Positions 1 through 64,000 of a stretch of DNA of 64,000 nucleotides are shown here, piece after piece. How positions within the stretch are numbered: position 1 is the first letter of the stretch; the number at the start of each line of letters is the position of its first letter. This DNA is from an uncultured Acidobacteriota bacterium (GTDB lineage: Bacteria > Acidobacteriota > Thermoanaerobaculia > Multivoradales > UBA5704), in assembly GCA_963700145.1 (NCBI GenBank), contig OY969474.1:3072001-3136000 (forward strand), in the 5' to 3' direction. The notes below the pieces were generated by a model. That model made no database searches and was not told where the DNA came from. It was given only the letters and a program-made list of their open reading frames with translations. Both the position numbers and the translations under genes were made by a program.

Positions 1-76
1 GCGCGCGTGCCGAGCTGTGTGCCGCGCCCGAGCCGCTGCGCCTCTACGCCGACCCGGCGCGCTGGCGGAGCGCGGG

Positions 77-1132
77 ATGAGGTGGCGCGCCGGCAGGCTC
101 GTGCTGCTCGCTCTCCTCGTCGTGGTCCTGGCCGGCTTTGCCGTCCTCATCGTTCAGGATCACCGGGACGTCGCGCGGCGGGCACGGGAGGAGGAGGCCC
201 TACAGTCGGCGCTGCGCGCCGAGCGGCAGCAGGTCTTCGCCCGCGGCTGGTTCGACCCGGTCCTCGAGCTCTGCCGCGCCGGCTGGCGCGACGCGCTGAG
301 CTTCCACCACGAGCCTTCGGCCCTCGCCTGGACGCGCCGCAGCCTCGACGGCTACTTCCTCGATGGGAACGACGTCCGCTCGTGGCGCCAGCTCCGCTGC
401 GACGCGGACGGCGTGCGGCGCGGCCCGCGCGTGGCGCATCCCCTGCTCACGCCCCTCGCCGAGGCTACCCCCGAGGCGGGGTCGGAGTCCGCCGCCGCCG
501 ACGAGGAGGCTTGGCAGCTCGCGCTCCGCCAGCTCTCCACCGCGCCGCGCGGCGCGCAGGAGCACGGCGTCGAGGTGGCGCGGCATCCGTTGACCGGCGC
601 CGTGCTCGTCCGTCGCTGGCGCGGCGTCGAGGGCGGCGCCGTCGCGGCGCTGGAGCCGGCGGGCGCATCGCCGTTCCCGTTGCTCATCGCCGAGCCGGAG
701 TTCCCCATGGCGCCCGGCGCGGCGCCGCCGCCCCTGCGTCCTCTCGCCAGGTACGACTGGCTCGCGCAGCCCGACGCCGCCTTCGACCTCGTCGAGAGGT
801 CGCTGCCCGCAGGCGCCCGGATCGTCGAGCTGACCCTGAGCGCCGACGAGATTGACCTGAGCGTCGAGTCGCCGACGCCGGCCTTCGACGGCGATCCACC
901 GGCGCCCTACGGCGACATGGAGCTCGACGAGTACGGTATCGCCGACTCGAGCTGGTGGTATCCGCGGACGGACCCGGGGTTCGGCTGCCGCACCGGGGCG
1001 CCGCTGGCGGCGGTGCGCGCGGCGTACGCGAGAGCCCGCCGCCGGACGCCCGGCACCATCTACCGGGCCTGGTACTCGTGCAGCCCCGCCTACAGCAACG
1101 GAAGCCGCGGCGCCTGGCACCTGGTGGACTGA
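77..1132 (+). CDS. hypothetical membrane-anchored protein
   Basis: ATG at 77 in the 17..1132 frame. N-terminal hydrophobic segment (LVLLALLVVVLAGFAVLIV) and protein-like composition. No family recognised. Confidence 0.7.
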   Translation: MRWRAGRLVLLALLVVVLAGFAVLIVQDHRDVARRAREEEALQSALRAERQQVFARGWFDPVLELCRAGWRDALSFHHEPSALAWTRRSLDGYFLDGNDVRSWRQLRCDADGVRRGPRVAHPLLTPLAEATPEAGSESAAADEEAWQLALRQLSTAPRGAQEHGVEVARHPLTGAVLVRRWRGVEGGAVAALEPAGASPFPLLIAEPEFPMAPGAAPPPLRPLARYDWLAQPDAAFDLVERSLPAGARIVELTLSADEIDLSVESPTPAFDGDPPAPYGDMELDEYGIADSSWWYPRTDPGFGCRTGAPLAAVRAAYARARRRTPGTIYRAWYSCSPAYSNGSRGAWHLVD

Positions 1133-1142
1133 GACTGGAGAT

Positions 1143-2189
1143 CTAGGAGGCGCGCCGGCGGAAGCCGCGCGGGTCCCGCCCAAAGGCGCGGAGCTGGCCG
1201 CAGGCGGCGGAAACATCGTCGCCGCGGCGGCGGCGGACGGTGGCGATCAGGCCGCGCCGGCGCAACCGCTCCTGGAAGGCCTCGACCCGCTCCGGCGCGG
1301 GCGGCAGGAGCGCGGGGTCGAGCACCGGGTCCGGGTTCATCGGGATCAGGTTGACCTTGGCGCGGAAGCTGCCGATCAGGCGCGCCACGGCGTCGGCGTC
1401 CGCCGGCGCGTCGTTGAAGTCCTTGACCAGCAGGTACTCGAAGGTGAGCTTCCGCCCGCTCTCCAGCGGGTAGCGGCGCAGCGCTCCGAGCAGGTCGCGC
1501 AACGGCCAAGTGCGGTTGAGCGGCATCAGCCGGCTGCGGCGCTCGTCGTCCGGAGCGTGCAGCGAGACGGCGAGGTTCGGCCGCCGCTCCCAGAGCGCCA
1601 TCGCCTCGATCCCCGGCACGACGCCGGCGGTCGAGACGGTGATGCGGCGCAGCGAGATCGTGCGGCCCAGCAGCTCGAGCGCCTCGTGCACCGCCCCGAG
1701 GTTCAGCAGCGGCTCGCCCATCCCCATGAAGACCAGGTTGAGGCGGTCGCTCGCGTGCCCGCGGTCGCGCTGGATGGCGCGCACCTGGGCCACGATCTCC
1801 CCCGCCCCGAGGTCCCGCCCCGCGCCCCAGTAGCCGGTGACGCAGAAGGTGCAGGCCAGGGCGCAGCCGGCCTGGCTCGAGAGGCAGAGGGTGCGGCGCT
1901 CGCGGTCGGGGATGTCCACCGCCTCGACGGTGGCGCCGTCGGCGAGGCGCAGCAGGTACTTGCAGGTGGTGTCGCGCGACAGCTGGCGCGAGACGACCGC
2001 CGGCGGCGCGATCGCGAACCGGTCGGCGAGCCGGGCGCGCAGCTCCTTGGGCAGCTCGGTGATCTCCTCCCAGCCGCCGGCGCCGCGGACGTGCAGCGCC
2101 TCCCAGACCTGCGCCGCGCGGAACGGGCGGTCCACGTGCGGCGCCAGCACCGCGGCCAGCTCGGCGCGCGAGAGACGGAGGAGGTCCAT
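1143..2189 (-). CDS. rlmN: dual-specificity rRNA/tRNA m2A methyltransferase RlmN (radical SAM)
   Basis: CLSSQAGCALACTFC radical SAM motif, MGMGEPL and C-terminal AACGQL. Confidence 0.95.
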   Translation of the reverse strand: MDLLRLSRAELAAVLAPHVDRPFRAAQVWEALHVRGAGGWEEITELPKELRARLADRFAIAPPAVVSRQLSRDTTCKYLLRLADGATVEAVDIPDRERRTLCLSSQAGCALACTFCVTGYWGAGRDLGAGEIVAQVRAIQRDRGHASDRLNLVFMGMGEPLLNLGAVHEALELLGRTISLRRITVSTAGVVPGIEAMALWERRPNLAVSLHAPDDERRSRLMPLNRTWPLRDLLGALRRYPLESGRKLTFEYLLVKDFNDAPADADAVARLIGSFRAKVNLIPMNPDPVLDPALLPPAPERVEAFQERLRRRGLIATVRRRRGDDVSAACGQLRAFGRDPRGFRRRAS

Positions 2190-2194
2190 GACGG

Positions 2195-2524
2195 CTACAG
2201 CGTGCGGCGGGGTCGGCGGAGGCGGCGCGTGGGGTCGATGCCGATCGAGCGCAGGAAGGAGAGGTCGCGGCCGTCGATCTGGAAGTTGGGCTCGCCGCGG
2301 TGCGCGGCGCGATGGGCGGGGGCCGGGGTCTCGGCCGTGCCCTGCGGCGTCAGCGCCAGCGGCTCGCCGTCGGCGCCTTCGCGCTTGCAGTCCACGAGGA
2401 GGTAGAGCGAGTAGCCCTCCTCGCGGATCTTCCGCAGCGTGCGGCTCACCTCGCTCGACTCGGAGATCGCTTCCGAGAGAGCGCGCCGCAGGTCGCGGAG
2501 CATGTGATGCAGCTTGTCGTTCAG
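2195..2524 (-). CDS. small conserved hypothetical protein, probable CTG start
   Basis: ORF 2195..2503 extends in frame to CTG at 2524, 6 nt after AGGAGG, giving MNDKLHHMLRDL... C-terminus is DLSFLRSIGIDP. Confidence 0.7.
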   Translation of the reverse strand: MNDKLHHMLRDLRRALSEAISESSEVSRTLRKIREEGYSLYLLVDCKREGADGEPLALTPQGTAETPAPAHRAAHRGEPNFQIDGRDLSFLRSIGIDPTRRLRRPRRTL

Positions 2525-2563
2525 GCGACGCCTCCTACCACGTGCGAGCGGTCGACGCGGGCG

Positions 2564-2592
2564 ATTATGGCCAAGGGTCCAGGGGGTGTCAA
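2564..2592 (-). promoter_or_regulatory. sigma70-type promoter upstream of the hypothetical-rlmN unit
   Basis: Minus strand TTGACA (2592-2587), 17-nt spacer, CATAAT. Confidence 0.7.
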
Positions 2593-2666
2593 ACCACGCG
2601 CAACCCCCGGAACAAAGGCGTTTTCACGGGCATTTTGGGTGCTAGCCTTGCGCGTTTCCGCGCCGC

Positions 2667-3653
2667 ATGGACGAGACCGCGAGCCCTCCCTTTGACCCGG
2701 CCCTGGCGGCCTGGATCGCGACGCTCGGCGAGCGCCTCGACGCCGCCGCGCCGCTCCCCGGCGACGTCTCGCCGCGCCGCTACACGCGCCTTAGGCTGGC
2801 GTCCGGCCGCAACGCCATCCTCGCCAGCTATCCCGACGAGGTGCGGGCCACCCTGCCGCGCTTCGCCGCCACGTCGCGGCTCCTCGCCGGCGCCCGCGTG
2901 CGCGTGCCGCGCGTCCTCGCCGTCGCCGAGGAGCGGGGGTGGATGCTGCTCGAAGACCTCGGCCCGGCGACCCTCGCCGATTGGCGCGGCCGGCCCTGGA
3001 GCGAGCTCGGGCGCTGGTTCGCGGAGGGGCGCGCCGCGGCAGCGCGGATCGCGGCGCTGCCGGCGGCGGAGGTGCGCGGCCTCAACCCGCCGCTCGGCCG
3101 CGAGCTCCTCGAGCGCGAGCTGGAGCAGACCTGGCGCCTCCACCTGGCGCCGCGCGGCCTGGCCGGCGACGCGGCGCTCGCCGATGAGCTCGAGCGGGCG
3201 CTGGCGGCGCTCTGCGCCGCGCTCGCCGCGGAGACGCCCGTCCCCTGCCACCGCGACTTCATGGCGCGCAACCTGATGCCGTTGCCGGCGGAGCCGAGCC
3301 TCGCGGTCCTCGACCACCAGGACCTGCGCCTGGGACCGCCGGCCTACGACCTCGCCTCGCTACTCAACGACACGCTCTTCCCGCCGCCGGAGCTGGAGGA
3401 GGAGTGGGTCGCCGCGGCGCTGCCTGATGCGGCGGGACGGTTGAGCTACCACCGCGCCGCCGCGCAGCGCACGCTCAAGGCGGTCGGCACCTACGTCGCC
3501 TTCGCCGAGCGCGGCGCGCCGCGCCACCTGCCGCTCGTGCCGCCGACCCTGGCCCGCGCCCTCGCCCACTTCGCGCACACCCCCGAGGGGGCGCCGCTCG
3601 CGCCGCGCCTGGCGCCGCTCTGGGCCCCGGCCGCGCCGGCGGCGGCCGGGTGA
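2667..3653 (+). CDS. aminoglycoside phosphotransferase family kinase (AmgK-like anomeric MurNAc/GlcNAc kinase)
   Basis: GDVSPRRY, LLEDLG, CHRDFMARNLM and LDHQD...GPPAYDLASLL motifs. Confidence 0.85.
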   Translation: MDETASPPFDPALAAWIATLGERLDAAAPLPGDVSPRRYTRLRLASGRNAILASYPDEVRATLPRFAATSRLLAGARVRVPRVLAVAEERGWMLLEDLGPATLADWRGRPWSELGRWFAEGRAAAARIAALPAAEVRGLNPPLGRELLERELEQTWRLHLAPRGLAGDAALADELERALAALCAALAAETPVPCHRDFMARNLMPLPAEPSLAVLDHQDLRLGPPAYDLASLLNDTLFPPPELEEEWVAAALPDAAGRLSYHRAAAQRTLKAVGTYVAFAERGAPRHLPLVPPTLARALAHFAHTPEGAPLAPRLAPLWAPAAPAAAG

Positions 3654-3694
3654 TCTGCTACACTGCGAAACTCACCAGCAGGAAGGAAACCCCT

Positions 3695-3874
3695 ATGCCG
3701 CACCTCGGCGTGACAGAGCTCATCATCCTGTTCCTGATCGTCATCGTGCTGTTCGGCGCCACCCGCCTGCCGCAGATCGGCCGCGGGCTGGGCGAAGGGA
3801 TCCGCAACTTCAAGAAGGGGGTGCGGACCGGCGACGAGGAGGACCGCGCCGCCGAGAAGGACGTCCGTCCCTAA
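3695..3874 (+). CDS. tatA: twin-arginine translocase TatA/TatE subunit
   Basis: TM helix followed by LFGATRLPQIGRGLGEGIRNFKKG. GGAAGGA upstream of ATG 3695. Confidence 0.93.
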   Translation: MPHLGVTELIILFLIVIVLFGATRLPQIGRGLGEGIRNFKKGVRTGDEEDRAAEKDVRP

Positions 3875-4659
3875 CGGAAGGCCGCCTTCGTCGCCGTGGT
3901 CACGCGCGACGGCAGGAACGGGTCCTCCGCCCGCATCACCGCCTCCTCCACCCGCCGCCGGCTCTCCTCGTAGCGTCCCATCACCCGCGCCACGTAGCGC
4001 CGCGTCTCGCGAAACGGCGGAATGCCGCCGTAGCGGGCCACAACCGCCGGGCCGGCGTTGTAGGCGGCGAGCGCCAGCGACAGGTCGCCGTCGTAGAGGT
4101 CGAGGAGCGAGGCGAGGTAGCGGCAGCCCGAGTCGAGGTTCTCGTGCGGGTCGTGGAGGTTGACGCGGCCGTAGCGCGCGGCGGTCGTGGGGAGCACCTG
4201 CATGAGACCGACGGCGCCGCGCGGCGAGACCGCGCGCGGCGAGAAGCGCGACTCCACCTTGACCACCGCCGCGACCAGTAGCGGGTCCAGACGGTGCCGC
4301 TCCGCGGCGGCGCCGATCGAGACGCCGTACGGGAGGTCCTCGAGGAGGCGGCGTTCCGCCCGCTCGGCGGCGTCCTCGACCGCGAAGAGCGCCATGCGCC
4401 GCGCCGGCGCGCCGAGCGCGACTGCCAGGTCGGCAGGTGTGACGACCGGGGTGGCGCGGCGCGCGCCGGCCGGGGCGAGCCAGCCGTCGAACGCGGCGAG
4501 CGAAGGCAGCGCCGGGCCGGACGCCAGGAAGGGCGGCTCGGGACGGCTGGATGGGGCGGGTTGAATGGCGAGAAGGAACAGCGGCGTGGCAACCATGGCC
4601 ACGCGCCCGAATGGCACGGGTCTTCCTGGCACGTTGTAGCCCTCCAAGGCGCAGGCCAC
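3871..4659 (-). CDS. soluble lytic transglycosylase (SLT domain)
   Basis: VKVESRFSPRAVSPRGAVGLMQV, ALAAYNAGP and ETRRYV. Start uncertain. Confidence 0.9.
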   Translation of the reverse strand: MACALEGYNVPGRPVPFGRVAMVATPLFLLAIQPAPSSRPEPPFLASGPALPSLAAFDGWLAPAGARRATPVVTPADLAVALGAPARRMALFAVEDAAERAERRLLEDLPYGVSIGAAAERHRLDPLLVAAVVKVESRFSPRAVSPRGAVGLMQVLPTTAARYGRVNLHDPHENLDSGCRYLASLLDLYDGDLSLALAAYNAGPAVVARYGGIPPFRETRRYVARVMGRYEESRRRVEEAVMRAEDPFLPSRVTTATKAAFR

Positions 4660-4726
4660 CCGGATGGCTGGGTGGTACAGAAACTCCTACTCGGAGAGCA
4701 GAGCGAAATCCGTGCCAGCGGAGACG

Positions 4727-5002
4727 CTAGATCAGGGTGCGGCGGCGCAGGCGGGCGCCGCGCGGGGGGCGCGGCAGGTCGTAGTCACGCTCCTCGATCC
4801 CGAGGTCGGTGACCTTGTTGCGCAGCGTGTTGCGGTGCACGCCGAGGCAGCGGGCGGAGCGGCAGAAGTTGCCGTCGTTCGAGCGCAGCGAGGCGACGAT
4901 GAACTGGCGCTCGAACTCGCGGCGCGCCTGCTCGAGGGTCACTCCACGGCGGACCAGCTCGTCCACGATCTGGTGCAAACGCCCGTTGAGTGTCTCGGCC
5001 AC
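4727..5002 (-). CDS. Fis-family helix-turn-helix protein
   Basis: FERQFIVASL...SARCLGVHRNTLRNKV. Confidence 0.85.
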   Translation of the reverse strand: MAETLNGRLHQIVDELVRRGVTLEQARREFERQFIVASLRSNDGNFCRSARCLGVHRNTLRNKVTDLGIEERDYDLPRPPRGARLRRRTLI

Positions 5003-5056
5003 GTCCGGTCCTCGTGGAAGAACGGCTGAAGGGAACCGGCAGAAGGTATCACAGGG

Positions 5057-6229
5057 CTACTTCGGCTCCAAGCGGTCGCCGGCGTAGATCGGGTAGCGCG
5101 ACTCGATGACCTTGGCCACCGAGCTGCGCGCGTGCACCGAGAGCACTGCCAGCTCGCCGATCACGATCGGCGGCATGCCGGAGATGCGGTTCATGCGGTA
5201 GATGGTGAAGACGTCCCCCGGCGTCAGGTCGGCGTCGCTGCCCCCTTCGATGAAGACCACGTGGTCCTGACCCAGCGAGTACACCTCGTCGTCGCCCATC
5301 AGCACGACGCGCGCGCCGGCCAGCTGCTCCTCCGAGCTCGGGTAGTTGATCGGACGCCCGGCGGTGCGCCGCCCGAGCGGCACCGGCTCCTCCTCGAACG
5401 GCATCAGCCGTGCGCCGACCAGGACCGCCGGGTCGCAGGTGTGGACGACCTCGGCGATCGCCGACTCCTCCTGGACGGACAGCACCCGCACTCTGCCGGT
5501 GTAGCGATAGAGGCGCCCCATCGTCGCGCGGCTCACCGGGTGCCGCACCGTCTCGGCGGGCAGCACGACGGTGAAGACCTCGCCGGGGCGCAGGCCGCCG
5601 GACCGCCCGCCGTCGAGGTAGACGACGTCGCCGGTCGAGAGGCCGTACTTGACCGAGCCGATCGGCCCGAAGGTGCCGACGCGCCGCGCCCGCTGGCCCC
5701 AGAGGTCGGGGTCGAGCGAGTCGTACTCGGAGCCGACGACGCTGTAGCGGAAGTCCTGGTCGAGCTCGCCGATGAAGCCGCTGCAGTAGATGTCGCTCTC
5801 GGAGCCGAGCGGCGCCGGCGCCGCGGCCGCCGCGCCGGCCGAGAGGACGCCGCTGTCGGCGGACTCCTCGGCGGCCTCCTCGACGAGCGGCTCGCCGAGC
5901 TCGGTCAGGTCCTGGACCGGCGAGACTTCGATGCCGAGGACCAGCGGGTCGCCCGGGTAGATCCAGTGCGCGTCGAGGATGTACTGGTTGCGCTCCCAGA
6001 GCTGCGGCCAGAGGTACGGGTCGCGGTAGAAGCGGGCGGCCAGGTCCCAGAGCGTGTCGCCGCGCTGGATGACGTGGACGTCTGGGCCCGGCTCGACCTG
6101 CGGCGGGTACCAGGCGGTCCAGTGGTCGCCGACCCAGTGCAGCTCCTCGGGCGGCCGGTCGGCCGCGGCCAGCGGCAGCGCGGCCAGAGTCGCGATGGCG
6201 AAGAGGACGACGGGGAACCGCGCGCTCAT
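5057..6229 (-). CDS. exported LysM peptidoglycan-binding protein
   Basis: Signal peptide and LysM HVIQRGDTLWDLAARFYRDPYLWPQLWERN...IYPGD. Confidence 0.9.
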   Translation of the reverse strand: MSARFPVVLFAIATLAALPLAAADRPPEELHWVGDHWTAWYPPQVEPGPDVHVIQRGDTLWDLAARFYRDPYLWPQLWERNQYILDAHWIYPGDPLVLGIEVSPVQDLTELGEPLVEEAAEESADSGVLSAGAAAAAPAPLGSESDIYCSGFIGELDQDFRYSVVGSEYDSLDPDLWGQRARRVGTFGPIGSVKYGLSTGDVVYLDGGRSGGLRPGEVFTVVLPAETVRHPVSRATMGRLYRYTGRVRVLSVQEESAIAEVVHTCDPAVLVGARLMPFEEEPVPLGRRTAGRPINYPSSEEQLAGARVVLMGDDEVYSLGQDHVVFIEGGSDADLTPGDVFTIYRMNRISGMPPIVIGELAVLSVHARSSVAKVIESRYPIYAGDRLEPK

Positions 6230-6310
6230 CGAGGTCCCTCCAATACGCGCACGGCGAGCACGGTGGATCGTGGCGAGCCGGACGCCTTATACGCAAGTCG
6301 CTATGGATGC

Positions 6311-6339
6311 ACGGTACAACCGCTGCCCGCTAGTGTCAA
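6311..6339 (-). promoter_or_regulatory. sigma70-type promoter for the LysM gene
   Basis: Minus strand TTGACA (6339-6334), 17-nt spacer, TACCGT. Confidence 0.6.
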
Positions 6340-6352
6340 CCTTTCGCGGCGA

Positions 6353-6375
6353 AAGTTCAAGTGCTACTTGAACTT
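6353..6375. promoter_or_regulatory. perfect AT-rich inverted repeat (putative operator or terminator)
   Basis: AAGTTCAAGT-GCT-ACTTGAACTT just upstream of the -35 element. Confidence 0.55.
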
Positions 6376-6405
6376 CGCTTCGCGGTGCGCGGCGGGTTGC
6401 CGGCG

Positions 6406-7302
6406 CTAGCGGAGCTTGGCCCGGCGCTCCTCGGCGACGGCCGCAGCGGCGGTGCCGGGGAAGCGCTTGAGGACCTCGGCGTAGGTGACGCGCGCCCCCT
6501 CGCGGTCGCCGAGCGCCTCGAGCGACTGGCCGGCCTTGAGCAGGGCGTCCGAGACCTTGTTGCCGTCGGGGTAGCGCTCGACGGTCTCGCGGAAGGCGGC
6601 GAGGGCGCCGCGGTGGTCGCCGCGGGCGTAGCGGCATTCGCCGATCCAGTACTGGGCGTTGTCGGCCAGCTCGCTCGCCGGGCTGCCCTGGAGGAAGCGC
6701 TGGAAGCTGGTCTCGGCGTCCACGAAGTGCCCCTGGTGGTAGAGCGCGTAGCCGCGGTCGTAGAGGGCCTGCGAGGCGGGGCCGGGCGCGCCTTCGACCG
6801 CGGGAGGCGGCGGCACGGCGGCCGGCGGGGCGGTGCGCACCGGCGGCGGCGCGGCCGTCGCGGGCGCGCGCACCGGAGCGTCCTCGACCTCGAGGTCGCT
6901 CTCCTCGAACTCCGGCACGCGCTGCGGCCGCACCGGCGCCGGCTCCTCGCCGATCTCCTCGGCCGGCGCGGGGGGCGTGACGCGGGCGCGCGGCTCCTCC
7001 GCGCGGACGGCGGGGCGCGCCGGGGCCGGGGCGGGCGCGGTCGTGCTCGGCGCCTGCCGCCGCACCGCCGGCTCGCCGCGGCGGACGCCCACCTGCGCCT
7101 CGAGCTCGGCCACCTGCTGACGCAGCCGCGCCAGCTCGACCTCCGAGACGGCGGCCTTCCGCTGCAGCTCGATCACCCGCGCCTTGAGCTCGCGGAGCTC
7201 CTGCGCGGTCGTGTCGTCGGCCGGGCGCACCGGCAGGCTCGCGCAGCCGGCGGCGAGGACGGTGGTGAGGACGAGGGCGGGGGCCAGCGCGGAGCGTCTC
7301 AT
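6406..7302 (-). CDS. cpoB: Tol-Pal associated TPR lipoprotein CpoB/YbgF
   Basis: Lipobox LAAGC, coiled coil, Pro-rich linker and TPR (ADNAQYWIGE...YPDGNKVSDALLK). Confidence 0.85.
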   Translation of the reverse strand: MRRSALAPALVLTTVLAAGCASLPVRPADDTTAQELRELKARVIELQRKAAVSEVELARLRQQVAELEAQVGVRRGEPAVRRQAPSTTAPAPAPARPAVRAEEPRARVTPPAPAEEIGEEPAPVRPQRVPEFEESDLEVEDAPVRAPATAAPPPVRTAPPAAVPPPPAVEGAPGPASQALYDRGYALYHQGHFVDAETSFQRFLQGSPASELADNAQYWIGECRYARGDHRGALAAFRETVERYPDGNKVSDALLKAGQSLEALGDREGARVTYAEVLKRFPGTAAAAVAEERRAKLR

Positions 7303-8081
7303 CAGCTCGCCTTCTGCGTCAGCTCGGGCACGCGGTCGTTGTAGGGGCTGTCGGGGAACTCGTTCTTCAGGCGCTCGAAGGTCTCGCGCGAGGCGTCCAG
7401 CTGATCGCTCTGCTGATACGCCAGGCCGAGGTGGTAGATCACCTTGTCGCGCTCCGGGTACTCGGGGTAGGTGTCGAGCAGGTAGCGGAAGCGCTCGACC
7501 GCCCCCACCGGCCGGCCGTAGCGGAGGTAGAAGCGGCCGACTACGAACTCGTGCTCGGCGAGGTTGGCGCGCACCACTTCGATCTGCTGCTTGGCCTGCG
7601 CCGCGTACTCGCTCGTCGGGTGGAGGCGGAGCACCTCCTGGTAGGCCTCCAGCGCCTTGCGCGTCACCGACTGGTCGCGGTCCGGCTTCTCCATCCTCTT
7701 GGCCAGGCTGTTGGCGATCTGGAACTGCACGTAGGCGGCCTGCTCGCTGGTCGGGAAGCGGTTCAGGTAGTCGCGGTACTTGGCCTCGGCCTGCACGAAG
7801 TTCGAGGAGCCGCCTTCGAGGTAGTAGGTGTCGGCGGCCAGCAGCAGCGCCGTGCGGCCGGCCACCGAGTTGGGCTCGGCCTCGAACGCGTGCTCGAAGT
7901 AGGGGCGGGCGCGGGCGTACTTCTCGCGCGCCAAGAGCTCCTTGCCGGTGGCCAGCGACTCATCGGCCGCGAGCCTCAGGATCGGGTCGTCGGCCGGCGC
8001 GCTCTTGCAGCCGGCGAGCGCGGCGAGCGCGGCGAAGGCGAGCGCCAGGAGCGCCGCCGCGGGGGTCAGGGTTCGTTTCAT
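7302..8081 (-). CDS. bamD: outer membrane protein assembly factor BamD
   Basis: Lipobox LAGC, DRDQSVTRKAL and LAEHEFVVGRFY. Confidence 0.9.
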   Translation of the reverse strand: MKRTLTPAAALLALAFAALAALAGCKSAPADDPILRLAADESLATGKELLAREKYARARPYFEHAFEAEPNSVAGRTALLLAADTYYLEGGSSNFVQAEAKYRDYLNRFPTSEQAAYVQFQIANSLAKRMEKPDRDQSVTRKALEAYQEVLRLHPTSEYAAQAKQQIEVVRANLAEHEFVVGRFYLRYGRPVGAVERFRYLLDTYPEYPERDKVIYHLGLAYQQSDQLDASRETFERLKNEFPDSPYNDRVPELTQKAS

Positions 8082-8740
8082 ACGGTCTCCGACCGGGCGC
8101 GCTGCCGCAGCTCGGTCATGGCTTGCAACGGATCCGGGGCGGCGAAGATGCCCGAGCCGACCACCGCCACCTCCACCCCGGCCGCGACGGCCTGCCGGAT
8201 GTTACCCCGGTCGAGCCCGCCGTCCATGGCGATCTCGACCCGGGCGGCCCGCGCCCGGGCGAGGGCGGCCAGGCGCCGCGCCTTGTCGAGAGCGTAGGGG
8301 AGGAAGGCCTGGCCGGCGAACCCGGGATTGACCGACATCAGGAGGACGAAGTCGAGGGCGGGCAGGACGTCGGCCAGGAGCTCGACCGGGGTCGCCGGGT
8401 TGAGCGCCACGCCGGCGCGCGCGCCGCCGTCCTTGATGCGCTGGAGCTGGCGGTCGAGGTGGGCCGTGGCCTCCCAGTGCACCGCCACCCGCGCCGCCCC
8501 GGCCGCGAGGTAGGCGTCGAGCAGCCGCTCGGGCTCCTCGACCATGAGGTGGACGTCGAGCGGCAGCCGGGTGCGACGGGCGAGCGCCTGAACGACCGGG
8601 ATCCCGAAGGTCAGGTTGGGGACGAAGCGGCCGTCCATGACGTCGACGTGCACGAGGTCGGCGCCCCCCTCTTCGCAGAGACGCAGGGCGCCGGCCAGGT
8701 CCGCCAAGTCGGCGGCGAGGATCGACGGCGCGAGCTGCAT
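8078..8740 (-). CDS. rpe: ribulose-phosphate 3-epimerase
   Basis: APSILAAD, HVDVMDGRFVPN, DVHLMV and MSVNPGF motifs. Confidence 0.96.
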   Translation of the reverse strand: MQLAPSILAADLADLAGALRLCEEGGADLVHVDVMDGRFVPNLTFGIPVVQALARRTRLPLDVHLMVEEPERLLDAYLAAGAARVAVHWEATAHLDRQLQRIKDGGARAGVALNPATPVELLADVLPALDFVLLMSVNPGFAGQAFLPYALDKARRLAALARARAARVEIAMDGGLDRGNIRQAVAAGVEVAVVGSGIFAAPDPLQAMTELRQRARSETV

Positions 8741-8743
8741 CGG

Positions 8744-9589
8744 CTACCGCGCTCCTTCGGGCTCGGCGGTGGTGCCAGTCGTCGCCGGCGACGGCGCCGC
8801 GCCGGGCGTCTCGGGCGGGAGCGGCCCCGCGTCGTCGAGCAGCCCGGCGGCGGTGGCGACGGTCAGCGATACCGCGTCGCGCCGGGTCAGCGGGTGCCCA
8901 GGCAGTGGAAACTGGCGGAGGACGGTCCCGGCCGCCACGCCTTCGTAGCGCTCGTAGCGCACGCTCCCCAGGCGGAACCCCTGGCGCGCGAAGAAGGGGG
9001 CGATCTCCTCGTAGCGGCGGTAGACCAGGTCGGGCATCAGGAACTGCTCGCCCGGCGACGGCAGGGCGAGGACGAGATCGACGCGGCTCTCCGGGCGCGC
9101 CGTCGCCGCCGGCGGCGGGTGCTGGGCGACGACGGTGCCGGGGGCGCGGCGCGCCTCGAAGGCGGCGACGGTGCGGCCGACGACGAGCCCGACGGCGTTC
9201 AGAGTGACCTGCGCCGCCGGCACGCCGCGGCCGGCCAGGGTCGGCACCTCGATCCGCTGTGGCCCCAGGGAGTAGGTGACCTCGACACCGCTGCCGCGCT
9301 TGACCCAGGTGTTGGGACCGGGGCTCTGCAGCAGCACGTACCCGACGGGCACCTCGCTGTCGTAGCGGCCGCTCCCTTCGCCGGCGCGCAGGCGGAGTCC
9401 CTGGTCGGCCAGGGTGCGCGCGGCGTCGGCGCGCGCCATGCCGCGCAGGCTCGGCACGCGCGTCGCGCCGCTGCGCACGAAGAGGCTGAACGAGATGTAG
9501 GCGGCGAGCAGGAAGACGGCCCCGACCACCGCCGCATAGGCCAGCAGGGCGAGGGCCCGCAGCAGCTTCCGCAGCACCCGAAGGAGCAT
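8744..9589 (-). CDS. PASTA domain-containing membrane protein
   Basis: TM segment plus three PASTA-like repeats (VPSLRG, VPTLAG, MPDLVY ... QxPxPG). Confidence 0.88.
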   Translation of the reverse strand: MLLRVLRKLLRALALLAYAAVVGAVFLLAAYISFSLFVRSGATRVPSLRGMARADAARTLADQGLRLRAGEGSGRYDSEVPVGYVLLQSPGPNTWVKRGSGVEVTYSLGPQRIEVPTLAGRGVPAAQVTLNAVGLVVGRTVAAFEARRAPGTVVAQHPPPAATARPESRVDLVLALPSPGEQFLMPDLVYRRYEEIAPFFARQGFRLGSVRYERYEGVAAGTVLRQFPLPGHPLTRRDAVSLTVATAAGLLDDAGPLPPETPGAAPSPATTGTTAEPEGAR

Positions 9590-9620
9590 AGCAGGCGGCG
9601 CTGGCTAGAATGCCCGCCCC

Positions 9621-10504
9621 ATGCCACCGCGCCGCCGCCGCAAGCACCCGCCGCTCGGCGCGCACCTCTCGGTCGCCGGCGGGCTGGTCAAGGCGTTCGC
9701 GCACGGCGCGGAGCTGGAGTGCGAGGCGGCGCAGATCTTCGTCAAGAACGCCAGCCGCTGGCAGGGGCGGGCGCTCGGCGACGAGGAGGCCGCCGCCTTC
9801 CGCGCCGCGCACGCGGCGAGCCGCGTCGGGCCGGTGGTGGCCCACGCCAGCTACCTGATCAACCTCGCGGCCACCGACCCGCTGGTGCTGGCGCGCTCGC
9901 GCGCCGCCCTCGCCGACGAGCTGCGGCGCTGCGCGCGGCTGGGGATCGGCGGGCTGGTGGTCCACCCCGGGGCGCACCTGGGATGCGGCGCCGAGGCGGG
10001 CGTGGCGCGGGTGGCGGCATCGCTCGACGCCGTGCTCGGGCCGCTGCTCGCGGAGCTGCCGGAGCTCGAGACGCGCGTCCTGCTCGAGAACACCGCCGGC
10101 CAGGGGAGCTGCCTCGGCTGCACGCTCGCGCGAGCTGGCGGCGATCCGCCGCGCCACGGCGCACCCCGAGCGCGTCGGCTTCTGCCTCGACACCTGCCAC
10201 GCCTTCGCGGCGGGGTACGCGGTGCACGAGGAGGAGGGCTACGGCGAGTTCGTCGCGGAGGTCGCGGAGACGCTCGGGCTCGCCGCGGTCGGCTGCTTCC
10301 ACTTGAACGACTCGGTGCGCCCCTTCGGCTCGCGGCGCGACCGCCACGCCCACATCGGCGAAGGCGAGATCGGCCTCGAGCCCTTCGCCCGCTTCCTCCA
10401 CGACCGCGCGGCTGCGCGAGATCCCGATGCTCCTCGAGACCGAGCCCGGCCTCGGCCTCGAAGGCCACCGCCGCGATCTGGAGAAGCTGCGCGGGCTGCT
10501 ATGA
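9621..10504 (+). CDS. nfo: endonuclease IV; two apparent frameshifts (~10130, ~10405), probably sequencing errors
   Basis: LGAHLSVAGG, HASYLINLA, HPG and LLENTAGQG, then CLDTCHAFAAGY, HLNDS, DRHAHIG and ETE in shifted frames. Stop TGA at 10502-10504. Confidence 0.88.
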
Positions 10505-10505
10505 C

Positions 10506-11207
10506 CTAGAACGGCCCGGCGGCGGCGTAGACGACCCAGACGCCGATGCCGACCGCACCCAGGCCGACCAGCGTCTCGAGCGTGTTGTGCGCGCCTCCGA
10601 GCAGGCCGGCCGTGTGCCGCAGCGGCAGCGAGATGGCCGCCGACAGCGCCGCCATGCCGAGGACGGCGCCGACGCTGAAGCAGGCGATGTAAAGCAGGCT
10701 CACGGCCGGCGAGCTGAGGGTCGAAGCGACCAGTAGGAGCAGCGCCGCCGAGCCGGCGAGGCCGTGCAGCATGCCGACGCCGACGGCGCGCCAGGGGAGG
10801 CGTTCGGCGTGAGCGTGCCGGTGGTGCTCGGGGTCGTGCGCCTCCTCGGCCGCGTGGCGGTGCGCGTGCAGATGGACGGTGCCGTCGTCGTGCCGGTGCA
10901 GGTGCACGTGCACGCGGCGCTGGATGACGCGGCGCAGCACGCCCCAGCCGAGCACGATCAGCATCACGCCGATCCCCGCCTCCAGCAGGCGGGCGGCCTG
11001 CTCCGGCACCGCCAGCCGGAACAGCAGGCAGACGCCGCCGACGGCGAGCAGCACGACGCCGTGGCCGGCCCCCCAGGCAGCCCCCTGCAGCACGGTGCGA
11101 CCGAGGCCCCGCTGGCGCGTCGCCAGCGCCGCCACCGCCGCCAGATGGTCGGCCTCCAGCGCGTGGCGCAGGCCGAGCAGGATGCCGAGGAGCAGGAAGG
11201 AGGTCAG
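10506..11207 (-). CDS. UreH/NicO-type nickel/cobalt permease-like membrane protein
   Basis: In-frame upstream extension gives GLRHALEADHLAAV. Also WGAGHG, a His-rich loop and GMLHGLAGSA. Likely CTG start at 11207 overlapping the upstream TGA. Confidence 0.8.
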   Translation of the reverse strand: MTSFLLLGILLGLRHALEADHLAAVAALATRQRGLGRTVLQGAAWGAGHGVVLLAVGGVCLLFRLAVPEQAARLLEAGIGVMLIVLGWGVLRRVIQRRVHVHLHRHDDGTVHLHAHRHAAEEAHDPEHHRHAHAERLPWRAVGVGMLHGLAGSAALLLLVASTLSSPAVSLLYIACFSVGAVLGMAALSAAISLPLRHTAGLLGGAHNTLETLVGLGAVGIGVWVVYAAAGPF

Positions 11208-11716
11208 TTCACCCAGCGATCGACCAGCCGGTTGATCACGCTCTTGGGGTAGCTCGCGGTCGGCGAAGGCTGGCTCTTGAGGAGCTTGACGACCTGGGGC
11301 AGCGCCTCGGCGACGGCGGGGGCCGGGTTGGCGTGCCAGAGGATGCGCTGGCGGCGGCTGACCAGGAAGAGCGCCGGAGGGGCTTGCTGGCCTTCCTCGG
11401 CGGCGACGCCGTAGGCGGCGGAGAAGTTGCGGTCGTCGTGGAGCAGCGGGAAGAGCAGCTTGCGCTCGGCCTGGAGAGCCTTGAGCGCGTCGAGCGGCAG
11501 CGGCGAGACGGCGAGCACCCGGCAGGTCAGCGGCGCCAGCTCGTCGAGGCCGCGGTTGAGCGCGTCGAGGTCGTTCCGCACCTGCTCGCTGCCGGCCTCG
11601 GCGAAGAAGTAGAGCACCTGCGTGGTGCGGATCACCTCGTCGCGCAGCATCAGCAGCACGCCCTCGGTCGAGCTGAGGTCGAAGTTGGGGGCTTCGTCGC
11701 CGGTCGACACCGCCAT
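11204..11716 (-). CDS. AhpC/TSA (BCP-like) redoxin-fold protein lacking the peroxidatic Cys
   Basis: GDEAPNFDL, VLYFF, VLAVS, FPLLHD and AYGV fold markers. PxxxTxxC is replaced by AEAGSEQV. Confidence 0.8.
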   Translation of the reverse strand: MAVSTGDEAPNFDLSSTEGVLLMLRDEVIRTTQVLYFFAEAGSEQVRNDLDALNRGLDELAPLTCRVLAVSPLPLDALKALQAERKLLFPLLHDDRNFSAAYGVAAEEGQQAPPALFLVSRRQRILWHANPAPAVAEALPQVVKLLKSQPSPTASYPKSVINRLVDRWVN

Positions 11717-11725
11717 GCCTGACTC

Positions 11726-13033
11726 CTAGGAGCCCGAGAACAGTCCCGGCAGCCGTTTGACGACGTCGAAATATAACACCGTGACCATCAGGATCAGGAT
11801 GAGCACGAAGCCCACCTGCGTGATCACCTCCTTGAGACGCAAGGAGAGGTCGCGGCGGATCACCGACTCGACGAACAGGATGGCGACCTGGCCGCCGTCG
11901 AGCACCGGGATCGGCATCAGGTTCAAGATCGCGATGCTCAGGCTGATGAAGCCCATCAGGTGGACGAGCTCGCGGAAGCCGCGCCGCGCCGCCTCGCCGG
12001 TGCGCGCCGCGATCTCGATCGGCCCAGAGAGCGCCCCCTTGGCCGAGAGCTCGCGGCGGAAGATCTTGCCCAGCACGCGGAAGGTCTCGCGGGTGAGCCG
12101 GAGGTTGTACTCGACGCTCTCGCCGAAGGCGCGCAGCGGCCCGTAGCGCTGGAAGTAGCCGAGCGAGATGCCGATCCTGCCGTCGGCGCGCGGCACCACC
12201 GGGATCGTCATCCGCCGCCCCGCGCGCTCGATCTCCAGCTCCAGCCGTTGGCCCGCCCGCTGCCGGACGTGGGCCACGAACTGCTCGCTGTTGGCGACCG
12301 GCACGCCGTCGATCCGGACCAGCTCGTCGTCGGGCCGCAGCCCCGCCTTCTCGGCCGGGCTCCCGGGCTCGACGCCGACGATCTCCGGCCGCACCACCGG
12401 GAAGAGGCCGGCGAAGTCGGCGCCGATCGCCTCGTTCGGGTCGCCTTTCGGGGTGACCACGGCGGTGAAGGTCCGCTCGGCGCGCTGCACCCGCAGCCGC
12501 ACCGGGCGGTCGGGCGAGTAGGCGAGCTCGCTCGCCACGTCGAGCCAGCTCTCGGCCCGCTTGCCGTTGACCGCCAGCACCCGGTCGCCGCTCTGGAGGC
12601 CGGCGCGGGCGCCCGAGGAGCCCGGCTCGACCACGCCAATGACCGGCGGCACGTCCGGCAGGTGCGGCACCTCGATCCCCACCATGAAGAGACCGGCGAA
12701 GAGGACGATCGCCAGGAGAACGTTCATCGTCGGGCCGGCCAGGTAGACCAGCACCCGCTGCCAGCGCGGCTTGCTCAGGAAGTCCCGCGGGTCGCCGCTC
12801 GTCTCGTCCGGGTTCTCGCCGCCGAGCTTCACGTACCCCCCGAGCGGGACGGCCGCGACCTTGTACTCGGTCTCGCCGCGGCGGAACCCCCAGATACGCT
12901 TGCCGAAGCCGAGCGAGAAGGCGAGGACGCGCACGCCGAAGGCCTTGGCCACGAGCAGGTGCCCCGCCTCGTGGACGAAAATGATCAGCCCCAGCGCGAC
13001 GACGAAGGACAGAACGTTGGTCAAGAGATCCAT
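11726..13033 (-). CDS. rseP: intramembrane zinc metalloprotease RseP with two PDZ domains
   Basis: HEAGH, PLGGYVK and NLMPIPVLDGG. Confidence 0.95.
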   Translation of the reverse strand: MDLLTNVLSFVVALGLIIFVHEAGHLLVAKAFGVRVLAFSLGFGKRIWGFRRGETEYKVAAVPLGGYVKLGGENPDETSGDPRDFLSKPRWQRVLVYLAGPTMNVLLAIVLFAGLFMVGIEVPHLPDVPPVIGVVEPGSSGARAGLQSGDRVLAVNGKRAESWLDVASELAYSPDRPVRLRVQRAERTFTAVVTPKGDPNEAIGADFAGLFPVVRPEIVGVEPGSPAEKAGLRPDDELVRIDGVPVANSEQFVAHVRQRAGQRLELEIERAGRRMTIPVVPRADGRIGISLGYFQRYGPLRAFGESVEYNLRLTRETFRVLGKIFRRELSAKGALSGPIEIAARTGEAARRGFRELVHLMGFISLSIAILNLMPIPVLDGGQVAILFVESVIRRDLSLRLKEVITQVGFVLILILMVTVLYFDVVKRLPGLFSGS

Positions 13034-13096
13034 GGCGTGTACCCCAACCCCGCCCCGCGGGCGGGCATTCCCCCGCGCCTCAGGGGCGCGCGCGGG

Positions 13097-13928
13097 TCAA
13101 ACCGTGCCGGTTCCCAGGAGCCAGGCCCCGAGCAGCAGCACCGGAGCGGCGAAGAGCATGGCGTCCATCCGGTCGAGCATGCCGCCGTGACCCGGCAGCA
13201 GGCGCCCGGAGTCCTTGACCCCGGCGCCGCGCTTGATCATCGATTCCACCAGGTCTCCGACCTGCGCCGCCACCCCGGTCATCGCGGCGAGCGCCAGGAT
13301 CCCCGGCCGCAGCGCGCCGTGCCGCGCCACGCTCCAGACGGCGCCGGCGACGAGCGCCACGGCGAGCCCCACCACCGCCCCCTCCCAGGTCTTCTTCGGC
13401 GAGACCACCGGCGCCATGTGGTGGCGGCCGAAGCGCGAGCCGAAGTAGAAGGCCGCGGTGTCCCCCAGCCAGACGATGGAAAGCAGGAGGAAGAGCAGCC
13501 AGGGATCGAGCTGCTGCAGGCGGTGGAGGCTGGCGATCGGCAGCGCGAAGTAGGGGATGCCGAAGCCGATGACGCCGATCGCGAAGACGGTCTCCTCGAG
13601 CGGCGTGCGCGACAGCAGCAAGAGGCTGCCGACGCCGACCGAGAGGAGGAGGCCGCCGAGCAGGAGCTGCACCGGCGGATGCCCCAACGGCCCCGGCTCC
13701 CGCGCCTCGGAGAAGGCCGCGGCGAGCCCCGCCGCGGCGATCGGCACGAACACCAGCAGGGCGCGCAACGGCGCGTGCGGCGCGCGCGGCCGGACGATCG
13801 CCACGTACTCGGCCGACCGCCGCCTCGATCAGCAGCGCCATGATGGCGAAGAACCACACCCCGGGCAGGAAGAAGACCGCGGCGAGGGTCAGTGGGGCGC
13901 CCACCGCGGCGGTGACCAGGCGCTGCAT
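13097..13928 (-). CDS. cdsA: phosphatidate cytidylyltransferase; frameshift at ~13815, probably an error
   Basis: MQRLVTAAVG N-terminus in one frame. DTAAFYFG, SPKKTWEG, GDLVESMIKR and GHGGMLDRMD in another. Confidence 0.9.
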
Positions 13929-13937
13929 GCGGGGCGG

Positions 13938-14747
13938 CTATCCGGAGCGGCGGCCGGCGCCGGGGGCGAAGAGGTCCTCTTCCGGCTTGACGCCGCCGTA
14001 GCGGCGGTCGCGGCGCTGGAAGTCGAGGACCGCTTCGAAGAGGTCGCGGCGCCGGAACTCCGGCCAGAGGGTGTTGGTGACCCAGATCTCGGTGTAGGCG
14101 ATCTGCCAGAGGAGGAAGTTGGAGACCCGCAGCTCGCCCGAGGTGCGGACCAGGAGGTCGGGGTCGGGCTGGCCGGAGGTGTAGAGGTAGCGGTCGAGGG
14201 TCTCCTCGTCGATGTCGGCGCGCTTGCCGGCGGCCCAGTCGGCGACGATCTTGCGGCAGGCGTCGACGATCTCGCAGCGGCCGGAGTAGTTGAGGGCGAT
14301 GTTGAAGTGCATGCCCCGGCAGTCGCGGGTGGCTTCGAGGGCGCGGTCGAGCTCGCGCACGACGGTGGTGTCGAGGTCGCGCCAGCGGCCGAGGACGTGG
14401 AAGCGGATGTCGTTTTCGACCAGGGTCTCGGTCTCTTTCCGCACGTACTCTTTGAGCAGGTTCATCAGGGTCCAGACTTCGAAGCGCGGGCGCTTCTGGT
14501 TCTCGACGGAGAAGGCGTAGAGGGTGAGGACTTCGAGGCCGAGCTGGGCGGCGGCTTCGACGGTGTCGCGCACGGATTCGACTCCGGCGCGGTGGCCTTC
14601 GACGCGCGGCAGGTTGCGCGAGCGGGCCCAGCGGCCGTTGCCGTCCATGATGATGGCGACGTGGCGCGGCAGGCGGGCGAGGTCTAGGCGCCGGACCAGC
14701 AGTTCTTCGGGGGTGCCGGGCTCGGCGAGTTTCGAGTGATCGGCCAT
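13938..14747 (-). CDS. uppS: undecaprenyl diphosphate synthase
   Basis: HVAIIMDGNGRWA, YAFSVEN and DLLVRTSGELRVSNFLLWQ. Confidence 0.96.
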   Translation of the reverse strand: MADHSKLAEPGTPEELLVRRLDLARLPRHVAIIMDGNGRWARSRNLPRVEGHRAGVESVRDTVEAAAQLGLEVLTLYAFSVENQKRPRFEVWTLMNLLKEYVRKETETLVENDIRFHVLGRWRDLDTTVVRELDRALEATRDCRGMHFNIALNYSGRCEIVDACRKIVADWAAGKRADIDEETLDRYLYTSGQPDPDLLVRTSGELRVSNFLLWQIAYTEIWVTNTLWPEFRRRDLFEAVLDFQRRDRRYGGVKPEEDLFAPGAGRRSG

Positions 14748-14771
14748 CGGCGACGGGGGCGGCCTACGGTA

Positions 14772-15571
<800 letters not shown>

Positions 15572-15575
<4 letters not shown>

Positions 15576-16913
15576 CGCGCCTCCCAGCGGCCGCGCCCGA
15601 GCGCCAGGAGGAGGAGGAAGAACGGCCCCCAGATCGCCAGCCAGAGCCAGGGGAAGAGCGGCACACCGGCGGTCTGGGCGAGGTAGGAGAGCGGCAGCAG
15701 CGCCGCGAGCGCCAGCCACGCCGGGTGGCGGGCGAGCGCGGCCCAGGGGAGGACCCAGAGGAGGTACCAGGGGTAGACCGTGGCGGAGAGCAGCAGGGCG
15801 CGCCCGAAGAGCCGGCCGGTGCCGGCGACGAGGTCGCGCTCGCGCCGGGAGGCGGCGATCGCGGCGAGGAGCCCCACCCCGAGGATCGCCTTGGCCATGA
15901 GCTGCGGGGTAGACGTAGGGGTAGACCCGCTCGAAGAGGTACCAGCGCTCGCTCCGCCGCTCGATCCATTCGAGCAGCGCCTTCGTGCGCGGCGCCGCGT
16001 CGACCGCGTCGAGCAGGCGCCAGAGCGGCTCGAAGAGCGGCCCGTCGAACTCCCACGTCCGGCCGTAGACGAGGAGGCCCGGCGGCACGCCGCCGGTCGC
16101 CGCCACGACGGGCCCGCAGGCCAGGACGAGGAGCGCGAGCGCCGTCCCCCAGAACCGCCGGCGCGACGCGCCGGCCGGGTACGCCCGCCCCCAGAGCGGC
16201 AGCGCGACGAGCGGCACCAGCTTGGTCAGGGCGCCGGCGGCGGCGCAGGCGGCCGCGGCAACGGGCGAGCGCCGCCTCGTAAGGAGCAGCACGGCGCCCA
16301 GGCACGCCGCCACGCCGAGCGCGTCGACGTGCCCCATCCCCGCGGTCTCCAGCGCCACCAGCGGGTTCCAGGCGTACCAGACCGTGCGTCCCGCCGGCAC
16401 CCCCAGCCGCCGCGCCAACGCCAGCAGCAGGGCGCAGGCGGCGAGGTCGCCGGCCACCGCCAGCGCCTTCCACAGCGGCAGGGGCCACGGGGTCCTAGCG
16501 GCTATACTGAATGCCGCGACGGCGAGCGGCGGATAGACCGTCGGCACCTGGCGATGCGGGAGAGCGCGCCAGAGCTCGTCGCGCAGAGGGGCGAGCTCGG
16601 CGGCCGCCGGGGGGAGCGCGTAGGGATTGCGGCCGGCCGCGGCCACCCTCCCGTCCCACAGGTAGCGCAGCACGTCGTCGGACAGCGTCGGAGCGAGCGG
16701 GAGCAGGGGGAGCCGTAGCAGCAGCGCCCCGGCGAGGACGGCTGCGCGCACCGAGCCGGAGTCCACCTCCAGGCGGCCGGCGGCACTCCACAAGGCGAGA
16801 CAGCCCAGCGCCAACAGCGCCAGGGCGGAGGGCAGATGGTCGGAGAGCGGATCGAGAGCGAGCAGGCCGAGCGCCACCGCGAGGAGCGGCAGCGCGTGGA
16901 CGAGCGGCCGCAG
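15572..16913 (-). CDS. multi-pass GT-C fold (GT87/DUF2029-like) glycosyltransferase; frameshift at ~15900
   Basis: LSDDVLRYLWDG, TVYPP, YAWNPL..LE..GMGHVD, then TVYPWYLLW in the 15572..15898 frame. Start approximate. Confidence 0.8.
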
Positions 16914-16948
16914 GCCCGGCGCAGAGCCGCCCTCCGGAGAGCTGGAGG

Positions 16949-18476
<1,528 letters not shown>

Positions 18477-18569
18477 CGCCGAGCGACGGCTCCGCCACAG
18501 GTTTACGAGTCGCGCGGCGCCGAGCGTCTGCGCCAAGCGCTCGCCGCACGGCGTGCGTAGACCTGCGCG

Positions 18570-20074
18570 ATGGTGCGGCCTCGTTACGTCGTCGCGGTGC
18601 TCGCGTTCGTCCTGCCGATCGCGGGCGCCGCGCAGTGCAGCGAGCGGCCGGGGCCGCCGAACCTCGTGCTCCTGGTGCTCGACGACCTCGACGTGGCGAT
18701 GGGGAGCCTCGGCGCGATGGCCTCGGCGCGCCGCCTGGCGGCCGAAGGGACGAGCTTCACCCACTACTTCGCCTCGACGCCGATCTGCTGTCCGTCGCGC
18801 GCCACGATGCTGCTCGGGCAGTTCGCCCACGACCACGGCGTCATGACCGCCGCGCCGCCGCTCGGCGGCTTCCCGCGCGTCTTCGCCTCCAACCTCGAGG
18901 CCGACGCCCTGCCGGTCGCCCTGCAGGAGGCCGGCTACCGCACGGCGCTTCTCGGGAAGTACTTCATCGGCTACCCGGGCGACGCCGGCGACGACTACGT
19001 CCCGCCCGGCTGGGACGACTGGCTGAGCCCGCTCCGGCTCTTCACCTACTTCGGCGACCTCCTCAACGACAACGGGCGCACGGTGTACCGCGGGCACACG
19101 CCGAAGGACTACTCGACGGACGTCCTGGCCGAGCGGGCGCTCGAGTTCGTGCGCGCCGCCGAGCGCGACGACCGCCCGTTCTTCCTGCTGCTGGCGCCGC
19201 TCGCGCCGCACCGGCCCACCGTCCCCGCGCCCCGCCACCGCGACACCTTCCCGAACGCCCGCCTCCCCCGCGTCCCCTCGTTCGACGAGCGCGACGTCTC
19301 CGACAAGCCGGCGTACCTGCGGGCGCTGCCGCGGCTCTCCCGGTCCGAGATCGAGGCCTACGACGGGATCTACCGCGGGCGCCTGCAGACGCTGCCGGCG
19401 GTCGACGACCTGGTGCGGCGGCTGCTCGACACCCTCGCCCGGCTCGACCTGGCCGGACGGACCTACGTCTTCCTCACCTCCGACAACGGCTTCCACCTCG
19501 GGCACCACCGGCTGCGGGCCGGGAAGGCGAGCCCCTATGAAGAGGACGTGCGCCTGCCGCTCCTCGTCACCGGCCCCGGGGTGCCGCGCGGCCGGCGCCT
19601 CGCCCACCTCGCCCTCGGCGTGGACCTGGCGCCGACCCTCGCCCAGCTCGCGGGCGCGCGGCTGGCGCGCCCGGCCGACGGGCGCTCGCTCGTCCCGCTC
19701 CTCGCGCTCCGACGTCTCGCCGCCCGCGGCTTTCCGCCGCGTCGGCCTGCTGGAGCTGCCGGCGGTGGAGCCGGAGGCGGCGCCGGCGGCGGCGGCCGTC
19801 GCGGACGCGGACGGGACGCTCGTTCAAGCGCGCCTCGGGGCCGCCGCAGGGCTTCGCCGGCCTGCGCACCCACCGCCTCAAGTACGTCGAGCACCGCTCG
19901 GGCGAGCGGCGAGCTCTACGACCTCGCGCACGGACCCCTACGAGCTGCGCAACCTCGCCGCCGCCGTGCCGCCGGAGACGCTCGCCCGACTGGCCGGCGT
20001 CCTGCGCGCCCTGGCGACTTGCCGGGGGGCAGGTTGTCGCCAAGCCGACCGCGCCGCGATCCGCTGGCCGGTGA
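18570..20074 (+). CDS. exported sulfatase (N-acetylglucosamine-6-sulfatase-like); frameshifts after ~19720
   Basis: Signal peptide, PNLVLLVLDD, CCPSRATML (formylglycine motif), SDNGFHLG and DPYELRNL. End approximate. Confidence 0.85.
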
Positions 20075-20096
20075 GCCGCGGGCTAAACTACCGGCC

Positions 20097-20641
20097 ATGG
20101 CGATCGCCGAGCGCCGTGCGGACCTGGAGATCACCCTGCGGCCGGCCGCCCCGCGCGACGCCGAGCTCCTCCGCCTCTGGCGCTCCGAGCCCTCGGTGCG
20201 CCGCCACCAGCCGCTCAACGACCTGCCGGTGTCGCAGCTCCGCGCCGACGTCGCCAGCCAGCGCATCGCCGACCTCTACCGCGGCCGCGGCGAGAAGTTC
20301 CAGTGGATCGTCCGGTCGCGACGGCCAGCCGGCGGGGTGGATCACCCTGGTGGTGAGCAACTGGGAGCACGGCCTGGCCGAGGTCGGCTACGCCCTCTCG
20401 ACCCCCTTCCAGCGCCGCGGGCTGATGAGCGAGGCGCTGCGCCATCCTCCTCGAGGACCTCTTCGCCAACACCACGCTCGAGCGGATCGAGGCGCGCTGC
20501 GCGGTCGAGAACGTCGGCTCGCAGCGGGTGCTCGAGAAGAACGACTTCCGCCGCGAGAGGCCGCTGCTCGGCTACTTCAAGCTGCGCGGCCGCCGGGTCG
20601 ACAACTACCTCTACGGCCGGCTGCGCGAGCCCGCCGGCTGA
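20097..20641 (+). CDS. RimJ/RimL-type GNAT acetyltransferase (frameshifted)
   Basis: ITLRPA, AEVGYALSTPFQRRGLMSEAL and NVGSQRVLEK across frames. Confidence 0.8.
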
Positions 20642-20650
20642 CGGCCCGTC

Positions 20651-21445
20651 CTACTCGTCGCCTTCGCCGTCCGACTCGACGAACGGGCGGACGTCGAGCT
20701 TCACCTGGTGCTCGGCCGCGACGAACCCGGCCGGCGAGGCGCCCCGGAAGTAGTGCCGCTGCCAGCCGGCGCGGTGGGCCGCCGAGCCCGGGTGGGCGAG
20801 GTCCTGGTTGAAGCGTCGGCGGTCCTCGCTCCACGCCTTGTGCGCGCGAGCCAGCTCCGGCGCGCTCGCCAGCGGGCGGACCTCCGGGTCGAAGCGCTCG
20901 ACCTCGTACCGCGCCTGCGGCGCGATCATCGCGATCGGCTGCCCCTTGGGGAAGTCGACCCAGGCGCCGGGCCGCGTCAGCAGCCAGTTCATGGTGAAGC
21001 TCGCCACCGCCCAGTCGGCCTCGACGATCCCGTCGAGCGGGAACGCCCCGTCGACCGGCAGGTTGGCCGGCCCGCGCACCAGCAGGTTGTAGCCGGGCGG
21101 CGTGCGGAAGAGGAACGGGACGTGCCAGGTGAGGACGCCGCAGCCGAAGTGGCTCACCGCGACCGGCGGCGGCGCGGGCGGGTCCTGCTCGACGACGAGA
21201 TCCTCGCAGCGCGCGCCCCCGTTCCAGCAGGCGCGCACCGCGACGTCCTGGACGACGAGCCACCCGGCCTGATTCGCCACCACCAGCGGCAGGCAGCGGT
21301 AAGCGAACCGCCGCGAGCTGGCGTCCATCCAGTCGCGCGTCGCCGGCGCCGGCACGAGGCGCAGCGGCAGGTCGGAGACCCGGTAGGCGACGAGAGGGAG
21401 CCGCTCAGTCTCGCCGCCGCCGTGGGCCAGCTCTTCGCGCTTCAC
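20651..21445 (-). CDS. DUF6065-family protein
   Basis: RDWMD, FAYRCLPLVVANQAGW, SHFG.GVLT, GPAN, FTMNW and WQRHYFRG. Confidence 0.75.
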   Translation of the reverse strand: MKREELAHGGGETERLPLVAYRVSDLPLRLVPAPATRDWMDASSRRFAYRCLPLVVANQAGWLVVQDVAVRACWNGGARCEDLVVEQDPPAPPPVAVSHFGCGVLTWHVPFLFRTPPGYNLLVRGPANLPVDGAFPLDGIVEADWAVASFTMNWLLTRPGAWVDFPKGQPIAMIAPQARYEVERFDPEVRPLASAPELARAHKAWSEDRRRFNQDLAHPGSAAHRAGWQRHYFRGASPAGFVAAEHQVKLDVRPFVESDGEGDE

Positions 21446-21476
21446 TTCGAATCACGAGCTGCAAAAGGTGGACCGC

Positions 21477-23801
21477 CTACAGCAGCTCCAGGTTCGCGTA
21501 GCGCGCGATCAGGCGGCGCTTGCCGGCTTTCTCGAAGAAGACGGTGAGCTTGGTGTCGTCGCCGTCGCCGTCGATCTCGAGGACGACGCCTTGGCCGAGG
21601 GTGGGGTGGCGGACGCGGCTGCCGCGGCGGGCGGTGCGGCGGGGGGCCATGACCGGGTCGACGGGGTCGGCGCGGCGCTGCGGCGCCGGCCGCTCGGCGC
21701 GCGGCGCGAAGAGAGTCGGCGCGGCCGGCGGCAGGGTGTAGCCCGAGCCCTCCCCGGCGCCCGCCCGCGCGCCGGTCCCGCCGCCGCTCCGCCCGAAGAA
21801 CGAGTACACCGCCTCCGCCCGCTCGCCGCGCGGCGGCTCCCAGGCGAGCGACGGGCTCGACGTCACCTCGCGCAGGTGCTCGGGCAGCTCGGCCAGGAAC
21901 GGCGACTCCTCCTGGTCCTGGTAGCGCCCGGCGATCCGCCGCCGCCGGCAGCACGACAGGTACAGCCGCTCGCGCGCCCGCGTCATCCCGACGTAGAGGA
22001 GACGCCGCTCCTCCTCGACGTCCTCGCGCGCCCCCTGGGCGTTGAAGTGCGGTAGCAGGCCGTCCTCCAGCCCCGAGACCACCACCGACCGGAACTCCAG
22101 GCCCTTGGCGCTGTGCAGCGTCATCAGCGACACGCCGCGCTCGCTCTGCCAGGTGTCGAGGTCGGTGACCAGCGAGACGTGGTCGAGGAAGCCGGTCAGC
22201 AGGTCCTCGTCGGCGGCGTTGGTGCTGTTGGCTTCGGTGAAGTCCTGCGCCGCGGAGAGGAACTCGCGCAGGTTCTCGAGCCGCGCCAGCTCCTCGGGGT
22301 CGTTCTTGTCGAAGAGGTCGGGGTAGCCGGTGGCGGCGAGCAGGCGGTCGAGGAGCGCCGGCAGCGGCAGCTCCTGGGCGTCGCGCTGGAGGTCGAGGAT
22401 CAGGTCGCGGAACTTGCGCAGCGCCGCCGCGCTCTTGCCGGGGAGGTTGCCGAGCTGGTCGAGGAGGAGAACGTCCCAGAGCGGCTGGCCGAGCTGCGCG
22501 ACCTGGGTCTGGAGCAGCTCCTGCGTCGCCTTGCCGATGCCGCGCGGCGGCTGGTTCAGGATGCGCGAGAGCGAGAAGCTGTCGCGCGGGTTGCGCAGGA
22601 CGCGCAGGTAGGCGACCAGGTCCTTGATCTCGGCGCGGTCGTAGAAGCGGGTGCCGCCGACCAGCACGTACGGCACCTCGCGCGCCAGCAGCTCGTCCTC
22701 GATGGCGCGGGTCTGCGCGTTGGTGCGGACCAGGACCGCGATGTCGGCGAGCTTGTGGTCGCGGCGCAGCGTCTGGATCGTGTCGACGATCCAGCGCGCC
22801 TCGTCCCCCTCGTCGAGCGCCTTGAAGAGCTGGATCGGCGCGCCGGCGCCGGTGTCGGTCCACAGGCGCTTGCCGCGGCGGTGGACGTTGTGCGCCACGA
22901 GCGCCCCTGAGATGTCGAGGATGTTCTGGGTCGAGCGGTAGTTCCGCTCCAGCTTCCGCACCACGGCGCCGGGGAAGCCCTTCTCGAACTCCAGGATGTT
23001 GGCCAGCTCGGCGCCGCGCCAGCGGTAGATCCCCTGGTCCTCGTCGCCGACCGCGGTCAAGTTGCCGTCGCGCCCCGCCAGCTCCTGGATCAGGCGGAGC
23101 TGGGCATGGTTGGTGTCCTGGTACTCGTCGACCAGCAGGTACTCGGTGCGTCGGCGGATGCGGGCGCGCAGCTCCTCGTCGGTCGCCAGGAGCTTGACCG
23201 CGAGCGCCAGGAGGTCGTCGAAATCGACCCCCGAGGCCTGCTGCAGGAGCCCCTGGTAGCGGCGGTAGAGCAGCGCCGCCTTCTTCTGGAAGAAGTGCTG
23301 CGCCTGCGCCTCGTAGGCGGCGGGCTCGAGGAGGCGGTTCTTGGCCGAGCTGATCTCGGCCAGCACGGCGCGCGGCGAAAACGCCTTCTCGGAAAGCCCC
23401 TCGGCGGCCAGCGCCTGCTTGACCAGGCCGAACTGGTCGGCGGTGTCGAGGATGGCGAAGTCGCGCTTCAGCCCCACCCGCTCGCCGTAGCGGCGGAGGA
23501 GGATCAGCGAGTAGCGGTGAAAGGTGCCGACGATGGCGGGAAGCGGGTAGATGCCGAGCAGGCGCTCGACCCGCTCGCGCATCTCGCCCGCCGCCTTGTT
23601 GGTGAAGGTGACGGCGACCAGGTGCCCGGGGTCGATCCCCCGCTCCTGCGCCAGCCAGGCGATGCGGTAGGTGATGACCCGGGTCTTCCCCGAGCCCGCC
23701 CCGGCCAGGACGAGCTGCGGCCCCTCGCCGTGGGTGACGGCCGCAATCTGATCGGGGTTCAGCTCGCGCTCGAGGTCGAGGGGGGTGCGGACGGCTCTCA
23801 C
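21477..23801 (-). CDS. uvrD: ATP-dependent DNA helicase UvrD/PcrA
   Basis: AGAGSGKT, VDEYQD, VGDEDQGIY, LERNYRS, HSAKGLEF, EERRLLYVGMTRA and a Tudor-like C-terminus. GTG at 23801 lies 7 nt after TACACT. Confidence 0.95.
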   Translation of the reverse strand: MRAVRTPLDLERELNPDQIAAVTHGEGPQLVLAGAGSGKTRVITYRIAWLAQERGIDPGHLVAVTFTNKAAGEMRERVERLLGIYPLPAIVGTFHRYSLILLRRYGERVGLKRDFAILDTADQFGLVKQALAAEGLSEKAFSPRAVLAEISSAKNRLLEPAAYEAQAQHFFQKKAALLYRRYQGLLQQASGVDFDDLLALAVKLLATDEELRARIRRRTEYLLVDEYQDTNHAQLRLIQELAGRDGNLTAVGDEDQGIYRWRGAELANILEFEKGFPGAVVRKLERNYRSTQNILDISGALVAHNVHRRGKRLWTDTGAGAPIQLFKALDEGDEARWIVDTIQTLRRDHKLADIAVLVRTNAQTRAIEDELLAREVPYVLVGGTRFYDRAEIKDLVAYLRVLRNPRDSFSLSRILNQPPRGIGKATQELLQTQVAQLGQPLWDVLLLDQLGNLPGKSAAALRKFRDLILDLQRDAQELPLPALLDRLLAATGYPDLFDKNDPEELARLENLREFLSAAQDFTEANSTNAADEDLLTGFLDHVSLVTDLDTWQSERGVSLMTLHSAKGLEFRSVVVSGLEDGLLPHFNAQGAREDVEEERRLLYVGMTRARERLYLSCCRRRRIAGRYQDQEESPFLAELPEHLREVTSSPSLAWEPPRGERAEAVYSFFGRSGGGTGARAGAGEGSGYTLPPAAPTLFAPRAERPAPQRRADPVDPVMAPRRTARRGSRVRHPTLGQGVVLEIDGDGDDTKLTVFFEKAGKRRLIARYANLELL

Positions 23802-23847
23802 CGGCGAGAGTGTAGAGTGATTGCAGCCCCACGCGGAGGGAATTTCG

Positions 23848-25008
23848 ATGAGACCACGGACGCTTTGTGCGCTCCTCGCCTGCCTCGCCCTATGCGCCGT
23901 TTTCGGCTGCGGGCTGCCGCCCCAGACGGCGCCGGAGGGCGCCGCGCCGGCCGGCGGCCAGCCGGCCAGCACGGCCATCCAGCAGCAGATGGCCGTCCTC
24001 GCCTTCGTCGCCTACCTCGGCGAGGAGCTCACGGGCTCGGACGACAAAGTGGAAGGCGAGCTCTATCCCTGCCTCGAGGCCCAGCTCAAGGCGGAGCCTC
24101 TGACCAACGGCAAGTGGATCCTGACGTGGGGACCGGCGGCCTACAAGTTCGACATCGCCCACTACGACGACAACATGCTGTACGTCGTCCGCGACGCCGC
24201 CGACCCGGCGCACCTGGCGATCGCCACGCGCGGCACCAACGCCGAGGCGATCCTCGATTGGCTGCTCGAGGACCTCGACGTGGACCACCAGGTCGCCTGG
24301 CGGTACGGCGACGCGCCGAGCGGCGCGAAGATCTCGCAGGCGACCGAGAACGGGCTCCGCGTCCTGCAGACGATGGTCCCGGCGAGCGGGCCGGTGCCGA
24401 ACAAGACGCTGACCCAGTTCCTCAAGACGTACTCGCAGGCCAACGGCGCGCTCCAGATCCACGTCACCGGCCACAGCCTGGGCGGCGCGCTGGCGCCGAC
24501 GCTCGCCCTCTGGCTGGCCGACACCCGGCGCGACTGGGACGCCTCCGGCCAGTCGACCATCGCGGTCGTCTCGCTGGCCGGCCCGACCGCCGGCAACGCC
24601 GCCTTCGCCGCCTACTCCGACTCGCGGATCGGCTCCTCCACCACCCGGCTGCACAACCCGTACGACGTCGTGCCCCTGGCCTGGAACCACGCGACGATGG
24701 GCACCATCGCCGGTCTCTACGCGCCGACGATCGAGCCCGAGAGGGTCATCCGCGACGCCATCGACGTCGCCAGAGATCTCGTCAAGGACAAGGGCTACAC
24801 GCAGATCCGCCCCAACGCGCCGGCCCTCCCCGGCGCCCTCTTCGCCGGCACCAGCTACGTCGAACAGGTCTCCTCGCAGCACACCTGCGGCTATCAGTGC
24901 GCCCTGGGGCTCGTGCCGTCGCTCTACACGCCGGTGTCGCTGGACTGCAGACCGGGGGGAAGCCAGAAAAAGGGCTGCTCCTGCCCGACGACCACGCCCA
25001 CGCCGTAG
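23848..25008 (+). CDS. class 3 lipase family lipoprotein
   Basis: Lipobox-like VFGC, IATRGT, VTGHSLGGALA, AGPTAGN and DVVP. Confidence 0.85.
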   Translation: MRPRTLCALLACLALCAVFGCGLPPQTAPEGAAPAGGQPASTAIQQQMAVLAFVAYLGEELTGSDDKVEGELYPCLEAQLKAEPLTNGKWILTWGPAAYKFDIAHYDDNMLYVVRDAADPAHLAIATRGTNAEAILDWLLEDLDVDHQVAWRYGDAPSGAKISQATENGLRVLQTMVPASGPVPNKTLTQFLKTYSQANGALQIHVTGHSLGGALAPTLALWLADTRRDWDASGQSTIAVVSLAGPTAGNAAFAAYSDSRIGSSTTRLHNPYDVVPLAWNHATMGTIAGLYAPTIEPERVIRDAIDVARDLVKDKGYTQIRPNAPALPGALFAGTSYVEQVSSQHTCGYQCALGLVPSLYTPVSLDCRPGGSQKKGCSCPTTTPTP

Positions 25009-25099
25009 GACGGGCGCCCCGGGCCCGGGAGCGAGCGTCCACCGGCGGGGTTTCCGCCCCCCAACCCGACCAGCTCCCCCAGCCCGACGAGTGGCGCGA

Positions 25100-25298
25100 G
25101 CGCAAGCTCGCCCGCGCCGCGGCCGCCCGAGCGAAAGGCCACCGCTTCGGCACCATCTGCTGCCGCATGCGCGGCTATCGCAACCTGGTCCCGGACCTCC
25201 GCATCTCAGGCCGCTGGCTCCAGCGCGCCGGCTTCGACCGCGGGCAGCACTACGAGATCGAGGTCCGGGCGGGGCGGCTTACGATTCGAGCTGTGTAA
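25100..25298 (+). CDS. SymE-family (AbrB-fold) type I toxin, possibly 5'-truncated
   Basis: VPDLRISGRWLQRAGFDRGQHYEIEVRAGRLTI matches the SymE pattern P.L.L.G.WL..AGF..G..V.V....L.I. First in-frame ATG is at 25167; start uncertain. Confidence 0.7.
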
Positions 25299-25488
25299 TG
25301 GGAAGCCAGCAGCTGACCGCGGACCGCAGCCGCGGGGATGCTACGACCTGACCTGCGAGCGAGTGCAGCTCTTGCTGCAGCTCGTCGTCCGACGGATGCC
25401 CGGACATGTCTCCGCGGTCGCCGCCGGCTGGTCTAAGATGCGCCTTGTGGCGGGCCAAGCTGCCCCGAACAATCCCGGAGGCGACAGG

Positions 25489-26190
25489 ATGACGAAAGCG
25501 GCGGCATCCTTTAACGCCTACACCCCCGAAGAGCTCCTAGGCTCCCTCAACGAAGTCGAGCGGCTCAACGCGCCGGAGCAACTCTACGTCGAGGGGGACC
25601 TCCAGCTGCTGCGGCGGCGGCCGCGAGTCTCGATCGTGGGCGCGCGGCGTGCCTCCGAGGAGGGGCTGCGAAGGGCAACGCGCCTGGCACGCGAGCTGGC
25701 GATGCGAGGGGCTGTCGTCGTCAGTGGGTTGGCGGAGGGGATTGATACGGCCGCGCACGAGGGCGCGATCGTGGCTGGCGGCAAGACGGTGGCGGTCCTC
25801 GGCACACCGCTCGATGACGTCTACCCCAAGCGGAACCGAGAGCTCCAGGCGCTCATCATGCGGGAACACCTCGCGGTATCGCAGTTCCCGCTCGGATCGC
25901 CCGTTCGGCGAGGCAACTTTCCCAGGCGGAACCGAGTCATGGCGCTGCTCAGCGATGCAACTGTCATCGTCGAGGCCGGCGAGACAAGCGGTTCGCTGTC
26001 GCAGGGCTGGGAGGCGATCCGTCTGGGAAGACAATTGTTGATCCTGAAGTCCACCGTTGAACGCCGCGATCTTCTGTGGCCTCGGATGATGGTGGACTAT
26101 GGCGCCGAGGTCCTGAGCGACACAGAGCGCCTGCTCGAGCAGCTTCCACAGGAGGAGCTCGCCGAGGTTGCCTCCCTACCCGCTTTCTAA
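25489..26190 (+). CDS. stand-alone DprA/Smf Rossmann-fold protein (DprA-PRTase pair)
   Basis: VSIVGAR, VVSGLAEGIDTAAH, FPRRNRVM and VEAGETSGSL. Lacks the N-terminal SAM and C-terminal wHTH domains of competence DprA. Confidence 0.88.
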   Translation: MTKAAASFNAYTPEELLGSLNEVERLNAPEQLYVEGDLQLLRRRPRVSIVGARRASEEGLRRATRLARELAMRGAVVVSGLAEGIDTAAHEGAIVAGGKTVAVLGTPLDDVYPKRNRELQALIMREHLAVSQFPLGSPVRRGNFPRRNRVMALLSDATVIVEAGETSGSLSQGWEAIRLGRQLLILKSTVERRDLLWPRMMVDYGAEVLSDTERLLEQLPQEELAEVASLPAF

Positions 26191-26845
26191 ACTCACGTTC
26201 GGGTCGTTCCTCGCGTACTCGTCACACGGCCAGTCAGAACTCTCCCGCACCTCGCGAACCCTGCGCGATCGCATCAAGCACGACCGAGAAAGCTGGACCC
26301 CGGGACTGCCGATGCTGCGCTACGCCGCCGCAAGGCTGGCAGAGGAGCTGGAGAATGCTCCAACCCTCCGTGAGCTCCTCAATCCTCAGGCGCTCCTCGT
26401 GCCGGCGCCTGGTCATACGCCGCTGCCGCCTAGCCGATACGCGGCGTCGATCCTGTGGGTGCCTCGCCGAATCGCTCAGGAGCTGCATCAGGTGAGCCTC
26501 GGCGCCGCGGTGGCACCGATCCTCGTGCGTCACTCACGGATTCCCAAGGCGGCCTTTGCTGTCTCTGGCGAGCGGCCCACTCTTGGTGATCACTTCAACT
26601 CACTGCACGTCGACTCGCAGATCGTCGATCCACCGCAGGCGATCACGGTCGTGGACGATTTCGTGACAAAAGGCACGACCCTCCTCGCTTGCGCGACGCT
26701 GCTTCAGAATGCCTACCCTGATTCAGTGGTCAAGGCCTTCGCCCTCGTGCGAACCTTCAGCTACAGTGACGTCGAGTCGATCATGGACCCGGTCGTCGGG
26801 GTAATCGAACCCGACTCCTGGGGCGAAGCGCGGCGGGCGCCTTAG
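26168..26845 (+). CDS. phosphoribosyltransferase-fold (ComF-like) protein
   Basis: LLVPAP and the PRPP-binding loop VVDDFVTKGTTL. Overlaps the dprA stop. Confidence 0.85.
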   Translation: MPPYPLSKLTFGSFLAYSSHGQSELSRTSRTLRDRIKHDRESWTPGLPMLRYAAARLAEELENAPTLRELLNPQALLVPAPGHTPLPPSRYAASILWVPRRIAQELHQVSLGAAVAPILVRHSRIPKAAFAVSGERPTLGDHFNSLHVDSQIVDPPQAITVVDDFVTKGTTLLACATLLQNAYPDSVVKAFALVRTFSYSDVESIMDPVVGVIEPDSWGEARRAP

Positions 26846-26848
26846 TCC

Positions 26849-26989
26849 TTGCCCTGCCGCAGCCGCGGCTATCGCCGCTTGGTACCCGACCTCCCCACCT
26901 CGGGCTGGCTGCAGCACGCCGGCTTCGACCTCGGCCAACACTACGAGATCGAGATTCGGGCGGGCCGGCTTACGATTCGAGCTATGTGA
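26849..26989 (+). pseudogene. second, partial symE copy (direct repeat of ~25160-25298)
   Basis: Translates as LPCRSRGYRRLVPDLPTSGWLQHAGFDLGQHYEIEIRAGRLTIRAM*, versus CRMRGYRNLVPDLRISGRWLQRAGFDRGQHYEIEVRAGRLTIRAV* in copy 1. Confidence 0.8.
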
Positions 26990-27227
26990 GCGCGAAAGGC
27001 CTGTCGGTGTACAGCCAGCGGTTGACTTTTGGCCGCGCGGCGAAGCTACGACCGACGGATCCCCGGCAAATGCTCGGCCGCCCCTCTGTGATTTGAGGGG
27101 GGCGAATCCTGCCACCGTAGAACCAGGGGCCGGTCTCTTCAAGCAGCTCGAGGTGGCTGCCAGCTGGCAGTTGCGCCCACCGTGTGAGAGACTGCGAGCA
27201 TCATAATCAACCAAGGAGGGCCTCGAG

Positions 27228-27677
27228 ATGCGCTTTCTCGGCCTAGGTTTAACGCTCCTGCTACTCGTTCCCGTGGCGGCACTAGGCCAGCCACGGACAA
27301 GCAGCGCCACTGCCAGGGCTGTAGGAGCCGCCGTCATCACCGCGCCGGCTGTTCCAAGCAAAGATAAGAGCGCCGGTGAGCTGGTTGGCAAGGTGGTCGG
27401 TGTTGCCGATCTTGGGTTTGTTTGCGGTGTTCGTGCGACGTTCGTCGAGCTCTCCATTAAGGGCATCCTGCCTTATGCGATGCCTGCTGCTGCCATCTGC
27501 CCGGGTAACTTAGCAGCTACATGCCGAGCGTTCCGGCCTAATCAGCGAGTGCGGTTACTAGGCAAACTGGCCACTGTGCCAGATCCGGAGCAGCCCGGAT
27601 ATCAGGTCTGCAACCCCCGGTCGTGGGTGGACTTCCTTCCAGCGTACGGGTTCGGGGTCACTAGCGTGCCGCGGTAG
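27228..27677 (+). CDS. secreted hypothetical protein
   Basis: AAGGAGG RBS, signal peptide, four Cys and lower GC than the backbone. Confidence 0.65.
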   Translation: MRFLGLGLTLLLLVPVAALGQPRTSSATARAVGAAVITAPAVPSKDKSAGELVGKVVGVADLGFVCGVRATFVELSIKGILPYAMPAAAICPGNLAATCRAFRPNQRVRLLGKLATVPDPEQPGYQVCNPRSWVDFLPAYGFGVTSVPR

Positions 27678-27712
27678 GATGCAACCAAAACTCCTTTAGA
27701 AGGAGAAGTGCT

Positions 27713-29503
27713 ATGCGCAGTCTTGTTGCCCTCCTGCTCCTCATCCATGCAAGTGCTGGCCTAGAGGCTCAAGAGGCTGTTGGCCCGGCGCTGATCCCCG
27801 CTTCACTTGTCTCACAGAACCAGATTCCGGTGCCGGTTTTTATGCCTAGCGAAGTGCGGCCCATTGCTATTCTGCGTTCTGCTACCGAGGGTGCGGCCGA
27901 TGAATTGGAAGCCATGTTGGCATGGAATAGGGCCGGCAATGTGCCCCCACGCAACGGGTTCGTTCGCCCATTGCCGCTTGGGAAGCGTCTGAACGTATCA
28001 GAGTTCCAAACAACGTCGAATCGCCGGGGGACTAGCGAGAACAAAATCGTCTGGGCCGGACGTGTCGAGGTTGCAGGCGCGCACCGAATACGCATTCACC
28101 TCGAAGAAGTACGACTGCCGGTCGGCAGCCAGCTATGGGTTTCCGGTGGGAGTGGAGAGACTGTCGGGCCGTTCGGTCTGAATCTTTTGGGACCCGGAGG
28201 GGAGCTCTGGACACCGAGCGTGAGCGGGCCAGTAGCTACATTGATTGTGCAGCTCCCAGAGAAAGAGCAGTTCACAGCGCATGCGTTGTTCCGTGTGACT
28301 CAGGTCGCCGAGATATTCGCGCTTGAAGACCAGAATCCGGCCCTGCCACTGCCCAGCCACGTGCAATCCTGCCTCATTGACGGTCGCTGCATCACCACAG
28401 CCACTCTAGATGTTATCGACTTCTATCGTTCCGCTGTGGCCCAGTTGCAGTATCTCAAGAGCGGGTCTAGCTTTGTGTGCACCGGTGCTCTGCTGAACGA
28501 CACCGACGATTCAGGGTTCATACCCTATCTCCTCACCGCAAATCATTGCTTCAGCTCCCAGGCTTCGGCATCAAGCCTTGAAGCATTCTGGGACTACGTT
28601 ACCTCAACCTGTGGGGGCCCATTCCCGGGTCTTGGCTCTCTGCCGCGATCCAGTGGCAGCACACTCCTCGCAACAAGCTCGCAAACTGACTTCACATTTG
28701 TGCGACTCAACTCAATACCTGGAGCGCGCGCATTACTTGGTTGGAACGCAAACCCATCGGCCGTGGGGCAAAACACGTTTCTTAACCGTTTATCTCACCC
28801 GGCTCCAAATTCCTTTCCGTATTCGCAGGGCTACTCGAGGACGAGAGCCACCAATACGCCAGCGGGCACCTGCGGGCCCGACCAAGATGGTCGGCCTCTG
28901 AATGACCTGACAAAGTTTATCTATTCAGCTCCCGACCTAGGGGCTACCTTTCCAGGAAGCTCTGGTGCTCCTGTTATTCTCGCCGGCGGATTTGTTGTGG
29001 GCCAACTTTACGGCGCGTGTGCGTTAGACCCCACCGAACCTTGTCTGTTTGGGGCCCAGGATTACACAATCGACGGCCGCTTCTCCTCTACTTTCCCCAG
29101 CATTGCCCAGTGGCTCAATCCGACCACGGGGAACGGCCCATGTGTTCCGGGTGCCAATACCGCCTGCTTGGCCAACAGTCGGTTCGAGGTAAGAGTCGAT
29201 TGGCAGACGACAGCAACGAGCGGAGCGGCCCAGGTCATGGCTTTTGGGGGTCAGCGGGCCGAGAACAATGACTCGGCCTTTTTCTGGTTCTTTAGTGCGA
29301 CGAACTTCGAGATGGGGTTGAAGATCCTCAACGCTTGTGGGATTAACGGCAGATTCTGGGTCTTCATCAGCGGGCTGACCGACCAAGGATGGACGGTGCG
29401 CATCCGCGACACTCAAACCGGGAGCATAAAAACCTATAACAACCCGACGGGACGTCTCACGCCAACAACGGCTGACACCCTGGCCGGCCTGCCATGTAAC
29501 TGA
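27713..29503 (+). CDS. secreted trypsin-like serine protease (lysyl endopeptidase-like) with C-terminal accessory domain
   Basis: Signal peptide, CTGALLN, LTANHC (His), TDFT (Asp) and GSSGAP (Ser). C-terminal C...CL...RFEV.V.W...FWFF...N.E...K.LNAC..N..FWVF..GLT domain. Confidence 0.88.
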   Translation: MRSLVALLLLIHASAGLEAQEAVGPALIPASLVSQNQIPVPVFMPSEVRPIAILRSATEGAADELEAMLAWNRAGNVPPRNGFVRPLPLGKRLNVSEFQTTSNRRGTSENKIVWAGRVEVAGAHRIRIHLEEVRLPVGSQLWVSGGSGETVGPFGLNLLGPGGELWTPSVSGPVATLIVQLPEKEQFTAHALFRVTQVAEIFALEDQNPALPLPSHVQSCLIDGRCITTATLDVIDFYRSAVAQLQYLKSGSSFVCTGALLNDTDDSGFIPYLLTANHCFSSQASASSLEAFWDYVTSTCGGPFPGLGSLPRSSGSTLLATSSQTDFTFVRLNSIPGARALLGWNANPSAVGQNTFLNRLSHPAPNSFPYSQGYSRTRATNTPAGTCGPDQDGRPLNDLTKFIYSAPDLGATFPGSSGAPVILAGGFVVGQLYGACALDPTEPCLFGAQDYTIDGRFSSTFPSIAQWLNPTTGNGPCVPGANTACLANSRFEVRVDWQTTATSGAAQVMAFGGQRAENNDSAFFWFFSATNFEMGLKILNACGINGRFWVFISGLTDQGWTVRIRDTQTGSIKTYNNPTGRLTPTTADTLAGLPCN

Positions 29504-29635
29504 GACTGCAGAGCCGCGGAACGCCGAACGGAGCGCCGGCCCTGGCCGCAGCAACCTGCCATACAGGCATTTTGCCGCCGAGGGTCCCTGGTCCCTTCTA
29601 AGAGCTGTCATGCGCAGGGCTAGGGCACCGCGGAT

Positions 29636-31360
29636 GCACGTCTTCCAACAGGGCGCCTCAACACCTCACACCCATGTCTCTCGAGGATTTCATTAGTAGC
29701 CACCGGGTGCCGCTTGAGGAGTGATTGATGGCAAAGAGTCGAAGTCTCACTATCATCCTCCTCAAGGGCGAGGTTACAGAACCGGCGGATTTCATACGGC
29801 CGGAGCGGTTGGGTGGAATGAGCACCCCTTTCTCCCTAGTCCTGAGGGATGCGACACCCGCTTGGCTCTTTGTCCGGAAGACTCACGCCCAGCCGCCACG
29901 ATGGGCAGGCTTCTTCCGTGATCACATCTCTGCAAATGATTTAGGCAGCGTGAGCACCGTGGCGGCAGTTCTTCTCATACGCATACGCGGGATCTGGTTT
30001 GCTCTCACCTTTGGCCAGGGACGCTATTTGCTCCTATCCGACAGGATCGTCGACGAGTTTGGTCTACGCACGACGCTCAACGCAGTGGAGGAGGGAAGCC
30101 TACGGAGCATCGATAAGGAAACGTTTGATGCGATCGCTAGCCACTCTCGCCTGCAGGCCAATCAGGGGACCGACACAAGTGAGTTCGGCCTCGATGTCGA
30201 ACGAGACCTTCTACGTGCTGTAACTGGCACTCCCTCCAATGAAGCTTTGGGAGAACGTCTAAGCGGAATGGACGCGCTTGCGGTCAGCAGCCAGACCGCA
30301 CTAGATGCTGTGCCGGAGCTGCTGGCTGGTTTGCTACAGATGTACCAGGAGGATACCTATCTTTCAAAGTTCCCGTGGGTCGAAAATATTCGTGCGGTTC
30401 GGGAGCCGGATCTTCTCGCTGACCTGGATGCGGCGCTCTTCAATGCCATTCTCGCAAAGGACTTCAACAACACATGGCTGGCTCCCCCACAGGTCTTGGA
30501 TTGGGCCGATGTGCGCTACTTCGGATATAGCGACTCTGACAGCGCCCACGTCTTTACGGACATTCACTGGAGAACCCTGCTCCGAAACATGAAGGGTCCA
30601 CTTTCGCGAGAAGCACTAAAGCGCAAGAGGATATATTGCTTTGGTGAAGACGGGAACATTCTGCGCGACTGGCCGGCATTCAACTGTATTTACGCAGAAG
30701 TCCAGATCGGCAAGGATTATTATCTGTTGACTACCGGTCAGTGGTATAAGGTTTTCCCCGAATTCGTCGATGAAGTCGAGGAATGGTTCAAAAACTTCCC
30801 GAGGCGCAAGGCTGACTTACCAATCTATGACCATGATTCCGAGGAGCAGTACAACGAACACGTCGCCGCTACGAGTAAGGGCCATTATGCGCTACTTGAC
30901 CAGCGAACGGTCGTTTATGGTGGAGGGCGAAGCCGCATTGAATTTTGCGACCTCCTGGGGCTTGACGGCGAGATTGTACATGTGAAGCGGTATTCGGGCT
31001 CTCGTGACCTTAGCCACCTTTTCGCCCAGGGCTTTGTTTCTGGTGAGTTGCTACGAATCGACCAAAGTTTTCGCGACGCCCTTCGAGGCGTAGTGCCGCG
31101 ACAGCACTGGAGGGCTTGCCGACTTGGCGGCAAGCGCGTTCCGGGACGCCAGGTCACATTTGCCATCATCTATAGATCAGAAGGGCCTTTTTTCTTGCCC
31201 TTTTTCTCTAAGATCTCTCTGCGGCAGGCTGCCCGTCGCTTGACGGGATACGAGTACAGTGTAACGTTGGCTCGGGTGAACATGAACCAGATTAGAGCAC
31301 GGCTCGAAAAGAAGAAGAGCGATGCACTCTAGGCACGTCTTCTCTTGGCGCTTCAAACTC
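29636..31360. repeat. imperfect ~30-bp direct repeats flanking the TIGR04141-like gene
   Basis: 29636 GCACGTCTTCcaacagGGCGCcTCAAcacCTC versus 31333 GCACGTCTTCtcttGGCGCtTCAAaCTC. Confidence 0.5.
29728..31332 (+). CDS. TIGR04141/DUF6119-like sporadically distributed protein
   Basis: ALTFGQGRYLL, FGLRTTLN, FGLDVERDLLRAVTG, EEQYNE, IEFCDLL and HVKRYSGSRDLSHLFAQG. Low GC. Confidence 0.8.
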   Translation: MAKSRSLTIILLKGEVTEPADFIRPERLGGMSTPFSLVLRDATPAWLFVRKTHAQPPRWAGFFRDHISANDLGSVSTVAAVLLIRIRGIWFALTFGQGRYLLLSDRIVDEFGLRTTLNAVEEGSLRSIDKETFDAIASHSRLQANQGTDTSEFGLDVERDLLRAVTGTPSNEALGERLSGMDALAVSSQTALDAVPELLAGLLQMYQEDTYLSKFPWVENIRAVREPDLLADLDAALFNAILAKDFNNTWLAPPQVLDWADVRYFGYSDSDSAHVFTDIHWRTLLRNMKGPLSREALKRKRIYCFGEDGNILRDWPAFNCIYAEVQIGKDYYLLTTGQWYKVFPEFVDEVEEWFKNFPRRKADLPIYDHDSEEQYNEHVAATSKGHYALLDQRTVVYGGGRSRIEFCDLLGLDGEIVHVKRYSGSRDLSHLFAQGFVSGELLRIDQSFRDALRGVVPRQHWRACRLGGKRVPGRQVTFAIIYRSEGPFFLPFFSKISLRQAARRLTGYEYSVTLARVNMNQIRARLEKKKSDAL

Positions 31361-31454
31361 CGTAATCGCTCGAAAGGCGCTGTGCGTAGCCGGAGCTCCG
31401 ACTGCTCGCGATTTCTTTCATCGCTTCCATGCTTGCCGTGCTCCCGAGGCTAAG

Positions 31455-32069
31455 TCAGAGTTTCGCCATCGCCAGCATCCTGCTCCTCCGCACCGCCCCG
31501 CAGTCCCAGTGCCAGGTCGGCCCCTGATACGGCACCTCCAGGTGCATCCACCAGCCCTTCTCCTTGGGCCACAGGCCCCGCTGCGCCTGCTTCCGCCGCC
31601 GGTTGTTGGCCGCCCACGGCAGCGGCATGTCCGAGCAGTCGTCCGGCCAGTCGTTCGGGACTCGTAGCGGAATCCCAAGCGCCTTTTCGCAGAAGGCAAG
31701 GATGGCGACGGTCGGGTCCAGCGTTGCCGCCTTCGGGAGCCACAGCTTCTGCTTGCTCCTCGCCACCATCTCGACCTGCACCTGCGCGTGGACGTTCGCA
31801 GTGTTGTTCCTGCCGGGCCGAAGGGTGGACGCCTGCACGTTGAGGGGCCGGCACTGGACGATCGTGTGCTCGCCGGCGATGAAGTGGGGGGCGGCGTTCT
31901 GCTGGCGGAGGGTGCGCCACGCCGCCTCCACGGTGTCGCCCTCGGTCGTGTGGAGGACGCCGATCAGGGTGCTGCCGTTGAGGTAGTACGGCTTGCCGCC
32001 CGGGCGCGGGATCTCGCGGCGGACGACTTCGTAGTCCCCGATGCGCGTGAGCCAGCGAAGGTCGGCCAT
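31455..32069 (-). CDS. N-acetylmuramoyl-L-alanine amidase-like protein (Amidase_2/endolysin-like)
   Basis: GVLHTTEG, APHF, VQVEMV and HLEVP...HWDCG Zn-ligand pattern. No signal peptide. Confidence 0.7.
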   Translation of the reverse strand: MADLRWLTRIGDYEVVRREIPRPGGKPYYLNGSTLIGVLHTTEGDTVEAAWRTLRQQNAAPHFIAGEHTIVQCRPLNVQASTLRPGRNNTANVHAQVQVEMVARSKQKLWLPKAATLDPTVAILAFCEKALGIPLRVPNDWPDDCSDMPLPWAANNRRRKQAQRGLWPKEKGWWMHLEVPYQGPTWHWDCGAVRRSRMLAMAKL

Positions 32070-32072
32070 CGC

Positions 32073-32816
32073 TCACGCTCCGAGGAGCTTCGGCAGGTAC
32101 TCGGTCAGGGCCGGTATGTAGACGACCGCCTTGGCGAGCAGGGCCTCGAACTTGAAGATCAGGTCGAGCAGCCGCTCGAGCTGGTCGAGGTCGAGATGGG
32201 TGCCCTGCTTTCTCGCGCGGAGGTAGTGGACGGTGAGCTTGCCCACCGCCTGCTCGACGGCCTCCTTGAGCCCGGCGGCGCCGTGGATGCGGTAGTCGGT
32301 CAGGGCGGCGCGGAGGGCCTGGAGGATTTCGAGGCTGACCTGGCGGAGCGCGGGGTCGAGCTCGGCGCTGGCGGTGAAGGCGAAGAGAGCGTTGAGGCGG
32401 GCCTCGACCTCGGCGAGGTCGTCGGTCGCCAGCGAGGTCTCGGGGAACTCCTCGGCGATGCGGGCGCCGCAGAACTCGACGGACTTACAGACGGCCTCGC
32501 CGAGGGCCTCCTGGAAGGGAGCGTAGCGGCGGGAGTCCTGGTCGAGGCGGGCGCCGAGGAGGGCCTTGCGCGCCGCGGGGAAGTGGCGGAGGTAGCGCTG
32601 GAGGTCGACGCCCGGGATCGAGCGGATCGCGGCCTCGGACTGGACGAAGAGGTCGTCGACGGCGAGGAGGCGGCGGCGGAGGGCGAGGTCGTCGTCCGGC
32701 TGGAGCTCGAAGACCTCGGCGAGGACTTGGCGGATCGGGCGCCCCTCGCGGCTCGCGTCGCGCAGGGCGAGGAGCATCTTGTGGAGGCGGAGAGCGGAGT
32801 TGATCGTGCGGTCCAT
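32073..32816 (-). CDS. hypothetical all-helical protein
   Basis: Clean ORF with a GAGAGG RBS, 3 nt from the next gene. Confidence 0.7.
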   Translation of the reverse strand: MDRTINSALRLHKMLLALRDASREGRPIRQVLAEVFELQPDDDLALRRRLLAVDDLFVQSEAAIRSIPGVDLQRYLRHFPAARKALLGARLDQDSRRYAPFQEALGEAVCKSVEFCGARIAEEFPETSLATDDLAEVEARLNALFAFTASAELDPALRQVSLEILQALRAALTDYRIHGAAGLKEAVEQAVGKLTVHYLRARKQGTHLDLDQLERLLDLIFKFEALLAKAVVYIPALTEYLPKLLGA

Positions 32817-32828
32817 CGGGAGCCTCTC

Positions 32829-33776
32829 CTAGCCCTCGCCGATCGTCAGCGCCTCGCCCGGCACCTCCGGCGCCGGGGTCAGCCAGTTGCGGCCGACGGC
32901 GGCCTCATGCCCGCCGGGCTCGTTCCAACGGACGAGGACCCAATCGCACGGGCTCATCCAGCCGTTGCGCGGCGTTGCGGACGGGCGCCGGAGGCTGGCG
33001 ACGAGGCCGTCGTCGAAGCGCACGACGCGTAGGGGCAGCAGGAGCTTCGGCGGGAAGGGGCCGGAGGTCGCCCGCTCGCGCAGCTCGGCGCGCACGGCGG
33101 CGATGTCGAGGCGGATGGAGGCGAGCCAGCGGAGCGCGCCGTAGTAGTCGGGGTCGCGGCTGGTGCCGGGAGTCGCCAGCTCCTCGGCGCTGACGATGCG
33201 GCCGTCCGAGCGCCGGTGCGGCAGGCCGAGGACCGCGCGGAGGAGCGCCGCGGCCGCCTGATTGCGGGGGACCTGGGTGCGGGTGCGCAGGCCCGGCAGC
33301 CAGGGCTCGCCGTCCGGCGAGGAGACGGCGTGGTAGAGCCGGAGCGCGCGGCCGAGCCAGTCGAGGGTCTGCTCGCGCAGCTTCGAGCGGCCGGACTCGA
33401 CCGCCAAGCGGAGCAGCGCGACGTGTGCTTCGAGGTGCATGCCGGCGTGGGGGTCCGGGCAGAGGCACTCGCCGCGGAACATGCCCTGCTTGCGCTCGAG
33501 GGCGTAGAGCTTGTCGGCGTGGGCCATGGCGTGCAGGTACTCCTCGAACACCGCCATGAAGGCCTTCAGGTCGGCGGCCTCGAGGAGGTAGACGCGCCAG
33601 GCCCAGCTCGCCACGAGCATGGCCTGGTAGTTGGCGGTCTCGCGCCAGGGGCCGCCGTCGAGGCCGAGGATGCGGCGGTAGTAGGGCTCGGTGCGCGGGT
33701 CGGAGACGACCTCGCCGCTGAGGCACGCGGCGAGGCGGGCTTGGAGGGCGACGTGGGCGCGGGCGCGGGCCATCAC
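32829..33776 (-). CDS. hypothetical protein
   Basis: Protein-like composition. Start overlaps the upstream stop (GTGA). Confidence 0.7.
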   Translation of the reverse strand: MMARARAHVALQARLAACLSGEVVSDPRTEPYYRRILGLDGGPWRETANYQAMLVASWAWRVYLLEAADLKAFMAVFEEYLHAMAHADKLYALERKQGMFRGECLCPDPHAGMHLEAHVALLRLAVESGRSKLREQTLDWLGRALRLYHAVSSPDGEPWLPGLRTRTQVPRNQAAAALLRAVLGLPHRRSDGRIVSAEELATPGTSRDPDYYGALRWLASIRLDIAAVRAELRERATSGPFPPKLLLPLRVVRFDDGLVASLRRPSATPRNGWMSPCDWVLVRWNEPGGHEAAVGRNWLTPAPEVPGEALTIGEG

Positions 33777-34186
33777 CCGGCCTCCGCGCGGCGGGTCGCC
33801 TGCGCCGCGTCCACGGTCTCTTCGATCGCCTGAGCGATGGCGCCTACCCGGACCACGTACCGTCCCGCACCGCGGGCGAGCTGGCGGTCGCTCTGGGTGA
33901 GCTTGCGGTCGGAGGCCTTGCGGCCGAGCCCCGAGAGGAAGCGCTCGAGGTACCGGAGGTCGGCGGCGGCGGCGCGCAGCGCGGTTTCTATCTGCGTCAC
34001 CTCGCCGGGCGGCTCCAAGGCCGGCAGGGTCGCGGCGAACTCGGCCAGCTCCGCCAGGAGGAGGCCCAGGTTGTGCTGCAGCGAGGTGTGGGGGAAGAGG
34101 GCCGCGAAGGTCTCGCGGAATGCCTCGCCGGCGCTGACGGGCGGCTCGGCGGGGCCTTGCGGGGTGGGTCGCTTCGGGGCGGGCAT
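33773..34186 (-). CDS. hypothetical helical protein
   Basis: GGAGG RBS, and its stop overlaps the next start. Confidence 0.7.
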   Translation of the reverse strand: MPAPKRPTPQGPAEPPVSAGEAFRETFAALFPHTSLQHNLGLLLAELAEFAATLPALEPPGEVTQIETALRAAAADLRYLERFLSGLGRKASDRKLTQSDRQLARGAGRYVVRVGAIAQAIEETVDAAQATRRAEAG

Positions 34187-34232
34187 TCGAGAACCTCCAT
34201 TCGTTCGACGCGCCGTTGTGAGAGAGCGGTGC

Positions 34233-34265
34233 GCCGCCGGCGGAGGTCAGATCTCCGCCGGCGGC
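34233..34265. terminator. 13-bp perfect hairpin downstream of the 34287..34709 gene
   Basis: GCCGCCGGCGGAG-gtcagat-CTCCGCCGGCGGC, with no clear U-tract. Confidence 0.55.
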
Positions 34266-34286
34266 CGTTGTGCTGGGCCCGCTCGG

Positions 34287-34709
34287 TCAGCCGGCGGTCG
34301 GCTCCTCCTCAGCCGATGCCGGGGCCGGAGCGGGGGTTGGAGTGGGTGTGGTGCCGGGGACCGGCGGTTGGGTCTCGTCCTTCTTCGGCGGCCGCCCGGA
34401 CAAGGCGTCGGGCTTGAGCCCGAGCTCGTGCAGGACGTTGGCGCGCTTGCCGTAGGTTCCCTTGAGGCGGAACACCATCCGGCCGTAGAGCTCGGCGGTG
34501 CGTTCTTCGGCGATCGCCCGTTGGCGGACCGCCTCGCGGAGCCGGCCTTCGTGGACGTCGGACTGCAGGAGCAGCGCATCGATCTGCTGGACCAGGGCCG
34601 CGAGCTCGGTGTGGTCGGTGGTGAGGAACTCGACCTCGCCGAGGCGGGACTTGAGCCCCTCCGCGAGGAGCCGCCAAGACTTGAGTCGTTCTCCTAGGGT
34701 GTCAGGCAC
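34287..34709 (-). CDS. hypothetical helical/coiled-coil protein with Pro/Thr-rich tail
   Basis: AAAGGAG RBS then GTG at 34709. Long amphipathic helices end in YGKRANVLHELGLKP. Confidence 0.75.
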   Translation of the reverse strand: MPDTLGERLKSWRLLAEGLKSRLGEVEFLTTDHTELAALVQQIDALLLQSDVHEGRLREAVRQRAIAEERTAELYGRMVFRLKGTYGKRANVLHELGLKPDALSGRPPKKDETQPPVPGTTPTPTPAPAPASAEEEPTAG

Positions 34710-34776
34710 GACGGGTTCTCCTTTCGTTCGTTGGGGATTGAGGGTGCGACGCTCCGCGACGCCCGCCGAGCGGCGC

Positions 34777-35028
34777 GAAATGGCCTGCGGGAGGCGCGGA
34801 ACTCCTTGCGGCGGCTTCGGAACCCATTCCCGGAGCGTGGGAATGGGTTGCGCGGGCCGGGGAATGGGTTGCGGAGCGCCGGGAACCCTTTCCGAGCGGC
34901 TCGGAACAGGTTCCGCGGCGCGCGCAACTAGTTCCCGGCGTCGCGCAATCAATTCCCGGCGCCGCGCAACAGGTTCCGAAGAGCGCGCAGGAGGTTCCGA
35001 GGTCCCGGGAGGACATTTCGGGGCTTCC
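34777..35028. repeat. array of twelve 21-bp units with palindromic core G[GC]AA-N4-TT[GC]C plus a 9-nt GC-rich variable linker
   Basis: Units start at 34777, 34798, 34819, 34840, 34861, 34882, 34903, 34924, 34945, 34966, 34987 and 35008, e.g. GGAACCCATTCC, GGAATGGGTTGC, GGAACAGGTTCC, GCAACTAGTTCC. End units are degenerate. Confidence 0.9.
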
Positions 35029-35036
35029 GGCGGGGG

Positions 35037-35252
35037 TTACGCCACCTTCTCCAGGGCCGCCGCGAGCTCCAGCTCCTCCGGAGCCAGGGCGCGGGCGGTC
35101 TTGGCGGTGGTGAGGGTGAGGGTGACGGCGCCGCCGGCGATCTGGACGCCGCTGATGCGCCATTCCGGCATCGCGCGGAGCAGCTCCTGGATGCGCTCCG
35201 CCTTCAGATGCTCGGTGACGGGGGTGGGGGGCGGTTTCTGGGGCTTGGCCAT
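35037..35252 (-). CDS. small hypothetical protein; N-terminus resembles the pterin-4a-carbinolamine dehydratase-like fold
   Basis: AGGAG RBS and LKAERIQELLRAMPEWRI. Fold similarity is tentative. Confidence 0.65.
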   Translation of the reverse strand: MAKPQKPPPTPVTEHLKAERIQELLRAMPEWRISGVQIAGGAVTLTLTTAKTARALAPEELELAAALEKVA

Positions 35253-35253
35253 G

Positions 35254-36018
35254 TCAGGTCTCCTGTGAACCGGGACCGGGCGGGATGCCCGGGCCCGAAG
35301 TCGAGTCGGCGAGCTTGTGGACTTGGGTGAAGAGGACGCGCGCCCGTTCGCCGAGGGCGAGGGCTTCTTCGGTGCGGCCTTGTTCGCCGCGCAGCTCGGA
35401 GAGCAGGCGGCAGAAGGTGGCGTTGACGGCGAGGTCGGTCGCCAGATCGAGGCGGGCCTGGGCCTGCTGGAACGCCCAATCGGCGCCGGTCAGATCGCGC
35501 CGGTGGCGCCGCGCGTTGCCGACCAGGGCCCAGGCCTGGCTGGTCAGCTCGGCCAGTAGCGTCACCGGCACGCGCGCGACGTCGAGCTTTCCCACCATCG
35601 TGATGACCAGCCGTGCCAGGTGCTCGCCTTCGCGCGGATCCGCGGCAGTCACTTCGGCGCTCTTGTCGAGGAGGAGGATGGCGAGCGAGGCCGAGGGGCG
35701 CGCGACGGCGGCGCGCTGGTCTCGCCGCAGGCGCAGCAGCTTGTCCAGCTCGCGCTGCGCGGCTTCGCGCTCGCGGAAGATCCCCGGGACCTCCGCCGCG
35801 AGCTTCTTCTCGAGGGCGGTCCACATCGCGCTGTAGTCGAGAGGGCGAGAGCGGCGGGAGGGATGTTCGGGGGAGGCGGCGGGCGTCTGGGCGGCGAGGA
35901 CTTCGCGGAGGACGGCGCGGCAGGCGTCGCAGACGAGAGCGTGGGCGAGCTGCCGCCGCTCGGCCCGCGGGACCGGGGCGAGGACGAACAGGGCGTCGAA
36001 GTGACTCAGGTGGGCCAT
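35254..36018 (-). CDS. HxxxCxxC Zn-finger-like plus TPR-like protein
   Basis: HALVCDAC and TPR-like AWALVGNARRHRRDLTGADWAFQQA. ATG at 36018. Confidence 0.72.
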   Translation of the reverse strand: MAHLSHFDALFVLAPVPRAERRQLAHALVCDACRAVLREVLAAQTPAASPEHPSRRSRPLDYSAMWTALEKKLAAEVPGIFREREAAQRELDKLLRLRRDQRAAVARPSASLAILLLDKSAEVTAADPREGEHLARLVITMVGKLDVARVPVTLLAELTSQAWALVGNARRHRRDLTGADWAFQQAQARLDLATDLAVNATFCRLLSELRGEQGRTEEALALGERARVLFTQVHKLADSTSGPGIPPGPGSQET

Positions 36019-36195
36019 TTCTTGGCGAGAGGCCGGTGGGCGGGGCCATCGAGCAAAGCTTGTGGGGAATGGCCCCAACTTTGTGTCCCCGCGGCCCGCA
36101 CGCCGGGTACTTTCACCGAGGTATTGTGCTCTGTCAACCCGTTGTGTCTAGAGAAACGGTAAGGGGCACCCGGAGCGGTGGTGTACACTTCCCCC

Positions 36196-36612
36196 ATGGA
36201 CCCGAGCTGGGAGCCGCAGCCGGAGGGCAAGAGGCTGGCCGAGGCCCTCCAGCGGAAGATTCGCGAGTCGGGGCTGGGCTACAGCGAGGTCGAGCGCCGG
36301 CTAGGGATGGGGAAGGACACCCTGCGCCACATCCTGAGCGGCAGGGTCGAACTCAAGGCCAAGCACGTCTACGGGGTTCTCAAGGCTTTGGGGGTCGCGC
36401 CCCCGGAGTTCTTCGCCGAGTTCTACGGGCTGCTGACGCCGGCCCAGGTCGCCAGCCAGCACCTCCACCCGCAGTTTCTGCCGAGCCTCTTCCGCGTCGA
36501 GAGGGGCGCGGTCTGGTTCATCGCCCGCAAGCTCAAGGAGAAGGGCATCCTCACCGACGAGGAAGTCGCGGCGTTCGTCGCCGAATACGAGCGGAGGGGG
36601 CCGACGCTCTAG
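36196..36612 (+). CDS. XRE/Cro-family HTH transcriptional regulator
   Basis: GLGYSEVERRLGMGKDTLRHILSGRVEL...LGV....FF. ATG lies 6 nt after TACACT (leaderless-like). Confidence 0.85.
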   Translation: MDPSWEPQPEGKRLAEALQRKIRESGLGYSEVERRLGMGKDTLRHILSGRVELKAKHVYGVLKALGVAPPEFFAEFYGLLTPAQVASQHLHPQFLPSLFRVERGAVWFIARKLKEKGILTDEEVAAFVAEYERRGPTL

Positions 36613-37901
36613 CCGGCTTCGGGGCGGTAGGACCGGCGGAGGCGGCCGGCGAGGTCGTGCAGCACCGCCAGCGCGTGCTCTCCCTGGCGGCCCATCTGAC
36701 CCAGTTCGAGCAGGGCGCCGAGCAGCTCCCGGGTGGCGCCCAGCGCCTGGTAAATCGGGATCGTTTCGCCGATCGTGCGCAGAACGCCGGCGCGGTCGCC
36801 CAGTCGCAGGTAAACCTCGGCCAAGTCGAGCGAGACGTCGGCCACTTCGACTCGCAGGTCGCGCTCGAGGAAGCCTTCGCGCACCTCCAGCAGCCGGGCG
36901 GCCGCCGCCGGGAGGAGACCGAGGTCGCGTTCGATCATGGCCCCTTGCCACTGCCACTTCAGAAGGTGGATCGTGTCTTCACAGACTTCGAAGGCGGCTT
37001 GCCCACGCATGAACAGAAGGTAGGCCGCGATCGGGCGCCCGAGGTCGATGAAGCAGCGCACGAGGTTGTTCGTGGCGGCGCGCGCAAGGTCGTCGGCATC
37101 GCACTGCTGCGCAAGGTCGAGGCCGGCCTGCAATGGCTCGAACGCGGACTCGGGATTGCCGGCGTAGATGTGCGCGATCCCTAGCTTCACCGCGGCGGCA
37201 CTCTCGCCGCGGGGATTGCCGGCGGACCGGTAGCAGCTCGCTGCCTCGGCCGCGAGAGCTGTCGCTGCCTCGAACTCGCGGTGGAATAGGCGAAGAGAGA
37301 AGAAGTGCTCACAGATCCAGCCGCGCACCTCCGGGTCCCCGCTCCCCGCCTCTTGATGAGCGAAGGCCGTGGCGAAGGCGCGCTCGGCTTCCGGCAACTC
37401 GCTCCGGAGCCGGTGTGCGTTGGCGAGGGCCGCCCAGGCGCGGGCCTGAGCATCGTGCGGCGCGGGGACGCTGCCCGCCTTGGTGGAGGCCGCTGCTTGC
37501 GCCGCCGCGACGGCGAGCCGGGCGTCTTGCCACATTCGCTCCGGGTCGCTGTGGCATGCCGCGAGGCTCCGCTCCGCGAGCAGGTCCGCAACTGCGCAGG
37601 CGGCAAAGCGGCCGGAGTTCCGGATCACAAGCTCCCGCTGCGCGAACGGCAGCGCGTCGATCTCGGTGAGCAGGCGCTCGGCGGTCCTCCGCGCGAGCTG
37701 GCGGTCTACCGCTGCCTGAGTTCTGGAGAAGGTTTCCGCGTAGGAGGTCTCGGGCGCCAGGAAGCCGCGCAGGGTCTCCTTGCAGCTCGTGCAGCCCGCC
37801 AGAAGATGGCGGACGAGGCGCTGGCCCTCCTCACCGGAGGCCTTCCCGCTCGCGAACCTTGCGGCGACCTCCGCAGGGACCTCGTGCTCGCTGTCGCTCA
37901 C
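36609..37901 (-). CDS. Zn-finger-like (HLLAGCxxC) plus TPR-repeat protein
   Basis: RHLLAGCTSC and multiple TPR-like helices (AWAALANAHRLRSELPEAERAF; LDLAEVYLRLGD). Paralogous segment in 35254..36018. Confidence 0.8.
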   Translation of the reverse strand: MSDSEHEVPAEVAARFASGKASGEEGQRLVRHLLAGCTSCKETLRGFLAPETSYAETFSRTQAAVDRQLARRTAERLLTEIDALPFAQRELVIRNSGRFAACAVADLLAERSLAACHSDPERMWQDARLAVAAAQAAASTKAGSVPAPHDAQARAWAALANAHRLRSELPEAERAFATAFAHQEAGSGDPEVRGWICEHFFSLRLFHREFEAATALAAEAASCYRSAGNPRGESAAAVKLGIAHIYAGNPESAFEPLQAGLDLAQQCDADDLARAATNNLVRCFIDLGRPIAAYLLFMRGQAAFEVCEDTIHLLKWQWQGAMIERDLGLLPAAAARLLEVREGFLERDLRVEVADVSLDLAEVYLRLGDRAGVLRTIGETIPIYQALGATRELLGALLELGQMGRQGEHALAVLHDLAGRLRRSYRPEAG

Positions 37902-37985
37902 AGAACCCGCATTCTAACGGAAAGACGTAGACGCGGCGCCGCTCGACCGGCCGGCCGGCGCCGGCCGAGCGGGTATAACTCTGCA

Positions 37986-38231
37986 TCAGGGCTTGCAGGG
38001 CGCTCCGCTCGGATCGATGCACGACCCGTGATCCCCGGTCGGCAGCGGCCCGCCCCCGATCCCTCCCAAGCCGAACCACCCCGCCAGCCGTGCGAACCAG
38101 CCGGCGATCCGGCCGCCGTGGCTCACGGCCACCAGCGGCGTATCCATCACCCCGGCCTCCGCGGCCGGCACCGCCGTCAAGACACACGCCACCACCGCCA
38201 GCCCGAAGGCCGCTTTTCGCAAACCTTTCAT
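37986..38231 (-). CDS. small secreted peptide with C-terminal GSCIDPSGAPCKP
   Basis: GGAGG RBS then ATG at 38231. Sec signal peptide ending AEA and an amphipathic WFARLAGWF segment. Confidence 0.75.
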   Translation of the reverse strand: MKGLRKAAFGLAVVACVLTAVPAAEAGVMDTPLVAVSHGGRIAGWFARLAGWFGLGGIGGGPLPTGDHGSCIDPSGAPCKP

Positions 38232-38517
38232 GGGATTCACCCTCCGGCGGGTCGGAGCCCGACCGGAAGCGGCGCGGGACGCCCGCATTCCGATAGTGCC
38301 ATACGGCCCCAAGACCGGGGCGCGCGAGCAGGGCCATCAGTGGGCAGTCGAAAGGTGATTAGACTACCGGCATGGAGACCGCGGTCTCGGTCCCGCGGCA
38401 GGTCGGCCGCGGCGTCGTGAATGCTCTCGCCGAAGTCGGCAGCGAGCCGGACGTTTTCAGCCGCAGGGCCGCGCGAGGTGTTCTGGAACGCGTCGAGTGG
38501 GAGGAGGAATCGGGCTC

Positions 38518-38694
38518 ATGACGGTCAGACACAAGGTCGCCCTGCGTAAGAGCGAAGAGGGGTACAGCGTCTCGGTGCCCGGCCTGCCGGGCTGCTGGTC
38601 GCAAGGCACGACCGAGTCCGAGGCGCTGGAGAACATCGAAGACGCCATCCGCGAGTACCTCGCGGTGGTGTCCGACCCCCGCCCCAACCGCTAG
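38518..38694 (+). CDS. HicB-like antitoxin domain protein (orphan)
   Basis: EEGYSVSVPGLPGCWSQGTTESEALENIEDAIREYL, with a GAGGAGG RBS. Confidence 0.85.
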   Translation: MTVRHKVALRKSEEGYSVSVPGLPGCWSQGTTESEALENIEDAIREYLAVVSDPRPNR

Positions 38695-38756
38695 AATCCC
38701 CTGCCACCCGAGGAATGCCCCGCCGTCCGGAGCCGTTTGGGCGTGGGGAAACCGCC

Positions 38757-39857
38757 ATGCAACCCGCCATGCAACCGACCGACATCTACGGCAGCCTGCA
38801 GCAGCGCGTCATCGGCCAGGAGGAGATCCTGCGCTTCGTTTCGGTGGCGATCTTCAAGCACCTCCAGGGGGAGAAGTACGGCAACCTCCTGCTGATCGGC
38901 AACTCCGGCACCGGCAAGACGACGATCATGCGGGCCATCGAGGAGCTGTACCGGCAGCACGAGGAGCTGCGCGACTACCGGGTGCTGGTGATCATGAACG
39001 CCTCGACGATCGCCAACGAGGAGGGGATGGTGGACGTCGGGCGCCTCCTGACCCGGGTCGAGGAGCGGGCGCGGCAGATCCTGGGGGAGGACGCCACCCC
39101 GGAGGAGATCGCCCGCGCCATGGAGCGGGCCACCGTCTGCCTCGACGAGATCGACAAGGTCTCGGGGCAGATCGGCGGCAAGCCCTACGTCACCGGCATC
39201 AACATCCAGCAGGCCCTGCTCACCCTGATCGAGGGCGAGAGCGTGCTCTGGCCGATCACCGTCGTGCGCGACAAGCTCCCCGAGACGGCGCGCCTGACGG
39301 TCGACACCGGCCGCATGCTCTTCCTCTGCGCCGGCGCCTTCGAGACCCTCTACGACCAGGTCTTCCAGCGCGTCGTCTCGCCCAAAAGCGGCATCAAGCT
39401 GCCGACGACGACCGTCTACGAGAACGGCAAGATCCAGATCCGCGAGTACTTCACCCTGCGCGAGCACTTCAAGCAGGAGGACCTCTTCGCCTACGGCATG
39501 CAGCCGCAGTTCATGTCGCGCTTCGACAACGCGATCATCCTCGAGGACCTCACCGCCGGCACCCTGGCACGCATCTTCCGCGACCTCGAGGACGGCGTCT
39601 TTCGCTCTTCCCAGAACTTCTTCCGCAAGTACGGCATCGAGCTCGAGGTCACCGACCAGGCGGTGCAGAAGATCGCCGAGGAGGCCTCGCGCCACAGCCG
39701 GATCGGTGCGCGCGCCCTCAAGTCGGTCTACGGCCGGATCATCAAGCCCTTCGAGTTCGACCCCTTCTCCCGCCAGGAAGTCAAGGCCAACGGCGGCGGC
39801 CACCGCCTGCTCATCGACGAGCCGCTGGTGACGAGCGCCATGCGGCCGTCGGCATAA
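38757..39857 (+). CDS. ClpX-like AAA+ ATPase (atypical)
   Basis: VIGQE, GNSGTGKT, CLDEIDK, QQALLTLIEG, LFLCAGAF and GARAL. No N-terminal Zn domain and no IGF loop. Confidence 0.85.
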   Translation: MQPAMQPTDIYGSLQQRVIGQEEILRFVSVAIFKHLQGEKYGNLLLIGNSGTGKTTIMRAIEELYRQHEELRDYRVLVIMNASTIANEEGMVDVGRLLTRVEERARQILGEDATPEEIARAMERATVCLDEIDKVSGQIGGKPYVTGINIQQALLTLIEGESVLWPITVVRDKLPETARLTVDTGRMLFLCAGAFETLYDQVFQRVVSPKSGIKLPTTTVYENGKIQIREYFTLREHFKQEDLFAYGMQPQFMSRFDNAIILEDLTAGTLARIFRDLEDGVFRSSQNFFRKYGIELEVTDQAVQKIAEEASRHSRIGARALKSVYGRIIKPFEFDPFSRQEVKANGGGHRLLIDEPLVTSAMRPSA

Positions 39858-39867
39858 CATACGCCGC

Positions 39868-41922
39868 ATGCGCCGGACCGCCGCTCTCGCCGCCGTGCTG
39901 ACCTTCGCCTCTCTCGTCCCCCTCCACGCCCAACCGGCGCTGCCGGCCACGGCGGTCGAGCAGGCCGTCGCCCGCTTGACCGCGAAGCATGGCGAGGCGC
40001 AGGCGGCACGCATCCGCCGCGGCGTCGAGCAGGTGGCGCAGCGTTGGTGGGCCGAGGACGGCACGCCCGAGGAGTTCCTGGCCTTCGTCGAGGCCAGCTT
40101 CCTGGCCGACCCGGCGGAGCTCGACGTCACCGCCGCCCGCCTCGAGCGGGTGATGGAGCAGACGCTCGGGCACCTGCACGAGGTGCGGCGGGAGATCATG
40201 ACCCCGCTCGACCTCGACACCGGTCCGGTGCGGCGGGTGGACGAGCTGCTGTCGAACGTCGACTTGAGCGCGCACGTCGACGAGGACCTCTACCGCACGA
40301 AGGTCGCCTTCCTCGCCCTGCTCAACTTCCCGGTCCACACCCTCGAGGAGCGGCTGGCGCAGGGGCCCTCGTGGGACCGCGCGGCCTGGGCGCGGTCGCG
40401 CATGATGGACCGCTTCTCCGAGCGCCTGCCCGCGGCCGTCCTCCAGGAGTGGACGGCGGCCACGACGCGCGCCGACCAGTACATCGCCGACTACAACATC
40501 CGCCTCGACCGCCTGGTCACTCCCGAGGGGGAGCGCCTCTTCCAGGAAGGTCTGCGGCTGATCAGCCACTGGGGGCTGCGCGACGAGCTGCAGTCGCTCT
40601 ACGCCGACCCCTCTCCCGCCGCGCTCGCCAAGCAGCGGATGATCCTCGAGGTCATGAAGCGGATCGTGCGCCAGGAGATCCCGCGGACGGTGATCGACAA
40701 CGCCGACCGCCTCTGGGAGCCCTTCGCCAACACCGTCCGGCCGCTCGACCCGGCCGAGGCGGTCGACCCGGAGCGGCTGGCGCGCGAGCGTGAGCCGGAC
40801 ACCCGCTACGAGCGCCTGCTCGAGGTCTTCCGCGCCGCCACCAAGCAGGACCCCTACAGCCCGGCGACGCCGACCTTCGTCGAGCGCAGCTTCGAGCGCG
40901 GGCGCGAGATCCCGGAGAAAGAGGTCGAGGCCCTCCTCGTCTCCATCCTCGAGTCGCCGGAGGTACGCGACCTGGCGGCGCTGATCAAGCGGCGCCTCGG
41001 GCGCCCGCTCGAGCCCTTCGACATCTGGTACACCGGTTTCCGGCCGCGCGGCCGCTACAGCGAGGCCGAGCTGGACGCGGTGGTGCGCGAGCGCTACCCG
41101 ACGGTCGAGGCCTTCCAGGCCAAGCTCCCCGAGGTGCTGCGCGCCCTGGGGTTCACGCCGGAGAAGGCGGCATGGCTGGCCGAGCGCATCGTCGTCGACC
41201 CGGCGCGCGGCGCCGGCCACGCGATGGGCGCCGCGCGGCGCGAGGACAAGGCCCACCTGCGCACCCGCGTGGCCCAGGGGGGGATGGACTACAAGGGCTA
41301 CAACATCGCCATCCACGAGCTGGGGCACAACGTCGAACAGGTCTTCTCGCTCAACGCCATCGACCACTGGTGGCTCACGGGCGTCCCCAACAACGCCTTC
41401 ACCGAGGCGATGGCGTTCGTCTTCCAGCACCGCGACCTGGAGCTGCTGGGGCTCGGCTCCCAGGACGACGCGGCGCGGCGGGCGCAAGCCCTCGCTCTCC
41501 TCTGGAACGCCTACGAGATCGGCGGCGTGGCGATCGTCGACATGCGGGTCTGGAACTGGATGTACGCGCACCAGGAGGCGACGCCGGCCGAGCTGCGCGA
41601 GGCCGTGCTCGGGATCGCGCGCGAGGTCTGGAACCGCTGGTACGCGCCGCACTTCGGGGTGCGCGACTCCGAGGTCCTGGCGATCTACTCGCACATGATC
41701 ATCTACGGCCTCTACCTGCCCGACTACCCGCTCGGGCATCTCATCGCCTTCCAGGTCGCCGAGAAGCTGCACGGTGCGGACTTCGGCGCCGAGTTCGAGC
41801 GCGTGACCCGGCAGGGCCGGCTCACCCCCGACGCCTGGATGCGCGGCGCCGTCGGCGGACCCCTCTCCGCGCGCGCCCTCCTCACCGCGGCGCGCGAGGC
41901 CCTGGCGGCACCGCCGCAGTAG
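39868..41922 (+). CDS. exported gluzincin-type metallopeptidase-like protein
   Basis: Signal peptide and HELGH followed by FTEAMA (third ligand), an M3/M32-like pattern. Confidence 0.7.
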   Translation: MRRTAALAAVLTFASLVPLHAQPALPATAVEQAVARLTAKHGEAQAARIRRGVEQVAQRWWAEDGTPEEFLAFVEASFLADPAELDVTAARLERVMEQTLGHLHEVRREIMTPLDLDTGPVRRVDELLSNVDLSAHVDEDLYRTKVAFLALLNFPVHTLEERLAQGPSWDRAAWARSRMMDRFSERLPAAVLQEWTAATTRADQYIADYNIRLDRLVTPEGERLFQEGLRLISHWGLRDELQSLYADPSPAALAKQRMILEVMKRIVRQEIPRTVIDNADRLWEPFANTVRPLDPAEAVDPERLAREREPDTRYERLLEVFRAATKQDPYSPATPTFVERSFERGREIPEKEVEALLVSILESPEVRDLAALIKRRLGRPLEPFDIWYTGFRPRGRYSEAELDAVVRERYPTVEAFQAKLPEVLRALGFTPEKAAWLAERIVVDPARGAGHAMGAARREDKAHLRTRVAQGGMDYKGYNIAIHELGHNVEQVFSLNAIDHWWLTGVPNNAFTEAMAFVFQHRDLELLGLGSQDDAARRAQALALLWNAYEIGGVAIVDMRVWNWMYAHQEATPAELREAVLGIAREVWNRWYAPHFGVRDSEVLAIYSHMIIYGLYLPDYPLGHLIAFQVAEKLHGADFGAEFERVTRQGRLTPDAWMRGAVGGPLSARALLTAAREALAAPPQ

Positions 41923-41940
41923 GCAACGAACACCTCCTCC

Positions 41941-41967
41941 CAACGCTTTTCCCTTCCGGCGCGTTTA
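41941..41967 (+). promoter_or_regulatory. ECF-sigma-type promoter (putative autoregulation)
   Basis: CAAC-17 nt-CGTTTA directly upstream of the ECF sigma GTG at 41975. Confidence 0.5.
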
Positions 41968-41974
41968 GAGCGGT

Positions 41975-42514
41975 GTGACCCAGCCGCTCTGCGCGACCTT
42001 GGACCGACCGCTCGAAGACACCGCCCGCGACCGGCTGGCGGCCCTCTTCGACCTGCACCACGAGCGCCTCTTCCGGCTGGCGCGGCGCCTCGCCGGCGAG
42101 CGCGAGGAGGCGCTCGACCTGGTGCAGGAGACCTTCGTACGCGCCGCGCGGCGGCCGGGCACGGTGCCGGCGCCGGAGAGCGGCGGCGAGGCCTGGCTGG
42201 TGCGGACGCTCGTAAACCTCTGCCGCGACCGCCACCGCCGCCTCGCCGTCCGCCGGCGCCGGCGCCACGAGGTGGAGCCGCCGGAGGGAACGCCCGACCC
42301 CGCGGGCGCCGCGGTGGCGCGCGCCACGGTGCGCCGCGCCCTGGCCGCCCTCCCCGCCCGCCGCCGGGCGGTGGTGGTGCTGCACGAGCTCGAGGAGGTG
42401 CCGGTGGCGGAGGTGGCGCGGCTCCTGGGCATCGCACAGGTAACGGTGCGCTGGCACCTGGCGGCGGCGCGCAAGCAGCTCGCGGTCCTGCTGGGTGAAG
42501 GAGAAAAGTCATGA
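41975..42514 (+). CDS. ECF RNA polymerase sigma factor
   Basis: ALDLVQETFVRA, AWLVRTLVNLCRD and region 4 EVARLLGIAQVTVRWHL. Confidence 0.92.
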   Translation: MTQPLCATLDRPLEDTARDRLAALFDLHHERLFRLARRLAGEREEALDLVQETFVRAARRPGTVPAPESGGEAWLVRTLVNLCRDRHRRLAVRRRRRHEVEPPEGTPDPAGAAVARATVRRALAALPARRRAVVVLHELEEVPVAEVARLLGIAQVTVRWHLAAARKQLAVLLGEGEKS

Positions 42515-43047
42515 AGAACGAATTCCACGACGATCACGACGCGCACCTGCGCACGGCGCTCCGCGACGGCGACCCGGCGGCAGGCGACGGCTTGGCGCCC
42601 GCGGAGGTCCGGGCGCTGCGGCGGGCGATGCTGAACGCCGCCGAGGATGCCCCGCGGCGCGCCTGGCTTCCCGCCGCGGCGCTCACCGCGGCCGCCGCCG
42701 GCATCGCCGCCGCGATCGTCCTCTCGCCGGCACCGCCGCGCGTCGCGACGCCATCCCCCGCCCCGCCCGCGATCGTCGCGTCGGCGCCGCCGCCGCGAGT
42801 CTCGGTCGAGCCCGCCGCACCGGAGCCTCCCGCGGCCGCCCGCCCGGAGCGGCGCGCCCGCGTCGAAGCGCGGGTGCCGGCACCGCGGCCCGAGCCGCCC
42901 CTGCCGCCATCGGCGGAGCCGCCGATCCTTCCCACCCAGCCCGTCCTGGCCGGCGCGGCCCCCGAGCCGCGCCCGTTGCACATCGAGTTCGCCACCCCCG
43001 GCGGCACCCGGGTCATCTGGATGCTCGCCGAAGAATCCGAGTCCTAG
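42511..43047 (+). CDS. putative membrane anti-sigma factor, Pro-rich
   Basis: ATGA overlap with the sigma gene, single TM segment and C-terminal IEFATPGGTRVIW. Confidence 0.7.
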   Translation: MKNEFHDDHDAHLRTALRDGDPAAGDGLAPAEVRALRRAMLNAAEDAPRRAWLPAAALTAAAAGIAAAIVLSPAPPRVATPSPAPPAIVASAPPPRVSVEPAAPEPPAAARPERRARVEARVPAPRPEPPLPPSAEPPILPTQPVLAGAAPEPRPLHIEFATPGGTRVIWMLAEESES

Positions 43048-43059
43048 AGGAGAACGACC

Positions 43060-43806
43060 GTGCCCCATCTCCGCACCCCTCTCGCCGCCCTCCTGCTCCT
43101 CGCCGGCCTGGCCGCGCCCGCCACGGCCGCGCAGGGCGGGGACGGCTCGCCGCCCTATCAGAACCGCTACCTCATCTCCTACCTCGACCTCCACGCCGCG
43201 GAGCTCCTGGCGTGGGAGCTGTGCCCCCAGAAGGAGCGCTGCAAAGTCGTCAGCACCATGACCGGCGAGGGAGTGAAGGTCCTCGAGGTGCTGGCCGACT
43301 CCGCCACCCACGAGCGGATCGTCCAGGCGCTGGCGCGGGAGGACGCCGCGCCGCGCACTCAGGTCTTCCAGCTCCACCTGCTCGAGGGCTCGACGGCCGG
43401 GGCGGTCGCCGCCCCCTCCGACCTGCCGCTGGGAGCGAGCAAGGCGCTCGAAGACCTGCGCGGCTTCCTCCCCTACAAAAGCTACCGCCTGCTCGATACC
43501 GCGTGGCTCCCCACCACCGGCGGCGTGCAGGCACGCCTGGTCGGCGACGGCGGCGCCTCCTACGCCGTCGACCTGCGCTTCAAGCGCGTCGGCGACCGCA
43601 AGGAGAAGCGGCTCTTCGTCGAGTTCTTCCGCATGCGCGAGGAGGGGACATTGCCGGCCCTCGCCCGCCCGCCCCGCCAGCTCATCGAGACCTCGTTTGG
43701 CCTGGAGATCGGCGAGACCATCGTCGTCGGCACCTCGCGCGTCGACGGCGCGAGCGACAAGGCGCTCGTCGTCCTGCTCACCGCCGTGGCCGAAGCGGCG
43801 CCCTGA
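43060..43806 (+). CDS. exported hypothetical protein of the ECF operon
   Basis: Signal peptide, GAGGAG RBS and GETIVVG motif. Confidence 0.7.
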   Translation: MPHLRTPLAALLLLAGLAAPATAAQGGDGSPPYQNRYLISYLDLHAAELLAWELCPQKERCKVVSTMTGEGVKVLEVLADSATHERIVQALAREDAAPRTQVFQLHLLEGSTAGAVAAPSDLPLGASKALEDLRGFLPYKSYRLLDTAWLPTTGGVQARLVGDGGASYAVDLRFKRVGDRKEKRLFVEFFRMREEGTLPALARPPRQLIETSFGLEIGETIVVGTSRVDGASDKALVVLLTAVAEAAP

Positions 43807-43899
43807 GGCGCGAAGGCTTTTCGCGCCGGGCTCCGGTCACCGGATATGCTCCGCGGGCGCGCGCACGCCCCACATCCCCCCGCGCGCCCGAGGAGCCCC

Positions 43900-46800
43900 A
43901 TGCGACGACTGCATCCCTTCCTGCTCACTCTCCTTCTGCTCGCGCCGGTGGCGGCGCTCACCCAGGACCCGCCTCCGCCGCCGCCCGAGGAGGGCGAGAA
44001 GCCGCCGATCGAGGAGGGCGAGCGGCCGCCGCAGCCGGGCGAGCGCCCGCCGGTCGAAGGGGAGCAGCCGTTCGAGCCGGTCGAGAAGCAGCCGATCGCG
44101 GGCGAGAAGAAACCGGGCGAGGAGGCCGAGAAGGAGGAGGAGAAGTGGGACGTCAACAACCCGCCGGGCCCGAGGGAAGAGGTGACGATCGACGTCACCA
44201 CGGGGACCTGGATGAGCCTCGACATCTCCCCCGACGGCAAGGAGATCGTCTTCGACCTCCTCGGCGACCTCTACGCGGTGCCGATCGGCGGCGGCGAGGC
44301 GCGCGCCCTGACCAACGACATCGCCTGGCAGGAGCAGCCGCGCTACAGCCCCGACGGCAAGAAGCTCGCCTTCACCAGCGACCAGGGGGGCGGCGACAAC
44401 GTCTGGATCTCCGACCGCGACGGCAAGAACCCGCAGCAGGTCAGCAAGGAGACCTTCCGCCTCCTCAACAGCCCCGACTGGTCGCCCGACGGCGAGTACA
44501 TCGTGGCGCGCAAGCACTTCACCTCGCAGCGCTCGGCCGGCGCCGGCGAGATGTGGCTCTACCACCGCAGCGGCGGCGAGGGCCTGCAGCTCACCAAGCG
44601 GCGCACGCAGCAGAAGGACAGCGGCGAGCCCGCCTTCTCCCCCGACGGCCGCTACCTCTACTACAGCGACGACGCGACCCCCGGCGAGGTCTTCGAGTAC
44701 AACAAGGACCCCAACACCCAGATCTACGTCATCCAGCGCCTCGACCGGAAGACCGGCAAGACCGAGCCCTTCGTCACCGGCGCGGGAGGTGCCGTCCGCC
44801 CGACGCCCTCGCCGGACGGCAAGCTCCTCGCCTTCATCCGTCGCATCCGCGGGAAGAGCGTGCTGCACCTGCACGACATCGCCTCGGGCGAGGAGTGGCC
44901 GGTCTACGACAAGCTCGAGCGCGACATGCAGGAGACCTGGGCGATCCACGGCGTCTACCCGGGCATCTCCTGGACACCGGACTCGAAGTCGATCGTCTTC
45001 TGGGCCGAGGGGGAGATCTACCGCCTGGACGTGGCGAGCAAGGTTTGCACCGAGATCCCCTTCCACGTCCGCGCGACCAAGCAGGTGACGCCGGCGGTGC
45101 GCTTCCCGCAGGAGGTGGCGCCGCCCGAGTTCGAGACCAAGATGCTGCGCTGGGTGGAGGTCTCACCCAAGGGCGACCGCGCGGTCTTCCAGACCCTGGG
45201 GCGCCTGTGGGTGCGCGACCTGCCGGACGGCAAGCCGCGCCGCCTCACCCGCCAGGACGACCACTTCGAGTACTTCCCCGCCTTCTCGCGCGACGGCCGC
45301 TCGATCGTCTACACGACCTGGGACGACGACGAGCTGGGACGGGTGCGCGTCGTGCCGACGGTGGGCGGCGACGGGCGGACGATCGTCGACGAGCCCGGGC
45401 ACTATGCCGACCCCGCCTTCACGCCGGACGGCAAGCAGGTCGTCTACGCCAAGATCGCCGGCGGCTACCTGCGCACCCCGGCCTGGTCGCGCGAGACCGG
45501 CATCTACAAGGTGGCGGCCGGCGGCGGCAAGCCGGAGCGGATCACCGAGGACGGCGTGCGCCCGCACTTCGGCGCCGAGAGCGACCGCGTCTACCTCCTC
45601 CGCTTCGGCGAGGAGAACAAGCGGCTCCTCGCCTCGGTGGGGCTCGACGGCAAGGACGACCGCACCCACCTCACGAGCGAGCACGCGAGCGAGTACCGGG
45701 TGTCGCCGGACGGCCGCTGGGTGGCCTGGAGCGAGCGCTTCCAGGTCTACGTCGCGCCCTTCGTCCCCACCGGCCAGACGGTCGAGATCGGCCCCAAGAC
45801 CGCCGCCCTCCCGGTCAAGCAGGTGAGCCGCGACGCCGGCTCCTACCTCCACTGGTCGGGCGACTCGAAGAAGCTCCACTGGTCGCTCGGGCCGCAGCTC
45901 TTCACCCGCGCGCTGACCGACGCCTTCACTTTCCTCGAGGGCTCGCCCGAGAAGCTCCCCGAGCCGGCCGCCGAGGGCGTGGACCTCGGCTTCGATGTCC
46001 CCTACGACGTGCCGACCGGCACGGTCGCCTTCACCGGCGCGCGCATCGTCACCATGCGCGGCGACGAGGTGATCGAGGACGGCACGATCGTCGTCGAGCG
46101 CAACCGCATCAAGGCGGTGGGGCCGCGCGGCCAGGTGGCGGTGCCGGCCGGCGCCCACGTCGTGGACGCCGCCGGCAAGACGATCATCCCCGGCCTCGTC
46201 GACGTCCACTGGCACGGCACCTTCGCCACCGACGACATCGTCCCCGAGGAGAACTGGGGCAACCACGCCTCGCTCACCTTCGGCGTCACCACCGTCCACG
46301 ACCCGTCGAACGACACCGGCTCGACCTTCGCCGCCTCCGAGATGGCGAAGGCCGGCCTCATCACCGCGCCGCGCATCTACTCGACCGGCACCATCCTCTA
46401 CGGCGCCACCACCGCCTTCACCGCGGTCATCGAGAAGCTCGAGGACGCGCGCGGCCACCTGCGGCGGATGAAGGCGGCCGGCGCCTTCAGCGTCAAAAGC
46501 TACAACCAGCCGCGGCGCGACCAGCGGCAGCAGGTGATCACCGCGGCACGCGAGCTGGAGATGCTGGTGGTGCCGGAGGGCGGGTCGCTCTTCCAGCACA
46601 ACATGAACATGATCGTCGACGGCCACACCGGCATCGAGCACTCGATCCCGGTGCCGGCGGTCTACGACGACGTCAAACAGCTCTGGCCGCGGACCCAGGT
46701 CGGCTACACGCCGACCCTGGTCGTCGGCTACGGCGGGCTGTGGGGCGAGGAGTACTGGTACGCGACGACCAACGTCTGGGAAGACCCGCGGCTCCAGAAG

Positions 46801-47286
46801 TTCGTGCCGCGCGAGATCCTCGACGAGCGCTCGCGCCGGCGGCGGACCGCGCCGCCCGAGGAGTGGGGGCACTTCAACAACTCGCGGGTGGCGGCAGAGC
46901 TCGGCAAGCTCGGCGTCAAGGTCAACATCGGCGCCCACGGCCAGCGCGAAGGCCTGGCGGCGCACTGGGAGATCTGGATGCTCGGCCAGGGGGGCATGAC
47001 GCCGCTGGAGGCCCTCCGCGCCGCCACGATCACCGGCGCCTGGTACATCGGCATGGACAAGGACATCGGCTCCCTCGAGCCAGGCAAGCTCGCCGACCTG
47101 GCGGTCCTCGACCAGAACCCCCTGGAAGACATCCGCAACTCGCGCAGCGTCTCGCAGGTCATGGTCAACGGCCGCCTCTACGACGCCGAGACCATGAACC
47201 AGATCGGCAACCACCCGAAGAAGCGCGGGCAGTTCTTCTGGGAAAAACAGGCGCCGGCGTTCGGGGGGAAAGACGGGAAGAAATAG
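43900..47286 (+). CDS. TolB-like (PD40) beta-propeller plus amidohydrolase fusion, exported
   Basis: Many SPDG repeats, PGLVDVHWH and GSLEPGKLADL. AGGAG RBS then ATG at 43900. Confidence 0.9.
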   Translation: MRRLHPFLLTLLLLAPVAALTQDPPPPPPEEGEKPPIEEGERPPQPGERPPVEGEQPFEPVEKQPIAGEKKPGEEAEKEEEKWDVNNPPGPREEVTIDVTTGTWMSLDISPDGKEIVFDLLGDLYAVPIGGGEARALTNDIAWQEQPRYSPDGKKLAFTSDQGGGDNVWISDRDGKNPQQVSKETFRLLNSPDWSPDGEYIVARKHFTSQRSAGAGEMWLYHRSGGEGLQLTKRRTQQKDSGEPAFSPDGRYLYYSDDATPGEVFEYNKDPNTQIYVIQRLDRKTGKTEPFVTGAGGAVRPTPSPDGKLLAFIRRIRGKSVLHLHDIASGEEWPVYDKLERDMQETWAIHGVYPGISWTPDSKSIVFWAEGEIYRLDVASKVCTEIPFHVRATKQVTPAVRFPQEVAPPEFETKMLRWVEVSPKGDRAVFQTLGRLWVRDLPDGKPRRLTRQDDHFEYFPAFSRDGRSIVYTTWDDDELGRVRVVPTVGGDGRTIVDEPGHYADPAFTPDGKQVVYAKIAGGYLRTPAWSRETGIYKVAAGGGKPERITEDGVRPHFGAESDRVYLLRFGEENKRLLASVGLDGKDDRTHLTSEHASEYRVSPDGRWVAWSERFQVYVAPFVPTGQTVEIGPKTAALPVKQVSRDAGSYLHWSGDSKKLHWSLGPQLFTRALTDAFTFLEGSPEKLPEPAAEGVDLGFDVPYDVPTGTVAFTGARIVTMRGDEVIEDGTIVVERNRIKAVGPRGQVAVPAGAHVVDAAGKTIIPGLVDVHWHGTFATDDIVPEENWGNHASLTFGVTTVHDPSNDTGSTFAASEMAKAGLITAPRIYSTGTILYGATTAFTAVIEKLEDARGHLRRMKAAGAFSVKSYNQPRRDQRQQVITAARELEMLVVPEGGSLFQHNMNMIVDGHTGIEHSIPVPAVYDDVKQLWPRTQVGYTPTLVVGYGGLWGEEYWYATTNVWEDPRLQKFVPREILDERSRRRRTAPPEEWGHFNNSRVAAELGKLGVKVNIGAHGQREGLAAHWEIWMLGQGGMTPLEALRAATITGAWYIGMDKDIGSLEPGKLADLAVLDQNPLEDIRNSRSVSQVMVNGRLYDAETMNQIGNHPKKRGQFFWEKQAPAFGGKDGKK

Positions 47287-47291
47287 GCTCG

Positions 47292-47582
47292 CTATTGTGC
47301 GGTGGCGGCGTGTAGCCGCAGGCCTAGCGCCCGTACAACTTTGAGAACCGTCGCGAACTCCGGGTTGCCTTCCGCCGACAGCGCTTTGTAGAGGCTTTCG
47401 CGGCCGAGGCCCGTTTCGCGGGCGATCTGGGTGATCCCTTTGGCGCGGGCGATGTCTCCCAAGGCGGCCGCTACCAGCGCGGCGTCGCCCTCCTGGAGGG
47501 CGGCTTCGAGATAAGCGGCCATGTCCTCGTCGGTTTCCAGGTATTCGGCCGCGTCCCATGGGCGGGTTCGAGTCTTGGCCAT
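47292..47582 (-). CDS. addiction module antidote protein (HTH, TIGR02684-like)
   Basis: WDAAEYL...ALGDIARAKG.TQIARETGLGRESLYKALS..GNP.F.T. Confidence 0.92.
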   Translation of the reverse strand: MAKTRTRPWDAAEYLETDEDMAAYLEAALQEGDAALVAAALGDIARAKGITQIARETGLGRESLYKALSAEGNPEFATVLKVVRALGLRLHAATAQ

Positions 47583-47590
47583 GTCGTCTC

Positions 47591-47887
47591 CTACAATTCT
47601 CGCGCCAGTTTCAGCGCCGCTGCAATGTCCCGGTCCTGGGTACGCTTGTCTCCGCCGGCGAGCAAGATCGCCAGCGTCTGCCCGCGCTGCACGAAGTACA
47701 CCCGGTAGCCGGGGCCGCAGTCGATCCGTAGTTCCGAGACACCCTCCCCCACCGGCCTGACATCGCCAGGGTTGCCCAGCGACAGCCGGCGGATACGGGC
47801 GTTGATGCGTGCCCGCGCCAGTGGATCCCGCAAGCCGCCAAACCAGCCCGCATACACGTCGGTCTGGCGAACCTCGATCACCGCCAC
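47591..47887 (-). CDS. RelE/ParE-family addiction module killer protein (TIGR02683-like)
   Basis: GNPGDVRPVGEGVSELRID.GPGYRVYF and LLAGGDKRTQ. Confidence 0.92.
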   Translation of the reverse strand: MAVIEVRQTDVYAGWFGGLRDPLARARINARIRRLSLGNPGDVRPVGEGVSELRIDCGPGYRVYFVQRGQTLAILLAGGDKRTQDRDIAAALKLAREL

Positions 47888-47889
47888 AT

Positions 47890-47907
47890 CGTATCCTACG
47901 GGATACG
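47890..47907. promoter_or_regulatory. palindromic operator overlapping the TA -10 element
   Basis: CGTATCC-TACG-GGATACG, containing minus-strand TAGGAT 5 nt before the toxin GTG. Confidence 0.6.
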
Positions 47908-47943
47908 TGAAGTAGGAGGGGCGGAGGGGACGTCCGGTGGCGG

Positions 47944-48468
47944 CTACTCGATCAGCCGCTCGAGGAGAGACTGCGGCACCAGCTCGCGCAACTCGGGGTA
48001 CTCCTCGAGGAGACGGGCGATGTCGGCTAAGTCTTTCTGGCGCTTGCTGGCGCGCCGGGTGGGGTCGCCTGCGGCCCAGACCTTGCCGCGCAGGACGTCT
48101 TCCAGTTGGGCGACGGGCAGCCGATGGCCGAGGACGTCGCGCAGCTCGGCCCGTTCGGGGAACTCCTGGTAGCGGGGATCGACCTGCAGTTGAATCCGCA
48201 AGTCCGAGCCCGGCGCCGACAGGTTCACCGAGTGCTCGAAGCGCTCCACCCGGATCGGCGCCTCGAACAGACTTCCGACACGCTCGAGCTCGCCGGGGGC
48301 CAGCGCGAGGTCGAGGTCGAGGCTCACGACCGGTTCGGCATAGGCGTTGACCGCCTGACCGCCGATCACGCAGTAGCGGGCGCCGGCCTCCGCGAGGATC
48401 TCCAACGTCCGCTCGAGCAGGTCGGCGTGGTCCATGGTCACGGTTCTCCAGAAGGTTGCCGCCTGCAT
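47944..48468 (-). CDS. nucleotidyltransferase-fold protein
   Basis: YCVIGGQAVNAY...SLDLDL (GG...DxD) and C-terminal K....R..K..KDLADI. Confidence 0.75.
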   Translation of the reverse strand: MQAATFWRTVTMDHADLLERTLEILAEAGARYCVIGGQAVNAYAEPVVSLDLDLALAPGELERVGSLFEAPIRVERFEHSVNLSAPGSDLRIQLQVDPRYQEFPERAELRDVLGHRLPVAQLEDVLRGKVWAAGDPTRRASKRQKDLADIARLLEEYPELRELVPQSLLERLIE

Positions 48469-48479
48469 CGCCTTCTCCG

Positions 48480-49394
48480 TTATGCCGCGCGGCGGACCTG
48501 CTCGGCGCCGCGCGGCCACTCGCCGGCTAGGAAGGCGCCGGCGGCGGTGAAGAACTCTTCGGGGCGCTCGAGGTAGGGGTGGTGGCCGCACTCCTCGATG
48601 GTCAGGAAGCGGGCGTCGCGGGCGTGGGCGGCCCACTCGCGGGAGGCCTGGACGGGGACCAGGTCCTCGGTGCCCTGGATCACCAGTAAGGGCGGAGCGA
48701 GCTGCGGCAGGCGCGGGCGGAAGTCCCAGTCCTTCATCCGCGGCAGGATGTGCTCGAAGTAGACCGGCATGGCGTGGGCCGGCCACTCGTTGGGGAAGGC
48801 GCAGACGTCGGCGACCGGGAAGCGGCCGACCGCGGCCGGGTCCATCATCTGCGCTGGCAGCAGGAAATCGGTGAACCAGGCGTGGCAGTAGGCGACCGGG
48901 TCGGTCTCGTCGAGCCCGGCGCGGCGCAGCTCTTCGATCGACGGCACCCCCGGCGGATAGACCAGCACCTCCGGCCCCGGCAGCTCCTGCAGCCACTCCC
49001 CCGGCCGCCGCGGCGTGATCGGGCAGACCAGCAGCAGCCGCTCGACCCGCTGCGGCTCCTCCAGCGCGTAGAGCGCGGCGATCGCGGCGTGGTAGGAGGA
49101 GCCGAGGAGCGAGAGGCGGCGGAGGCCGAAGAAGCGGCGCACGGCCTCGAGGTCGCGCACGTCCTCCTCGAGCGAGAGCTGGCGGCGATCGGAGACGACG
49201 CTCGAGCGGCCGCGGCTGCGCGGGTCGTAGAAGAGGAGGGTGCGCCCTTCGGCGAGCGGTTGGAGAAGCTCGGCGAGCCAGCTGGCGTTGGGGACGACGA
49301 CCACCTCCGGCGTGTCGTCGAGCGGCAGGCCGACGGCGCGGAAGTAGAGCTGGAGCCCCGGCCGCACGAACACGAAGCCTTCGCTGGTCTGCAT
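48480..49394 (-). CDS. alpha/beta hydrolase (proline iminopeptidase-like)
   Basis: YDPRSRGRS, LLGSSY, QGTED and CGHHPYLE. Confidence 0.8.
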   Translation of the reverse strand: MQTSEGFVFVRPGLQLYFRAVGLPLDDTPEVVVVPNASWLAELLQPLAEGRTLLFYDPRSRGRSSVVSDRRQLSLEEDVRDLEAVRRFFGLRRLSLLGSSYHAAIAALYALEEPQRVERLLLVCPITPRRPGEWLQELPGPEVLVYPPGVPSIEELRRAGLDETDPVAYCHAWFTDFLLPAQMMDPAAVGRFPVADVCAFPNEWPAHAMPVYFEHILPRMKDWDFRPRLPQLAPPLLVIQGTEDLVPVQASREWAAHARDARFLTIEECGHHPYLERPEEFFTAAGAFLAGEWPRGAEQVRRAA

Positions 49395-49493
49395 CGGTAA
49401 GCCCGAGAGGGACGCTCGCCGCGGTGCGGCGACCGCGAGTGTACAACGGCGAGCGAACGCCCGGCACAAAACGCCCGGCACGTGGGCCGGGCG

Positions 49494-50261
49494 CTACGGC
49501 GCCTCGCGCGGCACTTCGATGACGCGGAAGGGGAGGCGGTCGGGGTAGGTGCTCTGCAGGACCCCCATCGCCACGTTGTAGACCGGCGTCCCCGCCGCCG
49601 TCTTCCCCTCCGGCCGGCCGCGGTGGGCGTGGCCGTGGAAGACCGCCGCCACCGGGTAGCGCGAGAGCGGCTCCTCCAGCCGGCTGCACCCCAAGAAGGG
49701 GTAGATCTCGCACGGCTCCCCCTCGACCGTCTCCTCGATCGGCGAGTAGTGGAGCACCGCCACGCGCGGCACCCGCCGCAGCCGCGCCAGCGCCGACTCG
49801 AGCTTCAGCGCCTCGTCCACCGCCTCGCGCACGAAGTCCTTGACGATCTTCTCGCCCCAGGGGCCGAGCGCGCGCTTGCCGAAGCCGCCGGCGAAGCCCT
49901 TGACGCCGGCGAAGCCGATCCCCTCGACCACCTGCGCGTCGCCGTCGAGGATGACGATCCCGGCGTCAGCGAGGATGTTCTTGACCTCGTCCGGGCAGCC
50001 CGACTCGAAGTCGTGGTTGCCGAGCACGGCGACGACCGGCACCTTGACCGTGCCGGTGACGGCGCGGGCGAGGAGGTGCGCCTCCTCGGGGAGGCCGCGG
50101 TCGGTGAGGTCGCCGCAGACCAGCAGCACGTCGGCGTGCTGGCCGACCTGCGCCAGCAGCTCCTGGATGACGGGGGGCGGCGGCGGGTGCTTGGCGAAGT
50201 GGAGGTCGGCGGTCGCGGCGATCCGCACCACTCCGTTGCCCACCGCGGCGGTCGTGGCCAT
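49494..50261 (-). CDS. calcineurin-like metallophosphoesterase
   Basis: ADLH, CGDLTD, LGNHD, LHYSP and HGHAH. Confidence 0.9.
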   Translation of the reverse strand: MATTAAVGNGVVRIAATADLHFAKHPPPPPVIQELLAQVGQHADVLLVCGDLTDRGLPEEAHLLARAVTGTVKVPVVAVLGNHDFESGCPDEVKNILADAGIVILDGDAQVVEGIGFAGVKGFAGGFGKRALGPWGEKIVKDFVREAVDEALKLESALARLRRVPRVAVLHYSPIEETVEGEPCEIYPFLGCSRLEEPLSRYPVAAVFHGHAHRGRPEGKTAAGTPVYNVAMGVLQSTYPDRLPFRVIEVPREAP

Positions 50262-50351
50262 GTCCCCGAAAGGAGGCAAGGCATGTGCCAGAAGGGCGCG
50301 GGGCGGCCCGCGGAAACCTCTGATGGTACGTCTCTTGCTGCCTCTGGAGCC

Positions 50352-51239
50352 GTGACCGAGCCCGCCACAGCACCCGCCACTGCACCCGCCAGTGCTCCAG
50401 ACACCGAGCTGTCGCCGGAGACCCGGGACTGCTACCGGCGCGCCCTCGAGACCCTCGAGAAGGCGGGGGTGCCGTTCCTCGTCGGCGGCGCCTACGCCTT
50501 CGGCTCCTACACCGGCATCGTCCGCCACACCAAGGACTTCGACGTCTTCCTCCGCGAGGAGGACCTGCCGCGCGCGCTCGGGGCACTGCGCCGCGCCGGC
50601 TACGCGGTCGGGGTCCACTCCCCGCACTGGCTGGGGAAGGCGTACTGCGGCGACGACTTCATCGATCTGATCTTTTCGGCCGGCAACGGCATCGCGCGCG
50701 TCGACGACCTCTGGTTCGAGCACGCCGTCCCCAGCGAGGTGATGGGGGTGCCGGTCCGGCTCTGCCCCGCCGAGGAGATGATCTGGTCGAAGGCCTTCGT
50801 CATGGAGCGCGAGCGCTACGACGGCGCCGACGTCGCCCACCTGCTGCGCGCCATGGCCGAAAAGCTCGACTGGGAGCGGCTCCTCGCCCGCTTCGGCGAG
50901 AACTGGCGCGTGCTCCTCGCCCACCTCGCGCTCTTCGGCTTCGTCTACCCCGGCGAGCGGCACCGCGTCCCGGCCGCGGTGATGCGGCGGCTCACCGACG
51001 CCCTGGGCGCGGAGCTGGACGCGCCAGCGTCCGGCGAGCGGGTCTGCCGCGGGACGCTGCTGTCGCGCGAGCAGTACCTGCCGGACGTCGAGCGCTGGGG
51101 CTACCGCGACGCCCGGCTGGCGCCGAGCGGCACGATGACCGAGGAGCAGATCGACCTCTGGACGGCGCGCATCGAGGAGGACGGCGCCCAGGCCACCGCG
51201 GCGGCCGTCGTCAGCGCAGGAAGTCCACCCGATCGGTGA
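50352..51239 (+). CDS. nucleotidyltransferase family protein
   Basis: PFLVGGAYAF..YTGI.RHTKDFDVF and SKAFVMERERYDGADV. Confidence 0.85.
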   Translation: MTEPATAPATAPASAPDTELSPETRDCYRRALETLEKAGVPFLVGGAYAFGSYTGIVRHTKDFDVFLREEDLPRALGALRRAGYAVGVHSPHWLGKAYCGDDFIDLIFSAGNGIARVDDLWFEHAVPSEVMGVPVRLCPAEEMIWSKAFVMERERYDGADVAHLLRAMAEKLDWERLLARFGENWRVLLAHLALFGFVYPGERHRVPAAVMRRLTDALGAELDAPASGERVCRGTLLSREQYLPDVERWGYRDARLAPSGTMTEEQIDLWTARIEEDGAQATAAAVVSAGSPPDR

Positions 51240-51861
51240 TGACGCCGGTCACCCCGAGGGCGGTGCAGCGCCGGTGCTCCTCGGGGGTCTTCATCGCGTA
51301 GACGAAGCTGCGGAAGCCGAGCGCGGCGGCCTGGTCGAGGAGCGCCGGATCGAGCGTCTCGTAGTGCCAGACCGCGGTGCGGATGCGGCCGTCGCGCGGG
51401 AAGAGCCCGGCGAAGGCGTCGAAGCTCGCCGGGCGGGCGGCGACGAGGAGGCCGCACTCGACCTCGGGCAGGTGGGCGAAGCGCTCGACCAGCGGGTGCC
51501 AGAAGGAGGTCACCAGGAAGCGGTGAGTGGCGAGCCGCGCCGCGACCGCCGCCGCCACCGCTTCGAGCGCGGCCGGGGCCTTGATCTCCAGGTTCCAGAG
51601 CAGGTGCGGGAAGCGGTCGAGGGCTTCGTCGAGCGCCGGCACGGCGTGGCCGGCCGCGGCCGCCAGCTCCGCTCGCGTCAGCTCGGCGACGGCGCGGCCG
51701 TCCGGGAGCAGACGGTCGTGGAAGAGGACGGCCTCGCCGTCCGCGGCCAGGCGCACGTCGGTCTCGATGCCGTCGGCGCCGAGCGCGGCGGCGCGGGCGA
51801 AGGCTTCGAGGGTGTTCTCGGGGCAGTCGGTGTGCTGGCCGCGGTGGGAGAGGACGAGCAA
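51211..51861 (-). CDS. glycerophosphodiester phosphodiesterase
   Basis: SHRG, PENTLEAF, IETDV, FHD, NLEIK and GVITD. Confidence 0.9.
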   Translation of the reverse strand: MLVLSHRGQHTDCPENTLEAFARAAALGADGIETDVRLAADGEAVLFHDRLLPDGRAVAELTRAELAAAAGHAVPALDEALDRFPHLLWNLEIKAPAALEAVAAAVAARLATHRFLVTSFWHPLVERFAHLPEVECGLLVAARPASFDAFAGLFPRDGRIRTAVWHYETLDPALLDQAAALGFRSFVYAMKTPEEHRRCTALGVTGVITDRVDFLR

Positions 51862-51874
51862 GGGGAGGCGGGCG

Positions 51875-53173
51875 CTACGGCCAGATGCCGCGCGACAGCG
51901 CGACCTCGGCCACCCGGCGGATCGCCAGCACGTAGGCGGCGGTGCGCATATCGACGGGGTCGCCTTCGGCCGTCAGCTCCTGCAGCGTGTCGATGACCGC
52001 GTCGGTCGCCCGCTCCATGCGCGCGGCGAGCTTCTCGTTGACCACCTCGAGCGGCCACTGCTCGTGCTCGATGTTCTGCACCCACTCGAAGTAGCTGACG
52101 GTGACGCCGCCGGAGTTGGCGAGGATGTCGGGCACTACGGGGATACCGCGCCCGGCGAGGACGCGGTCCGCCTCCGGCGTCGTCGGGCCGTTGGCCGCCT
52201 CGACGACCAGCTTCGCCCGCACCGCGGCGGCGTTGCCAGCGTGGAGCTGGTTCTCGAGGGCGGCGGGAATCAGGATGTCGCAGGGGACGGTGAGCAGCTC
52301 CGCGTTCGACACCGGCTCCGTGCCGTCGAGCCCGGCGACCGAGCGGGTGCGCGCCTTGTGCGCGATCGCCGCCGCCGGGTCGATCCCCGCCTCGCTGTAG
52401 GCGCCGCCGGTCGAGTCCGAGAGGCCAACGATGCGCGCGCCGGCGGCCGAAAAGAGCTCGGCCGCGATCGCCCCGGCGTTGCCGAAGCCCTGGATCGCCA
52501 CCCTGGCGCCGGCCAGCCGCTCGAGCCCGGGCACCACCCCGCGCGCCAGGACCCGCGAGGTGACGAAGAGCGCCCCCTGCGCCGTCGCCTCGCGCCGCCC
52601 GAGCGAGCCGCCCATCTCGACCGGCTTGCCGGTCACCACCGGCAGGTTGTTCTCGCCGGGGTGCATCATCTGGTAGGTGTCGTAGATCCAGGCCATGGTC
52701 ACGGCGTCGGTGTTGACGTCGGGGGCCGGGATGTCGGTGTGCGGGCCGATGCTCCCCCCCAGCTCGACAATGAAGCGGCGCGTCACCTTGCGCAGCTCGG
52801 TCTGCGACAGGTGCTTGGGGTCGCAGACGATCCCGCCCTTGGCGCCGCCGAAGGGGACGTCGGCGACGGCGCACTTCCAGGTCATCCACGAGGCGAGCGC
52901 CCGCACCTCGTCCTCGGTGACGTCGGGGTGGTAGCGGATCCCGCCCTTGCCCGGACCGCGCACGCGGCTGTGCAGGGCGCGGTAGCCGATGAAGGTCCGC
53001 ACCGAGCCGTCGTCCATCTCGACCGGGAACTCCACCGTCATCACGCGGCTGACGCGGCGGAGGTAGTCGAGCAGGCCGTTGCGCAGCTGCGGCACGAAGC
53101 GCGCCGCGCGATCGAACTGCTGCTGCGCGATGTGGTAGGAGTTGAGGTCCTCTACCGGGGGCGGCTGGCTCAT
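51875..53173 (-). CDS. gdhA: Glu/Leu/Phe/Val dehydrogenase (glutamate dehydrogenase)
   Basis: KGGIRYHP, MTWKCA, GGAKGG, DIPAPD, QGFGNAG and NSGGVTVSYFEW. Confidence 0.92.
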   Translation of the reverse strand: MSQPPPVEDLNSYHIAQQQFDRAARFVPQLRNGLLDYLRRVSRVMTVEFPVEMDDGSVRTFIGYRALHSRVRGPGKGGIRYHPDVTEDEVRALASWMTWKCAVADVPFGGAKGGIVCDPKHLSQTELRKVTRRFIVELGGSIGPHTDIPAPDVNTDAVTMAWIYDTYQMMHPGENNLPVVTGKPVEMGGSLGRREATAQGALFVTSRVLARGVVPGLERLAGARVAIQGFGNAGAIAAELFSAAGARIVGLSDSTGGAYSEAGIDPAAAIAHKARTRSVAGLDGTEPVSNAELLTVPCDILIPAALENQLHAGNAAAVRAKLVVEAANGPTTPEADRVLAGRGIPVVPDILANSGGVTVSYFEWVQNIEHEQWPLEVVNEKLAARMERATDAVIDTLQELTAEGDPVDMRTAAYVLAIRRVAEVALSRGIWP

Positions 53174-53198
53174 GGGCGCGCGGGATGCTACACCACTG

Positions 53199-53651
53199 TC
53201 AGCGCGCCGGGCTTGGCAAGGCCAGCCCCGGGTGCCAGCCGGCGGGGGCCATCTCGAACGCGGCGAACTCGAAGGCCGGGGCCACCGTGCAGCCGGCGAG
53301 CGTCCAGGCGCCGAGCGAGCGCGCGCTCTGCCAGGCGCCGGCCGGCACCGTCGCTTGCGGCAGCTCCCCGGCCGCGAGGTCGTCGCCGAGCCGCAGCGCG
53401 CGCACCTCGCGGCCGTCTTCGGAGACCAGCAGCTCGAGCGGCGCGCCGGCGTAGTGGTGCCAGACCTCGACCGCGTCGTTCACCCGGTGCCAGGCCGAGA
53501 GCTCGCCCGCGCGCAGCAGGTAATAGATGGCGGTGAGGGCGCCGCGGCCGCCGTCGCCGGGGCGGTCGCGGAAGGTCTCGCGGTAGAGGCCCCCTTCCGG
53601 ATGGGGGCGGAGGTCGAGGCGGCGGGCGATCTCCTCGGCGCCGCCGCTCAC
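53199..53651 (-). CDS. DUF985 cupin protein
   Basis: LRPHPEGG.YRET, TAIYYLL, SAWHRV, WQSA and CTVAPAFEF. Confidence 0.9.
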   Translation of the reverse strand: MSGGAEEIARRLDLRPHPEGGLYRETFRDRPGDGGRGALTAIYYLLRAGELSAWHRVNDAVEVWHHYAGAPLELLVSEDGREVRALRLGDDLAAGELPQATVPAGAWQSARSLGAWTLAGCTVAPAFEFAAFEMAPAGWHPGLALPSPAR

Positions 53652-54403
53652 GGCCGCGGCGAGGCGCCGGGCTCGATCCGGTAGGTCAGCGTGACCGTCG
53701 CCTCGACCGAGACCTGCCCGGGGGAGACCGGCGTCGTGTCCATCTGCGCCGACTCCATCGCCATGCGGACGTTGGCGACGCGCGGGGTGAACATCTGCAC
53801 CCCGCCTTCGGCGACCTCGAGGAGCCCCACGAGCCGCACGCCGAGCGCGTCCGCCAGCGCCTCGGCCTTCTGCTTTCCCGCATTGGCCGCTTGGCGCAGC
53901 GCCTGCTGGCGGGCGGCGAGCGCGCCGCGCAGGCCGAAGTTCACCCCTTCGACCTGGTTGGCGCCGGCCTCGAGCCCGGCGTCCACGACCGGCCCGATCA
54001 GGTCCAGCTTCTCGAGCCGCACCGAGACGACGTTGGTCGCCCGGTAGCCGACGATGCGCGGCTCGGCCGGCACCCCGCGCTCCGGCGGCGGCGTGTCCTG
54101 CGAGTAGACCGGGTAGAGCTGCAGCTCCGAGGTCTGGATCTGCTCGCGCGGCACGCCGAGCTTCCCGATCGCCGCCAGCACCGCGTTGGCGATCCGGTTG
54201 ACCTCCCCCTGCGCCTCGCGCGCCGTCGGCCGCTGCGCCACGACCCCCAGCCGCACCGTCGCCTCGTCCGGCGCCGTCTGCACCTGGCCGGTCCCCTGCA
54301 CCGTTAGCGAGGGGACCGGATGGGGCCCCTCGCCCTCCTCGTGGGCCCACGCCACGGGCGCCAAGCAAACTGCCAGGATCAAACACCACGCCGCTCGTCT
54401 CAT
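53648..54403 (-). CDS. SIMPL (DUF541) domain exported protein
   Basis: Signal peptide, TVQGTGQV..APD.A, GY...N.V.V and AGAN.V. Confidence 0.9.
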   Translation of the reverse strand: MRRAAWCLILAVCLAPVAWAHEEGEGPHPVPSLTVQGTGQVQTAPDEATVRLGVVAQRPTAREAQGEVNRIANAVLAAIGKLGVPREQIQTSELQLYPVYSQDTPPPERGVPAEPRIVGYRATNVVSVRLEKLDLIGPVVDAGLEAGANQVEGVNFGLRGALAARQQALRQAANAGKQKAEALADALGVRLVGLLEVAEGGVQMFTPRVANVRMAMESAQMDTTPVSPGQVSVEATVTLTYRIEPGASPRP

Positions 54404-54472
54404 CGCCGACCCTCCCTAGGTTCGTCCCGGAAAGGCTAGCAAAGGGCGGGCCGGGCGGGCGCGAACGGTCAG

Positions 54473-54697
54473 CTAGGGTGACGGCGGAATGATGCCACCG
54501 CCTTCAACGCCATCCGGCGGTACCGGGATGTTGCCACCCAAGCCACCTTCGGGAGGCGGCGGCCCCACTGGAATGGTCCCGCCGGTGCCGCCCCCCTCCC
54601 TCTCCCAAGTTGCCTGCATGGGGCCTCCACCTCTGGTCATCCCAAAACCGACCAACCCTGCCAGGAGAAACAGGAGAACAAAATCTCTTAACCTCAC
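54473..54697 (-). CDS. small exported or membrane peptide with three Gly/Pro-rich repeats
   Basis: AAGGAGGAG RBS then GTG. Hydrophobic N-terminus, then GGTGGTIPVGP, GGLGGNIPVPP and EGGGIIPPSP. Confidence 0.7.
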   Translation of the reverse strand: MRLRDFVLLFLLAGLVGFGMTRGGGPMQATWEREGGGTGGTIPVGPPPPEGGLGGNIPVPPDGVEGGGIIPPSP

Positions 54698-54739
54698 TGC
54701 GCTCCTCCTTTCATTCGGCGCTGCACGCTAGGGCACCCA

Positions 54740-55060
54740 CTATTGAAGCGGCGGCCGGTCCTCGGGAGGAGGAGGCGGCGGCGGCGGCTTGGGCGGTACG
54801 CCGACCTCTCCGCCAATACCTCCGGTTTGCTTCACGAGCAGGCTTATCGCGATGAAAACAGCGCTCAGACCGCAAAAAATGAGCAGGACGCTGTCATAGC
54901 CGAGCAACCCGGCGATCACGCCCGCGATCGCGGCGACCAGAGCGAGGATCTGGAACGTCGCGGGGGGAGGTGACGGCCTGGGCGGTACGCCGACCTCGCC
55001 GCCTATGCCTCCGGATTGCGTTCTTGGACCGATTCGGCTGTCTCCTTCTCGTTCCGGCAT
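54740..55060 (-). CDS. small two-TM protein with duplicated QxGGIGGEVGVPPxP motif
   Basis: AAAGGAGG RBS. The motif occurs before and after the TM hairpin, with synonymous differences between copies. Confidence 0.75.
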   Translation of the reverse strand: MPEREGDSRIGPRTQSGGIGGEVGVPPRPSPPPATFQILALVAAIAGVIAGLLGYDSVLLIFCGLSAVFIAISLLVKQTGGIGGEVGVPPKPPPPPPPPEDRPPLQ

Positions 55061-55127
55061 GCCATCCCTCCTTTTGAGTTCACGGCAGAACGGGCGGCGC
55101 CGCCCGTCGATGTGTTACAGGCGCAGG

Positions 55128-58100
55128 TCATCCTGCTTCGCCGAGCAGGACGAACGGCGCCCAGTAGTAAGGATGCGCTCGTTCCTCTCGTCCGAGAACG
55201 CTAAGCTTGGCGGCGCGCAACGCCTCGCCCACACCGGCGCCCTGCTGCAGGCGACGATAGAACTCGATCATGAGATCGGCGGTCGAAGCGTCTTCCACCG
55301 ACCAGAGGCTTACCACGAGACTGGGGGTGCCTGCGTAGAGGAAGGCCCTCGCGAAGCCGATCAGCCCCTCTCCGGCCACCGCTCTGCCCAAACCACTTTC
55401 ACAAGCCGACAGCACGATCAGCTCCGCGTCGAGCTCGAGATTGAAGATCTCATAGACTTGCAACAGCCCATCCTCGGCAGAATTTTCGGAGCGTGCCAAA
55501 ACCAGGCCGGACAGCTCCGGTCGCACGTCGCTCAAGAACGCGTGCGTCGCAAAGTGAATGCGGCGAGCGGTCGAAAGCGACCGGTCCTGTTTCACGTGGT
55601 CTTCGGTCGCTTCCGGGCCGAGGAAAAGATCGACCTCGCTGGATGCGAAGAGCTGTGCGATGGCCTCGACCTCTCGGCGGCTCTCCGGCAAATCGGCGAG
55701 ATACGTTGCCGCGCCCAGCATTGGAACCTTCGCCGTCCGGCTAGCGACCGGATCGGCAAAAGCGACCAGACTCTTCGCCGCAGTCGACTCTTGGTTGGCG
55801 GCGTGCCCTGCCTCTGCCTGGAGACTGAGCAGAACGCTGGCCGAGGGGGCGTAAGAGACCATATGGGTCCGCAGGAGATACGGCGGGGCCGCAGTGCCTT
55901 CTATCCGGCTTGGCTCCGTCGAGACGAGAGCCTCGAAGGGAACCAGGTGGAGAACACCATCAGCTACAATCACGAGTTTGGGGCGCTTATTCAGAATGCC
56001 GGCGGCAGGTGCAAGGAGGAGTTGATACAATCGATGCGCCGACAAAAGGTACGGACCGAACAGTCGGCGCTCGGGAGACACCAGAGTCTGGCGTAGTCGC
56101 TCCACTTCCTCGGTGATCTCCCGAGCCGGGGGAAGCCGGTAAGTCTCGAATTCTCCCTTTGTCAGCACGAAAAGATAAGAGGCGTCGTGCCCAAGGGCGT
56201 ACTCCAGCAGAGCGACATCCGACTCCAGCGATGCTTGGACTTGTGCGAGCGTCGCGATGGGAGGATAGCGGACCTCCGCGTAACGCGGGTGCTTGAGACG
56301 GATGTCAGACTCCATTTCCTTCAGCTCGTCGAGTGCAGATTTCAGCTCGCGCCTGAGCTCGGCGGTCTCATCCGTCTCGGCATTCAGCCTCGATAGCAGG
56401 TCGACGAGGCGCGACTGCGTCGAAGAGATCTTCGCCGCGAGCTGCCGTTCGCGTTCCTTGAGCTCGGGCGCGACACCTCGTCGGACATCGATTCTGCCCT
56501 CAGCCAGAAGCTCCAAGAGGCTGCGCGCTCGCGCTCTCTCGCTGGTATCGAAGGCCTGCTCCGCAAAACCTCGCGCGGACGGCTTGCTCCCAAGCCGCAT
56601 CAGCAGATCGATGTAGGCGTCGTAGTACTCCCGGCGCGCAGCGAAGTAGGTAGCCCTTAAGTCACGGCTCAGGACCTGTTGCCGGCCCGACTCAATGATG
56701 GCGAGCGCTTCTTCCAGCCGCGGACGTGCGTCTTCCAGGCGGCCGCCTTCGCGGTCGAGCCCCGCCCAGTGGAGAAGGATGCTTGCCTGGAGGATTGAGT
56801 TCTCGGCGCGCCGAGCTAGCTCAAGTGACTTCTCGAGATTCTCCACGGGACCGTCGAGTCCGAGCCTGTGCTGGACCATCCCGAGGTCGAGAAGTGCGCT
56901 GGCTTCCTCAACACGGTTTCCCGCTTCGCGCCGCAGCGCAACGCACTCCTGTAGGCTGGCAAGTGCGGCATTTAGATCACCAAGGGCGAGCTGTGCGATG
57001 CCCGTACGGTGCAACGCCATCCCTTCCACCCGCCGGTTACCGATCTCCCGGCTGATTGACAAGGCCTGCTGGTGGTGATTCAGGGCCGCCTGTGGCTGAT
57101 CAGAAAGCGATTCGACCCAGCCGAGACTGGTAAGCGCCCGCGCTTCAAAGTCTCGATTACCGCCTGCCCTATAGAGCTCTAAGACCTTCCGATACTCGTC
57201 TGCAGCGCGCTCGAGCTCTCCGAGATCGCGGTGTAGGCCGGCCAAGGCCTCCCTAACGTTACCCAAGCTCGTTGAATCGCCGACCGCCTCCCACTGAGCG
57301 ATAGCCTCACCATAGAGGCGAAGGGCTTGCTCGAACTCTCCGCGCGTACGATGGGCAAGAGCGAGGTTACCCGTTATGTACGCTTCGCTCTCAAGACTTC
57401 CAGCTGCCCTGCTAAGCGTCAGAGCTCGATACAAGCGATCCAGTGCAAGTCGCGTTTCACCGAGGTACAGCAGATCCAGGACACCCAGGCTGTTAAGCGT
57501 GTAGGCCTCGCCTTCGAGCTCGCCGGCGACGTGCCAGAGCGGTAGGGCCTCCTCGAACATCTCGAGAGCGCGTCGCGGCTCCCCGCGCTGATTGTGAAAA
57601 AGGCCCAGGTTGTGGAGCGTTGTCGCCGCCTCGGCGGTGTTGGACGTCTCACGCCAGATCGCCAGTGCTCGATGGTAATGGTCGAGCGTCTTGTCGGGCT
57701 CACCCAGGCGGGAGTAGGCGAGCCCGAGATTGTTCAAGGCCTCCCCTTCACCCTGCCGGTGGCCGGCGGCCTTCGCCAGCGCCTCGGCTCGCTCGAATCG
57801 AGCGATCGCCTCGTGCTCGTTTCCCTGCGAGTGCAGCACGAGACCTGCTTCGTTCAGGCATTCCGTCTGACCTACTTTGTCGCCCAGCTGCTCCCACAAG
57901 GCTAAGCTCTCGTCGAACCTGGAGATGGCTTGCTGCTTTGACTGCGAAGTACTTAGCGACTGGAGGTGATAGGCCTCGCTGAACAGTTGCTCGGCTCTAA
58001 CGCGAATCTCGTCGGTGGGCAGCGCAGGACGGCGTGCTTCGAGATTCACGGCGTAGCTACGGTTGTCACCCTCGTCTTTCCTCTCCACGATCAGCCGGAA

Positions 58101-64000: not shown

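Follow-up and report, generated by a model that had tools for sequence, protein, structure and literature searches.

Two small motif-bearing genes in a replaced cassette with a TPR-CHAT protease beside an ECF sigma/anti-sigma pair in Acidobacteriota

Two small genes on the minus strand, A and B, lie 3′ of a TPR-CHAT protease gene in the DNA analysed here (the window, 64,000 nucleotides from an uncultured Acidobacteriota bacterium), at 54740-55060 and 54473-54697 as an earlier note had placed them, and are best explained as genuine genes that serve as accessories to a module for extracytoplasmic signalling. The core of this module would be an ECF sigma factor, a zinc-finger anti-sigma factor that has a single membrane helix, and a TPR-CHAT protease of lipoprotein type encoded by a gene of its own. 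Our leading interpretation, to which we assign a probability of roughly 0.4, is that the repeated motifs of A and B are ligands or pseudosubstrates of the TPR-CHAT protein, a DdvA-like site-1 protease acting on the anti-sigma factor. The TPR solenoid or the active-site cleft could read the motifs as ligand, pseudosubstrate or substrate, this reading could set whether CHAT clips the periplasmic part of the anti-sigma factor (site-1 cleavage), and such cleavage would release the sigma factor. The earlier note had overlooked the predicted export of the lipobox protease, the divergent ECF sigma/anti-sigma pair, the replaced low-GC3 cassette and the tails of A, which are predicted to face the cytoplasm.

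Organization of the locus

53648-54403, minus strand: SIMPL/DUF541 gene (Pfam SIMPL 1.7e-52), conserved downstream neighbour and cassette boundary
54473-54697, minus strand: gene B, 74 aa, Sec-type leader (residues 1-21), conserved spacer and three motif units, GTG start
54740-55060, minus strand: gene A, 106 aa, membrane protein built as a two-helix hairpin, each tail bearing one motif copy
55128-58508, minus strand: TPR-CHAT protease gene, 1126 aa as listed, likely start at the GTG at 58457
58508-59113, plus strand: ECF sigma factor gene, divergent from the CHAT gene (Sigma70_r2 5e-6; TIGR02937 49.6 bits, cut-off 42.9)
59110-60144, plus strand: anti-sigma factor gene (zf-HC2 3.5e-13, 49.8 bits against a cut-off of 22.2)

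Pfam identified the neighbouring genes as SIMPL, glutamate dehydrogenase, GDPD, the sigma and anti-sigma factors, PFK and GAPDH. The anti-sigma factor contains an N-terminal zf-HC2 zinc finger, a single hydrophobic helix at about residues 128-148 and then a periplasmic coiled coil and beta domain, as read from its translation and an ortholog alignment, and it is about 90% conserved among genomes with different cassettes, which weighs against the leading interpretation. Eleven other loci likewise have the sigma and anti-sigma genes upstream of CHAT. No terminator-like site was found between CHAT, A, B and SIMPL. A search for sequencing data containing the locus yielded 13 DNA sources and no RNA source.

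The small ORFs are tied to the protease, as the earlier note had supposed: the CHAT gene lies directly upstream of the A-family gene in all 27 further loci, and SIMPL follows A in 20 of the 27 loci matched by the A profile. The survey downstream of homologous CHAT genes that the earlier note had proposed gave a small hydrophobic ORF, judged by eye, 74-292 bases past the CHAT stop in 11/11 best orthologs, and the A profile picks out four of these 11 genomes. Across phyla, only three of 72 other TPR-CHAT loci (L024, L026 and L067) carry an A-like ORF, all of them SIMPL-linked, with a sigma factor detected upstream in L024 and L067; among the 12 CHAT paralogs of the window's own genome, only this locus has such ORFs.

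The earlier note had also described the two products as multi-core peptide precursors. The core-like units that recur after the leader of B would suit precursors of the RiPP type, modified and released as natural products, but modifying enzymes and transporters are absent from the nine neighbouring genes by Pfam, the sole RiPP-related match is to TPR (141 bits against a cut-off of 1125), and A is a membrane hairpin protein, so that we regard this origin as very unlikely.

The TPR-CHAT protease

The protease matches Pfam CHAT at 4e-74 (PF12770; 250.1 bits against a cut-off of 24, residues 823-1124) and TPR_12 at 1e-50. Its layout comprises a predicted signal peptide with lipobox Cys42, a beta-sandwich at residues 60-161, a TPR solenoid at 166-640 and the CHAT domain at 765-1123. 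Residues H989 and C1036, which from their sequence context we take to be the catalytic His-Cys dyad, are invariant among 11 orthologs. In the AF2 model (pLDDT 81, pTM 0.74), the best Foldseek matches were to separase (E 3.5e-16), DdvA (8rw5 and 8rot, about 2e-15) and Csx29 (3e-12), with the DdvA chains at ranks 4-5 among the PDB fold matches. The CHAT domain, the His-Cys dyad and a TPR solenoid with caspase-like fold, which mark the separase/craspase type, are therefore all present. Searching the PDB by sequence retrieved TPR proteins only and not DdvA, and PADLOC returned a generic TPR model only.

Signal peptides and topology were judged by eye from sequence rules. All 10 orthologs with a complete N-terminus begin with a leader whose n-region is basic and whose core is hydrophobic, followed in most by a lipobox Cys and otherwise by a type I site, and the protease is on this basis a putative exported enzyme of lipoprotein type. 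Tat export, by which a folded protease could meet A in the cytoplasm, was considered and rejected as an overall account: twin-arginine-like leaders were seen by eye in some orthologs and are absent from the leader in the window. All protease alleles share one full architecture at 36-52% identity. TPR-CHAT matches number 6-41 per genome in this family, and a fused DdvA-like gene is present elsewhere in the window's own genome. A complex prediction for TPR-CHAT residues 170-1126 with A residues 1-36, run with one protomer and without controls, scored 0.02 against a mark of 0.32 and was given no weight in either direction.

Gene A, a hairpin membrane protein

54974-55018, minus strand: A motif copy 1, residues 15-29, in the N tail immediately ahead of helix 1
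54824-54961, minus strand: A hairpin, residues 34-79, two hydrophobic helices with a 3-residue loop (YDS)
54785-54829, minus strand: A motif copy 2, residues 78-92, in the C tail, with eight consecutive prolines after it

The description of A as two copies of one 15-residue stretch on either side of a membrane hairpin was borne out by the translation and by AF2, which places helices at residues 34-53 and 57-79 between disordered tails; a hydrophobicity parse agrees on the hairpin. Over their 15 codons, of which those in the core read as the earlier note had quoted them, the copies differ at five bases, three synonymous, one giving S/T and one R/K, and within the 11-residue core there are three synonymous and no nonsynonymous differences. 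The best 13-mer self-match within A is 12/13, a value reached by 0 of 2000 shuffles, whose maximum was 8. Where it meets the membrane, the proline run becomes a basic, PRPR-like segment; positions A50, G51, G54, S66, S73 and L74 are conserved in the family, and the architecture is maintained in homologs P0002 and P0003.

A founds a rare family of membrane proteins shaped as a two-helix hairpin: its profile matched 21 cluster representatives among 1.84 billion, none of them a fused form of A. The sole long match, P0023 (736 aa), consists of repeats and aligned to the profile through short Pro-rich stretches; it was dropped as a chance hit. Neither the A nor the B family has a match in Pfam or NCBIfam, and PADLOC gave none for A. 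Weak Pfam matches in the A family (E up to 1), to DUF3040 in 4/15 members and to PRIMA1 in 2/15, were taken as composition effects, and the best ESM Atlas score for A was 0.82, below the lead level. No paralogs of A or B were found in the window's own genome.

According to the positive-inside rule, positively charged flanks stay cytoplasmic. In 42 A-family hairpins, a census that includes one mis-parsed protein (L110), lysines and arginines total 60 over the 15 residues of the N flank and 94 over the 15 of the C flank, as against 13 in the loop of 2-5 residues, and all A motif copies are therefore predicted to be cytoplasmic; the four-helix forms of the family end in Arg-rich tails. Since the protease and B are predicted to lie outside, this topology conflicts with a ligand role for A, and the co-localisation argument would hold for B and not for A. 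A class II holin, a small two-helix protein with both ends cytoplasmic that is encoded beside a phage endolysin, would fit the topology of A, but this candidate was rejected, as neither lysis or phage genes nearby nor a PADLOC match was found.

Gene B and the shared motif

54551-54595, minus strand: B unit 1, residues 35-49, the motif type of both tails of A homolog P0003
54515-54550, minus strand: B unit 2, residues 50-61, the motif type of both copies in A homolog P0006
54476-54514, minus strand: B unit 3, residues 62-74, the motif type of the N tail of A homologs in genome G004 (locus L012) and P0009

The hydrophobic leader and the three units attributed to B by the earlier note are present, but the third unit fits the proposed pattern GG.GG.[IV].V.P only loosely. 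This pattern has four matches in the six-frame translation of the 5,455,767-base genome, all inside A and B. The strong ribosome-binding sites claimed for the two ORFs could likewise be seen, as AAAGGAGG 6-8 bases ahead of both start codons. Compared with its ortholog in the same-genus genome G001, B has 48 identical, 12 synonymous and 2 nonsynonymous codons, a codon record which places it under strong purifying selection. GC-rich DNA readily yields open frames rich in Gly and Pro, and both genes are overlapped by antisense ORFs; nevertheless, given the canonical ribosome-binding sites, the excess of synonymous over nonsynonymous changes in B, the architecture conserved across genera and a motif pattern found nowhere else in the genome, A and B are real, selected genes, and spurious ORFs are the least credible of the explanations weighed here.

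B-family proteins carry a leader followed by combinatorial arrays of two to three units in 8/8 cases (B and seven relatives), and B units begin at acidic or Gln residues and continue with Gly-Gly. The gene is present in only 2/92 genomes of the family, in addition to two weak matches inside large ORFs, and in 7 database clusters, and most loci contain A alone. The B proteins of the window genome (G000) and G001 are 97% identical, whereas their proteases are only 48% identical; as B stays constant while the proteases differ, it is not tunable to the variable surface of one protease allele. In the three loci having both genes, B is without the motif type of the resident A (3/3), an observation with a chance expectation of about 1 in 5 by rough estimate that we did not use as evidence.

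The earlier note had ascribed the repeated motif to selection at the protein level. This was confirmed, in that synonymous sites diverge while motif types persist, and the motif behaves as a modular unit. The B units match tail motifs of other A alleles, and across the seven codons that B unit 3 shares with L012 there are five synonymous and no nonsynonymous differences. At least 8/9 identity between the 9-mers of two tail stretches was found within 9/32 loci, against 14/496 between-locus pairs. A single motif repeated on both tails is a design that emerged in two subfamilies, one from genus g1 and one from genus g7 (L120, L121, L128 and L129). Extra motif ORFs in L016 and L018 are without any hydrophobic segment, which counts against the preferred reading. 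The working unit of A and B is best explained as a short linear peptide of about 12-20 residues, whose start is Gly-rich or acidic and which also has an alternating aliphatic stretch and a run of prolines. By this reading of the sequences, A would display a single motif type, once or twice, on a hairpin, and B would array two to three types used by other A alleles.

The same observations bear on a plainer account, in which CHAT, A, B, SIMPL and a cupin gene form an output operon that the divergent ECF sigma factor switches on as an envelope response, with no direct binding among the products. The Pro-rich tails would then be spacers or fast-evolving disorder, the repeats would stem from duplication and gene conversion, and the shared types from recombination between A and B. 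A divergent sigma/anti-sigma pair beside its target operon is the usual ECF layout, and this account also gains from the operon without an internal terminator, the predicted cytoplasmic tails of A, the finding that A is the fastest-evolving part of the locus, and a duplication scar in G001, where B, a SIMPL fragment and B′ precede SIMPL. It fits poorly with motif types that are kept while synonymous sites diverge (3 vs 0 in the A core and 5 vs 0 in the seven shared codons), with the purifying selection on B, with the two subfamilies in which the same-motif-both-tails design arose, and with the confinement of A to this CHAT ortholog group, and we consider it rather unlikely.

Replacement of the protease cassette

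54400-58490, no strand assigned: replaced low-GC3 cassette (CHAT, A and B), seen as a drop in identity between conserved flanks

The cassette boundaries were taken from sliding 60-column identity windows against G004 and G001. Compared with G004, the windows are mostly 92-100% identical (85-87% at 59806-59629) until about 58490, then fall to 67-73%, and return to 88-100% below about 54340. Compared with G001, identity falls at about 58400, and the windows of B at 54715 and 54656 remain at 88-93%. CHAT and A, in some cases with B, have been replaced as a cassette between flanks of about 97% identity. The GC3 of CHAT (0.71), A (0.69) and B (0.64) contrasts with that of SIMPL (0.95), sigma (0.94) and anti-sigma (0.95), and GC3 is below that of SIMPL for CHAT in 18/18 loci and for A in 17/18. 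At SIMPL identities of 86-88%, the C-terminal identity of CHAT is 85-95% between loci with the same motif type vs 67-73% between loci with different types. A would be exchanged along with CHAT simply through its position, with the recombination anchor in SIMPL on its other side, and their joint replacement is therefore no proof in itself of an interaction.

A cassette swapped between near-identical flanks with atypical GC3 would also be expected if the locus served pherotype or kin recognition, as in ComQXP, Agr and Rap-Phr, systems whose alleles define signalling groups. B would then be a secreted multi-pheromone propeptide cut between its units, perhaps by CHAT, and the periplasmic TPR array would respond to the Pro-rich peptides thus set free, leading to anti-sigma cleavage and ECF sigma activity, with the cassette alleles as signalling groups. 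The leader and combinatorial arrays in all eight B-family proteins, the acidic or Gln start of the units and the absence of the resident A type from B point in this direction, and tandem propeptides serving TPR receptors have been reported (PMC11343458, PMC5199041). Against it stand the rarity of B among genomes and loci, its constancy while the protease allele changes, the exclusion of the resident type being of a kind that chance could produce, and the want of a clear role for A. We regard this account as unlikely.

Joint replacement of a variable protease and a small downstream gene could alternatively reflect a polymorphic protease with its inhibitor, in which TPR-CHAT would be antagonistic or self-dangerous, A an allele-specific inhibitor and B an inhibitor array against other alleles. 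Staphostatins guard the cytoplasm from secreted staphopains, and orphan immunity genes offer a parallel for B. The motif types of other alleles held in B, a cytoplasmic A suited to a pre-export safeguard and the securin-separase precedent among the structural matches would agree with it. Nevertheless, the alleles keep their whole architecture at 36-52% identity with no toxin-domain swaps, the conserved sigma/anti-sigma link favours signalling, a Sec-exported enzyme is unfolded in the cytoplasm and the leader in the window has no twin-arginine motif, and no delivery system was found nearby, which together make an inhibitor pair decidedly improbable.

Relation to known systems

The preferred reading, in which the motifs are ligands or pseudosubstrates of the protease, could be compared with several described systems. 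In separase-securin, separase-SCC1 and the Craspase pair Csx29-Csx30, the partner is disordered and lies bound along the protease, which it either inhibits or serves as substrate, and the TPR-like solenoid with CHAT fold that they share with the present protease is its top structural match. Those systems are cytoplasmic with long protein partners, whereas here the motifs are short and modular, on a hairpin or behind a leader, and binding would be by analogy.

The closest arrangement is that of Myxococcus xanthus, where DdvA joins a zinc-finger anti-sigma factor to a periplasmic TPR-CHAT in one protein, with the ECF sigma factor DdvS (PMC11506125). DdvA was proposed there as a site-1 protease and would be the only described periplasmic TPR-CHAT, its trigger being "elusive" in the words of its authors (PMC11506125). 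In a system of this type the anti-sigma factor would be cut first at site 1 and then by RseP. Both systems have an adjacent ECF sigma factor, a ZAS anti-sigma factor with a zinc finger and one membrane helix (the helix being read here from translation) and a TPR-CHAT with a His-Cys dyad, periplasmic in DdvA and putatively extracytoplasmic here. Unlike DdvA, the TPR-CHAT of this locus is not fused and is a separate divergent gene with its own lipoprotein-type leader, the anti-sigma factor has another periplasmic domain, and the neighbours are SIMPL and metabolic genes instead of CBASS and CRISPR; motif genes such as A and B are absent from the DdvA description as far as its accessible part goes (PMC11506125). 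The module is thus a split version of the DdvA/DdvS arrangement and not a member of it. In the literature found, small motif genes beside TPR-CHAT are not described, although the list of DdvA-like proteins, a table outside the accessible part (PMC11506125 Table S7), might include split forms.

A functional analogy only is provided by small proteins whose terminal peptide activates a site-1 protease (PMC12780092, PMC8545111). In the MucE/DimA-AlgW-MucA-AlgU pathway of Pseudomonas, the short terminal peptide of a small envelope protein reportedly turns on the site-1 protease, the anti-sigma factor is cut and the ECF-type sigma factor is freed (PMC3819740, PMC8545111, PMC12780092). B resembles MucE and DimA as a small leader-bearing protein in a sigma/anti-sigma/protease locus. 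Their reader is the PDZ domain of an HtrA serine protease, whereas the candidate reader here is the TPR array of a cysteine protease with no PDZ among its Pfam matches, and their motif is an aromatic C-terminal tripeptide, whereas B ends Pro-Ser-Pro and its Gly/Pro modules are internal and arrayed.

Tandem pheromone propeptides serving TPR receptors (PMC11343458) recall B in form. Like Rap-Phr and other RRNPPA cassettes, the locus has a TPR gene followed by a small, here predicted, secreted propeptide gene with several units in a mobile, diversifying cassette (PMC11343458, PMC5199041). RRNPPA proteins are cytoplasmic Bacillota regulators sensing imported peptides, whereas the TPR protein here is a predicted exported Acidobacteriota protease with a leader and a protease domain, and the first downstream gene is a membrane hairpin instead of a propeptide, leaving B propeptide-like in form only. 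A in turn resembles PRiMA (PF16101) in having a proline-rich stretch by a membrane helix that could organise a partner; PRiMA is eukaryotic and single-pass, and the matches, with a best E of 0.029 in two of the 15 A-family members, are sub-threshold and probably composition-driven, so that this too is analogy only.

Biological implications

Bacterial TPR-CHAT proteases are widespread, and to our knowledge their signals and substrates are essentially unknown outside the CRISPR-linked Craspase. The present locus is a simpler, split system in which two tiny genes give defined candidate ligands or substrates of 12-20 residues, testable as synthetic peptides. It defines two unannotated small-protein families and reveals allelic cassette replacement between near-identical flanks in Acidobacteriota, a pattern typical of recognition or conflict loci.

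A bolder form of the preferred reading, which we hold to be speculative and about as unlikely as the signalling-group account, would see an extracytoplasmic peptide code in which shuffled epitopes on hairpin A and secreted B arrays are read allele-specifically by a periplasmic TPR-CHAT that cuts the anti-sigma factor. If true, such a code would give bacterial TPR-CHAT proteins outside CRISPR systems their first candidate natural ligands and could serve diderm soil bacteria for telling self from non-self or for sensing their population.

Motif-bearing small genes

The locus comprises the following genes:

TPR-CHAT gene, 55128-58508, minus strand, directly upstream of A
Gene A, 54740-55060, minus strand, 106 aa, in which a 15-residue stretch occurs twice (residues 15-29 and 78-92)
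Gene B, 54473-54697, minus strand, 74 aa, with a hydrophobic leader and three units
SIMPL gene, 53648-54403, minus strand, downstream of B
Sigma gene, 58508-59113, plus strand, divergent from CHAT
Anti-sigma gene, 59110-60144, plus strand, divergent from CHAT

An earlier note had reported two small ORFs with a repeated glycine-rich motif at this place. Both were found on the minus strand directly 3′ of the TPR-CHAT gene, each with the claimed ribosome-binding site (AAAGGAGG, correctly spaced before the start codon). When the two stretches of A were aligned codon by codon, the differences quoted for the core copies proved accurate, with 5 of 45 bases differing in all (three synonymous changes, one S/T and one R/K). 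B has the leader and the three units ascribed to it, the third being looser than the pattern GG.GG.[IV].V.P. The repeat in A is far beyond chance, its top 13-mer self-match being 12/13 against a maximum of 8 in 2000 shuffles, and a six-frame translation of the whole 5.46-Mb genome yielded four matches to GG.GG.[IV].V.P, all in A and B. In an AF2 model the two stretches of A lie in disordered tails and flank two helices (residues 34-53 and 57-79), and this motif–hairpin–motif architecture is retained in two database relatives (73% and 66% identity). Compared with its counterpart in G001, a genome of the same genus, B has 48 identical codons, 12 synonymous changes and 2 amino-acid changes, indicating strong purifying selection in the B frame. 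Judged from these sequence features, A and B are genuine genes, and the view that they are spurious ORFs is scarcely credible.

A profile built from five A proteins and searched against 1.84 billion cluster representatives (E up to 0.001) matched 21 proteins, 20 of them of 78-150 aa; the remaining match, a long repeat protein, was regarded as due to chance. Seven B relatives (60-79 aa) were found among 5.8 billion clusters. Both families are absent from Pfam, NCBIfam and PADLOC, the window's own genome holds no paralog of either gene, and literature searches on CHAT-domain and TPR-CHAT proteins turned up no described counterpart of A or B. The A-family hairpin has conserved small and polar residues, and the N tail ends in aliphatic-Pro-aliphatic-Pro-Pro, usually with Pro-Arg-Pro-Arg directly at helix 1.

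A shared pool of motifs

The A-family stretch ahead of the aliphatic-Pro segment comes in discrete types, and in many members the type occurs twice, the additional copy lying on the C tail (window A, P0002, P0003), in a second motif–hairpin unit (P0006, P0008, the G001 protein), next to the first as a tandem repeat (P0012) or in a separate small ORF (loci L016 and L018). Measured as the best identity between two non-overlapping tail stretches, 9-mer identity reached at least 8/9 within 9 of 32 loci, and in 14 of 496 pairs between loci. Genus g7 (L120, L121, L128, L129) carries one motif on both tails, with sequences unrelated to the others, and in L128 a residue differing from its relatives is altered in both tails. 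At L016 and L018 the extra ORF (48-52 aa, without a hydrophobic segment) follows the CHAT stop and precedes the hairpin ORF, whose motif it repeats with 9/9 residues identical.

In all eight B-family proteins, leader and spacer are conserved, and after them come 2-3 units out of a shared pool. The three units of window B are the A motifs of P0003, P0006 and P0009/G004 (G004 being a related genome), one unit of a second B copy in G001 is the A motif of P0011, and the B-family proteins P0027 and P0031 hold the motif type of the window's A; one metagenome locus has the order CHAT, A, B, SIMPL with another motif combination. A single A/B motif pair has DNA for both partners; its 7 shared codons show 5 synonymous and 0 nonsynonymous differences, which argues that motif types are kept by peptide-level selection, not by recent copying. 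That the units are cores of RiPP precursors, close to one suggestion of the earlier note, is very improbable.

Replacement of the CHAT–A cassette

Between the window and G004, the anti-sigma and sigma genes are mostly 92-100% identical in 60-column windows (85-87% at 59806-59629); at the very start of CHAT (about 58490) identity falls to 67-73%, and within SIMPL, from about 54340 on, it is back at 88-100%. In the comparison with G001, identity falls near 58400; in the B windows at positions 54715 and 54656 it stays at 88-93%. Protein identities to G004 and G001, respectively, are 97% and 94% for sigma, 52% and 48% for CHAT, and 42% and 37% for A. GC3 is 0.71 in CHAT, 0.69 in A and 0.64 in B, against 0.94-0.97 in the flanking genes; in 18 loci of other genera it lies below that of SIMPL for the CHAT C-terminus in 18/18 and for A in 17/18 (means 0.79 and 0.77, with 0.92 for SIMPL). 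Where SIMPL identity is 86-88% in other genera, CHAT C-terminal identity is 85-95% if the motif type is shared and 67-73% if the types differ. The contrast in identity between flanks and cassette, the GC3 values and the tracking of motif type by CHAT identity indicate that CHAT and A travel as one module, and on this comparative evidence CHAT with A (and B) is a replaced cassette. That such a cassette serves as a pherotype or kin-recognition system is unlikely. At the cassette boundary in G001 (L013:5532-6375), B is followed by a fragment of 73 bases from the 5′ end of SIMPL, the diverged second B copy and intact SIMPL, an arrangement that is a duplication or recombination scar.

A survey downstream of CHAT orthologs, proposed in the earlier note, bore out the association, with a small ORF with hydrophobic helices in 11/11 best orthologs of related genomes (read by eye; ORF starts 74-292 bases past the CHAT stop). 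The A profile recognises 4 of these 11 ortholog genomes, the ORFs of the others resembling A by position and having another Pro-rich motif at the N-terminus; a broader A profile has matches in 34 of 92 family genomes and 7 of 11 genera. The CHAT C-terminus lies directly upstream of A, on the same strand, in 27/27 loci examined, and SIMPL was detected downstream in 20 of them; L014 and L015 account for two of the 27. Among 72 TPR-CHAT loci of other lineages or phyla with enough downstream sequence, an A-like ORF occurs in only 3 (L024, L026, L067), followed by SIMPL in all three and with sigma detected upstream in L024 and L067. The window's genome has 12 full CHAT paralogs, and such ORFs lie beside only the window's CHAT gene. 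Several of these counts are the author's reading of ORF lists, and related genomes are not independent samples. No terminator-like site was found between CHAT, A, B and SIMPL. That the locus encodes a protease–inhibitor (immunity-like) pair is quite improbable.

Protease and regulatory neighbours

The CHAT gene product (1126 aa) has seven TPR_12 stretches and a CHAT domain. Its AF2 model (pLDDT 81) comprises a beta-sandwich (residues 60-161), a TPR solenoid (166-640) and the CHAT domain (765-1123), H989 and C1036 are invariant across the ortholog alignment, and the PDB entries that match its fold best are separase, DdvA (an anti-sigma) and Csx29; by domain, dyad and fold alike, the protease belongs to the CHAT family. 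Its N-terminus combines a basic stretch and a hydrophobic core with a lipobox Cys (residue 42), and all 10 orthologs whose N-terminus is complete carry a leader, which in most of them includes a lipobox and in one a type I site (all by eye); the protease is probably exported. The confidently modelled all-beta domain at residues 60-161, between leader and TPR array, presumably resembles a pre-peptidase-type beta-sandwich.

An ECF sigma gene and a zf-HC2 anti-sigma gene lie divergently upstream of CHAT, the anti-sigma being predicted to have one membrane helix followed by a periplasmic coiled coil and beta domain. The pair stands upstream of CHAT in 9 of 11 related loci, as well as in L024 and L067; one of the two loci without it ends at a contig edge and the other has a second CHAT gene intervening. 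CHAT, A and B could be a plain output operon under sigma control, with no binding at all, which is possible though rather doubtful. Apart from the N-terminal zf-HC2, the anti-sigma contains another Cys-x-x-Cys block around residue 84 and a Pro/Gly-rich stretch about 20 residues past the membrane helix, and GC in its gene reaches 0.82-0.84. The ORF listed at 61328-63796 (minus strand, 822 aa) has GAPDH domains confined to residues 492-802 and overlaps the end of the phosphofructokinase gene; its start is probably over-extended in GC-rich DNA.

Possible mechanism and its main difficulty

With a probability of roughly 40%, we suggest that TPR-CHAT recognises the motifs as short linear ligands, pseudosubstrates or substrates, and that it is itself the protease responsible for site-1 cleavage of the adjacent anti-sigma; B would be a periplasmic partner of the protease and A an allele-linked presenter of the motif, the contact between A and the protease being the weakest step. 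Published work describes fused DdvA as the proposed site-1 protease of an anti-sigma (PMC11506125), activation of AlgW by MucE or DimA (PMC8545111, PMC3819740, PMC12780092) and tandem Phr propeptides that serve TPR receptors (PMC11343458); the activation logic of MucE/DimA–AlgW and the tandem Phr propeptides are comparable to the proposed role of B. The locus would work like DdvA/DdvS; nevertheless, the defining TPR-CHAT/anti-sigma fusion is absent here, which places it outside that type, as a split variant. A truly new peptide-code system has a minority chance.

The main difficulty for the proposed mechanism lies in topology, which, like the leaders, was judged by sequence rules. Across 42 A-family hairpins (one mis-parsed in the count), K+R amount to 60 in the N flank (15 residues), 13 in the loop (2-5 residues) and 94 in the C flank (15 residues), with at least one K/R in 38, 13 and 40 of the 42 proteins, respectively; four-helix members have Arg-rich tail ends. 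By the positive-inside rule, positively charged flanks lie on the cytoplasmic side, so that every A motif copy is predicted to be cytoplasmic, and the B units, since they come after the leader, are predicted to be outside, as is the protease. One motif vocabulary would then occur on both sides of the membrane, which no model here fully explains.

Elsewhere in the window's own genome (G000:C1:1070732-1076475; L139:233-5975), an ECF sigma gene adjoins a gene whose 1360-aa product combines TPR repeats and a CHAT domain with a hydrophobic helix around residue 135-155; by these predicted features the product is a DdvA/DdvS-like fused anti-sigma–protease. A CHAT-SAVED gene adjoins this fused gene, and the sigma/fused DdvA-like/CHAT-SAVED locus resembles the layout of the Myxococcus defence-island regulator. 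To judge by its named relatives, the organism is probably an acidobacterium (Acidobacteriota) of the class Thermoanaerobaculia. TPR-CHAT genes are strongly expanded in the family, with 6-41 matches per genome, and in the window's genome an N-terminal hydrophobic or lipobox-like segment occurs in the majority of the 12 full CHAT paralogs, so that exported CHAT proteases may be the rule in this family.
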